Positions 1-24,507 of a stretch of 24,507 nucleotides of DNA are shown piece by piece (within the stretch, counting starts at the first letter, position 1; each line of letters starts with the position of its first letter). The position numbers were made by a program, and so were the translations under genes. The notes below the pieces were generated by a model. The model did not search any database. It worked only from the letters and a program-made list of their open reading frames with translations, and was not told where the DNA came from. This DNA is from Minisyncoccota bacterium (lineage in GTDB: Bacteria; Patescibacteriota; Minisyncoccia; Phycocordibacterales; SBAW01): positions 1-24,507 of the forward strand of contig DATCEW010000084.1 of assembly GCA_036509865.1 (NCBI GenBank). The letters run 5' to 3'.

Positions 1-246
1 TGCGGCCTGGAACTTAGGCACGCGCATGGAGGGCACGTGCACCGCCTCGCCGGTGCGCGGGTTGCGTGCCGTGCGGGCAGCGCGCATTTTGGTTTTAAAA
101 ATGCCGAGCCCTGCTATAGAGACTTCCTCATTTTTCTTTAGCGCACCGACGATAGTAGCTATCATCGACTCAACTGCGCGCTCTGCATCAGCCTTAGTGC
201 CGCCGAGCACGCCTTGCACTTTTTCTGCGATATCTTGCTTGTTCAT
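1..246 (-). CDS. hup: DNA-binding protein HU (3' end runs off the window)
   Basis: Manual translation from ATG 246: MNKQDIAEKVQGVLGGTKADAERAVESMIATIVGALKKNEEVSIAGLGIFKTKMRAARTARNPRTGEAVHVPSMRVPKFQAA. It carries the HU/IHF signature G.G.F...R.AR..RNP.TGE...PKF. It is missing from the ORF track because there is no stop in the window. Confidence 0.95.
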   Translation of the reverse strand, partial: MNKQDIAEKVQGVLGGTKADAERAVESMIATIVGALKKNEEVSIAGLGIFKTKMRAARTARNPRTGEAVHVPSMRVPKFQAA

Positions 247-400
247 ATGAATTTAGTGACTTGATAATGTGGATAGCCCTGCGCCACTAGTATATAACTC
301 TCAAAAAACCGCGCAATAGAGCCATTATCAATAGAAAATAGCTAAAAAATACCCAAAAACTTTTATACATAAGCATTTTGTATGGTAAGCTCTTCTTTAT

Positions 401-982
401 ATGGCCAAAAAGCTAAAAAAGGTTGAAATCATTGGGGTTTCTGGGGTCCAAGGCAGTTTTTCCGAGGAAGCAGCACATGCATACATCACTAAAAATAAGC
501 TCAAAAGCCCAAAAATAGCCTATCTCGTAACTGTGGAGAATGTCCTTGCAGTCCTTGAGGATGGCCAAATTACCCTGGGCATCTTCCCAATCCAAAACTC
601 AACGATGGGTTTGGTAGCGGAAGCCGCGCATGCGATGGCAAAACACCGGTTTCATATCAAAAAAATATTTGAAATAATCATCCATCAAAATTTATTGGTA
701 AAAAAAGGAGTTGTGGCGGATAAAATAACAAAAATTGTATCGCAGGAGCCGGCACTCAAGCAGTGCACGATGTATTTGCGGCGCGTTTGGCCCAAAATTA
801 AAGTGGGGAACTATGCCGACACTGCCAAGGCCGCCGAAGACTTGGCCAAGGGCATCCTCCCGGTCTCGACGGCTGTTATTGCCTCTGTCGCCGCCGCAAG
901 ACTCTACAAACTCGATGTATTAGAGGAGTCTATCCAAGACCTCAAGTTTAATTACACTACCTTTATCGCTGCAACAAAGTAA
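401..982 (+). CDS. pheA: Stand-alone prephenate dehydratase catalytic domain (no ACT or chorismate mutase domain)
   Basis: PDT-like motifs GVQGSFSEEAA, IFPIQNSTMG, SQEPALKQC, TAKAA, IQD..FNYTTF. The ORF ends right after the N.T.F motif (193 aa). Confidence 0.85.
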   Translation: MAKKLKKVEIIGVSGVQGSFSEEAAHAYITKNKLKSPKIAYLVTVENVLAVLEDGQITLGIFPIQNSTMGLVAEAAHAMAKHRFHIKKIFEIIIHQNLLVKKGVVADKITKIVSQEPALKQCTMYLRRVWPKIKVGNYADTAKAAEDLAKGILPVSTAVIASVAAARLYKLDVLEESIQDLKFNYTTFIAATK

Positions 983-983
983 T

Positions 984-2513
984 CTAGCGCGCAAACTCTA
1001 TTGAGCGAGTCTCTCTTATCACGAGCACTTTGACTTCTCCTGGATATTTGAGGTCGCTTTCGATGCGGTTGGCTATGTTGCGGGCCAGCTCGCGGGATTG
1101 GAAGTCCGACATCGCCTCCGGCTTTACAAATACACGCACCTCGCGTCCGGCGGCAATGGCATACGACTTTTCCACACCGGCAAATGAGTTGGCTATCTCT
1201 TCGATATCAGCCAGGCGTTTAAGATAATTCTCTACGCTGTCGCGGCGCGCTCCCGGGCGGCCGCCCGATATAGCATCGGCAACTTGGACAATGACGCTTT
1301 CCGGCGTTTCGTACGGATACTCCTCGTGATGCGACTGCATCGCTTTGACCACCTCCTCGCTTACGCCAAATTTTTGCAATATTCTGCGGCCGATTTCCAC
1401 ATGAGTGCCTTGCACCTCGTGGTCGAGCGCTTTGCCGATGTCGTGGAGCAACGCTCCAGCGCGGGCAATCGCCGGGTTTGCGCCGACCTCCTCGGCTATC
1501 ATGCTGGCAAGGTGCGCCATCTCAACCGAGTGCTGCAGCACCGACTGACCGTAGCTGGTGCGGAAGTGCAGGCGGCCGAGTATCATGGTGAGCCTCGGGT
1601 CGAGGTTGAGCACGCCCGCCTCAAAGGCCGCTTGCTCGCCTTTTTCTTTAATTATTTTTTGTACGTCGTTTTTTGCCTTCTCCACCGTCTCTTCTATTTT
1701 TGCGGGCTGTATGCGGCCGTCGAGTATCAAATTTTCGAGGGCAATGCGGGCAATAGCGCGGCGCAGCGGGTCGTACGAGGAGAGTACGATAGAGCCTGGC
1801 GTGTCATCAATAATAACCTCGCAGCCGGTGGCGCGCTCAAAGGCTTTGATATTGCGGCCTTCTTTGCCGATGATCTTGCCCTTTATCTCATCGTTTGGGA
1901 TAGTCACGGCGGTGGCCATGGTGTCGGAAGCAACGGAGTTGCCAAGGCGGTGTATCGCGGTGGTGAGTATCTCTTTAGCGCGGCGCTCGAGCTTTTCCAT
2001 CCCGTCGCGCTCGAGCTTTTGCACACGCATCATGAGGTCGGAGTCACTCTCGCGCTCTACCTCGGCCAAAAGCTGCTCTTTTGCCTGGTCTTTGCTAAGG
2101 CCGGCCACTTCGGCGAGCGCCCCTGTGCGCTCCCCCACCAGCGCCTCGGCGCGCTCTTTGATATTTTTTACTTCTTCAATTTTATTTTTAACCGCGGCGA
2201 TTTCCTGGTCGAGCTCTCCTTGTTTTTTATCGAGCGCTTCCTCGCGCTTAAACACACGGTCCTCGGCGCGCGTTACCTTCTCCTCTTTTTCGGCGGCGGC
2301 GGCTTCGGCTATCGCTATCTTTTCGCGTGCGGCTGTCTCCGCCTCAGCGGTTATCTTTTCGGACTTTTCGCGCGCATCGAGCAGCATGCGCTTGACCTCT
2401 ACCTCGATAGAGTTGCGGCGCGCGCCTACCGACAACAAACGAAACACATACCCGATGACGGCTCCGAGCAACGCGGCAACACCGAGGAGTAAAAACAATA
2501 ATTTTAATGACAT
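984..2513 (-). CDS. rny: Ribonuclease Y
   Basis: N-terminal TM, coiled coil, KH domain (KGKIIGKEGRNI), HD domain (LLHDIGKA) and C-terminal YAIAAGREVRV...YPGEVKV..IRE.R. Confidence 0.97.
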   Translation of the reverse strand: MSLKLLFLLLGVAALLGAVIGYVFRLLSVGARRNSIEVEVKRMLLDAREKSEKITAEAETAAREKIAIAEAAAAEKEEKVTRAEDRVFKREEALDKKQGELDQEIAAVKNKIEEVKNIKERAEALVGERTGALAEVAGLSKDQAKEQLLAEVERESDSDLMMRVQKLERDGMEKLERRAKEILTTAIHRLGNSVASDTMATAVTIPNDEIKGKIIGKEGRNIKAFERATGCEVIIDDTPGSIVLSSYDPLRRAIARIALENLILDGRIQPAKIEETVEKAKNDVQKIIKEKGEQAAFEAGVLNLDPRLTMILGRLHFRTSYGQSVLQHSVEMAHLASMIAEEVGANPAIARAGALLHDIGKALDHEVQGTHVEIGRRILQKFGVSEEVVKAMQSHHEEYPYETPESVIVQVADAISGGRPGARRDSVENYLKRLADIEEIANSFAGVEKSYAIAAGREVRVFVKPEAMSDFQSRELARNIANRIESDLKYPGEVKVLVIRETRSIEFAR

Positions 2514-2524
2514 AGGCGATTTGG

Positions 2525-2667
2525 GTTCCCAAATCGCTAAGACAGCGTATTCATACGGCTCGCTTTAGATGAAGCGAGTTACTGTGAGGCAAATACTGCG
2601 AGTGTGGCGAGTCGTGCGGGTTTCACAGAGGGGTTCGTAAGATTAGAAGCTTGAGCGAGAGGGGAAC
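2525..2667 (-). ncRNA. Putative 6S RNA-like structured ncRNA upstream of rny (strand tentative)
   Basis: Long-range closing stem 2525-2530/2662-2667 plus 2534-2538/2654-2658, inner stem 2582-2587/2623-2628, side hairpin 2559-2565/2572-2578 and one unpaired bubble strand. 6S-rny adjacency is known in several phyla. It is shorter than canonical 6S, and some stems extend by G-U only on the + strand. Confidence 0.45.
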
Positions 2668-2744
2668 AATACTAAAATAAATATAAATAACTGCTAGAAG
2701 TACAATAAACGATAACAGAATCGAACTTCTATACGATACCAGAG

Positions 2745-2765
2745 AAAAGGCCGCCTTGCAACGGC
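2745..2765 (-). terminator. Intrinsic terminator after clpP
   Basis: Minus strand GCCGUU-GCAA-GGCGGC (GNRA loop, two G-U pairs) followed by CUUUU, about 30 nt past the clpP stop. Confidence 0.6.
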
Positions 2766-2794
2766 GCGTCTCTCAGAGAGACATAAATGTGCCC

Positions 2795-3442
2795 TTATTT
2801 TTTGAGGCTCGTAATCCCTTTTTGGGTAAAAATCTCATCCACAAGGCCGTACTTTTTAGCCTCTTCGGCGCTCATAAAATAGTCGCGCTCAACATCCTTC
2901 TCTATCTTTTTAAGATCTTGGCCGGTTGCCTTGGCAAGGATCTTGTTGAGCCTGTCGCGGGTGGCGATAATGTGCTTGGCGGTTATCTCAATGTCGGTGG
3001 CCTGCCCTTGCGCGCCGCCCCACGGCTGATGGATCATCACCTCGGCGTTGGGCAGTGCAAAGCGCTTGCCCTTTTGGCCTGCGGCTAAAATAATGGCCGC
3101 CGCCGATGCCGCAATGCCCACGCACACGGTGGCAACGTCGGGCTTGATGTGGTTCATGGTGTCGAGCATGGCAAGGCCGGCGGTCACCGAGCCGCCGGGG
3201 GAGTTTATATACAGCTGGATATCTTTTTTAGGATCCTCGCTCTCCAAAAAGAGCAGCTGGGCGATAATCAAGTTGGCGGTTTGGTCCTCGATAGGGCCGG
3301 TAAGGAAAATAATGCGCTCTTTAAGGAGGCGTGAGTAAATATCAAAAGCGCGCTCACCAAAAGGCGACTTTTCGATAACCATGGGCACGAGTTGGTCTTG
3401 AAATCCTCCGTTTGATTGATTTTTAGGGTTGTTATTCTGCAT
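2795..3442 (-). CDS. clpP: ATP-dependent Clp protease proteolytic subunit
   Basis: [29 protein letters not shown] (catalytic Ser), MIHQP (His), ERDYFM (Asp). Start moved to ATG 3442 because TGtTATGAT lies 6 nt upstream and the longer ORF overlaps the next gene. Confidence 0.97.
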
Positions 3443-3480
3443 GTGTGCATCATAACAGATTTTTACATTCAGTAAATATA

Positions 3481-4299
3481 TTATTTCTTTTGAATAGTTT
3501 CTAAAATACGCTGATGATCCTGCTCTGCTGAACCCCACAGATAGTCAAAAACCATCTCAAATGTTTTTCGGATCGCAGGATTTTCGATTATGGTAGTGAT
3601 AATTGCATCCTCGTAAGCCGTGATGGCAACTTTGTTTGCATAAATAATAATCTGGGCGGGGACGGCAAGTTTTTCTCTCGGCACAATACGTCGCGTGACC
3701 AGCCTCTCACTATCGAATGCGATGATTTCCACCGGCGTTCCTTCCGCCAATGCTGTAATAGCCTGCGTTTGTATACCGAGTTTTTTCTGCTCCTCTATTT
3801 GTTTCTGTACCATACCGGCAAGTTGGGGGTGGCGATTATCCTCTGGCGACCGTATAAGCTTTATAGGTTGGCGTTCATTGAGAATATCCTCATACAGCTC
3901 TCCCACACCGGCGATCCCTTCGAGAATCCTTAAGCCCGGCGCTCCAGACTTGGTATTAAAATCGGAGATCAGCTTACCTAACACTCCTTCAACGGCATTT
4001 TTTGCGTCTTTTGCTTTCTCATACCGTTTATCTACCAGTTCTTTGAATTTAAACGGGTGTGCCGCCGTAAAGGTTGCAACATTGCCGGGGAGATCTTCTT
4101 TTTCAATAAGCCCCAGAACCTCGAGCTCCTGAAGCGCCTTATAGCCGAGTGTGCGAGGAACGTTGGCAAGCCTCGCGGCATGGCTAGCTGGCAGCTTTCC
4201 ATTCCTGACGATTGTCTCATATAGCTTAGCCTGATTGATATTTAGGCCGCCTTCTACAAGAGTCTGGTAATAAATAGGTTGGTTTTTTGTTTCATCCAT
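3481..4299 (-). CDS. TrmB-family transcriptional regulator (N-terminal wHTH plus C-terminal effector-like domain)
   Basis: [10 protein letters not shown]...A..A.VPRT..Y..L..L...GLIE is a TrmB-type HTH, and the C-terminal [10 protein letters not shown]...IIENP.I...F..VF..LW is typical of the family. Start at 4299 preferred over 4308 because TATAAT abuts 4308. Confidence 0.8.
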
Positions 4300-4308
4300 A
4301 ATAGCCAT

Positions 4309-4336
4309 ATTATATAGGCACGTTTAGTTTTGTCAA
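4309..4336 (-). promoter_or_regulatory. Consensus sigma70 promoter of the TrmB-like gene
   Basis: Minus strand TTGACA (4336-4331), N16, TATAAT (4314-4309); ATG 4299 lies 9 nt downstream. Confidence 0.8.
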
Positions 4337-4417
4337 ACAACATTTACAGAAATACGTAGCAAAATAGCCATAAAATGCCTTATTTTAAGTAGTATTTGTC
4401 AAACTATGTTTTGTATG

Positions 4418-4445
4418 TTGACATTATATTTTATTGGCGTATACT
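4418..4445 (+). promoter_or_regulatory. Near-consensus sigma70 promoter driving the accessory island
   Basis: TTGACA (4418-4423), N16, TATACT (4440-4445); predicted TSS about 4451-4452. Confidence 0.8.
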
Positions 4446-4451
4446 TTTGTC

Positions 4452-4901
4452 ATATCCTTATTGCGAGTACCGGAGGGATGCCGGAAAAGAGGAAAGAGGA
4501 TGGTCTCTGACAACAGAATAGGTGATAAGGAAAAACGCAGAACAATCTGTGCTTCGGCGCAAACTGCATCGAGTTGGGTTAATAACAGTAACCCCGAGAA
4601 TGTGCGTCTCCTATGAATTCGAGCTCGGCTCGCATAGGAAGACAGACGCACCCTCAAAAACCGAGTAGAACCTCGGCCTGTAACCCTCATCGCAATGGTG
4701 AGGTGCGGAATGGAGCTCCGCGGGTGTGCGCAGCCCAAAGTTGCTGGTGGCGAGATGTGGCGTACGCGTCGCATCACAAAAGCCAAACCAGAACAGCTCC
4801 GTGTTTTCTCCCCGACCAGCTCTCTGCGATGCAGATTGAGCGGTCGGGGATTCTATTCAACTCGCGAACAAGCTTGCGACTGTGCAAGAATTCGTGAGTT
4901 G
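4452..4901 (+). ncRNA. Large structured RNA / 5' leader of unknown family
   Basis: About ten stems found by eye, e.g. 4455-4464/4522-4531, UUCG hairpin 4548-4561, 4602-4651, 4744-4791, 4809-4850, 4858-4901. G-U wobbles are consistently on the + strand. No convincing CDS. Confidence 0.6.
4856..4901 (+). repeat. Island hairpin element, copy A
   Basis: TTCAACTCGCGAA...TTCGTGAGTTG, 11-bp stem 4858-4868/4891-4901, followed by AAGGAG at 4910-4915. Confidence 0.8.
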
Positions 4902-4921
4902 TTCGAATCAAGGAGATGGTC

Positions 4922-5287
4922 ATGGAAAAAATCCTCAACCTGACGCAACACGCCGCCACTGCCGAGCAAATCGCGGCCGGTGTCGTCGAACCTGCTGACA
5001 AGATTGTGGTGCAAGCGCTTCTCACGTTTGAGGAGTTGCCCACCGCAGGCGAAATCAAAAGACGCGCGAGGTCGCTCTCCGAGTTTGCAGCTACGAGCGG
5101 CTGCAAGACCGCGATGATCGGCGGTGCACCGTTCTTTATGGGGCCACTTGAATATGCGCTTGCGACGGCGGGGATAAAAGCCCTCTATGCGTTCAGCAGA
5201 CGCGAAACCGTCGAGGAAAAACTCCCCGATGGTGGTGTGAAGAAGACGCAAGTCTTCCGCCATGCCGGGTTCGTGTCGACCTTTTAA
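4922..5287 (+). CDS. Small Csx20/CARF-like protein, putative cyclic-oligoadenylate ring nuclease or binder
   Basis: ILNLTQH.AT.EQ, AMIGGAPF, and C-terminal G...LYAFSRRE.VEE..PDG.VKK..VFRH.GF, which resembles the Csx20 pattern as recalled (VY.TT.R.S.E...DG...K.S.FKH..F). SD AAGGAG; start 4922 (alternative 4916). Confidence 0.5.
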   Translation: MEKILNLTQHAATAEQIAAGVVEPADKIVVQALLTFEELPTAGEIKRRARSLSEFAATSGCKTAMIGGAPFFMGPLEYALATAGIKALYAFSRRETVEEKLPDGGVKKTQVFRHAGFVSTF

Positions 5288-5301
5288 AACGACACATGGT
5301 T

Positions 5302-5330
5302 AGGGCGAGCCAAAAATCGCCCTCTTTCTT
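5302..5330 (+). terminator. Terminator-like hairpin after the Csx20-like ORF
   Basis: AGGGCGA (5302-5308)/TCGCCCT (5317-5323) followed by the interrupted tract CTTTCTT. Confidence 0.45.
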
Positions 5331-5354
5331 CAACTCGCAAATGGTTGTGAGTTG
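5329..5354 (+). repeat. Island hairpin element, copy B (minimal)
   Basis: TTCAACTCGCAA-ATGG-TTGTGAGTTG, 10-bp stem 5331-5340/5345-5354, then GGAG at 5366-5369. Confidence 0.8.
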
Positions 5355-5375
5355 ATTGAGATTTTGGAGATGCCC

Positions 5376-5573
5376 ATGATGAATAGGCCCGCAACTGCGC
5401 TGGAGCAACTCCGGCAGCGGCAAGGAACGCAAACTCTAAAACGGCTCATCTACAGATGCGTCGGCCGAGAAGAGATCGCGCTTGCCGCGCGACGCTACCG
5501 GAGGTATCTTCCCAAGCTCGATTTCAGTCGAGACGATTGGAAAGATCAGATCCAAAACTTGCCCGATTCATAA
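5376..5573 (+). CDS. Small basic hypothetical protein (65 aa)
   Basis: GGAG 6 nt upstream of ATG 5376; flanked by elements B and C; no recognisable motif. Confidence 0.6.
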   Translation: MMNRPATALEQLRQRQGTQTLKRLIYRCVGREEIALAARRYRRYLPKLDFSRDDWKDQIQNLPDS

Positions 5574-5585
5574 TCGGGCCTCTTA

Positions 5586-5633
5586 TTCAGCACATGATGC
5601 ATATTGGCGAATTGGTCGCCACACCGTGTGCTG
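5586..5633 (+). repeat. Island hairpin element, copy C
   Basis: TTCAGCACATG...CGTGTGCTG, 9-bp stem 5588-5596/5625-5633, inner TGGCGA/TCGCCA stem, then AGGAG at 5636-5640. Confidence 0.75.
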
Positions 5634-5648
5634 CTAGGAGTTCTTACC

Positions 5649-6089
5649 ATGGAACACGAACGCCTTGCAGGAAAACCCTTCGTGCTCATTGAAACAAATG
5701 AGGAAGGGGCCCTACGCGTCATTGATATCGGCGCACACATCGCCGAGAAGTACGGCGACAAAACGCTTGGTGCTCTCTATGAGTTCGCATCGCGCCGCCG
5801 GATCGCTTTTGCGAAAGCGAAAAAAGCGATCATCAAACGCCTCGGCCGTAAGCCTGTCATGGGCTCGGACGAGTGGGCAAGCTCGGAAGAACACCGGGTG
5901 TTGCAAGAGGTTCCTGCTCTCGGCCTTAGTGGCACGCACATAAAGCGGGCCGGCCCTTTGGACATGAAATTGTCCGAATGGGTCAAGGGGTGGCATGGCG
6001 GTTGCCTCGGCAAGTATGACCGCGAGGTCATCAAGGCTCTCGTCGCAACAACGGGTGACGAGACGGCCGCGCTTTTATTGTCGAGTTAG
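5649..6089 (+). CDS. Hypothetical protein (146 aa)
   Basis: AGGAG 8 nt upstream of ATG 5649 (MEHERLAGK...). The ORF-track start at 5604 falls inside hairpin C. Confidence 0.7.
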   Translation: MEHERLAGKPFVLIETNEEGALRVIDIGAHIAEKYGDKTLGALYEFASRRRIAFAKAKKAIIKRLGRKPVMGSDEWASSEEHRVLQEVPALGLSGTHIKRAGPLDMKLSEWVKGWHGGCLGKYDREVIKALVATTGDETAALLLSS

Positions 6090-6099
6090 TCTCGGCATT

Positions 6100-6135
6100 G
6101 GCGAACGCATGTAGTTTACTTCTACCGCGTTCGCC
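6100..6135 (+). terminator. Strong hairpin after the 146-aa ORF (no U tract)
   Basis: Perfect 9-bp GGCGAACGC (6100-6108)/GCGTTCGCC (6127-6135) with inner GTAG/CTAC. Confidence 0.4.
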
Positions 6136-6141
6136 CCCTCA

Positions 6142-6187
6142 TTCAGCACATCGTCCACGCTGCGATCGTCGCAAGCTGGTGTGTTGA
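6142..6187 (+). repeat. Island hairpin element, copy D
   Basis: TTCAGCACATC...GGTGTGTTGA, 10-bp stem 6143-6152/6178-6187, then AGGAG at 6189-6193. Confidence 0.75.
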
Positions 6188-6201
6188 TAGGAGAAGACCA
6201 A

Positions 6202-6390
6202 ATGACCGAACTCGAGATTATCTGCGAGATCACCAAGATCATTCGGATCCGTGATTCTCGGGTGTCTCTTGTGGATGGAATTGCGCGTGCAAAGCGCGTG
6301 ATCGAGTCCCCTGAGGAGCTCGGGCTCCTCTGCAAAGAGACGTTCGAGTTTATTCGCGAGATCGAACGCAGAAACCGCACCGGGCGGTAA
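6202..6390 (+). CDS. Small hypothetical protein (62 aa)
   Basis: AGGAG 8 nt upstream of ATG 6202 (MTELEIICEITK...). Confidence 0.6.
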   Translation: MTELEIICEITKIIRIRDSRVSLVDGIARAKRVIESPEELGLLCKETFEFIREIERRNRTGR

Positions 6391-6535
6391 ACTCGGGACA
6401 TTCTTTTGCGGTCCAAACGCAAGAGAGACGCCAATTCTTTTTGGCTTGAGCGGGGATCCGAAAGGGCGAGACCGCAAAAAAGATGGGACAATCTCTGCCC
6501 ATACCAAGTGAGATGTTGTTCTTTAGGAGGATGCA

Positions 6536-6688
6536 ATGAAAATCACTCTGCAAACCGTGCGGCCCATCAATGTGGCCGCCAAGGCTCTCGCACAGGGGCA
6601 GTTTCGCCCGCAAATTGTGCGAGACAAGAAAAAGTATTCCCGCAAGGGACGCCAATCCTCGATGCGAAAATTCGAGGACTCTATTTAG
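6536..6688 (+). CDS. ArfA-like (alternative ribosome-rescue factor-like) basic peptide, 50 aa; not in the ORF track
   Basis: AGGAGG 5 nt upstream. MKITLQTVRPINVAAKALAQGQFRPQIVRDKKKYSRKGRQSSMRKFEDSI resembles the ArfA core N....L....FR..V...KK...Y.RK but lacks the full KGKGS motif. Confidence 0.55.
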   Translation: MKITLQTVRPINVAAKALAQGQFRPQIVRDKKKYSRKGRQSSMRKFEDSI

Positions 6689-6729
6689 CTCGCGAGCATG
6701 CTTGCAACAATGCAAGAGTTCGTTAGTTG
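6684..6729 (+). repeat. Island hairpin element, copy E (41/50 nt identical to copy A, ungapped)
   Basis: TTTAGCTCGCGAG...TTCGTTAGTTG, stem 6686-6696/6719-6729; overlaps the TAG stop of the ArfA-like ORF. Confidence 0.8.
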
Positions 6730-6735
6730 ATTGAG

Positions 6736-7122
6736 TCAACCAACCAATTTTGAGTTTTTTTCAAGCCACGCGGCTATATCTGCGATAGAAGTTTTTTCCA
6801 CCACAAAATGCACCATCGAATCCTCAATATCTTTTTGGTCAAAAAAGGTTTTATACTCATTTTGCTCGAGTATATACACCGCTGTTATAAACGCCGTACG
6901 TTTATTGGCGTCTACAAACACATGATTGCGCGCGAGGCTCTCGAGCGTTGCGGCTGCTTTAGTAAATAAGTTTGGGTACATCTCGGTGCCTCCAAACCCT
7001 GCATACGGTCGTGCGGTGCACATCTCTAAAGCACCGGCGTCACGCAAGCCGCTTGATCCGCCCGTTTGGCGCAACACCACCTCATGCAGGCGGATAATAT
7101 CCTCAGCAGTAGGGAAGGTCAT
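6736..7122 (-). CDS. doc: Doc/Fic-family type II toxin (death-on-curing)
   Basis: Doc motif NHVFVDANKRTA, N-terminal H....GG..G.RD.G.LE...ARP; 128 aa. Confidence 0.92.
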   Translation of the reverse strand: MTFPTAEDIIRLHEVVLRQTGGSSGLRDAGALEMCTARPYAGFGGTEMYPNLFTKAAATLESLARNHVFVDANKRTAFITAVYILEQNEYKTFFDQKDIEDSMVHFVVEKTSIADIAAWLEKNSKLVG

Positions 7123-7364
7123 TATTTGTCTTTGAGCGCCTCAAGTGCAGGGCGGTAACGCTCGACAGCCTCCTCGGCCCACGCCACGAGCTTTGCATTG
7201 CCGGCACTCTTTTTAGCGGCAGGGGCCTTTTTTTCAACAATAAAACGCCCAGCCTCTCTTGTTACAGAGATTATGTCACCCGCAAAAAAACCTTCCTCAC
7301 GTGCATCTTTTGCAGGGAGTACCACGCTTATAGAGCTGCCTACTTTGAGTATTTTTTGATCCAT
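7122..7364 (-). CDS. AbrB/MazE-fold antitoxin cognate to Doc
   Basis: KILKVGSSISVVLP...EEGF..GD.ISV AbrB pattern, C-terminal ERYRPALEALKD; TAATG stop/start overlap with doc. Confidence 0.88.
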   Translation of the reverse strand: MDQKILKVGSSISVVLPAKDAREEGFFAGDIISVTREAGRFIVEKKAPAAKKSAGNAKLVAWAEEAVERYRPALEALKDK

Positions 7365-7371
7365 AATATGA

Positions 7372-7403
7372 GTGTATTATAACGGCATTATAATGCAATA
7401 TTG
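7372..7403. promoter_or_regulatory. TA promoter/operator with palindromes, overlapping a divergent promoter
   Basis: Perfect palindrome GCATTATAATGC (7385-7396), a second TTATAA core 5' of it, and CAATATTG (7396-7403). Minus-strand TATAAT is 11 nt from the antitoxin ATG; plus-strand TTGACA at 7401-7406. Confidence 0.55.
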
Positions 7404-7470
7404 ACATTTTGAATCATACATGTTTAAATATAAGAGGATTCAGTTTGGCCCGCAACAAAGGGGATAGGCC

Positions 7471-7641
7471 ATGAACGTACACAATGTGAATATCGCGATT
7501 ATCATGCTCCTCGTTGCAGGAGCAATCGTGGGGCATGACGCCCTCAACTTAAGGGGGGTAGCCCTCATTGCCGCTACAGTTTGCGTCCTTTTTTTGGTGG
7601 CGAGCAAAACCTCGCCACTGAGGATGGAGCTCAAGAGGTAA
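7471..7641 (+). CDS. Small membrane protein, 56 aa, two hydrophobic helices; not in the ORF track
   Basis: MNVHNVNIAIIMLLVAGAIVGHDALNLRGVALIAATVCVLFLVASKTSPLRMELKR; purine-rich SD-like tract upstream and terminator downstream. Confidence 0.65.
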   Translation: MNVHNVNIAIIMLLVAGAIVGHDALNLRGVALIAATVCVLFLVASKTSPLRMELKR

Positions 7642-7663
7642 AGGGTAAATAAAGGGAAAAGTC

Positions 7664-7695
7664 GGGCGGTCGCATATAACGCGACCGCCCTTTTT
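7664..7695 (+). terminator. Intrinsic terminator
   Basis: Perfect 10-bp GGGCGGTCGC/GCGACCGCCC followed by TTTTT. Confidence 0.85.
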
Positions 7696-7762
7696 AATTA
7701 TTCTAAACGCGGTTAAGGGTCTTCTAAAAAGTAACAAAAATACGATATGCTATGCTTTTGGT

Positions 7763-8458
7763 ATGGAGCAGCCTCATTTTGAAAAGAACCCTGGCGGTAA
7801 GGCCGAGGCACTTTCAAAAACTATTTTGCCGTGGAGTGAAAGATCAAAACTCTCTCCAGAAACTCGAGAGCATATAACTACCACCACCAGTCAGGAAGTG
7901 CTCACTTTTTTTCGTGAGGAGGCCGTTGAGTATGACAATCTTTCGCACATGTATGATGTGCTCAAAGGGCAGCCTTTGTTTGTGCGCAGAGAATCTCCAG
8001 AGAGAATACTTGCTGCGTTAGAAAATAATGAATCTTTGCACATAGGATTTCCTGAGGGGGAAAGATATTCAAATGCGGTGATATGGAGTGCTGCACAAAG
8101 CACCAGGGGTCTTGAAAATGCTTATCTAGAAGGATATGGAGAAGCAAATGGCGTTGTTACAGTAATGGGATTTAAACAAGAAGCGGTGCATGATGTCGTT
8201 TCTCTTGATGATGCATCACAAAAATTTGCAGGTTTAGATCGGACCTACGTTCGTTCGATACGAGGCGAGGTAAGGCCAGAAGATATTTTATTTGTTTCTG
8301 TGCGGGTCCCTTTGTTTTCATTTCCTGAAAAAGACATGACTCCAGAAGAGCAAGAACGCTATGAAGAGTATGAGGAATCTAAAAAAAGCGGCGCAAAAAC
8401 AGCTCCTCAATTTATACACCGAGGTTTTTTGTTTACTAAAAATTTAGAAAAGCAATAA
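7763..8458 (+). CDS. Hypothetical protein (231 aa)
   Basis: Long ORF with natural composition; TGcTATGCT 6 nt upstream of the ATG; no family recognised. Confidence 0.8.
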   Translation: MEQPHFEKNPGGKAEALSKTILPWSERSKLSPETREHITTTTSQEVLTFFREEAVEYDNLSHMYDVLKGQPLFVRRESPERILAALENNESLHIGFPEGERYSNAVIWSAAQSTRGLENAYLEGYGEANGVVTVMGFKQEAVHDVVSLDDASQKFAGLDRTYVRSIRGEVRPEDILFVSVRVPLFSFPEKDMTPEEQERYEEYEESKKSGAKTAPQFIHRGFLFTKNLEKQ

Positions 8459-8487
8459 CCACCGCACATCAAAGATATGCGGTGGTT
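8457..8487. terminator. Hairpin between convergent genes, overlapping both stop codons
   Basis: AACCACCGCA (8457-8466)/TGCGGTGGTT (8478-8487). Confidence 0.65.
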
Positions 8488-8750
8488 TACCGTTCGGACT
8501 CTGTCTGACACGACACGCATCGTAATGCGGACGGTATTGTTTTGAGCCTTTTGATCGGGATTGGCCCTCCACAATCAATGCATACACCGTACGTACCAGC
8601 TTGAATCTGGCTTAGGGCCAAATATTGGGCCGGCAATATTTTTCGTGCTTTGAAAACAGCGTCGATTCGGTTTGTATAGATAGCGTTTTTGCACGCTGAT
8701 ATCCTTTTTTGTATTCGCTTTTCTTGACTTACCAAGAAATCTTGAGACAT
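8487..8750 (-). CDS. TraR/DksA-family C4 zinc-finger protein
   Basis: GTYGVCIDCGGPIPIKRL..IP.A.RCVSCQ; start at ATG 8750 with GAGGG upstream. Confidence 0.85.
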   Translation of the reverse strand: MSQDFLVSQEKRIQKRISACKNAIYTNRIDAVFKARKILPAQYLALSQIQAGTYGVCIDCGGPIPIKRLKTIPSALRCVSCQTESER

Positions 8751-8827
8751 GGTAGCCCTCGCTCTTTGTACTGGTTCGTGAAAAATAATAACACAGAAAC
8801 CAAAATGGTGCAAGTTTTACAAAAAGG

Positions 8828-9907
8828 TTATTTTACCTCTCCCTCGAGCATTTTTAGCACCAGCTCGTTTCTTAGCACCGTTTCGATATGTATTTTAAGT
8901 AACTCAAGGTTTGCGTCAGGGAAATGCTCTATCGCATGCTTCATTTCCGCATCAACTGCGGTCGAGTCGGCCTCTACTTTCTCATCGGCAGCTAATTTAT
9001 TTAATACCAACTGAAGCTTGGCGCGCTTTGCGCCTTGCTCATAAAAGTCTTGGCGTACGGCCTCCTCGGTTTTACCCACGCGTTTTAAATAATCCTCATA
9101 GCTCATGCCAAAGCGAGCGACATCCTCACGCATTTGGCTCATTATTTTATCGAGCTCGCTCTCGACAAAAATCTTTGGCACCGCCACTTGGGTTTTCTCG
9201 AGTAGCTGCTCAATTATTTTGCCGCGGCGAGCGTCTTTGGCGGCACGCTCCTTTTCCTCCCCGATGCCTTTTTTGATTTGAGTTTTAAGCTCCTCAACAG
9301 TAGTAAAAGCGCCGAGTGATTTTGCAAACTCATCGTTTAGCTCAGGCAATACCGGTTCGGTTGCTTCAGGTGTATCCTCTCCTTCGATGGCGGGTGCAAC
9401 CGGAGGGACTGCACGGCTTTTGCGCAAGTCCTCGATAGTTTTATCTACCTCTTCGTCAGTTGCCGGCTCGGCAGCTTCAAGCGGGATATTTTTTGCAACA
9501 TCTTTCCACTCCTTAGGTACGTTTACGATAGGGTACACCGCCGTGCGCACGGTAAGCCCGACCGACTCTCCCGGTGCAAGCTTGGTAATGCGGATATCAG
9601 GGCGGCCGACTGCATCTATTTTGTGAGCGGTAATAAGCTGCGGGTAAAAGTCGCGCACCAACAGCTCGACAGACTCCTCGAGCATGGCTATCTCCCCAAC
9701 CTTTTTTAAAGCAATGTCGCCGGGCACGTGCCCTTTGCGGAAGCCGGGCAGATCAAGCTCCCCTGCAATGTGCCCCAGGGCCTCATCTTTGTAGTTGTTT
9801 ATAGCATCGGCAGGTATCTCGCCGGTAAACTCAACCTCCGACTCGGGGAGCTCTTTAAACGTAAAAGATTTTGCTACTTCCTCCCAGTGGGTATCTGTTT
9901 TTGTCAT
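8828..9907 (-). CDS. tig: Trigger factor lacking the FKBP/PPIase domain
   Basis: Ribosome-binding LPGFRKGHVP signature; a short acidic/Pro linker then ELNDEFAKSLG and the C-terminal chaperone domain; 359 aa. Confidence 0.92.
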   Translation of the reverse strand: MTKTDTHWEEVAKSFTFKELPESEVEFTGEIPADAINNYKDEALGHIAGELDLPGFRKGHVPGDIALKKVGEIAMLEESVELLVRDFYPQLITAHKIDAVGRPDIRITKLAPGESVGLTVRTAVYPIVNVPKEWKDVAKNIPLEAAEPATDEEVDKTIEDLRKSRAVPPVAPAIEGEDTPEATEPVLPELNDEFAKSLGAFTTVEELKTQIKKGIGEEKERAAKDARRGKIIEQLLEKTQVAVPKIFVESELDKIMSQMREDVARFGMSYEDYLKRVGKTEEAVRQDFYEQGAKRAKLQLVLNKLAADEKVEADSTAVDAEMKHAIEHFPDANLELLKIHIETVLRNELVLKMLEGEVK

Positions 9908-9936
9908 CCGAGCGATAGTAGCACACTATATTCAAA

Positions 9937-10122
9937 TTATGAATTGGCGGGCTGCTGGCTTGCCGGTACCGCATGGAGCTTGGCCGCCTGGTTTATAAAA
10001 AAGTAAAGGCCGCCGAGCACGATAAGCATTACCACAATAATGGTGCCTACTATCGGTCCGACGCCGGATCGCTCAGCGGCGTCTTGTCTCTCGTTTGTTT
10101 GGTCAATGAGAAGCTCGTCCAT
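9937..10122 (-). CDS. Small single-pass membrane protein (61 aa)
   Basis: One TM (GPIVGTIIVVMLIVLGGLYFF); TATACT 6 nt upstream of the ATG. Confidence 0.75.
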   Translation of the reverse strand: MDELLIDQTNERQDAAERSGVGPIVGTIIVVMLIVLGGLYFFINQAAKLHAVPASQQPANS

Positions 10123-10158
10123 AAGGATAGTATATAACGAGAATCGTTATCCACAGAG

Positions 10159-10695
10159 CTACTTCGAGAATTTTTCTTTATAGAGTGCTACGGATTTTTT
10201 AACTGCCTCAAGCGCTTCCGCTTTGCCTTTGATGCCGTTTATCTCAACCGGAGCGGGTTTACCCTTGAGCGCTTTGTAGGTCTCGAGAAAATGCTGAAAC
10301 TCCTTAAGCGAGTGCTTGTTGATGTCGGCCACATCCTGCACATCTTCCCAGCGCTTGTCCTCAACCGGTACGGCAATAACTTTAAAATCGCTCTCGCCGC
10401 TGTCTATCATCTCCATCACGGCCACCGGACGCACGGCCACCAAGATGCCTGTTTGCAAAGGGTAGGTGGTAAGGACGATTACATCGAGCGCATCGCCGTC
10501 GTCCCACAGTGTTTGCGGCGCAAAGCCGTAGTCGTACGGGAAGGCCGCATCGGAGTAATTGGCGCGGTCAAGCTTGATGAGGCCTGTTGCTTTGTCTATT
10601 TCGTACTTATTGTGCGAGCCTTTTGGTATCTCGATAATCACGTTTATCTCGTTTGGCGCATCGTCGCCCAAGGATACATCGTGCCAGAGGTTCAT
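10159..10695 (-). CDS. ppa: Inorganic pyrophosphatase, family I
   Basis: IEIPKGS.NKYE.DK, YPYDYGF-like YGFAPQT, DGDALDV, D.GESDFKVIAV. Confidence 0.96.
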   Translation of the reverse strand: MNLWHDVSLGDDAPNEINVIIEIPKGSHNKYEIDKATGLIKLDRANYSDAAFPYDYGFAPQTLWDDGDALDVIVLTTYPLQTGILVAVRPVAVMEMIDSGESDFKVIAVPVEDKRWEDVQDVADINKHSLKEFQHFLETYKALKGKPAPVEINGIKGKAEALEAVKKSVALYKEKFSK

Positions 10696-10715
10696 ATAGT
10701 TATTATAACTTAATT

Positions 10716-11936
10716 TTAAGCAATTTCCGACTTTACCTCGCCGTCTTCCGTTACCTCGGCTACCTTAGTGCCGCCGATAGACTGGATGTCGATGCGCCAG
10801 CCGGTAAGCTTGGCGGCAAGACGCACGTTTTGGCCGCCGCGGCCGATGGCGAGGCTCTGCTGGTCCTCGGCAACTTTAATGCTTGCCTTGTGCTCGGCCT
10901 CATCGAGCTCAACCGAGGTGATGCGGGCCGGGGAGAGCGCCTCCTCTATAAATGATTTAATATCCTCGTTCCACTCGATGATGTCTATCTTCTCACCGCC
11001 GAGCTCGGAGGTAACGGTGGAGACGCGCACGCCGCGCTGGCCCACCAAGCTGCCGACCGGGTCGACATGCGGGTCGCTTGAGGCAACCGCAACCTTGGAG
11101 CGGCTGCCCGCCTCGCGGGCGATTGCTTTAAAGGTAACAATGCCGTGCCCGACCTCGGGCACCTCCATCTCAAAAAGTTTTGCAAGAAACTGCGGGTTGG
11201 CGCGCGAGAGGCGCAAGTAAATGCCGCGCGGGCTCTCCTCTACCTGATATAGCAAGCCGCGGATGCGCTCGCCCTGGCGGTACCGCTCGCCCGGTATCTG
11301 CTCGTCGTACGGCAAGATGCCCGTTGCGCGGCCGAGGTCGACATAGATATTGCCGCGCTCCATGCGCTGCACAGTGCCGCTCACTATCTCGCCCTGGCGT
11401 TTGCCAAACTCGGCCACCACCGAAACCTTTTCCGCTTCGCGGATTTTTTGGATGATCACTTGTTTGGCGGTTTGTGCGGCGATGCGGCCGTAGTCGTCCT
11501 TCATCTCAAGAGGGAAGATGAGCTCGTCGCCCACCTTTGCATCGCGCTTGATAAACTTAGCGTCGGAGAGGAGGATATGCTGCTCGGGGTTAAAGCGCGG
11601 CAGCTCTCCCTCGGCAAGCGTTGGAGCCTCCTCTTTGTGATAGCGCCCGTCGTTATACGCGTAGCCCTCTTTTGTCCCATGAGAAGCTTCGGCTTCTTCT
11701 CCTTCCTCGACAAAACGCACGGAGCTCTCGTCGACCACCTCTTTAATTTGTTGAAACTCGGTGGTGCCGCTCGCCAAGTCGAGATGCGCGCGGATAATCT
11801 GCCCGCGCTTTGCGTACTCTTTTTTGTAAGCGGTTGCGAGCGCGGCCTCGATAGCCTCGATGACTTTCTCGCGCGGTATGCCGCGCTCTTCCTCAAGCTC
11901 GCCGAGCACGCTGTTCATTACTTTTAGGTCAAACAT
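10716..11936 (-). CDS. nusa: Transcription termination/antitermination factor NusA
   Basis: GRIAAQTAKQVIIQKIREAE, S1 domain, AREAGSRSKVAV, GQRGVRV..V..EL.GEKIDI, LAIGRGGQNVRLAAKLTGWRIDI. Confidence 0.97.
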   Translation of the reverse strand: MFDLKVMNSVLGELEEERGIPREKVIEAIEAALATAYKKEYAKRGQIIRAHLDLASGTTEFQQIKEVVDESSVRFVEEGEEAEASHGTKEGYAYNDGRYHKEEAPTLAEGELPRFNPEQHILLSDAKFIKRDAKVGDELIFPLEMKDDYGRIAAQTAKQVIIQKIREAEKVSVVAEFGKRQGEIVSGTVQRMERGNIYVDLGRATGILPYDEQIPGERYRQGERIRGLLYQVEESPRGIYLRLSRANPQFLAKLFEMEVPEVGHGIVTFKAIAREAGSRSKVAVASSDPHVDPVGSLVGQRGVRVSTVTSELGGEKIDIIEWNEDIKSFIEEALSPARITSVELDEAEHKASIKVAEDQQSLAIGRGGQNVRLAAKLTGWRIDIQSIGGTKVAEVTEDGEVKSEIA

Positions 11937-11980
11937 GGTGTGGATGTAATTAGTTAATTCTGTAATATCCGGCCTTATTA

Positions 11981-12007
11981 AAAAGAAAAACCACCCACGC
12001 GGGGCAG
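11981..12007 (-). terminator. Weak hairpin plus U tract in the nusA 5' UTR (candidate attenuator)
   Basis: Minus strand CUGCCC-CGCGU-GGGUGG-UUUUUCUUUU between the promoter and the nusA start. Confidence 0.5.
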
Positions 12008-12022
12008 TTACCAGATGCCAAA

Positions 12023-12051
12023 ACTATATTCCCATTGGTGAGATAAGTCAA
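12023..12051 (-). promoter_or_regulatory. sigma70 promoter for nusA
   Basis: TTGACT (12051-12046), N17, TATAGT (12028-12023). Confidence 0.75.
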
Positions 12052-12074
12052 GTATCATATATAATAGAAGCAGT

Positions 12075-13538
12075 ATGCAGGGTATGCAGGAAAATAAGAA
12101 GGAGCAAAACGGTTGGCTGGCCAGCGAGTTTTTAAGCGAGGATGAACAGCGCCGCGCTTTGGCGCAGCATCTGGGCATCCCTTTTGTTTTGCTTGGCAAA
12201 GAGGATATATCGCAGGAAGCGCTCGTGCTTATCCCGGAGCCGCTCTCTCGCGCGCACTCGATCGTTGCTTATAACGCAGATGGAGGCGCCGTTGAGGTTG
12301 CACTCCTTGCCATTGATGACCTCCAAAAGATATCTTTTTTGCAGGCGGATAAAAAAATAAAGCCGCGCTTGACCGACCAGGCTTCGATTACCCATGCGCT
12401 GCTTTTGTATCAAAAACATCTTAAAGAAAAGTTTGGGAGCGCGCTCCAGGCGGGCAATGCCGATGCGCTCATCCGCCATGCGCTCATGAGCCAAGCCTCC
12501 GATGTCCATCTTGAGGTATCGCAAAGCGGCACGCGCATACGCTACCGCATACAAGGTGCTCTCTGCGATGCGATGCGCCTTACCTCGGAGGCGGGTGGTG
12601 TGTTGGTGCAAGATATAAAGTCGCTCGCAAAACTTTTTCCCATTGCGGTGGTGCAGGAAGGTAAATTTAAAATTGAGAACGATGAGGCGGTAGCGGTAAG
12701 CGTCGCAAATTTGCCAATAGCGGGGGGAGAGAAGCTGACAATGCGGCTCTCATGGGAGAGCTCCGGCCATAAAGGATTTACGCTCTCCGCGCTTGGTTTG
12801 CACGGCAAAGGGTTGGAGCAAGTGCATGCAATGCTGCACGCGCGCTCGGGTTTGGTACTTGTGTGCGGTCCTGAAGGGAGCGGTAAAACAACTACTCTCT
12901 ATACGCTGCTCGATCAGCTGCAAGGGAGCCGTGCCATTGCGACTATCGAGGAAGATATCGAGCATCGCCTCTCGCACGCAACGCAAACGCAAACGCAAAC
13001 GAGACCCGAGGTGGGACTCACCATGCTTGCGGGCCTGCGCGCCGTGCTCCGTAGCGACCCGGACGTGGTGCTGATAGACGAGGCAACACCTGAGTGCGTG
13101 CCTGTTGCCTTGAGTGCCGTGCGCCGCGGGATGTTGGTTTTTGCGGCCGCAAAGGACCGCGATATGTTTGACTCGTCCGATGGCGGCCCCAAAGCAATTA
13201 TAGACGTTCGCACTGCAAAAAAATTGTGCCAACACTGCAAAATGGCATATAAGCCGCTGCGTGCCGATCTCGATGCTCTTGAAGCGGCAGACTTTGGCAA
13301 AGTGCTCGCCGCGCTCAAAGACGAGTCTGTCATCGACTCGCAGAAACAATGGAAAGATCTCGATTTTTTTGCCCCAAAAGGGTGTGTCGAGTGCGAGGGC
13401 GGTTATAAAGGGGTTGGGGGTCTTCAAGCCGTCACTGACCCCGAGGGAGCTTGCCTCAACCTCGCCCAAGAAGCACTTTTTAAAGCCGCACAAGGGCTGG
13501 TGAGCATTGAGGAGGCTCTGAAGGTAGCGGGCGAGTAG
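12075..13538 (+). CDS. PilB/GspE-family ATPase, degenerate
   Basis: ASDVHLE, RIRYRI.G.L, Walker A GPEGSGKTTT, LRSDPDVVLIDE, CxxC...CxxC Zn motif. His box and Arg-finger segment not recognisable. Confidence 0.85.
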   Translation: MQGMQENKKEQNGWLASEFLSEDEQRRALAQHLGIPFVLLGKEDISQEALVLIPEPLSRAHSIVAYNADGGAVEVALLAIDDLQKISFLQADKKIKPRLTDQASITHALLLYQKHLKEKFGSALQAGNADALIRHALMSQASDVHLEVSQSGTRIRYRIQGALCDAMRLTSEAGGVLVQDIKSLAKLFPIAVVQEGKFKIENDEAVAVSVANLPIAGGEKLTMRLSWESSGHKGFTLSALGLHGKGLEQVHAMLHARSGLVLVCGPEGSGKTTTLYTLLDQLQGSRAIATIEEDIEHRLSHATQTQTQTRPEVGLTMLAGLRAVLRSDPDVVLIDEATPECVPVALSAVRRGMLVFAAAKDRDMFDSSDGGPKAIIDVRTAKKLCQHCKMAYKPLRADLDALEAADFGKVLAALKDESVIDSQKQWKDLDFFAPKGCVECEGGYKGVGGLQAVTDPEGACLNLAQEALFKAAQGLVSIEEALKVAGE

Positions 13539-13585
13539 AGGAGAGTGGTATTATTCTTTGGTGATTAACTTTACTATGCGCGTTT

Positions 13586-14350
13586 ATGTCTAAGCACCGC
13601 CTCGTCGTTGCCAACTGGAAGATGTATATCAGCACGCCTGAGGAGGCAAAAAAGTTTGCCTCTGCTTTGCGGCGCAAGGCGCGCGCTTTTGCGGGCGTCG
13701 AGGCGGTGCTCGCTCCCTCTTTTACGCTGCTGCCTCTTGTAGCTGCGGCTCTCAAGGGCTCCTCTATACGCATCAGCGCGCAGAGTGTCTCGGTTTTTGA
13801 GACCGGCGCGCACACCGGCGAGGTTGCGGCAAAGATGGTTAAAAGTTTTGGAGCAACCTACAGCATCATCGGCCACTCGGAGCGCCGGGCGCAGGGCGAG
13901 AGCGATGAGGACGTGCGCGCGCAGCTTGCGCATGCCGCCGCAGCAGGGCTCACGCCCATTTTGTGCATCGGCGAGCGCGAGCGTGACCCGGCCGGCGCGT
14001 ATCTCTCCACTATTGTGGAGCAGTTGAGCTCGGTGTTAAAAGATTTTAAAAAGGGCGGAGTACCAAAGCTGGTTGTTGCCTATGAGCCGCTGTGGGCGAT
14101 AAATAAAAGCGCTGCTGACGCGATGAAGCCGGCCGAGGTGCGCGAGATGAGCATTTTTATTAAAAAAACATTGGCCGAGCATCTTGAGCGCGCGACGGCA
14201 ATGCGCGTGCCTATCCTCTATGGAGGCTCTGTTGAGGCGGGCAATGCTGCCGCGCTTATTGCAGAGGGAGACATAAACGGTTTTTTGGTCGGGCATGCAA
14301 GCGCCACCGTTGACTCGTTTGTAGAAATACTTAAAGCGGTTAAAAATTAA
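13586..14350 (+). CDS. tpiA: Triosephosphate isomerase
   Basis: VANWKM, GAHTGEV, IIGHSERR, VAYEPLWAI, ILYGGSV. Confidence 0.96.
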   Translation: MSKHRLVVANWKMYISTPEEAKKFASALRRKARAFAGVEAVLAPSFTLLPLVAAALKGSSIRISAQSVSVFETGAHTGEVAAKMVKSFGATYSIIGHSERRAQGESDEDVRAQLAHAAAAGLTPILCIGERERDPAGAYLSTIVEQLSSVLKDFKKGGVPKLVVAYEPLWAINKSAADAMKPAEVREMSIFIKKTLAEHLERATAMRVPILYGGSVEAGNAAALIAEGDINGFLVGHASATVDSFVEILKAVKN

Positions 14351-14353
14351 CAG

Positions 14354-15439
14354 ATGCAAATAAAAAGTGTTAAAGATGCGGACGTTGCAGGCAAGCGGGT
14401 ACTTTTATGTGTTGATTTTAATGTGCCTCTCAAAGAGGGCCGTGTTGCAGATGATATGCGCATCCGCGCTGCGCTTCCGACCATATCTTTATTGCGCGAG
14501 CGGGGAGCAAAACAAATAGTGATACTCTCTCACCTTGGCAGACCCGACGGCAAGGTTGTAGAGGGTTTGCGCATGGCCCCGGTGGAGGCGCGCCTCAGAG
14601 AATTTGTACCCAATGCGCCGGATATAGTGGTGCATGAGAACCTGCGTTTTGATCCCCGGGAAGAGGCAAATGACCTTGGATTTGCAAAAGAGTTGGCAAG
14701 CCTCGGCGACCTATTTGTAAACGATGCGTTTTCCGACTCGCATCGCGCGCATGCGTCTATTGTGGGCATTGCGGCGCTGCTCCCGTCGTATGCGGGGCTT
14801 CTTATGGAGGAGGAAATCGCAAAACTCTCCGAGGCGCTTGCTCCCGCGCATCCCTCGCTTGCAATCATTGGCGGCGCTAAGTTTGAAACTAAAATACCGC
14901 TTCTCATTAAACTGGTTTCCATGTACGACCATGTGCTCCTCGGCGGCGCGCTCGCAAGCGACATGCTCAAGGCACGTGGCTCTGCGGTGGGCAGCTCGCT
15001 TGTGTCCGGCGTGCCGGTGCCTACCGTGTTGGCGGGGGATGAGCGCATTGAGATTCCTATCGATTTAACGGTATTAGACAGCGAGAGCAACATGTCGCGC
15101 AACTCGCAAACCAACGATGTACACGCAGCAGAAAAAACAGTTGATATTGGCAGCGCAACCGCAGCGCTCTGGAGCAAAAAAATAAAACAGTCGCAGTTTG
15201 TATTGTGGAACGGCCCCGTGGGCATCTATGAGCAGGACTTTGGCGCAGGTACCGACGCGCTTGCCAAAGCAATTGCGGAGTTTAAGGGCAACGCGGTGAT
15301 TGGCGGCGGCGACACGGACGCAGCGCTAGCAAAAGTTGCCTTTGACGCCTCACAAGTGTTTATCTCCACCGGCGGCGGAGCCATGCTTGAGTTTTTGGAA
15401 AATGGCACCCTGCCGGGCATTGAGGCGCTACGAAGGTAG
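14354..15439 (+). CDS. pgk: Phosphoglycerate kinase
   Basis: DFNVP, SHLGRP, ENLRF, NDAF, HRAHAS, GGAK, WNGP.G.YE, GGGDT, ISTGGGA.LEFL. Confidence 0.97.
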   Translation: MQIKSVKDADVAGKRVLLCVDFNVPLKEGRVADDMRIRAALPTISLLRERGAKQIVILSHLGRPDGKVVEGLRMAPVEARLREFVPNAPDIVVHENLRFDPREEANDLGFAKELASLGDLFVNDAFSDSHRAHASIVGIAALLPSYAGLLMEEEIAKLSEALAPAHPSLAIIGGAKFETKIPLLIKLVSMYDHVLLGGALASDMLKARGSAVGSSLVSGVPVPTVLAGDERIEIPIDLTVLDSESNMSRNSQTNDVHAAEKTVDIGSATAALWSKKIKQSQFVLWNGPVGIYEQDFGAGTDALAKAIAEFKGNAVIGGGDTDAALAKVAFDASQVFISTGGGAMLEFLENGTLPGIEALRR

Positions 15440-15754
15440 TTTGTCGCCCAACTTGCGCGGCATAAGATGCATGTGCGCGTGCGACACATCTTTGCCTACT
15501 ATCGAAAGATGTATATAATCTGCGCCCGTCTCTTCTTTTAACTTGAGACCCAGCATTTGTGCGGCGCTAAACCACTCGTTGGCAATATCTCCTGGTACTT
15601 CATAAAACCATTGATGGTGTGCTTTGGGTATTACTAAAGTATGTCCAGGGGCTACCGGTTTGATATCGGGAAATGCCACCACGAATTCATTTTCATAGGT
15701 AAAGTTTGTAGGGATCTCGCCCCGGATTATTTTGCAAAAAATGCAATCGTCCAT
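15428..15754 (-). CDS. HIT (histidine triad) family hydrolase
   Basis: DCIFCKI, DI.P...GH.LVIPK.H, and the triad HAHMHL. Confidence 0.93.
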   Translation of the reverse strand: MDDCIFCKIIRGEIPTNFTYENEFVVAFPDIKPVAPGHTLVIPKAHHQWFYEVPGDIANEWFSAAQMLGLKLKEETGADYIHLSIVGKDVSHAHMHLMPRKLGDKLPS

Positions 15755-15777
15755 ATTTCCATTATACTAGAGTCGCG

Positions 15778-17451
15778 ATGTCCCGCTACAAACAGAGAGT
15801 GCAGGTGCACGATGACCTTTTGCAGGATCTATTGCACGCGCGCGGCGTGCTGCCGGCAGACGCGCCGGGCTTTTTAGAGCCCGAGTTTGAGCGCGACTCG
15901 CATGACCCTTTTTTATTGCCGGACATGGCAAAAGCGGTAGAGCGGATTTTGCTCGCCGTAAAACATAACGAAACGGTTGCGGTGTGGAGCGACTACGATT
16001 GCGACGGCATACCCGGCGGCGTGATGCTTGCCGACTTTTTGCGCGAGCTCGGCCTCTCGGTTGTGCATTACATCCCGCATCGGCACAAAGAGGGATATGG
16101 GTTAAACCAAGAAGGCCTCGACGAACTCGCGAGGCAAGGCATCACGCTTGTCATCACTATCGACTTGGGTACCACCGAGCATGAGCATATTGTGTATGCA
16201 AAAACAAAAGGCATTGAGATCATTGTGACCGATCATCATATTGTGCAAAATGCGGAATTGCATCCCGCCCTTGCTTTAATTAATCCAAAACGGCCTGACT
16301 CAAACTATCCGTTTGACGGATTGTGTGGCGCGGGCGTTGCGTGGAAGCTGGTGCAGGCATTGATACTGAAATCAAGAAGTAATGGGCAATCCTTCGACTA
16401 CGCAGAGGGTAAAGAAAAGTGGTATTTGGATTTAGTCGGCATGGCGACGCTCTCCGACATGGTGCCCTTGGTGGGGGAAAATAGGATGCTCGCGCGCTAT
16501 GGCTTGCTCGTGATGCGCAAAAACCGCCGCCCGGGGCTTGCGGCGCTTTTAAAAATGCTCCGCATTAAACCCGGCGCGCTTGTCGAAGATGATATCGGTT
16601 TTATGATCGCGCCGCGCATCAACGCGGCCTCGCGCATGGACTCGCCGAGCGTTGCGGCGCGACTGCTTGCAACGCATGACGAGCACGAGGCAGAGGAGCT
16701 TGCCCGCACGCTTAATAAAATAAATGACGAGCGCAAAGGTCTGGTTGCCGCAACGGTTAAAGAAGCAAATCGACGCATGGAGGGTGGCGCTATGCTTGAG
16801 TCCCCAGTGCTCGTGATGGGCAGCCCCAACTGGCGGCCGGGCATCTTGGGGCTCGTTGCCAACTCGCTCGCCACGGCGCACCATAAGCCCGTGTTTTTGT
16901 GGGGGAGAGAGGGCGGAGAGTTGCTGCGGGGCTCGTGCCGCTCCGAGGGCACGGTAAGCGTCGTCTCGCTCATGCAAAACGCGGGAGATATTTTGGACCA
17001 CTTTGGCGGACACTTTGCTTCGGGCGGATTTTCAATAATCGAAGATCGCGCGCATGAGCTGCATGCAAACTTGGTAAGCGCGTATCAAAAAATCCGCGCC
17101 GAGGAAGTTGAAGAAAAAGAAATCATAATCGACCGGCAGATTGCCGTAGCCGACATCTCGCGGGCGCGCATGGCGCTTGCAAAGCTGGGCCCTTTTGGCG
17201 AAGGCAATAAAAAGCCTTTTTTTATAACAAAATCGGTGGTTGTTGCGCGCGTCAAAAGCTTCGGCAAAACGGCAAATCATCTTGACTTGGAGCTTGAGGG
17301 GCAGGGCGAGCGGATTTCCGGAATCGCTTTTTTTGCAACCGCATCATCATTTTCAAAACCGATCGAGGCGGGGATGCAAGCCGATATTGTTGGACATATA
17401 GAAACAGACTGGCGCGGCAAACCCCGCATCCGTATTATTGATATTATTTGA
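15778..17451 (+). CDS. recJ: Single-stranded-DNA exonuclease RecJ
   Basis: DYDCDG, PHRHKEGYGL, TDHH, L.GAGVAWK, APRINAASR, GS.RS, FGGH..SGG. Confidence 0.96.
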   Translation: MSRYKQRVQVHDDLLQDLLHARGVLPADAPGFLEPEFERDSHDPFLLPDMAKAVERILLAVKHNETVAVWSDYDCDGIPGGVMLADFLRELGLSVVHYIPHRHKEGYGLNQEGLDELARQGITLVITIDLGTTEHEHIVYAKTKGIEIIVTDHHIVQNAELHPALALINPKRPDSNYPFDGLCGAGVAWKLVQALILKSRSNGQSFDYAEGKEKWYLDLVGMATLSDMVPLVGENRMLARYGLLVMRKNRRPGLAALLKMLRIKPGALVEDDIGFMIAPRINAASRMDSPSVAARLLATHDEHEAEELARTLNKINDERKGLVAATVKEANRRMEGGAMLESPVLVMGSPNWRPGILGLVANSLATAHHKPVFLWGREGGELLRGSCRSEGTVSVVSLMQNAGDILDHFGGHFASGGFSIIEDRAHELHANLVSAYQKIRAEEVEEKEIIIDRQIAVADISRARMALAKLGPFGEGNKKPFFITKSVVVARVKSFGKTANHLDLELEGQGERISGIAFFATASSFSKPIEAGMQADIVGHIETDWRGKPRIRIIDII

Positions 17452-17486
17452 GTTTACTCAAATAAATAAAGAAGCGTAATTAAAAA

Positions 17487-18206
17487 ATGAATAAACTCGA
17501 TATACTAATTTTTTGCGACGGGGCTTCCAAGGGCAACCCCGGGCCGGGCGGCTGGGGGGCTTTGGTTGCTACGGCCGCGCATATAAAGGAGCTTGGTGCG
17601 CGCGCAGAGCACACAACCAACAATAAAATGGAGCTCACCGCAGCGCTTGAAGCGCTTACATATGCACACCAATTTTCTGCTCAAGCTATCACGGTGCACG
17701 CCGACTCCTCGTACGTTATCAATGGCATTACCAAATGGGTAGCGGGATGGAAGCGCAACGGGTGGCAGACGAAAGAAAAAAAAGAGGTGCTCAATAAAGA
17801 GTTGTGGGTCGCGCTTGATGTGGCCGTGCAAAAAATAAATGCTCCCATAACGTGGAAGTATGTAGGCGGCCACGTGGGTATTGCCGGCAACGAGCGGGTT
17901 GATGCTATTGCCTCCGATTTTGCCGAGGGCAAAAAACCGGATTTGTATAAAGGGCCGCGCGCCGGCTATGCGTTAGATATCACTAACTTGGGTCATGATG
18001 TGACGTTGCATAAAGATAAATCGGCCTCGCGAGTGCGCTCCAAAGCAAAAGCGTACTCCTATGTAAGCAAGGTGGATGGAAAAATTATCGTGCACAAAAC
18101 GTGGAGCGAGTGCGAGGAGCGCGTGCGCGGCAAAACGGCACGGTATAAAAAATCACTTTCCGCCGAAGACGAAGCAAACTTAATTAAAGAATTTTCTGCA
18201 AAGTAA
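17487..18206 (+). CDS. rnhA: Ribonuclease HI with C-terminal hybrid-binding (viroplasmin-like) domain
   Basis: DGASKGNPGPGGWG, TTNNKMEL.A, DSSYV..GI..W...WK..GW, N..LW, GH.GI.GNERVD.IA; C-terminal TWSECEERV.G..ARYKK. Confidence 0.93.
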   Translation: MNKLDILIFCDGASKGNPGPGGWGALVATAAHIKELGARAEHTTNNKMELTAALEALTYAHQFSAQAITVHADSSYVINGITKWVAGWKRNGWQTKEKKEVLNKELWVALDVAVQKINAPITWKYVGGHVGIAGNERVDAIASDFAEGKKPDLYKGPRAGYALDITNLGHDVTLHKDKSASRVRSKAKAYSYVSKVDGKIIVHKTWSECEERVRGKTARYKKSLSAEDEANLIKEFSAK

Positions 18207-18230
18207 CGCGGTGTAGTATGATGGGCTGAT

Positions 18231-18935
18231 ATGGCAAGACATCGCGAGCCGCATGGGGGTGGGCCGGGCTCTACGTTAAATTGGCTGCGGGCAGCCGTGC
18301 TCGGGGCCAACGATGGCGTCGTGTCGGTGGCCTCTATTGTGGTGGGTGTTGCCGGCGCTACCAACTCGCCGGGTTTTATCCTTACCGCCGGTGTTGCAGG
18401 CTTAACCGCAGGAGCGCTCTCGATGGCGGTTGGCGAGTATGTGTCGGTGAGCACCCAGCGCGATACCGAAAAAGCTTTGCTTGCAAAAGAGCGCTACGAG
18501 CTTGACCATATGCCGGAGGAGGAGCTCGAGGAGCTTGCGTCGCTCTATGAGGCAAAAGGGCTCTCGAGCGCAACTGCGCGCACGGTGGCCAAGGAGCTTA
18601 CCGCTCACGACGTGTTTGCAGCGCACGTGGAGGCCGAGTTGCACATTGACCCAAATGATCTTACCAACCCGTGGCACGCGGCGTTTGCATCGGCGGCCTC
18701 GTTTGTATCCGGCGGCATCATACCGCTCATTGTAGTGGTACTCTCTCCCGCCGCTTGGCACCTGCCCATGACCTTTGCCGCGGCGATTGTCGCGCTCATT
18801 ATTACCGGCTGGCTGAGCGCCTATGCAGGCGGTGCCAACAAAACAAGAGCGGTGTTGCGCAATGTTGAGGGCGGGGTCGTTGCGATGGCAATAACCTACG
18901 GCATCGGCAGGCTCTTTGGCGTTATCGGGATATAA
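18231..18935 (+). CDS. VIT1/CCC1 family Fe/Mn transporter
   Basis: LRAAVLGANDGVVS, AGALSMAVGEYVSVSTQRD, H..AELHID, NPWHAA.ASA.SF. Confidence 0.95.
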   Translation: MARHREPHGGGPGSTLNWLRAAVLGANDGVVSVASIVVGVAGATNSPGFILTAGVAGLTAGALSMAVGEYVSVSTQRDTEKALLAKERYELDHMPEEELEELASLYEAKGLSSATARTVAKELTAHDVFAAHVEAELHIDPNDLTNPWHAAFASAASFVSGGIIPLIVVVLSPAAWHLPMTFAAAIVALIITGWLSAYAGGANKTRAVLRNVEGGVVAMAITYGIGRLFGVIGI

Positions 18936-18971
18936 GGTAGACAAAGGCTTTAACTTTGGTACAACTCTCCC

Positions 18972-20468
18972 GTGGATTATTTACGTGCTTCGGGGGCTTT
19001 TTTGTATACGCTCTGCTTTGGTTTGGCCGCGGGTGTTGCTTTGGGGCTTATTTTTACTGTTACCACTACTTTTTTATTGCTCGGAGTATGCGGTGCGCTT
19101 GCGTTAATCGCTTTAGGAGCGTTGTTGCACAATAAAAAAGTTTTTCTCGTTGCGATTGCGCTTTTGGCGCTGGTGCTCGGCGGCGTGCGTGCAGAGTTTT
19201 TTATTGCTAAAGAGTCGCAAGCCAATATCTCGGCCTTTTTAGGCAAAGCAGATATTGCGGGCACCGTGGCAAGCGACCCGCAAGTGAGCGGTGCGCATCT
19301 ACAGGCCGATGTTGCAGTGGTGTCGGTAAACGGCACGCCCGCGCAGGGCACCTTGCTCGCGTTTTTGCCGCCGGAAACCGGTTTGTCTTACGGACAAACC
19401 GTTACACTGCGCGGCACGCTTGCGGTGCCCGCATCATTTGTGGGAGACAACGGAAATATATTTGACTATCCCGGCTACTTGCGCGTGCAAGGAGTCTCGA
19501 TGCTGCTCATGCAAGCTCAGCTCGAGTCTGCAAAACCGGCCGGCCCGTCGCTCTTTGGAGTTTTATTTTTTATCAAACATGCGTTTGACGCGTCGCTCGA
19601 GCGCGTACTGCCCGAGCCCGACGCCTCGCTCCTTGAGGGGATACTGCTCGGGCAGCGCCACGGCTTGCCAAAGGATTTAACGCAAGCGTTTGTGGTGGCC
19701 GGGCTCATACACATTGTCATCCTCTCGGGCTACAGCATGTCGGTGGTATCCGAAGGCATGTTGCGCTCGCTGGGTTTTTTGCCGAAGCGGATACAAATGA
19801 TTTGCGCGGCACTCTGTATGATTTTGTTTGTACTGATGACCGGCGCGGCCGCCACGACGGTGCGCGCGTGTTCCATGGCGCTGGTAGCTTTGGTGGCGCG
19901 CTACTTTCATCGCACCACGATTGCTTTGCGGAGCTTGGCCGCCATCGCGGCTTGCATGGTGCTCTCTAACCCGCCGCTTATCTTAGGCGACGCCTCTTTT
20001 TTTGTGAGCGTATTGGCTACCTTTGGGCTCATTGTGTTTGCTCCTGCGATAGAAAAAATGCTGTGGCGCGTGCCCAAGCGTTTTGAGATGCGCGCCATTA
20101 TCACTTCGACCATTGCGGTGCAAATCTTTGCTTTGCCGGCGCTGCTTTACTTTACCGGCAACATATCCTTTTTTTCCGTCCCGGCAAATGTGCTCGTGCT
20201 GCCGCTGTTGCCTCTGGTCATGCTGGCCGGCCTTGCAAGTGGACTCTTAGGTTTTGTAAGCACGGCGCTTGCCTTGGTGCCGGCTGTTATTACCGACCTT
20301 ATGCTGCAATGGATACTGCTGGTGGCGCACACCACGGAGGCGCTGCCGCTTGCCTCTGCCACGCTCGTGGCGTTCCCGCTGTGGCTTGCCATCGCCATAT
20401 ATATCCCGCTTACCTTTTTAGCTATTTATTTGCTGCGGCAAACCGCTCCTCGCACACGCTCCAGTTGA
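18972..20468 (+). CDS. comEC: ComEC/Rec2 competence channel (OB/DUF4131 plus Competence domain; no MBL domain)
   Basis: GTG start; N..FDY..YL, GILLG, F..AGL.HI..LSGY, VRA..M, SFF.S..ATFGL, AN.L.LP. Confidence 0.9.
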   Translation: MDYLRASGAFLYTLCFGLAAGVALGLIFTVTTTFLLLGVCGALALIALGALLHNKKVFLVAIALLALVLGGVRAEFFIAKESQANISAFLGKADIAGTVASDPQVSGAHLQADVAVVSVNGTPAQGTLLAFLPPETGLSYGQTVTLRGTLAVPASFVGDNGNIFDYPGYLRVQGVSMLLMQAQLESAKPAGPSLFGVLFFIKHAFDASLERVLPEPDASLLEGILLGQRHGLPKDLTQAFVVAGLIHIVILSGYSMSVVSEGMLRSLGFLPKRIQMICAALCMILFVLMTGAAATTVRACSMALVALVARYFHRTTIALRSLAAIAACMVLSNPPLILGDASFFVSVLATFGLIVFAPAIEKMLWRVPKRFEMRAIITSTIAVQIFALPALLYFTGNISFFSVPANVLVLPLLPLVMLAGLASGLLGFVSTALALVPAVITDLMLQWILLVAHTTEALPLASATLVAFPLWLAIAIYIPLTFLAIYLLRQTAPRTRSS

Positions 20469-21015
20469 GATTTTTGAAAAATGCTTCTATATATTTGCCT
20501 TTGCCCGCGGCGCCATGGTCGAGGATGTACGCATGCTCCCACACATCGAGCGCCAAAATAATCGGGAGCGTCGCAAAATGCCCCTGATGCTGCTCGCCGA
20601 CAAACCCCATATGAAATGCTTGCGTCTCGGGATTGTAATAGAGGATAGACCAGCCCGGTCCGCGCATCATGCCGGTTTGTTGTACGCGTTGCACTGCCGC
20701 ATCAGTGCTGCCCCAATGTTTGGTAAGTGCTTGTGCAAGTGCTGAACTTTCGTCCAGCGCTCGGGCCCCGCTCTCAAATTGCGGGAAGTACTGCTCGTGC
20801 AAAATCATCCCGTCAAACTCAAAAGAGTGTCTGCGGCGCAACTCGGCTATGGCAAGCGCATTTTTTTCCGGGTCAGCCAGGAGGCTCTCTATCGCTGTGC
20901 TTATCGCATTAAAGTTTTTTACATATCCGGCATAGAGCCCGAGGTGCTCCTCGAGAGACTTGGCGGAGATGTCTTGTAATAGCGGCATAGTAAACTTTTT
21001 TTCTTGGTAGTCCAT
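20422..21015 (-). CDS. sod: Fe/Mn superoxide dismutase family protein
   Basis: EHLGLY..YV.N.N, LHEQYF, G.GW..L, LDVWEHAY. Start reassigned to ATG 21015 (MDYQEKK), 8 nt after TGcTATACT. Confidence 0.92.
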   Translation of the reverse strand: MDYQEKKFTMPLLQDISAKSLEEHLGLYAGYVKNFNAISTAIESLLADPEKNALAIAELRRRHSFEFDGMILHEQYFPQFESGARALDESSALAQALTKHWGSTDAAVQRVQQTGMMRGPGWSILYYNPETQAFHMGFVGEQHQGHFATLPIILALDVWEHAYILDHGAAGKGKYIEAFFKNLNWSVCEERFAAANK

Positions 21016-21087
21016 ATGCACACAGTATAGCAAATCACCATTTTTATTCTTATGATTTTTAGGCTTGTCCTTTATCCACAAAAACAC

Positions 21088-21116
21088 TTGACAAAATGCT
21101 TGCAAATTGCTATCGT
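21088..21116 (+). promoter_or_regulatory. sigma70 promoter for the 112-aa ORF
   Basis: TTGACA (21088-21093), N17, TATCGT with an extended TG. Confidence 0.6.
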
Positions 21117-21165
21117 CTTGGCAGATGCAAGTCCATGGTGGGCTTTGAAACCGGAGGGGTTTGAA

Positions 21166-21504
21166 ATGCGCGAATCGACTGCAAGTTTCCTGCGCCTTTG
21201 GGGCGTAGCTACTTTCTTTGTTATCTGCGGAGTTGCCGTTGGCATTCACAAGATGTCAGACGAGCAAGTTTTAGCTGTATGGGGGATGGGGAATAGTATC
21301 ATTCCACTTCCTGCGCCTACGCTCAAGCAACAAGCTGAGACGGTTGCACTCAGCCATGTGTCGCCAAAGGCACTCGTGCGGGTGCAAGAACTTGATGGCA
21401 GCATCAAATTCGTTCCGGTCGCCGAGGAAAAAGCCGAGGCTAAAGCGGCAGAATATCGCCTTCACGGACTCTGGGCGCAGGTCCAGTACAAAGAAGAAAA
21501 GTAG
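21166..21504 (+). CDS. Hypothetical membrane-anchored protein (112 aa)
   Basis: GGAGGGG SD 6 nt upstream of ATG 21166; N-terminal hydrophobic segment; own promoter and terminator. Confidence 0.7.
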   Translation: MRESTASFLRLWGVATFFVICGVAVGIHKMSDEQVLAVWGMGNSIIPLPAPTLKQQAETVALSHVSPKALVRVQELDGSIKFVPVAEEKAEAKAAEYRLHGLWAQVQYKEEK

Positions 21505-21533
21505 GAGATCATTTTGAATACAGCGTGCGATTT

Positions 21534-21579
21534 GGGCGCGGAGACTTATCACAAGTCGACCGCGCCCTTTTCCTTTTCT
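21534..21579 (+). terminator. Intrinsic terminator
   Basis: GGGCGCGG (21534-21541)/CCGCGCCC (21560-21567), inner GACTT/AAGTC, then TTTCCTTTT. Confidence 0.75.
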
Positions 21580-21598
21580 TCTTGTATACTGCGCGCGC

Positions 21599-22483
21599 AT
21601 GGAGTTTGTAAAAAAACTGACCAAACGGCAAGTTGAGTGGGGTATAATTGCCGCTCTATTTTTGGCGGGTGTTGGCATTTGGGCCGACGTGCGGGCGCAA
21701 ACGCCGCCCGGCGTACTTACGTTTGCGGTGCTCAACGTCGGCCAAGGCGACTCTCTATATATAGAGGGCCCGACAGGGGAGCAAGTGCTCATAGACGGCG
21801 GCCCTGACGACTCCGTGCTTACCGAGCTGCCAAAAGTTATGCCGCTGTGGAGCCGCTCGCTCGATGCCGTGATAGAGACGCATCCCGATGCCGACCACAT
21901 CAGCGGGTTTATCGACCTGCTCAAACGCTACCGCGTGGGCGCGTTTATCGAGCCCGGCATACAAAAAGATACGACAACCGCCGAGGAGCTTGAGCAGGAA
22001 ATCACGCAGGAAAAAATACCGCGAGTCGTGGCGCGCCGCGACATGTGGTTGGACCTCGGCGGGGGAGCCACGCTCAACATCCTCTTTCCCGATTACGATG
22101 TCTCTCATATCAATCAAAGCAAAGACAACGACGGCGGCATTGTGGCGCGTGTGGTGTACGGCGACACGTCGGTGCTCCTGAGTGCAGACGTATCCAGTGC
22201 AGTGGAGGAGCATCTACTACAAATCAGCGATCCTGCCGATTTGGAAAGTACGATTTTAAAAGTGGGGCATCACGGCTCTAAAACATCGAGCAGCGATGCG
22301 TTTGTCGCCGAGGTCGCGCCACACATCGCGGTTATCTCGGACGGCAAAAATAACACCTACGGCTTCCCAGCATCACAAACGCTGGACACGCTCGCGCGCC
22401 ACACTATAGAGGTGCTCCGCACCGACCAAGACGGCACGCTGGTGTTTACTTCAAACAGACAAATGTTTATTCGTGTGCGCTAA
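21599..22483 (+). CDS. ComEC-type metallo-beta-lactamase-fold nuclease domain protein
   Basis: LNVGQGDS, VLIDGG, THPDADH.SG, LL.AD, LKVGHHGS.TSS, IS.GKNN.YG.P...L, RTDQDG; N-terminal TM. Confidence 0.92.
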   Translation: MEFVKKLTKRQVEWGIIAALFLAGVGIWADVRAQTPPGVLTFAVLNVGQGDSLYIEGPTGEQVLIDGGPDDSVLTELPKVMPLWSRSLDAVIETHPDADHISGFIDLLKRYRVGAFIEPGIQKDTTTAEELEQEITQEKIPRVVARRDMWLDLGGGATLNILFPDYDVSHINQSKDNDGGIVARVVYGDTSVLLSADVSSAVEEHLLQISDPADLESTILKVGHHGSKTSSSDAFVAEVAPHIAVISDGKNNTYGFPASQTLDTLARHTIEVLRTDQDGTLVFTSNRQMFIRVR

Positions 22484-22507
22484 CTAGGAGGCGAGGCCTC
22501 CTAGTTA
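22481..22507. terminator. Perfect 12-bp hairpin between convergent genes
   Basis: TAACTAGGAGGC-GAG-GCCTCCTAGTTA; the outer TAA/TTA are the two stop codons. Confidence 0.65.
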
Positions 22508-23044
22508 TAGGGGCCGGCGCATCTGACCCGCATCTTCTTTTTCGATCACTTGCTCAATATCTTTTTTGATTTCGGCGATATTAATTTTTTCCTTCATTTT
22601 GTCCAGCTCCTGGTCTGCCTTAACCATGCCGAAGTTGGTGTTCAACTCATCGAGTACGGTGAGGATCTTTGTTATCTCACGCTCTGCGCGTACGTTTACT
22701 TCAAAATCAATCCTCTGGCGGATGTCCGCCATCTTCCCCTGCTGATTTTGATTGATCAAGACCACAATAGCCAAAAACATCGTGGAAAACGCGGCGATCA
22801 TCATCAGCAGACTAAAAGGGTAAGGATCAAACGGCTGCACGCCGGGTATGAGTCCGAGGTTGAGAGCTATCCATGCCGCAATAAAGGCGATGTTTACATT
22901 TAAAAACCACACACTGCCGAACGATTTAATCAGGAGGCGCGCTAAGACGCCGGCCCACTGTCGCTCAAATTCGACATATGATTTTAGGTGCGTATCAAAA
23001 AAATTGCTCACCTCGTTTTGGTTTTGGAGTGTTTCAGGTGGCAT
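22505..23044 (-). CDS. DUF1003 family membrane protein
   Basis: FGSVWF, WI..N, PFDPYPF.LL, ..VLI.QNQ, D..VN..AE.EI. Confidence 0.88.
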   Translation of the reverse strand: MPPETLQNQNEVSNFFDTHLKSYVEFERQWAGVLARLLIKSFGSVWFLNVNIAFIAAWIALNLGLIPGVQPFDPYPFSLLMMIAAFSTMFLAIVVLINQNQQGKMADIRQRIDFEVNVRAEREITKILTVLDELNTNFGMVKADQELDKMKEKINIAEIKKDIEQVIEKEDAGQMRRPL

Positions 23045-23135
23045 AAAAACATTTAATCATGTCATTTCGGCATGAAAGACGGATGAAGAAAAGAGTTCAT
23101 AAGAAAATCAGAGACTCTGAGGATACTGTAGGTAT

Positions 23136-23330
23136 ATGAAAATAGTACTTATGTGCCCCGAGTGCGATTATCAGGAGAGCAGTTCGTCAGAAAGAGAGCT
23201 GATGAACAAAATTATCATGTGGAACCACGCAAAAAAAGCTCATTCGCGCACTGCGGAGCGGATTATGCGTATATATAAGACGGTGCCCAATAACCTCTAT
23301 GGCGTACGTCCTGCCGGAGTGCTTTCATGA
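23136..23330 (+). CDS. Small putative metal-binding protein (CxxC...HxxxxH, DUF1059-like)
   Basis: CPEC...NHAKKAH; 64 aa. Confidence 0.6.
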   Translation: MKIVLMCPECDYQESSSSERELMNKIIMWNHAKKAHSRTAERIMRIYKTVPNNLYGVRPAGVLS

Positions 23331-23383
23331 AGGCTCTTCATGAGATATTCATGGAGGAGGAAATACACTACAATAATAGTATT

Positions 23384-24058
23384 ATGAGATTGCTTATTGT
23401 TGAAGACGAAGAGACTCTGGCTAAAAACCTCAAGAAAATCCTTGAACTAAAGGGCTTTGCGGTTGACTGGCTTGCGGATGGCGAAAAGGCGCGGACCCGC
23501 ATCCTCATGTACCATGACGAGTACGATGCCATTTTGCTCGACCTCAATCTGCCGGGTCTGGATGGCGTGACCATTACCAAGAGCTTGCGGGCGGAGGGCG
23601 TTACCACTCCGGTCATTATTCTGACTGGGCAAAGTAAAACGGAGTACAAGGTCGAGCTGCTTAACTCGGGCGCGGACGACTATGTGGTAAAACCGTTTTC
23701 GTCGGATGAGCTTATCGCCCGCATCTCTTCCGTATTGAGGAGGCCCAAAGAGGCGCAAAAGGTCGTGCACACCGTGGGCAATATCACGATAGACACTGTT
23801 GCTCATCGCGTGACTGTCGGAGACAAGGAAATCTCGCTGACGCTCAAGGAGTATGCTCTGCTCGAATGCTTCCTCCGTCGGCCGGGCGAGGTGTTTACGC
23901 GCGAGGAGCTCTGCAATCAGGTGTGGGATTTTAACGCCATGACATTAAGCAATGTGCTCGATGTGCATATGAAGAACCTGCGCAAAAAACTTGCGGCAGA
24001 CGGCAACTCAGCCCGTTTTGAAACAGTGCGCGGTGTCGGATATCGCTTTGCGGCATAG
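23384..24058 (+). CDS. OmpR-family two-component response regulator
   Basis: MRLLIVEDE, LLDLNLP.LDG (phospho-Asp), GADDYVVKPF, LTLKEY.LLE, ETVRGVGYRF. Start 23384 preferred to 23327. Confidence 0.96.
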   Translation: MRLLIVEDEETLAKNLKKILELKGFAVDWLADGEKARTRILMYHDEYDAILLDLNLPGLDGVTITKSLRAEGVTTPVIILTGQSKTEYKVELLNSGADDYVVKPFSSDELIARISSVLRRPKEAQKVVHTVGNITIDTVAHRVTVGDKEISLTLKEYALLECFLRRPGEVFTREELCNQVWDFNAMTLSNVLDVHMKNLRKKLAADGNSARFETVRGVGYRFAA

Positions 24059-24067
24059 ATACACGGT

Positions 24068-24507
24068 ATGACCCGCCAGTCTTTTCTCCGTTACTCCAAA
24101 CAATACTTCCAACGATTCGGGCCTGGAACGGGGCTTTTTTTTGTATACCTCATTATCGGGCGCATTGAGCTCATTATTCATCCGATTGCCGCGTTTGCAA
24201 CCTTGCTCTGGCTGCCGGCGGGCATTGCGCTTGCGGCCCTCGTTGTCTATGGGTATCGTCTTTGGCCTGCCATTGTGCTTGCTGCGTTTGCAGTATATTT
24301 TTCCGCAGGTGTGGGTTTTCTTGCCTCTCTCGGCATTGCGCTCGAGAGTACGCTGGAGGTTCTTGCCGGTGTGTATTTTTTAAGGCGGTACGTCGGTTTT
24401 AAACCCACTCTTTTGCGGCTGCGCGACAATACGGGGCTCATTGCGGTGGCGCTGGTGGCACCCATGATAAGCGCCGCCATAGGCGTGGCGAGCTTGTGGC
24501 TCGGCGG
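24068..24507 (+). CDS. MASE1-domain membrane sensor (probably histidine kinase); partial, runs off the window
   Basis: Manual translation open to the window end: ...LWLPAGIALAAL..YGYRLWPAI...STLEVL.G..FLRR...RLRD...SAAIGV.SL. Confidence 0.85.
   Translation, partial: MTRQSFLRYSKQYFQRFGPGTGLFFVYLIIGRIELIIHPIAAFATLLWLPAGIALAALVVYGYRLWPAIVLAAFAVYFSAGVGFLASLGIALESTLEVLAGVYFLRRYVGFKPTLLRLRDNTGLIAVALVAPMISAAIGVASLWLG

Follow-up and report, generated by a model that had tools for sequence, protein, structure and literature searches.

Five hairpins (A to E) on this contig belong to a spacer made of two hairpins, of a kind not described before, which sets unrelated small genes apart within a rapidly changing operon of ultra-small Patescibacteria. 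Each is probably the conserved second hairpin (hp2) of an RNA 'punctuation' module that parts the cistrons of a single accessory operon, hypervariable and strongly transcribed, whose transcript would be cut and stabilised there. As hammerhead ribozymes occupy the hp2 slot in related arrays, the module most likely marks sites of transcript cutting and stabilisation rather than sites of gene capture by an integron. In the window, by which we mean the whole 24,507-nt stretch that was analysed, the array runs from a promoter through a structured leader into repeated units of a first hairpin (hp1), hp2, a ribosome-binding site and an ORF. Its parts are as follows.

4418..4445, + strand: near-consensus sigma-70-type promoter of the array (TTGACA, 16 nt, TATACT; 11/12 matches)
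4452..4808, + strand: structured leader RNA without an ORF (fold z-score −5.6; no Rfam match)
~4496-4568, + strand: 5′ core of the leader, kept in relatives (sequence comparison)
4809..4850, + strand: hp1-A, GC-rich hairpin adjoining element A (fold)
4850..4908, + strand: hp2-A, element A (core 4856-4901) plus outer helix (fold, pattern, alignment)
4922..5287, + strand: ORF1, cargo, MJ1673/Csx20-like small protein (PF27247, precomputed match; Csx20 matches weak)
5302..5323, + strand: hp1-B (fold)
5323..5361, + strand: hp2-B, element B (core 5329-5354), shortest of the five, loop of 4 nt (fold, pattern, alignment)
5376..5573, + strand: ORF2, cargo, orphan 65-aa protein
5561..5579, + strand: hp1-C, overlapping the ORF2 stop codon (fold)
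5580..5640, + strand: hp2-C, element C (core 5586-5633) (fold, pattern, alignment)
5649..6089, + strand: ORF3, cargo, orphan 146-aa protein
6100..6135, + strand: hp1-D (fold)
6136..6193, + strand: hp2-D, element D (core 6142-6186), its outer helix overlapping the ORF4 ribosome-binding site
6202..6390, + strand: ORF4, cargo, orphan 62-aa protein
6391..6535, + strand: ORF4-ORF5 spacer with hairpins and no hp2 copy (z-score only −1.5; no match to R2, the model of this hp2 subtype)
6536..6688, + strand: ORF5, basic 50-aa peptide, DUF7230, ArfA-like by eye
6656..6678, + strand: hp1-E, within the final codons of ORF5 (fold)
6678..6736, + strand: hp2-E, element E (core 6684-6729), beginning at the ORF5 stop codon (fold, pattern, alignment)

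Element E closes the array, with no + strand ORF downstream, and elements A and E form the ends of a 68-nt direct repeat that is 79% identical. A scan of the window for tRNA and tmRNA genes found none, so the array is not inserted into such a gene.

The original prediction had placed five pairing hairpins here, and a pattern search of the whole genome returned exactly these five, all on the + strand. They are the sole copies in the 562-kb genome (G000) and lie within one 1.9-kb array; the reversed pattern gave no match, nor did 200 shuffles of the window. Every copy folds as predicted (z-scores −2.7 to −4.3), and each carries an outer 4-bp helix additional to the structure first described. Compensatory change in the arms was confirmed in an alignment of the five copies (A1), where 94.3% of the cells are paired and seven of 15 pairs have changed on both sides. 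When the partner was slid, only 30-39% of cells paired, and none of 500 shuffles reached the covariation score. The proposed placement between unrelated genes holds as well: A to D precede a GGAG-type site and a start codon, with 15-21 nt from hairpin to start, the stop codon preceding B, C, D and E is 41, 12, 52 and −5 nt away, respectively, and the five ORFs have no significant mutual similarity.

A GC-rich hp1 stands immediately 5′ of every one of A to E. The module thus defined, a variable GC hairpin directly adjoining a conserved hp2 of ~17 bp, recurs in relatives; hp1 adjoins hp2 in 46 of 48 copies, which always share the orientation of the ORFs. In the relatives' subtype, the hp2 helix runs through 17 bp uninterrupted by any conserved bulge, and the consensus is CCCTTTCAAG...TTTGAAAGGGG. 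Its 21 copies are 94.7% paired, with double changes in seven pairs and a score reached by none of 500 shuffles. The relatives' model (R1) misses the G000 copies in the window at E-values up to 1; G000 therefore carries a separate subtype that required its own model (R2), and A to E are a divergent subtype of a genus-wide module. The hp2 hairpin is a plain helix, and its sequence reveals no cleavage site.

Model searches recovered the further copies that had been anticipated. With both subtype models combined, they were found in 38 of 80 genomes of the genus, clustered, on the same strand and at one or two loci, with one cluster per subtype in the relatives. Across the order, an R1 scan of 150 genomes gave just five weak single matches, and at this search sensitivity the hp2 family is essentially genus-level. 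Scanning all species genomes for the exact consensus pattern of the relatives yielded about as many matches as the chance estimate, in unrelated phyla. The suspicion that the element belongs to no described family also stood, as we found neither an Rfam family nor a paper for it. At the gathering threshold, Rfam, with its hammerhead, twister, pistol and hatchet families, returned no match on the window; at E-values up to 5 there were two chance-level matches, neither on the element. A search of the window together with 20 related loci gave only tRNAs, besides hammerheads in other loci. For these bacteria, the literature yielded no paper dealing with integrons, attC arrays, hammerheads or hairpins of cassettes.

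Several features indicate that the module folds as the sense strand, most simply as RNA. Its stems contain 118 G.U against 31 A.C combinations, the sense strand is the more stable fold in 44 of the 48 copies, and the model scores ~20 bits higher on the ORF strand. The hammerheads found in the hp2 slot of related arrays point the same way. Two G.U pairs are kept in 17 and 20 of the 21 relatives' copies.

Related islands are headed by the same near-consensus promoter type, and the leader core is 81-96% identical in seven relatives. As a pattern, this core occurs once per genome in 15 of the 80 genomes, and covariation is seen in the hairpin that ends the relatives' leader. Arrays occupy two hot spots, one beside TrmB and the other between pilB and tpiA, and in the pilB-tpiA islands the array ends at a canonical U-tract terminator.

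Between the same core genes, array length varies from 1 to >6 kb, and the same cassettes are found at differing positions from array to array. Gene content had been expected to change at the element among relatives, and does so even between strains that are 98.7% identical over 2.4 kb, where divergence begins exactly within the element. Homology between G024 and G103 begins just past the 3′ ends of the leader hairpin and of an element, which resemble each other. Case by case, the junctions fall in the 5′ arm, after the 3′ end or upstream of hp1. Around P0056, a homologue of ORF1, only two distinct arrays were found, which makes one recent exchange event examinable. The cargo includes a Csx20-like protein, small membrane proteins and a peptide whose likeness to ArfA was read by eye from its motif only; a sequence search of PDB with ORF5 gave no match to ArfA. 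Cassettes homologous to ORF5 are found in L079, L081 and G072, and the ArfA-like ORF has no stop codon in two relatives. In proteobacteria, such a hairpin within the final codons of a stop-less ORF yields a truncated arfA mRNA, a parallel that lends support to the processing reading.

Type III hammerheads with complete catalytic cores were identified in 11 of the 80 genus genomes, and seven arrays were inspected in detail. A hammerhead fills the hp2 slot, after hp1 and before the ribosome-binding site and ORF, in the arrays of G011 (relatives' subtype) and G084 (G000 subtype). Hammerheads adjoin hp1-type hairpins in three further genomes. One homologous 70-aa cassette is followed by hp1 and hp2 in two genomes and by hp1 and a hammerhead in a third. 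The type II hammerhead model had no matches in the genus, and none in control genomes either. Clustered hammerheads flank variable genes in prophage transcripts, where their proposed role is to divide a long transcript into mRNAs the length of a gene (Perreault et al. 2011, PMC3088659). The present arrays are similar in that RNA elements lie between single genes or short blocks of inconstant identity, and in that real type III hammerheads share the genus arrays and the exact slot with hp2. They differ in that hp2 has neither a hammerhead core nor an Rfam ribozyme match, is always fused to a preceding GC hairpin, and lies at a locus with no prophage genes in the stretches examined.

Of the two mechanisms first proposed for the element, RNA processing or stabilisation is thus favoured, by the sense-strand bias and by the hammerheads in the slot, and membership of an integron-like system is not supported. 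We infer that the long transcript would be cut at or beside hp2, most likely by a double-strand-specific or structure-guided endoribonuclease of the host. The genome encodes RNase III (contig 24), and RNase Y is a gene product of the window (984-2513). After cutting, hp1 would remain on the upstream RNA as a 3′ protective hairpin, and the downstream RNA would gain a structured 5′ end consisting of hp2 or its 3′ half. Cutting may also release ribosome-binding sites or start codons, which the predicted folds of modules A to D show as paired within the uncut module. Since the same module flanks every cassette, it could in addition provide short conserved homology for cassette exchange between arrays.

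A precedent for such processing is phage T7, in which RNase III sites are irregular helices of ~17-20 bp between cistrons and a 3′ hairpin is left on the upstream mRNA. At T7 sites, and in the selective RNA processing and stabilisation of operons, cleavage can unmask a ribosome-binding site. Likewise, hp2 is an irregular double-stranded helix of about two turns between the cistrons of one transcript, as RNase III-type sites are, and would be cleaved similarly. Unlike at the T7 sites, the hp2 sequence is kept across unrelated cargo and species, and the module goes with a hypervariable locus that has a leader RNA of its own.

A more far-reaching reading, which we regard as rather unlikely, is that hp1 and hp2 together form the junction signal of a cassette system particular to ultra-small bacteria that needs no integron integrase. 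Either hp2 might be a new processing element, self-cleaving or RNase-guided, with cut ends that also allow cassettes to move via RNA or by short-homology exchange, or one hairpin might act in RNA processing and as a folded-DNA recombination site as well. The conserved leader RNA would serve as the platform.

It is unlikely that the hairpins are attC-like sites, at which a recombinase recognises the folded single-stranded DNA of hp2, or of hp1 and hp2, for integron-style excision and insertion. One candidate enzyme, on the same unlikely footing, would be the single housekeeping Xer-type recombinase, as with CTX-phage hairpins, and the terminal hairpin of the leader would correspond to attI. This would suit one conserved element joining unrelated ORFs, the range of array lengths, the shared cassettes at different positions, the divergence of near-identical strains inside the element and the G024/G103 homology. 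Conservation of base identity within the helix would suit a recombinase that binds DNA no less than an RNase or an RNA-binding protein. As in integrons and CALINs, one promoter precedes small, co-oriented, promoterless and mostly orphan genes, each with an imperfect hairpin repeat at its boundary. Content differs between strains, and toxin-antitoxin genes, which chromosomal integrons also carry, are found in or beside the arrays.

Integron membership nevertheless did not hold up: no integrase is linked to the array, the attC core signature is missing and the junction positions are inconsistent. There is no intI, and the sole PF00589 match of G000 is on contig 47, a different contig from that of the window. 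An Xer-like gene is present in 79 of 80 genomes, mostly one each, array or no array. RYYYAAC fits copy A only and GTTRRRY fits none, the 3′ sides to be compared with it reading GTTGTTC, GTTGATT, GCTGCTA and GTTGATA. The cores of A to E measure 26-48 nt, against ~57-141 nt for attC with its unpaired central spacer and conserved extrahelical bases. Junctions do not coincide with one fixed crossover point, and the coding strand is the better-folding one. Ribozymes, which act on RNA, can replace the repeat in its slot.

Also unlikely is an operator without cleavage, in which a protein-bound or masking hp2 would set the translation or half-life of the downstream cistron and hp1 would be an exonuclease barrier only. 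The constant distance from hairpin to start in G000 (15-21 nt) speaks for it, as do the predicted folds of modules A to D, each of which has its ribosome-binding site or start codon in a helix. In A and B, it is the closing helices that take up the ribosome-binding site or AUG; in C, D and several relatives, the ribosome-binding site shares bases with the 3′ arm or outer helix, and the AGGAG of ORF3 is itself the 3′ strand of the predicted hp2-C outer helix. The partner in this predicted masking differs from copy to copy, and the masking could be incidental. Among relatives, the next start codon is anywhere from 7 to ~90 nt away. Because element E has no downstream ORF, a pure 5′-UTR role does not suit every copy, and terminal copies in relatives likewise have none. 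The hammerhead in the same slot suggests cutting rather than binding.

That hp1-hp2 is a new class of self-cleaving ribozyme replacing the hammerhead is very unlikely. Its position and flanks are those of the hammerheads, its base identities and two G.U pairs are kept beyond the needs of pairing, and new ribozyme classes have been discovered before by searching beside known ones. Against this, nearly all conserved bases lie within an ordinary helix, no internal loop, junction or pseudoknot is conserved, and the two subtypes differ in their helix irregularities.

We consider it highly improbable that the modules are intrinsic terminators or attenuators which the leader RNA overrides by processive antitermination. 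The conserved structured leader is indeed the sole component common to all arrays, hp1 is GC-rich and followed by a pyrimidine-rich tract, and hp1-B and hp1-C pass a loose terminator scan. In that tract, however, no more than 2-3 U stand in a row, against 6-7 in the lineage's genuine terminators; hp2 lacks a U tract, and its conservation would be left unexplained.

Further candidates were rejected: a promoter within hp2 (no −10 element recurs at a fixed distance), recognition of double-stranded DNA by a dimeric protein (the arms are anywhere from 3 to 35 nt apart), a CRISPR array (repeats of 23-47 nt with non-coding spacers of ~26-72 nt, where the units between copies here are 250-560 nt and protein-coding), and a dispersed repeat of the REP/BIME or MITE-like type (all five G000 copies are in one array). 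The REP/BIME elements of enterobacteria are palindromic intergenic repeats that fold in mRNA, protect upstream cistrons and number hundreds of copies genome-wide. The module resembles them as a palindromic intergenic repeat folding in mRNA and differs in being restricted to one array per genome.

The hp2 family and the leader RNA are candidates for new RNA family models, and because hp2 shares its slot with hammerheads, it lends itself to direct assays for a new ribozyme or a new element recognised by an RNase. Should exchange at the module exceed homologous recombination, this would be a cassette system founded on an RNA-processing signal. The locus offers a defined and testable sequence signal for the way in which uncultured bacteria with reduced genomes express a block of fast-changing small accessory genes and reshuffle it.

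The five hairpins, A–E, were recovered exactly where the original prediction had placed them. A degenerate pattern that included both arms matched exactly five times in the whole 562-kb source assembly (84 contigs, 85% complete), and all matches fell on the forward strand of one 1.9-kb stretch. The reversed pattern had no match in the assembly, nor did the pattern itself in 200 shuffles of the window. All five fold as the stem that had been described, with z-scores of −2.7 to −4.3, and the folds also contain an outer 4-bp helix past a small internal loop. The pairing of the arms and the compensatory changes were likewise borne out by an alignment of the five copies with a two-helix structure: 94.3% of the cells were paired, versus 30–39% with the partners slid by 1–3 columns, seven of the 15 pairs changed on both sides, and none of 500 shuffles reached the observed covariation. 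Spacing is regular, with start codons 15–21 nt from the hairpin, which lies 41, 12, 52 and −5 nt from the previous stop. As had been claimed, the five ORFs of the array are unrelated to one another. Three features had not been listed. A different, GC-rich hairpin lies directly 5' of every copy, a 68-nt direct repeat (79% identical) brackets the array, its ends being A and E, and one spacer of the array, that of ORF4 and ORF5, is without a copy. Below, hp1 denotes this variable hairpin, hp2 the conserved hairpin that follows it (A–E), and the module the two together.

The array is the main part of what appears to be a single transcription unit, the features of which are listed here.

Features of the array and its upstream region
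4418–4445, forward strand: near-consensus promoter upstream of the array
4452–4808, forward strand: structured leader RNA, the ~400 nt after the promoter, with no convincing ORF (fold z-score −5.6)
4856–4901, forward strand: hp2 copy A
4922–5287, forward strand: ORF1, MJ1673 family (PF27247), very abundant (>1,600 homologues)
5329–5354, forward strand: hp2 copy B
5586–5633, forward strand: hp2 copy C
6142–6186, forward strand: hp2 copy D
6536–6688, forward strand: ORF5, DUF7230
6684–6729, forward strand: hp2 copy E

The 145-nt spacer between ORF4 and ORF5 (6391–6535) contained no hp2 copy according to R2, a covariance model built from A–E, and has modest predicted structure only (z-score −1.5); these two ORFs may constitute one two-gene cassette. 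ORF2, ORF3 and ORF4 are orphans. ORF1 had weak matches to Csx20, and no CRISPR locus was in view around it. The leader matched no Rfam family. Its 5' core (GGTCTCTGACAAC...ATAG) is kept in other species of the genus, where 15 of 80 genomes have one copy of a core pattern, and the leader is the sole component common to all arrays. In related loci (L029–L042) it ends in a long covarying hairpin, ...TGTTGTTCCTCGT...ACGAGGGATCGCA, in which six pairs are compensatory and several G.U pairs are invariant. Upstream of the array, TrmB, ClpP and RNase Y are encoded on the opposite strand. The divergent promoter region that separates TrmB from the leader has two TTTGTCAAAC-type 17-mers (4329–4345 and 4395–4411), which may be operators for TrmB control of the array. 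Downstream, convergent to the array end, lies a Doc/Fic toxin and MazE/AbrB-type antitoxin pair (6736–7364, reverse strand). A HicB antitoxin gene was seen within the island of the related locus L078; toxin-antitoxin genes thus accompany such variable loci.

In 12 of the 15 genomes with the leader core, the leader and a series of small forward-strand ORFs occupy an island flanked by a pilB-like ATPase gene and tpiA. Island lengths range from 1 to over 6 kb, and each island has its own promoter, leader, cassettes and conserved terminator tail. The island is found beside TrmB instead in the source genome, in G017 and in several metagenomic contigs. In the source genome pilB and tpiA are 48 nt apart (window 13539–13585), which is the empty form of a second hot spot. 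The relatives' islands carry a clearer version of the element, in which a conserved hairpin of ~45 nt (consensus CCCTTTCAAGCTCTTGA, loop, then TCGAGnnTTTGAAAGGGG) comes immediately after a variable GC hairpin. The 17-bp helix of the conserved hairpin is 94.7% paired in 21 copies, with double changes in seven pairs and a score reached by none of 500 shuffles. R1, a covariance model for this subtype, detected 43 copies on the sense strand across 13 of 14 related islands and matches in 30 of the 80 genomes, always clustered at one locus, and almost nothing in 150 genomes from the rest of the order. On the source genome R1 did not detect A–E, while R2 found these five copies only; R2 also found copies, clustered and on the same strand, in 12 other genomes. 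Further copies of the kind sought in the original prediction were therefore present, with one or both subtypes in 38 of the 80 genomes. Hp1 directly adjoins hp2 in 46 of 48 copies. The element matched no Rfam family, and no description of it was found in the literature searched.

The arrays have a truly modular make-up. At the same site, islands differ widely between species in length and content, and the same ORF families recur at varying positions: a two-gene block that directly follows the leader in G024 comes after another cassette in G103 and G036. Two metagenomic strains with 98.7% identity across 2.4 kb diverge exactly within an element, just past its conserved 5' motif. MJ1673 genes, in the four contexts read, lie in islands of this kind, at the TrmB site or at the pilB–tpiA site. 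The modular part of the proposed integron-like logic stood, as did strain-variable content, but the defining features of integrons are missing. The only tyrosine recombinase gene of the source genome is on another contig, and a Xer-like gene occurs in 79 of the 80 genomes, mostly one each, whether or not an array is present. The elements lack RYYYAAC/GTTRRRY cores, are shorter than attC and have no conserved bulges, and boundaries of shared sequence lie at three distinct points within the module. Moreover, the subtype goes with the island and not with the cargo, as MJ1673 genes have R1-type copies in L078 and source-type copies in the source genome, L079 and L081. An attC-like recombination site is therefore unlikely. 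Conserved modules, leader and tail would provide short homologies, and their use in exchange between arrays is the simplest reading, favoured over a dedicated DNA mechanism.

Sequence and modelled folds favour the strand transcribed with the ORFs as the one that folds. Two helix positions are kept as G.U in 17 and 20 of the relatives' 21 copies. Across 48 copies G.U outnumbers A.C by 118 to 31, and mean folding energy is −22.7 kcal/mol for the sense versus −16.3 for the antisense strand, the sense strand being more stable in 44. At every site the ORF strand scored ~20 bits more with R1. Fold predictions place the ribosome-binding sites of ORF1, ORF3 and ORF4, and the ORF2 start codon, in paired regions in or around the module. 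A translational or stability operator that is not cleaved is nevertheless quite unlikely in our estimate, and hp2 shares its slot with a known RNA-cutting element.

That element is the type III hammerhead ribozyme, which had matches in 11 of the 80 genomes, one above the Rfam gathering threshold and the remainder at 27–41 bits; several have long stem II insertions. The four alignments inspected have complete GUC, CUGAUGAG and CGAAAC cores, and CUGAUGAG and CGAAA were found in sequence in G011, G084 and G086. In G011, with an R1-type array, and G084, with a source-type array, the ribozyme lies directly 3' of an hp1-type GC hairpin and ahead of the following unit, exactly in the hp2 slot and on the strand of the hp2 copies. 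The G011 hammerhead (L036 1292–1346, reverse strand) is followed by a ribosome-binding site and an ORF. That of G084 (L088 2193–2235) closes the array, and a second promoter and leader core come directly after it (L088 2300–2700), so that two arrays stand in tandem. A hairpin likewise abuts the ribozyme in G069, G033 and G086, and in G030, G079 and G086 ribozymes share contig and strand with hp2 copies and lie within 1–3 kb of them. A homologous cassette of ~70 aa is followed by hp1 and hp2 in G029 and L081; in G011 hp1 and a hammerhead come next, and in L080 a plain terminator. Hp2 thus stands where a known RNA cutter can stand. Clustered hammerheads also flank variable genes in prophages, where they were interpreted as processing long transcripts to gene-length mRNAs (Perreault et al., PMC3088659). 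That hp2 is itself a new self-cleaving ribozyme we consider very unlikely.

The end of the array gives a further hint of an RNA role. By eye, ORF5 resembles the ribosome-rescue peptide ArfA (...RDKKKYSRKGR...), and a PDB sequence search with it gave no ArfA match. The hp1 of copy E is placed within the final codons of ORF5. Of its homologues (L079 5485–5640; L081 6135–6290; also in L080), those in L079 and L080 have no stop codon before the next cistron and run in frame into the next ORF, and the L081 hairpin has a U tract. An arrangement of this kind gives rise to truncated arfA mRNA in proteobacteria. It suggests that ORF5-type genes may be expressed from truncated, non-stop mRNA. Only 2–3 U follow hp1, whereas the long hairpin that closes pilB–tpiA islands has a genuine tract of 6–7 U. 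Hp1 is therefore more suggestive of a 3' protective hairpin or a weak terminator than of a stop, and a terminator-antiterminator system driven by the leader is highly improbable.

The genome has an RNase III gene, and the RNase Y gene lies in the window. Searches for sequencing runs turned up two peat DNA runs and no RNA run. We propose that A–E are probably the hp2 part of a module for RNA punctuation, which would direct how a long operon transcript is cut and stabilised and may also unmask translation starts.

Follow-up and report, generated by a model that had tools for sequence, protein, structure and literature searches.

A strongly folded leader RNA of an uncatalogued family in Kaiserbacteria-like bacteria, with a conserved core best read as an rRNA-type boxA antitermination signal

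Here, we report that positions 4453-4921 of a 24,507-nucleotide stretch of DNA from a Minisyncoccota bacterium (the whole stretch being called the window below) are a real, strongly folded and new leader RNA of an uncatalogued family. We propose that the conserved core of this RNA is best read as an rRNA-type boxA antitermination signal heading an accessory gene array, which would be a known type of mechanism in an unusual translational setting. In its specific form, which we regard as somewhat probable, the proposal is that 4453-4921 is a Nus-factor (boxA) antitermination leader, by which the polymerase is carried through the hairpins of the leader and through the terminator-like ones that separate the genes of the island.

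The window is one contig of a 0.56-Mb (562-kb) genome that is 85% complete (G000 below), and one DNA run, from a peat metagenome, contains the stretch. The leader lies in an insert flanked by clpP (2795-3538) and by tig, which encodes the trigger factor (8828-9907), both on the minus strand. This insert holds, in order, a TrmB-like gene, a divergent promoter pair, the leader, a plus-strand array of small genes reaching to ~6687, a Phd/Doc-type pair and two further ORFs (Table 1). A Fic/Doc toxin gene and a MazE/Phd-type antitoxin gene (6736-7364, minus strand) converge on the end of the array. The near-consensus promoter of the original prediction (4418-4445) is borne out, with 11 of 12 consensus positions matched, and its position would place the start of the leader transcript near 4452-4453. 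This promoter layout is repeated in the homologues G017/L030 and in the metagenome locus L100, and a scan of the plus strand from 4446 to 7000 called no promoter. The TrmB-like gene has a promoter of its own at 4309-4336, a perfect 12/12 match, and the direct repeats in the divergent promoter region are candidate operator sites. The leader promoter is probably gated by the divergent TrmB-like protein, a pairing of regulator and leader that is also found in G017, G033, L071, L060 and L078.

Table 1. Features of the leader RNA and its surroundings, with positions in the window.
Feature	Position	Strand	Details
TrmB-like winged-helix regulator gene	3481-4308	-	Pfam PF01978; divergent from leader
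Direct repeats TTTGTCAAAC (candidate operators)	4329-4345 and 4395-4411		Divergent promoter region; overlap -35 box of TrmB-like gene
Sigma-70-type leader promoter	4418-4445	+	TTGACA 4418-4423, 16-nt spacer, TATACT 4440-4445; 11/12 consensus
Whole untranslated leader RNA	4453-4921	+	~470 nt; fold z -6.5; no Rfam match; no conserved ORF
5' hairpin domain, boxB-like position, ahead of boxA	4454-4501	+	CCGG/CCGG hairpin 4470-4484; purine-rich AAAGAGG repeat
boxA-like element UCUCUGACAACAGAAUAG	4504-4521	+	Invariant unpaired block of the family
Family helices P2a and P2b	4537-4567	+	P2a 4537-4540/4564-4567; P2b = UUCG hairpin 4548-4561
Lineage-specific stable hairpin stack	4569-4797	+	4569-4599; 4602-4651; 4661-4676; 4685-4703; 4705-4721; 4722-4736; 4743-4797
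First copy of intercistronic module	4810-4915	+	GC-rich hairpin 4810-4849; U-rich tail 4850-4861; hairpin 4858-4901; GGAG motif 4910-4915
First cargo gene	4922-5287	+	122 aa from ATG at 4922; no Pfam match

The original prediction, made from the letters of the sequence, saw here about 460 nt with no convincing coding sequence and about ten stems, and took them for an unrecognised large ncRNA or regulatory leader. RNAfold reproduces essentially every stem that it listed (4455-4464/4522-4531 through 4858-4901), and the comparison with dinucleotide shuffles that it had put forward as a check comes out clearly: the whole region folds at -185 kcal/mol against -147.6 +/- 5.8 kcal/mol in shuffles (z -6.5), with 0 of 100 shuffles as good. 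The reverse strand likewise reaches a z of -6.5, yet its fold is 11.6 kcal/mol weaker. By sub-region, z is -4.3 for 4573-4808, -1.5 (not significant) for the conserved 5' 120 nt (4453-4572), and -0.2 for a coding control at 4950-5185. The absence of a coding sequence also holds, as the internal ORFs of 4453-4921 have no Pfam match and tblastx of 4573-4921 against ~140 related loci gave nothing below E 0.1; a conserved protein ORF spanning the leader was rejected. Nor did the RNA, for which the original prediction saw no match to tmRNA, RNase P, SRP, T-box or c-di-GMP motifs, find a family in Rfam, either for the window leader (at gathering threshold or at E <= 10) or when ~36 related loci were searched as well at gathering and permissive thresholds. 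As to the housekeeping RNAs (RNase P, tmRNA, SRP and 6S), the window has no Rfam match to them, the RNase P RNA lies elsewhere in the genome, and the RNA described here, unlike an essential RNA with one copy in each genome, occurs in only 34 of 80 genomes of the genus. Thus, the first interpretation is supported, in that the region is structured, non-coding, absent from Rfam, and situated between a strong promoter and the first island gene.

A search for homologues, also put forward as a check in the original prediction, led to an RNA family. By blastn, relatives matched the 5' part of the leader alone, and a covariance model (R1) was built from four short homologues. It matches 34 of 80 genomes of the genus, nearly always in single copy (two copies in one genome), with 9 weaker matches in the remaining genomes of a sample of the order (151 searched in total). 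A fuller model (R2) aligned 38 sequences, and in this alignment 96.9% of cells are standard pairs, against 79.2% in column shuffles and 38-52% with slid partners, figures that lean towards structure because the alignment was fitted to the model, although the gap to the controls is large. Compensatory changes are found at 20 of its 30 pairs (157 cells in all), and the supported helices are P2a, the P2b hairpin, and one long hairpin with the near-invariant strands UGUUGUUCCUC and GAGGGAUCGCA. Two other candidate helices, P1 (GACAAC/GUUGUU) and P1' (GGAAnAAC/GUUGUUCC), were dropped, as neither has covariation beyond conservation. Several near-invariant G-U pairs indicate that the RNA strand is that of the downstream ORFs. 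This covariation-supported family includes the 5' third of the leader in the window.

Of 30 family loci, 20 have the RNA between tpiA and a gene for a pilB-type ATPase, and three have it behind a malic-enzyme gene; in the window and in G007, its neighbours are clpP and tig. The pilB-tpiA junction of the window genome (13539-13585) is empty, with the genes 47 nt apart, and the same junction holds a leader and a variable small-gene array in 20 relatives, which suggests that the array here was gained, lost or relocated. Every member runs into a same-strand ORF preceded by GGAG. Since the 5' third of the window RNA belongs to a family that always precedes such an ORF, the term "leader" fits it better than "free-standing ncRNA". 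The proteins encoded behind the members are unrelated (31-180 aa, about half with a hydrophobic segment), which fits an operon-level transcription signal and not a gene-specific riboswitch. In two genomes, a second copy of the leader core was seen 1-5 kb downstream of the first and on the same strand (L034:2449-2596; G079 contig C12, 512-659 and 5537-5684).

The window leader is a divergent, expanded member of this uncatalogued family of Kaiserbacteria-like (CPR) bacteria. R2 gives it 57 bits (E 3e-12) for 4499-4598, a stretch that covers the 5' block and P2a/P2b, and the alignment stops at 4598, so that the long hairpin of UGUUGUUCCUC and GAGGGAUCGCA is lacking. The hairpin at 4602-4651 occupies the same place with another sequence, which is what marks the window as divergent, and it is possibly a diverged analogue of the long (P3) hairpin of the family. 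The promoter and first 120 nt are ~81-85% identical to G017 and closely similar in L100, and both of these keep the canonical core; the 5' hairpin domain itself is ~85% identical in the two, and is predicted in two alternative pairing registers (4454-4459/4495-4501 or 4455-4464/4522-4531). The members paired with a TrmB-like gene have longer leaders, reaching ~700 nt in L071, L060 and G033/L065. In L071, L060 and L065, a further conserved domain was observed on the 5' side, ~400 nt ahead of the R2 core (CCCCCAYYCUCUAG ... GAAAGAGGAGAGRGUGGGGAUGAGAG; no Rfam match).

Support for the pairing differs along the leader. P2a and P2b have compensatory changes at 9 of 9 pairs (38 sequences), and G017 shares the three hairpins of 4685-4736, where it shows compensatory changes, which is two-genome support, while for the stems at 4576-4594, 4602-4651, 4661-4676 and 4744-4791 it is purely thermodynamic. 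Across the 80 genus genomes, blastn found no homologues of the 3' two-thirds of the leader, and a pattern for the 4685-4703 hairpin matched exactly in the window and G017 alone. Further afield, an 18-mer scan of metagenomes gave one true homologue, L100 (with its duplicate L101), the other 11 matches being due to chance. The last stem of the leader, 4858-4901, is not specific to it, being one of five copies of an intercistronic hairpin. It belongs to a module whose U-rich tail ends in UUCAAC and is followed by the second hairpin and then the GGAG motif; further copies lie at ~5302-5370, 5561-5645, 6100-6200 and 6648-6739, and the module stands ahead of every gene of the array. The first hairpins of two copies score as terminator-like, and L048 has the same CCCCGACC..GGUCGGGG module arrangement.

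The case for boxA concerns the most conserved block of the family (consensus GnUCUyUGACAA..AUAG), which shows no covariation and is thus probably single-stranded. The 16S rRNA leader of the same genome (contig C62) carries GUUCGUUGACAACUGAAUACG after a hairpin, and the 16S leaders of G024 and G001 carry UGUUUUUUGACAAC, also after a hairpin. A strict pattern derived from the family has three sites in the genome and, when the downstream AUA(G/C) is included, only two, namely the 16S leader and the island leader. Likewise, a profile HMM made from the block in 36 members, all from other genomes and none from the window, ranks the island leader (E 8.5e-4) and the 16S leader (E 0.025) ahead of the next match (E 1.6) in the 562-kb genome; this profile does not detect the intercistronic tails (CUCUAUUCAAC type). 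The exact 15-nt pattern YTGACAACNGAATAS has 24 matches in the 80 genomes and 0 in a reversed control: 4 in 16S leaders, 4 in the leader-RNA family, and 16 heading other leaders with no rRNA within 1.5 kb. In 14 of the latter, the first ORF comes only after several hundred non-coding bases beyond the motif, and R2 gives the 16 sites only 12-20 bits, which means that the block is shared and the rest of the family is not. When compared directly, the island and rrn blocks agree at 23 of 34 positions and blastn-short did not link them; with so low a pairwise likeness, the boxA case rests on the profile and pattern statistics.

Among the other boxA-headed leaders, a second class was observed (L120, L121, L124, L126, L130, L131, L133-L135, L138, L141), with conserved CUACCAA and GGGUAGAA blocks. 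Where ORFs can be called in this class (L126, L130, L134, L135, L138), they start 590-740 nt downstream, and they look like surface proteins with an N-terminal repeat of peptidoglycan-binding type.

The block can also be compared with known elements. The boxA-like consensus of B. subtilis, AUGAUCUUUGAAA, directly follows a small hairpin and binds NusB, and the boxA consensus of E. coli is UGCUCUUUAACA (PMC13753749). The window sequence AUGGUCUCUGACA agrees with the B. subtilis consensus at 10 of 13 positions (PMC13753749). Its placement is similar, with the promoter ending at 4445, the transcript probably starting shortly after it, and a predicted hairpin domain at 4454-4501 preceding boxA at 4504-4521. 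As for the protein factors, a search for two of the Nus proteins found NusB on contig C50 (100 bits) and NusA at 10716-11936 of the window. None of the 80 genus genomes gave a match to the RNA-binding domain of Rho.

In light of the leader carrying a boxA-like element, how might it work? The element, copied from the leader of the rRNA operon, would be the key working part. Once transcribed, it would be bound by NusB-S10 and, together with NusA and NusG, the boxA complex would turn RNA polymerase termination-resistant. The resistant polymerase could then pass ~400 nt of very stable leader hairpins and, after them, the terminator-like hairpins between the downstream genes. The recruitment of Nus factors by boxA elements in the leaders of mRNAs, outside rRNA, is established (PMC5725501). 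In addition, by displacing NusA from the RNA exit channel, the rrn complex hampers intrinsic termination (PMC13753749), which in a lineage without Rho is its only relevant activity. The boxA reading explains why the block is unpaired, why rRNA and other long leaders have it as well, and the arbitrary nature of the genes that follow.

Several points weigh against the boxA reading. Because Rho was not found in the 80 genomes, the classical anti-Rho role cannot apply, and the target could only be intrinsic termination, pausing or RNA folding. A boxA in an mRNA leader can also repress instead of antiterminate, as in suhB (PMC5725501). The reading accounts for ~20 nt and does not cover the retention of ~450 nt of structured RNA (P2, the long hairpin and the hairpins specific to the window), and the canonical long hairpin of the family is missing from the window. 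Finally, the block contains TTGACA, a -35 hexamer, so that a role at the level of DNA is conceivable, yet there is no -10 box at a workable spacing; a promoter within the block was rejected because, on reading the sequences, no -10 box stands 16-18 nt behind the hexamer.

The alternatives have to be judged against an unusual translation background. The 3' end of the 16S rRNA (...GCUCGUGGAAUAAUUCAAAUG) has no CCUCC anti-Shine-Dalgarno sequence in three genomes of the genus (L114, which is G000 contig C62 2916-2970, L115 and L116); the 16S ends of G000, G024 and G033 read GGAAU(A/G)AUUCAA, and AUG continues this in G000 and G024. No SD precedes the core genes in the window (TrmB-like, phd, ppa, pilB, recJ, tig and others), and in many of them a TATAAT-like box stands 6-10 nt ahead of the ATG, which points to leaderless mRNAs. 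Each of the island genes (at 4922, 5376, 5650, 6203 and 6537) has a GGAG at 6-9 nt from its ATG, on the upstream side. With a 16S rRNA that has no CCUCC, this "SD" of the island cannot work in the textbook way, and models that rely on hiding it are doubtful.

One such model is a riboswitch-like cis-regulator, responsive to a ligand, a protein or temperature, which would hide the GGAG and start codon of the first gene and thereby control translation. In its favour, 4912-4925 is predicted to pair with 4799-4811 (probability ~0.75), RNAalifold on four short members pairs a 5' UCUCU with the GGAG motif, the GGAGG lies inside a local hairpin in L100, and strand (b) of the long hairpin can, by reading of the sequences, pair alternatively with a downstream strand. 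Against this, the GGAG is unpaired at a mean probability of 0.42 in 27 members, unchanged by forcing or blocking the long hairpin (p 0.39), and covariation does not support the alternative helices P1 and P1'. A switch that sequesters the SD was accordingly rejected, the pairing of GGAG with 5' UCUCU being inconsistent and independent of the long hairpin. The downstream genes are unrelated across members, unlike those of riboswitch regulons, there is no Rfam riboswitch match, and "SD sequestration" itself may be meaningless where the 16S rRNA has no CCUCC tail. We therefore consider a riboswitch unlikely. To a free-standing, trans-acting ncRNA of ~400 nt, ending at the 4810-4849 hairpin and a U-rich tail, with the genes behind it transcribed by leakage only, we likewise give little credence. 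Such an RNA would start from a strong promoter of its own and end in a long GC-rich hairpin with AUUCUAUUC behind it (4850-4858), and its structure is large and ornate, with GNRA-capped peripheral hairpins in relatives and related loci of ~700 nt. However, the U-tract is poor, the scan did not call the 4810-4849 hairpin a terminator and called no plus-strand promoter for the genes in 4446-7000, all members of the family run directly into an ORF, and boxA at the head of the RNA argues for read-through.

A comparably low probability attaches to an RNA-processing cassette, in which the polycistronic RNA would be cut shortly before every AUG, at the leader and the hairpin modules, either by self-cleavage or by RNase III or RNase Y, to yield leaderless mRNAs for ribosomes without an anti-SD. 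The core genes without SD and with a -10 box close to the ATG, the 16S rRNA without CCUCC, and a hairpin module before every island gene all agree with it, as does the island of G033, in which a complete type III hammerhead lies on the strand of the leader and ~2.2 kb downstream. This hammerhead (L065:3-95, minus; 41 bits, E 6.5e-7) has a 42-nt insertion in stem II and keeps CUGAUGAG, CGAAAC and GUC intact. In the window, by contrast, no ribozyme family of Rfam matches, and the core of the family is unlike any known ribozyme class, with no cleavage site demonstrable. Still, taken together, the anti-SD-less 16S rRNA, the core genes without SD and the hammerhead make a model of cutting beside each AUG conceivable. 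The least probable of the alternatives, and one that we think very improbable, is an element acting as DNA, either an integron-like recombination site with attI/attC-like hairpins or a decayed, functionless remnant. Gene content is variable behind a conserved sequence, the module occurs at different chromosomal sites (pilB-tpiA, clpP-tig, after the malic-enzyme gene), and the hairpin bases UUCAAC...GUUGA faintly recall the R''/R' core sites of attC. Yet the near-invariant G-U pairs of the transcribed strand would be C-A mismatches on the other strand, GTTGATT and GTTGTTC deviate from GTTRRRY, copies are single per genome, and there is no integrase or recombinase among the window genes scanned against Pfam. 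Two further candidates were tried and set aside: a CsrA sponge or target with GGA-rich loops, as no CsrA gene scored above cut-off in the 80 genomes, and an rrn-like leader-trailer helix around the cargo, as the best duplexes were no better than with a shuffled query.

The boxA reading might also be extended. As a speculative and rather unlikely possibility, the accessory arrays could borrow the whole logic of rRNA maturation, with the boxA leader loading an rrn-type antitermination and chaperone complex, the hairpin modules (hammerheads in some islands) cutting beside each AUG to give leaderless mRNAs, and the structured leader serving as the platform for both loading and processing.

If true, the boxA reading would be the first indication found of boxA/Nus-type antitermination outside rRNA operons in bacteria of the candidate phyla radiation, and it would tie the variable small-gene arrays of ultra-small genomes, as a class, to the machinery of rRNA transcription. 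The covariation-supported family, 150-700 nt long and missing from Rfam, is new. It also raises the question of how the internal genes of a polycistronic RNA are expressed without Rho and without an anti-SD, amid leaderless mRNAs.

How does this leader compare with known systems? The closest is the antiterminator of the rRNA operon leader (boxB, boxA and boxC, with NusB-S10, NusA, NusG and SuhB). There as here, a hairpin and then a boxA-type sequence come soon after a strong promoter, and a long, untranslated and highly structured RNA lies behind boxA; the motif is that of the genome's own 16S leader, with a likeness extending over ~34 nt (23 identical). The differences are that the leader described here heads accessory genes coding for proteins, that no leader-trailer helix brackets its cargo, that no boxC was identified in it, and that the searched genomes of the genus yielded no Rho, which is the classical target.

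A boxA at CRISPR arrays was reportedly described by Stringer et al. in 2020. The boxA leaders outside rRNA (suhB and ParE-like toxin mRNAs, PMC5725501; CRISPR arrays, PMC13753749; the nut sites of lambda) resemble the present one in that boxA heads a non-ribosomal unit, including mobile or accessory ones, and uses the Nus factors of the host. Those leaders are proteobacterial, and their boxA either lies near the start codon and represses or precedes a CRISPR array, whereas here boxA lies within 150-700 nt of conserved, structured RNA in CPR bacteria and no N-like protein is apparent.

The put sites of HK022 and the EAR element of the B. subtilis eps operon are processive-antitermination RNAs that act on the polymerase through their own fold. 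They are alike in being structured RNAs that open a long operon, and the leader here would similarly make the polymerase ignore downstream terminators; they differ in that Nus factors are what the conserved, unpaired boxA here suggests, and the RNAs resemble each other neither in sequence nor in structure. Lastly, ROOL, GOLLD, HEARO and OLE (Rfam) are similar in size (470 nt here, ~700 nt in relatives), in their modular insertions and GNRA-capped peripheral hairpins, and in their accessory or mobile setting; no Rfam model matches the present RNA, however, and unlike them it is always the 5' leader of an ORF.

Follow-up and report, generated by a model that had tools for sequence, protein, structure and literature searches.

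A divergent, phage-type Csx20/MJ1673-superfamily gene in an accessory island of a CPR genome: a candidate ring nuclease

The window analysed here is a stretch of 24,507 nucleotides from a Minisyncoccota bacterium (contig DATCEW010000084.1 of assembly GCA_036509865.1), in which an accessory island of ~5.3 kb (3539..8827) is inserted between clpP and tig. In the same-genus genomes G413 and G404 the order of genes is PPase-Tig-ClpP-RNase Y and the gap between tig and clpP spans 12-80 bp. The gene under study, a Csx20-like gene, had been singled out as the first cargo gene, and it does open a plus-strand operon in this insertion. It is preceded by a TrmBL2-like regulator gene on the minus strand (3484..4308), divergent from the operon across a 607-bp intergenic region and equipped with a perfect consensus promoter. 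The regulator consists of a winged helix, a coiled coil and a C-terminal PLD-like domain and was matched to TrmBL2 over its full length (Foldseek E 2e-15). Further ORFs follow the Csx20-like gene, namely two ORFs (5352-6089) with no homologue in any fetched locus, a small DUF7230 (PF23876) ORF on the plus strand (6536..6688), a Doc toxin with an AbrB/MazE-type antitoxin and an ORF of 231 aa. The DUF7230 peptide, which we take to be ArfA-like, is encoded ~1.2 kb from the Csx20-like gene, displaced by the window-unique ORFs.

The Csx20-like gene is contained in a plus-strand ORF of 123 aa (4916..5287) in the computed ORF list of the window. A Shine-Dalgarno sequence, AAGGAG (4910..4915, plus strand), lies directly against ATG 4916 and 6 nt 5' of ATG 4922. 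As the spacing is 6 nt at the latter while the former is touched by the Shine-Dalgarno sequence, ATG 4922 is the likely start, yielding a gene of 121 aa plus stop (4922..5287, plus strand). The database gene call (P0001) likewise has 121 aa, and the start at 4922 given by the first-pass annotation is thus borne out. Residue numbers count from ATG 4916 throughout and are to be lowered by 2 for the 121-aa form. The motifs that had been picked out by eye (NLTQHAATAEQ, MIGGAP and YAFSRRETVEEKLPDGGVKKTQVFRHAGF) are all found in the translation, where they fall on invariant or near-invariant columns of a 47-sequence family alignment. Conserved in this alignment are N8, T10, Q11, H12, Q18, G22, V23, F38, M67-P72, Y91, F93, S94, R96, D105, G106, K110, F114, H116 and G118; the window protein keeps every family-invariant residue and its frame is intact. 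Homologues were found in 1,541 clusters of a 90%-identity protein collection (E<=0.01) and as 1,833 representatives at 50% identity (E<=0.001). The gene at 4922..5287 is a real gene, well beyond chance.

Read from the sequence, the Csx20-like gene heads an operon that is punctuated by hairpins and preceded by a strong promoter and a structured leader. The promoter is of the sigma-70 type, TTGACA-16-TATACT (4418..4445, plus strand), matches the consensus at 11 of 12 positions and would drive both leader and operon. The putative leader RNA (4446..4856, plus strand) contains a conserved core that starts at GGTCTCTGACAAC (4502-4514), and a variable hairpin within the leader displays compensatory changes. 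Copies of the core occur in 8 same-genus genomes that carry no Csx20-like gene and also immediately 5' of the Csx20-like ATG in L002/L003; the copy in the window appears without the 3' half present in other copies. Known RNA classes were considered and set aside. No tmRNA was found by ARAGORN, and neither RNase P nor any other known RNA was matched in Rfam at gathering score or at E<=1 for the window and E<=0.1 for 8 full copies. A 132-aa ORF 3' of the same leader in G417, which by eye resembled a homologue, was likewise rejected by hhalign (4.7% and 1.2%).

The Csx20-like unit is bounded by related hairpins. Junction hairpin A (4857..4902, plus strand), with arms TCAACTCGC / GTGAGTTG around an inner hairpin, lies immediately 5' of the Shine-Dalgarno sequence. 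A terminator-like hairpin (5302..5323, plus strand) is placed just 3' of the stop codon, and the unit is closed by junction hairpin B (5330..5355, plus strand; TCAACTCGCAA-ATGG-TTGTGAGTTGA), which has the same arms as A. Junction hairpin E (6685..6730, plus strand), a third copy, is found inside a repeat of 68 nt (6672-6739), which shares 79% identity with 4844-4911. The Shine-Dalgarno/start block GGAGATG..CATG recurs as a near-copy 3' of hairpin B, before the next ORF at 5366-5378. Close versions of the hairpin (TCAGCTCGCGAA-loop-TCGYGRGTTGA) flank the Csx20-like and DUF7230 genes in L162, L003, L004/5/10, L009 and L011, and the G-U pairs of the junction hairpins form on the sense strand only. 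No RNA dataset containing the stretch was listed; it is contained solely in a peat-metagenome DNA run, which is probably the source sample.

The same site between clpP and tig holds a Csx20-like gene in other CPR loci (L002/3, L010, L012, L013, L016, L034 and L162, the last being genome G589). These copies are 55-67% identical to the window copy regardless of core-gene distance, RNase Y identity to the window being 81% in the close L013 and 64% in the distant L002. Such a steady identity fits exchange or saturation and not simple vertical descent. A TrmB-like gene is the commonest neighbour in CPR loci, where it is found upstream in 13, in both orientations. A role of this neighbour as a Csa3-like sensor of cyclic oligoadenylate (cOA) was considered and rejected, as the protein is of the TrmBL2 type, with winged helix and PLD-like domain and neither CARF nor SAVED; a PADLOC CARF3 match to it is weak and lies within the HTH. 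In all, 12 CPR loci, the window being one of them, have a DUF7230 ORF 3' of the Csx20-like gene and on its strand, and in L004/L005/L010 the two genes abut. The link is limited to CPR, as 80 viral loci did not show it. In CPR, the Csx20-like gene travels with a putative ArfA-like peptide and a TrmBL2-like regulator and not with defence or anti-defence genes.

The assignment of the protein to Csx20 had been made by eye and was evaluated with profiles. The NCBIfam Csx20 profile NF040559 matches the C-terminal third of the window protein with 27.5 bits (E 3e-6), short of its equivalog cutoff of 70 bits. The same profile is matched by 46 of the 47 family members (best E 2e-10), and a match above cutoff is found in M. 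jannaschii. Three PADLOC Csx20 profiles also match below cutoff, with scores that include 29.8 and 20.6 bits, and a CARF_HEPN_CSX20 profile aligns to residues 4-119. A true Csx20 reaches 111-132 bits when scored with the same profiles. PF27247, named MJ1673, is the pre-assigned tag on the window protein and on all listed relatives, and is also attached to proteins that NCBI names Csx20. No match to the window protein was obtained in the local Pfam-A copy at E<=10, DUF1874 included, or in PHROGs, and a sequence search of the PDB by family profile returned a chance match alone (E 0.85).

Profile-profile comparison was performed against a canonical reference, the Csx20 of genome G661 (131.7 bits) aligned with 17 relatives. 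The window family aligned with these 18 sequences end to end over 105 columns, with a hhalign probability of 96.9% (E 2e-10). Invariant in the canonical alignment are H7, Q13, G72/A73, Y90, T93, R95, G104, F112 and H114, the counterparts of which in the window protein are, in the same order, H12, Q18, G70/A71, Y91, S94, R96, G106, F114 and H116. The window protein is accordingly regarded, with high confidence, as a divergent member of the Csx20/MJ1673 superfamily. At that level the assignment by eye holds, by profiles and by the full-length similarity alike; at the level of orthology it fails, and judged by its score of 27.5 bits against a cutoff of 70 the protein and canonical Csx20 are not orthologues. 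The phage-type branch to which it belongs goes unrecognised by the curated Csx20 equivalog model.

Structure prediction with AlphaFold2 on the family alignment (pLDDT 96.6) gave an alternating strand-helix core and a long C-terminal hairpin. The nearest clusters in the ESM Atlas are named MJ1673 family (TM 0.92-0.93) and their members are 78-82% viral. The fold searches of the PDB yielded no specific match. Foldseek returned nothing from it at E<=0.001, and Cam1, Sso2081, Csm6 and Cad1 are among the entries of the weak tail. Crn1 (Sso2081, 8htw_B) is a weak match (E 0.07, TM 0.36) that is missing among the best 50 of the wide search, and DUF1874 structures are not among the best 50 of either fold search of the PDB. 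The protein was predicted to form a homodimer with an ipSAE of 0.64 against 0.00 for the best control and with 64-68 contacts; contact agreement between runs was at least 97% and partner pLDDT at least 89. In calibration, 20 of 30 solved homodimers and 1 of 23 single chains attained this mark; with an alignment of our own in use, these counts apply only approximately. The predicted interface is symmetric and involves F38-P42, the helix segment IGGAPFFM, Y91/F93/R95 and the last C-terminal strand. Natural tandem fusions of two to three copies occur among relatives, which fits a dimeric working unit. The models thus support a small CARF-like Rossmann homodimer, and we infer that the conserved polar residues H12, Q18, Y91, S94, R96 and H116 cluster in a single pocket.

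The distribution of the family is sporadic. Members were detected in 2 of 401 genomes from a phylum-wide sample, one of these being the genome of the window itself, in 0 of 36 same-genus genomes and in 1 of 200 other genomes sampled from the order. A housekeeping CPR gene, as suggested by >1,500 clusters at 60-70% identity and by the RNase Y-ClpP-...-Tig synteny, is ruled out by these counts. A set of 60 loci spans Saccharibacteria, Paceibacteria, Proteobacteria, Bacteroidota, Cyanobacteria, Synergistota, Campylobacterota and archaea. In IMG/VR a relative is encoded on 198 stretches, and relatives are also present on 4 plasmids and in 2 cultured phages. In viral loci the relatives have terminases, ParB, SNF2 and DEAD helicases and VRR-NUC as neighbours; the neighbourhoods are diverse and no conserved partner gene was found in them. 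Gene Rm378p002 of Rhodothermus phage RM378 is a full-length member (hhalign 100%, E 2.5e-42). The copy in Pasteurella phage Pm86 is of the window type, with GGAPFF, YAFSQRE and FKHAGW, and its 3' end is overlapped by a 71-aa ORF that by eye is RHH-like. From species and gene order, this copy is probably the published csx20-aca14 operon of P. multocida (10.64898/2026.07.27.740549).

With canonical Csx20 as the root of the tree, the window copy falls in a clade of 14 sequences (support 0.95), 12 of which are from CPR, that nests within a larger clade of 22 viral, 17 CPR and 5 other sequences, L015 and L020 being counted as CPR by synteny while their records are binned as Bdellovibrionales. In genome G661 canonical Csx20 shares a contig with Cas10 and a window-type copy is located on a separate contig. 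Phages and other mobile elements, rather than type III CRISPR loci, are the main carriers of the branch, which is scattered across phyla. Within the branch lies a resident CPR clade, in CPR genomes without a detectable cOA cyclase. Rather than a canonical type III CRISPR accessory that has strayed, the gene is part of a distinct, mainly phage-borne branch.

The orphan status of the gene was upheld by searches of its own genome, which comprises 562 kb on 84 contigs and is 85% complete. In this 85%-complete genome no match was found to Cas10 palm2, for which the same search was positive in 6 of 14 control genomes, nor to Cmr2, Csm1 or CD-NTase, and a crude repeat scan revealed no CRISPR-like array. 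Searches for SAVED (PF18145) and the Cas_APE2256 CARF (PF09651) gave no match in the genome, nor in any control, and therefore carry no weight. Across 80 genomes of the genus, Csm-type Cas10 (Csm1) was found in none and a CD-NTase in one. Csm1 over cutoff was present in 5 of 40 carrier genomes, all of them non-CPR. Given that the genomes are incomplete, an endogenous source of cOA is unlikely rather than absent. The earlier suggestion that signalling could be blunted in the bacterium's own cell is therefore also unlikely, there being no cyclase in the genome, nor in the genus bar the one CD-NTase. It follows that the substrate, if it is cOA, would originate outside the cell's own chromosome. 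Taken with the low number of carriers with Csm1, the lack of a detectable cOA source also makes a role outside cOA signalling quite possible.

Ring nucleases are the off-switch of type III CRISPR signalling and their viral versions are anti-CRISPRs. For AcrIII-1 both the activity and the anti-CRISPR effect have been shown experimentally, and the phage sponges Tad and Acb2 have been shown to bind without cleaving. Conceptually the window protein is, by prediction, like AcrIII-1/Crn2 (DUF1874), a small homodimeric, metal-independent viral destroyer of cA4, although the two differ in family and fold. Canonical Csx20, encoded in type III CRISPR loci, is a stand-alone ring nuclease that needs no metal (Hoikkala et al., PMC12409355) and degrades cA4, and cA3 at high enzyme concentration, while the sister small CARF-like protein Csx15 has almost no ring nuclease activity (10.1101/2024.09.24.614671). 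The window protein shares with canonical Csx20 the Pfam family, a length of ~120 aa, a full-length profile match, the invariant residues and, as predicted here, a homodimer. However, canonical Csx20 has the motifs MNH and QGDFGATYxM and a W34/P39 block, whereas the window protein has NLTQH and MIGGAPFFM and lacks the W34/P39 block; moreover, its gene is not next to Cas10 and its branch is mostly viral. Csx20 has been reported in five phage genomes (PMC12409355), and phage-borne homologues have been proposed to act in counter-defence (PMC12409355; 10.64898/2026.07.27.740549). In P. multocida, homologues borne by mobile elements are arranged in acr-type operons under the RHH regulator Aca14 (10.64898/2026.07.27.740549). 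These resemble the window gene in the motifs of the Pm86 copy and in the proposal of a cas-derived ring nuclease for counter-defence. They are unlike it in that the window gene is situated in a chromosomal CPR island with a structured leader and junction hairpins and that the CPR copies have a TrmBL2-like regulator and a DUF7230 peptide as partners. The window gene is not followed by an RHH or HTH gene of the Aca kind. An anti-defence role is proposed for members of the branch.

With moderate confidence we read the window protein as a homodimeric, metal-independent ring nuclease acting on cA4-type signals made elsewhere. The small CARF-like Rossmann homodimer would bind cyclic oligoadenylate across its two-fold axis and linearise it at a site built from the loops after strand 1 (N8-H12, Q18) and strand 4 (G69-P72) together with Y91, S94, R96 and H116. 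By analogy with canonical Csx20 the likeliest substrate would be cA4, and cA3 may also be accepted. Carried by a phage, an enzyme of this kind would switch off the signalling of type III CRISPR and perhaps that of CBASS; in a CPR cell the cOA would have its source in a host cell, in some co-resident element or in a phage that infects it.

The lack of a cOA source also suits a protein that acts on, or binds, some other nucleotide or RNA substrate and serves in translation stress rather than in cOA signalling. One example would be a phosphodiesterase whose targets are RNA ends with a 2',3'-cyclic phosphate or else small nucleotides, linear or cyclic, and which works alongside the putative ArfA-like DUF7230 peptide. 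The same-strand DUF7230 ORF in the 12 CPR loci, and its abutment in three of these, is consistent with such a function, as are the absence of a cyclase from the genome and almost entirely from the genus, the 35 of 40 carriers without Csm1 over cutoff and the divergence of the N-terminal and central motifs from canonical Csx20. Nevertheless, the canonical invariants are kept, a point in favour of shared chemistry and of a similar ligand, and the DUF7230 link, being limited to CPR and seen in 0 of 80 viral loci, cannot explain the family as a whole. We consider this alternative unlikely. A sponge or sensor that binds cOA or another cyclic nucleotide without cleavage, in the manner of Csx15, Tad and Acb2, would also agree with the predicted symmetric dimer and its conserved surface, with the near inactivity of Csx15 as a ring nuclease and with the abundance of the family in phages. 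A pure binder would, however, be less constrained at the catalytic positions, and two His, an Arg, a Ser/Thr and a Tyr are conserved here at invariant positions of the active canonical Csx20; non-cleaving binding is for this reason judged to be quite unlikely.

The sporadic spread, 0 of 36 genomes in the genus and 2 of 401 in the phylum including the window's own, could also mean that a mobile element left the gene behind as a passenger, which at present does nothing for the CPR cell. The Doc toxin-antitoxin pair in the island and the leader that seems to have lost its 3' half point in the same direction. Set against this are the intact ORF with all family-invariant residues, the ideal Shine-Dalgarno sequence and the strong promoter. 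The CPR-dominated clade (12 of 14, support 0.95) moreover keeps its neighbours and junction hairpins across several CPR lineages, which implies long-term maintenance, and we therefore regard a functionless passenger as improbable.

The ring nuclease reading can be extended to the whole CPR unit as a 'recovery cassette', a conjecture that we put forward as a long shot. The domesticated ring nuclease would clear foreign cOA, which would enter or arise through type III CRISPR or CBASS of the host cell or of a co-infecting element, and the co-transcribed ArfA-like peptide would rescue ribosomes that have stalled on mRNAs after cleavage by cOA-activated RNases. The unit, bounded by hairpins and preceded by an antitermination-type leader, would be exchanged between lineages. 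If this were true, cyclic-oligoadenylate signalling would be a currency of conflict between host and episymbiont in organisms that do not produce any cOA of their own.

The phage-type Csx20 branch is large (~1,800 clusters at 50% identity) and widespread, on viral contigs, on plasmids and in many phyla. The size of this unrecognised viral branch and the cassette context in CPR are the parts most worth following up, and the family offers easy targets for biochemistry, such as Rm378p002 of the cultured phage RM378. If active, the branch would join AcrIII-1 as a second major family of ring nucleases in viruses, and the question would arise as to what cOA-like signal an ultra-small episymbiont must destroy. 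If the proteins are inactive on cOA, they would represent a new use of the CARF-like fold.

A structured 5' leader RNA (window 4446-4856, core 4502-4580) was located downstream of the strong promoter of the operon. The leader RNA contained a covarying hairpin and was without a match in Rfam. Its conserved core was also present in eight other genomes of the same genus (loci L175-L182), at one copy per genome, where an SD sequence and ATG belonging to varied small genes were usually found shortly downstream. A copy was also observed at L002 (5700-6000). The conserved 3' half (..ATGTTGTTCCTCGTTGCCGGACTGAC..GGTACGGTACGAGGGATCGCA..) seems to be missing from the leader copy in the window.

The TrmBL2-like gene (3484-4308) is served by a minus-strand promoter of perfect consensus, TTGACA-16-TATAAT (12/12), at 4309-4336. 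As the annotated ATG lies only 1 nt past the end of this promoter, the gene is implied either to produce a leaderless mRNA or to start at the second Met. This promoter and the operon promoter face each other at a distance of roughly 80 bp, and the region between them is a plausible operator region. Genome G412, the sole one of 80 genomes of the genus in which a CD-NTase was found (SMODS, 37 bits; C98 2573-2935), also carries, on a short contig, the TrmBL2-like orthologue nearest to this gene (C63 971-1768), which is 57% identical and has a single in-frame TAA.

Small genes were flanked on both sides by a junction hairpin, the sequence of which is kept across distant CPR lineages. The stem is about 11 bp, with G-U pairs on the sense strand only. 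Copies occur in the window at 4857-4902, 5330-5355 and 6685-6730, and in other loci at L162 (8279 and 9234), L003 (6633), L004 (5697) and L011 (2007). Two sites in the window have a terminator-like hairpin just ahead of them: the junction hairpin at 5330 (terminator-like hairpin at 5302-5323) and another family of repeats at ~5586 (5561-5579). The DUF7230 ORF comes after the Csx20-like gene in 11 further CPR loci, and the two are adjacent elsewhere. In the window they are split by two ORFs of ~67-73 and 161 aa (5352-6089) that lie between junction hairpins, as if cassettes had been inserted at hairpin junctions; neither ORF had a family match or a homologue in ~150 related loci. The DUF7230 ORF itself (6536-6688, 50 aa) scored 31.4 bits in Pfam against a cutoff of 27. 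By eye it appeared ArfA-like (..A.ALA...FR..V.DKKKYSRKGR..), and the ArfA profile PF03889 gave no match to it at E<=1.

The island is also shared with a Doc toxin (Fic/DOC, phrog_577) and its AbrB/MazE-type antitoxin (6736-7364), and the same pair occurs in the equivalent island of L013 (5705-6325), a record labelled Nomurabacteria.

Many members of the family were tandem fusions of 2-3 copies or carried N-terminal extensions of ~130 aa (proteins P0121-P0131 and P0138; ESM Atlas row 3). PF27247 was combined with PF27248 (MJ1674_2nd) in Bacillota proteins of ~740 aa, and one cluster, P0053, bore the tag of an RNA polymerase alpha-CTD. Two family copies were present on a single 150-kb IMG/VR contig (L106/L107), ~60 kb apart and in opposite orientation, and on a 44.6-kb Chromatiales contig (L040/L041). 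In the Helicobacteraceae MAG G661 (C36 14772-22688 and C54 27098-27352; loci L165, L172 and L058), Cas10 lies ~6 kb from a canonical Csx20 and a window-type copy is found on a different contig. The canonical and window-type branches coexist, in differing contexts, within this one genome.

Follow-up and report, generated by a model that had tools for sequence, protein, structure and literature searches.

Does a 50-residue reading frame of a Minisyncoccota bacterium encode a relative of the alternative ribosome-rescue factor ArfA, and could it, like E. coli arfA, be expressed from messages that lack a stop codon? The question arose from a sequence-only reading of the stretch of DNA analysed here (24,507 nt, hereafter the window), which had described a Shine-Dalgarno sequence, a short basic ORF, a hairpin within its last codons and a stop codon buried in a further structure. 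All of these elements were found as described. The Shine-Dalgarno sequence AGGAGG (6525-6530, plus strand) is read directly from the DNA and lies 5 nt upstream of the ATG at 6536, the ORF runs from 6536 to 6688 (plus strand) and ends with a TAG at 6686-6688, and the hairpin occupies 6656-6678. The 50-aa product has the C-terminus ...MRKFEDSI and a basic C-terminal half, in which 9 of the 17 residues from 29 to 45 are Lys or Arg.

The ORF is short and is overlapped by a longer frame (6406-6726), so it could be a chance open frame that is not translated. However, the Shine-Dalgarno sequence is strong and ideally spaced, and the peptide matches the Pfam family DUF7230 (PF23876) above its cut-off of 27 (31.4 bits, E 2e-7, residues 12-47; 30.3 bits when the genome is scanned with PF23876). 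Its core is moreover conserved across 141 homologous clusters. The Pfam match and these clusters contradict the chance-frame reading, which we consider extremely improbable; judged by this evidence, 6536-6688 is a real gene. An identical 50-aa protein with a precomputed PF23876 assignment was found in a public protein collection, so some pipeline had already called the gene.

To what, then, is the peptide related? An exhaustive profile search seeded with the peptide and its two closest relatives (E≤1e-3) recovered 141 cluster representatives, mostly of 35-90 aa, which share the core ...RN.aA.AL.dp.FR.RVVrdKK.Y(S/T)RKG(R/K). When a profile of 133 members was compared with all PDB chains, the six best matches were E. 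coli ArfA (E 6e-7 to 7e-6), and the first match to anything else followed at E 0.76. Alignment of the family with E. coli ArfA (MG1655) by hhalign gave a probability of 94.4% and an E-value of 8.7e-8, placing residues 10-50 onto ArfA residues 12-59, and BLASTP of the peptide against ArfA gave E 0.001. Among the 133 members, 84 match DUF7230 and 25 match the Pfam ArfA family (PF03889) directly, the best at 1.6e-8; one member (P0063) keeps the KKGKG motif of ArfA and is named ArfA in IMG. The proposed likeness to ArfA is thus supported at the level of the family profile and of hhalign, although PF03889 gave no match at E≤10 for the peptide itself, nor anywhere in the genome. The peptide had no match in NCBIfam, and in PHROGs only weak matches of unknown function. 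Small rescue factors that recruit release factors are thought to be hard to detect by sequence (PMC8012679). From the profile comparisons, we conclude that DUF7230 is a sister family of ArfA, and that the peptide is very probably an ArfA homologue. This link is drawn here; Pfam gives DUF7230 no function, and our literature search found no paper on DUF7230 and no account of ArfA relatives in CPR bacteria or phages.

In detail, the peptide resembles E. coli ArfA (PDB 5H5U, 5MDV, 5U4I, 5MGP) in its size, its hydrophobic A-x-L...F-R-x-x-V N-terminal half, its Y-x-R-K-G core and its basic tail, in addition to the significant profile-profile similarity. It keeps the core as Y34-S-R-K-G38, the basic tail and the A..L..F-R segment, which is the best-conserved part of the family and corresponds to the RF2 contact in ArfA. 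Unlike ArfA, it has no GKG: the earlier statement that the KGKGS motif is reduced was right, the change being a three-residue deletion (KK---KYSRKGR versus KKGKGSYMRKGK). The DP of the A-site segment has become QG (ALAQGQFR, against the family consensus ...ALADP.FR), and the position of the KH motif is taken by R39-Q40, KH being retained in other DUF7230 members (e.g. P0088, P0118). In E. coli ArfA, Pro23 touches A1492/A1493 in the decoding centre (bioRxiv 10.1101/091256). Off the ribosome, the peptide is expected to be disordered.

The host is a further point of difference from E. coli ArfA, since the peptide belongs to a tiny-genome, CPR-type bacterium, in which it is encoded in an accessory array. 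Sequences similar to the NusA of the assembly include Saccharimonadota clusters, which fits a CPR-type organism. A survey of more than 15,000 genomes found ArfA confined to gamma- and some beta-proteobacteria (PMC11633108). Members of the present family were found in metagenomes and on viral contigs (25 IMG/VR loci), and a few CPR-type genomes also have one. Within the genus, it is present in 5 of 79 other genomes, and among 401 genomes sampled from the phylum in only 1 to 2. The peptide gene is therefore accessory, and the same counts bear out the expectation that such a factor would be unusual for a CPR bacterium. A tblastn search of phages and plasmids with the peptide returned only marginal matches (E about 1-3); those in Xanthomonas and Listeria look like chance. 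One match led to an unannotated 48-aa ORF of Agrobacterium phage OLIVR5 (locus L010:1492-1638, plus strand; MT234342.1 about 97832-97978) that has the family core, NPVAKALASPHLRKQIVTSKKVYSRKKK, and is overlapped on the other strand by two CDSs annotated as hypothetical.

The partners that a factor of this type would need can be sought in the assembly, which comprises 562 kb and is 85% complete (genomes of the genus measure 0.5-1.3 Mb). It encodes RF1 and an RF2 with the SPF motif (contig C30), as well as RNase III, and a gene for RNase Y lies in the window. For ssrA and smpB, on which the proposed tmRNA-linked control bears, the outcome was divided. Neither was found in this incomplete assembly, in which ARAGORN detected no tmRNA, while both are present, and adjacent, in 4 of 4 same-genus carriers tested; SmpB is also present in 23 of 23 good-quality relatives. 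Because the two genes are adjacent in relatives, one unassembled locus would explain the loss of both, and their absence is best explained by the incompleteness of the assembly.

The 3′ end of the gene contains two adjoining structures. The first, termed H1, pairs TCCTCGA (6656-6662) with TCGAGGA (6672-6678) in a 7-bp stem with a 9-nt loop; it falls in codons 41-48, is terminator-like and abuts ‘box 1’ (CTCTATTTAGC, 6679-6689, plus strand), which contains the TAG stop. The second is a 61-nt imperfect hairpin (6677-6737, plus strand; ‘element E’ in the sequence-only reading), with 23 bp in four segments, that consists of box 1, an extended hairpin 2 and ‘box 2’ (GTTGATTGAG, 6726-6735, plus strand). 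In the minimum-energy fold, the TAG is base-paired in the 5′ arm of this long hairpin, which is of the size of an RNase III substrate. An approximately 20-bp hairpin near the end of the functional part is a feature shared with E. coli arfA, where it starts at W51/E52; in the peptide gene it starts at D48 (equivalent to ArfA A53), which is within about two aligned residues.

The region 6640-6745 folds with -35 kcal/mol, compared with -23.5 +/- 3.1 kcal/mol for shuffled sequences (z -3.76; 0 of 200 shuffles as good). For H1 alone the advantage over chance is modest (-9.9 kcal/mol, z -1.8; 12 of 200 shuffled sequences fold equally well). The case for the reality of H1 rests on conservation, its stem being retained in all 14 related loci of the close subfamily. 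In 13 of these, all seven pairs are Watson-Crick, and in one locus (L042) a double change has put a compensatory T..A in place of A..T. A rule-based terminator scan flags H1 as terminator-like, with the tail CTCTATTTA, but it also flags 13% of open frames as background, which is too loose for a clean statistic; the H1 tail CUCUAUUU is a poor U-tract. The leader upstream of the gene (6391-6535) shows no fold stronger than that of shuffled sequences (z -1.5), and its conservation is limited to L046 and, in part, L042. Within it, the intergenic stretch 6400-6497 is found at 95% identity or more in contigs of lake and aquatic metagenomes. On the window as a whole, Rfam gave no match and ARAGORN no tRNA or tmRNA.

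Five small co-oriented genes make up the accessory array (4418-6740), the peptide gene coming last, and comparison along the array indicates that its hairpins are a generic intergenic module rather than a peculiarity of the ArfA-like gene. The module is present after each gene of this array and of related arrays. It always lies on the coding strand and has a fixed order: a variable GC-rich H1 that ends exactly at box 1 (consensus CTCTATTCAGC), then hairpin 2, box 2, and the next Shine-Dalgarno sequence and ATG. The copy behind the peptide gene ends with box 2 at the 3′ end of the array. Four further copies lie on the plus strand of the window. Copy A (4810-4907) precedes ORF1 and comprises H1 at 4810-4849, box 1 at 4851-4861 and a box-2-like sequence at 4898-4907; copy B (5302-5360) has a terminator-like H1 at 5302-5323, a degenerate box 1 and box 2 at 5351-5360; in copies C (5561-5591) and D (6100-6147), H1 (5561-5579 and 6100-6135) is followed by CTCTTATTCAGC and CCCTCATTCAGC, respectively. 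Across 20 copies, a single helix comprises box 1, hairpin 2 and box 2, with 93% of cells paired and four compensatory pairs, compared with 20-42% in slid controls. The centre between the boxes varies from 15 to 46 nt. This length variation and the paired helix favour a folded nucleic acid over a two-box promoter. The promoter reading was rejected on account of this spacer, of a -10 element without the key A2, and because a start there would remove the Shine-Dalgarno sequence.

The array has one promoter, small co-oriented genes, imperfect hairpins in which the outer boxes are conserved while the centre varies, and mosaic content, in all of which it resembles integron attC cassettes and T4-type promoter-stem-loop cassettes. 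Compared by eye, its boxes ATTCAGC / GTTGATT agree with the attC core RYYYAAC / GTTRRRY at 6 of 7 positions each. Unlike integron cassettes, it has the extra upstream hairpin H1, and a search for an integron integrase found no recombinase in the window, the single tyrosine recombinase of the genome being encoded on another contig (C47). We also observed that box 2 contains TGA in two of three frames (window 6726-6735; L015, L042, L063), so that an ORF crossing the module in either of these frames ends in box 2, as in the same three loci. Box 2 thus works as an in-built stop signal that does not depend on the frame.

At the head of the array is a near-consensus sigma-70-type promoter (TTGACA-16-TATACT, 4418-4445, plus strand), and divergent from it lies a gene for a TrmB-family regulator (PF01978, 3484-4308, minus strand) whose product has 83-86% amino acid identity with those of L042, L043 and L046. 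These related metagenome contigs share the regulator and promoter region at 79-86% identity but have different cassettes behind it; the content of the array is mosaic between relatives. A compositional island was considered and rejected, the array having 53.8% GC and the genome 52.1%. Between regulator and array (4309-4445) are back-to-back consensus promoters, agreeing at 12 of 12 positions on the minus strand and 11 of 12 on the plus strand. Behind the promoter, some 470 nt (4446-4915) contain no convincing ORF and have no Rfam match; the first ~85 nt (to 4530) fall in a region (4301-4530) that is 79% conserved with L042 and L043, and other parts match L011 and L015. The first cassette protein (4916-5287, plus strand) has 72% identity to a protein of L015 (4712-5059) and a sub-threshold match to the CRISPR-associated Csx20 (27.5 bits, cut-off 70).

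Beyond the array, genes for a Doc toxin (Fic/DOC, E 1.9e-15) and a MazE/AbrB-type antitoxin (6739-7364, minus strand) converge on the ArfA-like gene, and no more than about 1 nt separates the Doc stop codon from the end of the last module. Toxins of the Doc family target translation, and their position next to a relative of a rescue factor may be of interest. In Logan contigs of the peat metagenome that is the probable source of the assembly, the sequence stops at 6664 and resumes at 6697, with a word depth of 5.3 on the array side and 8.5 on the Doc side. This break is compatible with an element that is repeated or polymorphic; perhaps only part of the population has the array, or the assembly may have been joined across a repeat at this point.

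If the module is generic, does the ArfA-like gene use it differently from its neighbours? It is the only gene of the array whose ORF runs through H1 and box 1. The other genes of these arrays have their stop codons 28-67 nt upstream of box 1, that is, before H1, with the exception of ORF2 of the window, whose stop codon falls within its own H1 loop, 9 nt ahead of box 1. In relatives, the ArfA-like ORF has no stop ahead of the hairpin module; its stop lies 29 to ~300 nt past box 1, and in most relatives none occurs until box 2 or far beyond. Past box 1, the ORFs of relatives diverge completely and reach total lengths of 58 to 110 or more residues with unconserved tails, which is a further likeness to ArfA, whose tails past the hairpin are likewise variable and dispensable. 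The H1 loop measures 8, 9 or 11 nt, and the lengths of 8 and 11 nt (L062, L063) shift the frame of box 1 so that it reads ...SRTLF... instead of ...FEDSI.... Since the frame of box 1 differs in these loci, the ‘...MRKFEDSI’ end is conserved as nucleotides, not as residues. A more distant homologue from the same genus (L059, G455:C2, minus strand of the locus), with the C-terminus ...YTRKGRPTEDRRTT, has a TGA stop within the 3′ arm of an 8-bp hairpin (GGAGGATC / GATCCTCC), a further case of a stop buried in a stem.

Comparable layouts are found outside this subfamily. In the DUF7230 lineages of L016, L018, L048, L049 and L051 (a Parcubacteria MAG), classical intrinsic terminators of unrelated sequence lie inside the ORF, ending 34-58 nt past the conserved Tyr codon; the tails beyond them are unconserved and often hydrophobic. 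Many other family members are short stop-terminated ORFs with no internal hairpin. The arrangement with an internal terminator matches that described for arfA and brfA (PMC8012679). BrfA of B. subtilis, which is regarded as independent in origin, is a small RF2-dependent rescue factor, and a Rho-independent terminator in its ORF, before the stop codon, gives rise to non-stop mRNA (PMC8012679). L018, L048, L049 and L051 share this terminator-in-ORF layout, and H1 with its U-rich box represents the same idea.

The window itself departs from its relatives in one respect. At box 1 it has TAG where most of them read CAG, a state that it shares with L056 (G449) and the divergent L064. The change preserves pairing in the long helix, replacing C-G by U-G. 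The TAG starts 8 nt past H1, and the exact RNA 3′ end therefore decides the outcome: a transcript ending 7-9 nt past the H1 stem would be without a complete stop codon. A full terminator would silence the downstream cassettes, so the module is at most a partial terminator or a processing site. The proposal of non-stop control thus fared differently in its parts. The lack of a stop before the module in relatives, the conservation of the module as nucleotides and the terminators inside the ORF elsewhere in the family speak for it, whereas the stop 8 nt past the hairpin in this allele speaks against it. For the subfamily as a whole, we regard non-stop, tmRNA-linked expression as an evenly balanced proposition on this comparative evidence, and for the present TAG allele as less likely than not. 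With an in-frame stop 8 nt past H1, non-stop control is not needed for making the peptide in this allele.

The explanation that we consider best overall, with modest confidence, is that the gene encodes an ArfA-type rescue peptide, carried as the last cassette of the array and having a non-stop design. From the homology to ArfA we infer RF2-dependent ribosome rescue as its function, which we hold to be somewhat probable. When a ribosome has stalled on reaching the 3′ end of a message, its empty mRNA channel would be sensed by the basic C-terminal half (residues 29-45), and the N-terminal half with its A-x-x-L...F-R pattern would recruit RF2, leading to peptide release. The array would be driven by the single strong promoter at 4418-4445 and punctuated by the repeated module. 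Transcripts ending in H1 or box 1 would have no stop codon; termination after H1, an RNase III cut in the box 1/box 2 helix, or trimming back to H1 could each produce such a 3′ end. As with E. coli arfA and B. subtilis brfA, productive translation of these messages would require saturation of tmRNA-SmpB. In the present allele, a C-to-T change would have created the TAG in box 1, such that read-through transcripts would yield the same 50-aa peptide by normal termination, and a message would be non-stop only if it ended at 6687 or earlier.

Two other accounts of a translated gene have to be weighed against this one. The peptide may be an ordinary, stop-terminated small ArfA-like protein with no link to tmRNA, the hairpins being a generic module (for partial termination, for processing or stabilising RNA, or for attC-like recombination) that the ORF overlaps at its 3′ end by compaction, as many cassette ORFs do. 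Several observations agree with this account: the TAG of the window precedes the bulk of the long hairpin and is also found in G449 and L064; the module stands behind every gene of this and related arrays; array content is mosaic between relatives; and ORF2 likewise stops inside its own hairpin. The boxes also resemble inverted core sites (ATTCAGC / GTTGATT) around a variable centre of 15-46 nt, but no integrase adjoins the array, and the one tyrosine recombinase of the genome is on C47. Nor does compaction alone readily fit the finding that only the ArfA-like ORF reads through H1, that the frame of most relatives stays open as far as box 2 or well past it, with unconserved tails of up to more than 100 aa, and that unrelated lineages of the family have true terminators at the corresponding place within the ORF. 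We thus regard the ordinary-gene account as somewhat unlikely.

The second account concerns function. The peptide could bind the mRNA channel without rescuing ribosomes, as a mobile-element product that blocks or modulates host translation or trans-translation, or that serves in anti-defence. The family is common on viral contigs (the 25 IMG/VR loci) and has a member in OLIVR5, it is sporadic within the genus, and the present copy has lost the DP and KH motifs. Moreover, ArfA-RF2 pairs are species-specific (PMC8012679). However, it is the A..L..F-R segment, the part that contacts RF2, that is best conserved in the family, and a non-stop design is sensible mainly for a rescue factor. A role other than rescue is thus quite improbable in our view, and RF2-dependent rescue by an ArfA-type peptide is the reading that we retain.

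The peptide can be classed as a member of the ArfA superfamily whose host range and genomic context are new and which has a stop-less design in a version of its own; such a design is already known from E. coli arfA and B. subtilis brfA. Through the link to ArfA, a Pfam family of unknown function gains a hypothesis for its function. The comparison of lineages indicates that control through the lack of a usable stop codon was either retained or invented anew, with hairpins that differ greatly, and suggests that self-regulating rescue designs extend beyond proteobacteria and include mobile elements and phages. If the rescue activity is true, the known range of RF2-dependent rescue would be widened, with phages and accessory arrays as carriers. 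A bolder, and in our judgement unlikely, extension is that DUF7230 peptides are rescue factors of phages and mobile elements which, made from built-in non-stop messages, would sense that host trans-translation is overwhelmed (e.g. when toxins or an RNase-based defence cleave mRNA) and would make ribosomes available to the element again. Were this so, ribosome rescue would be a traded accessory or counter-defence function, and CPR bacteria and their viruses would be among those that use the ArfA design.
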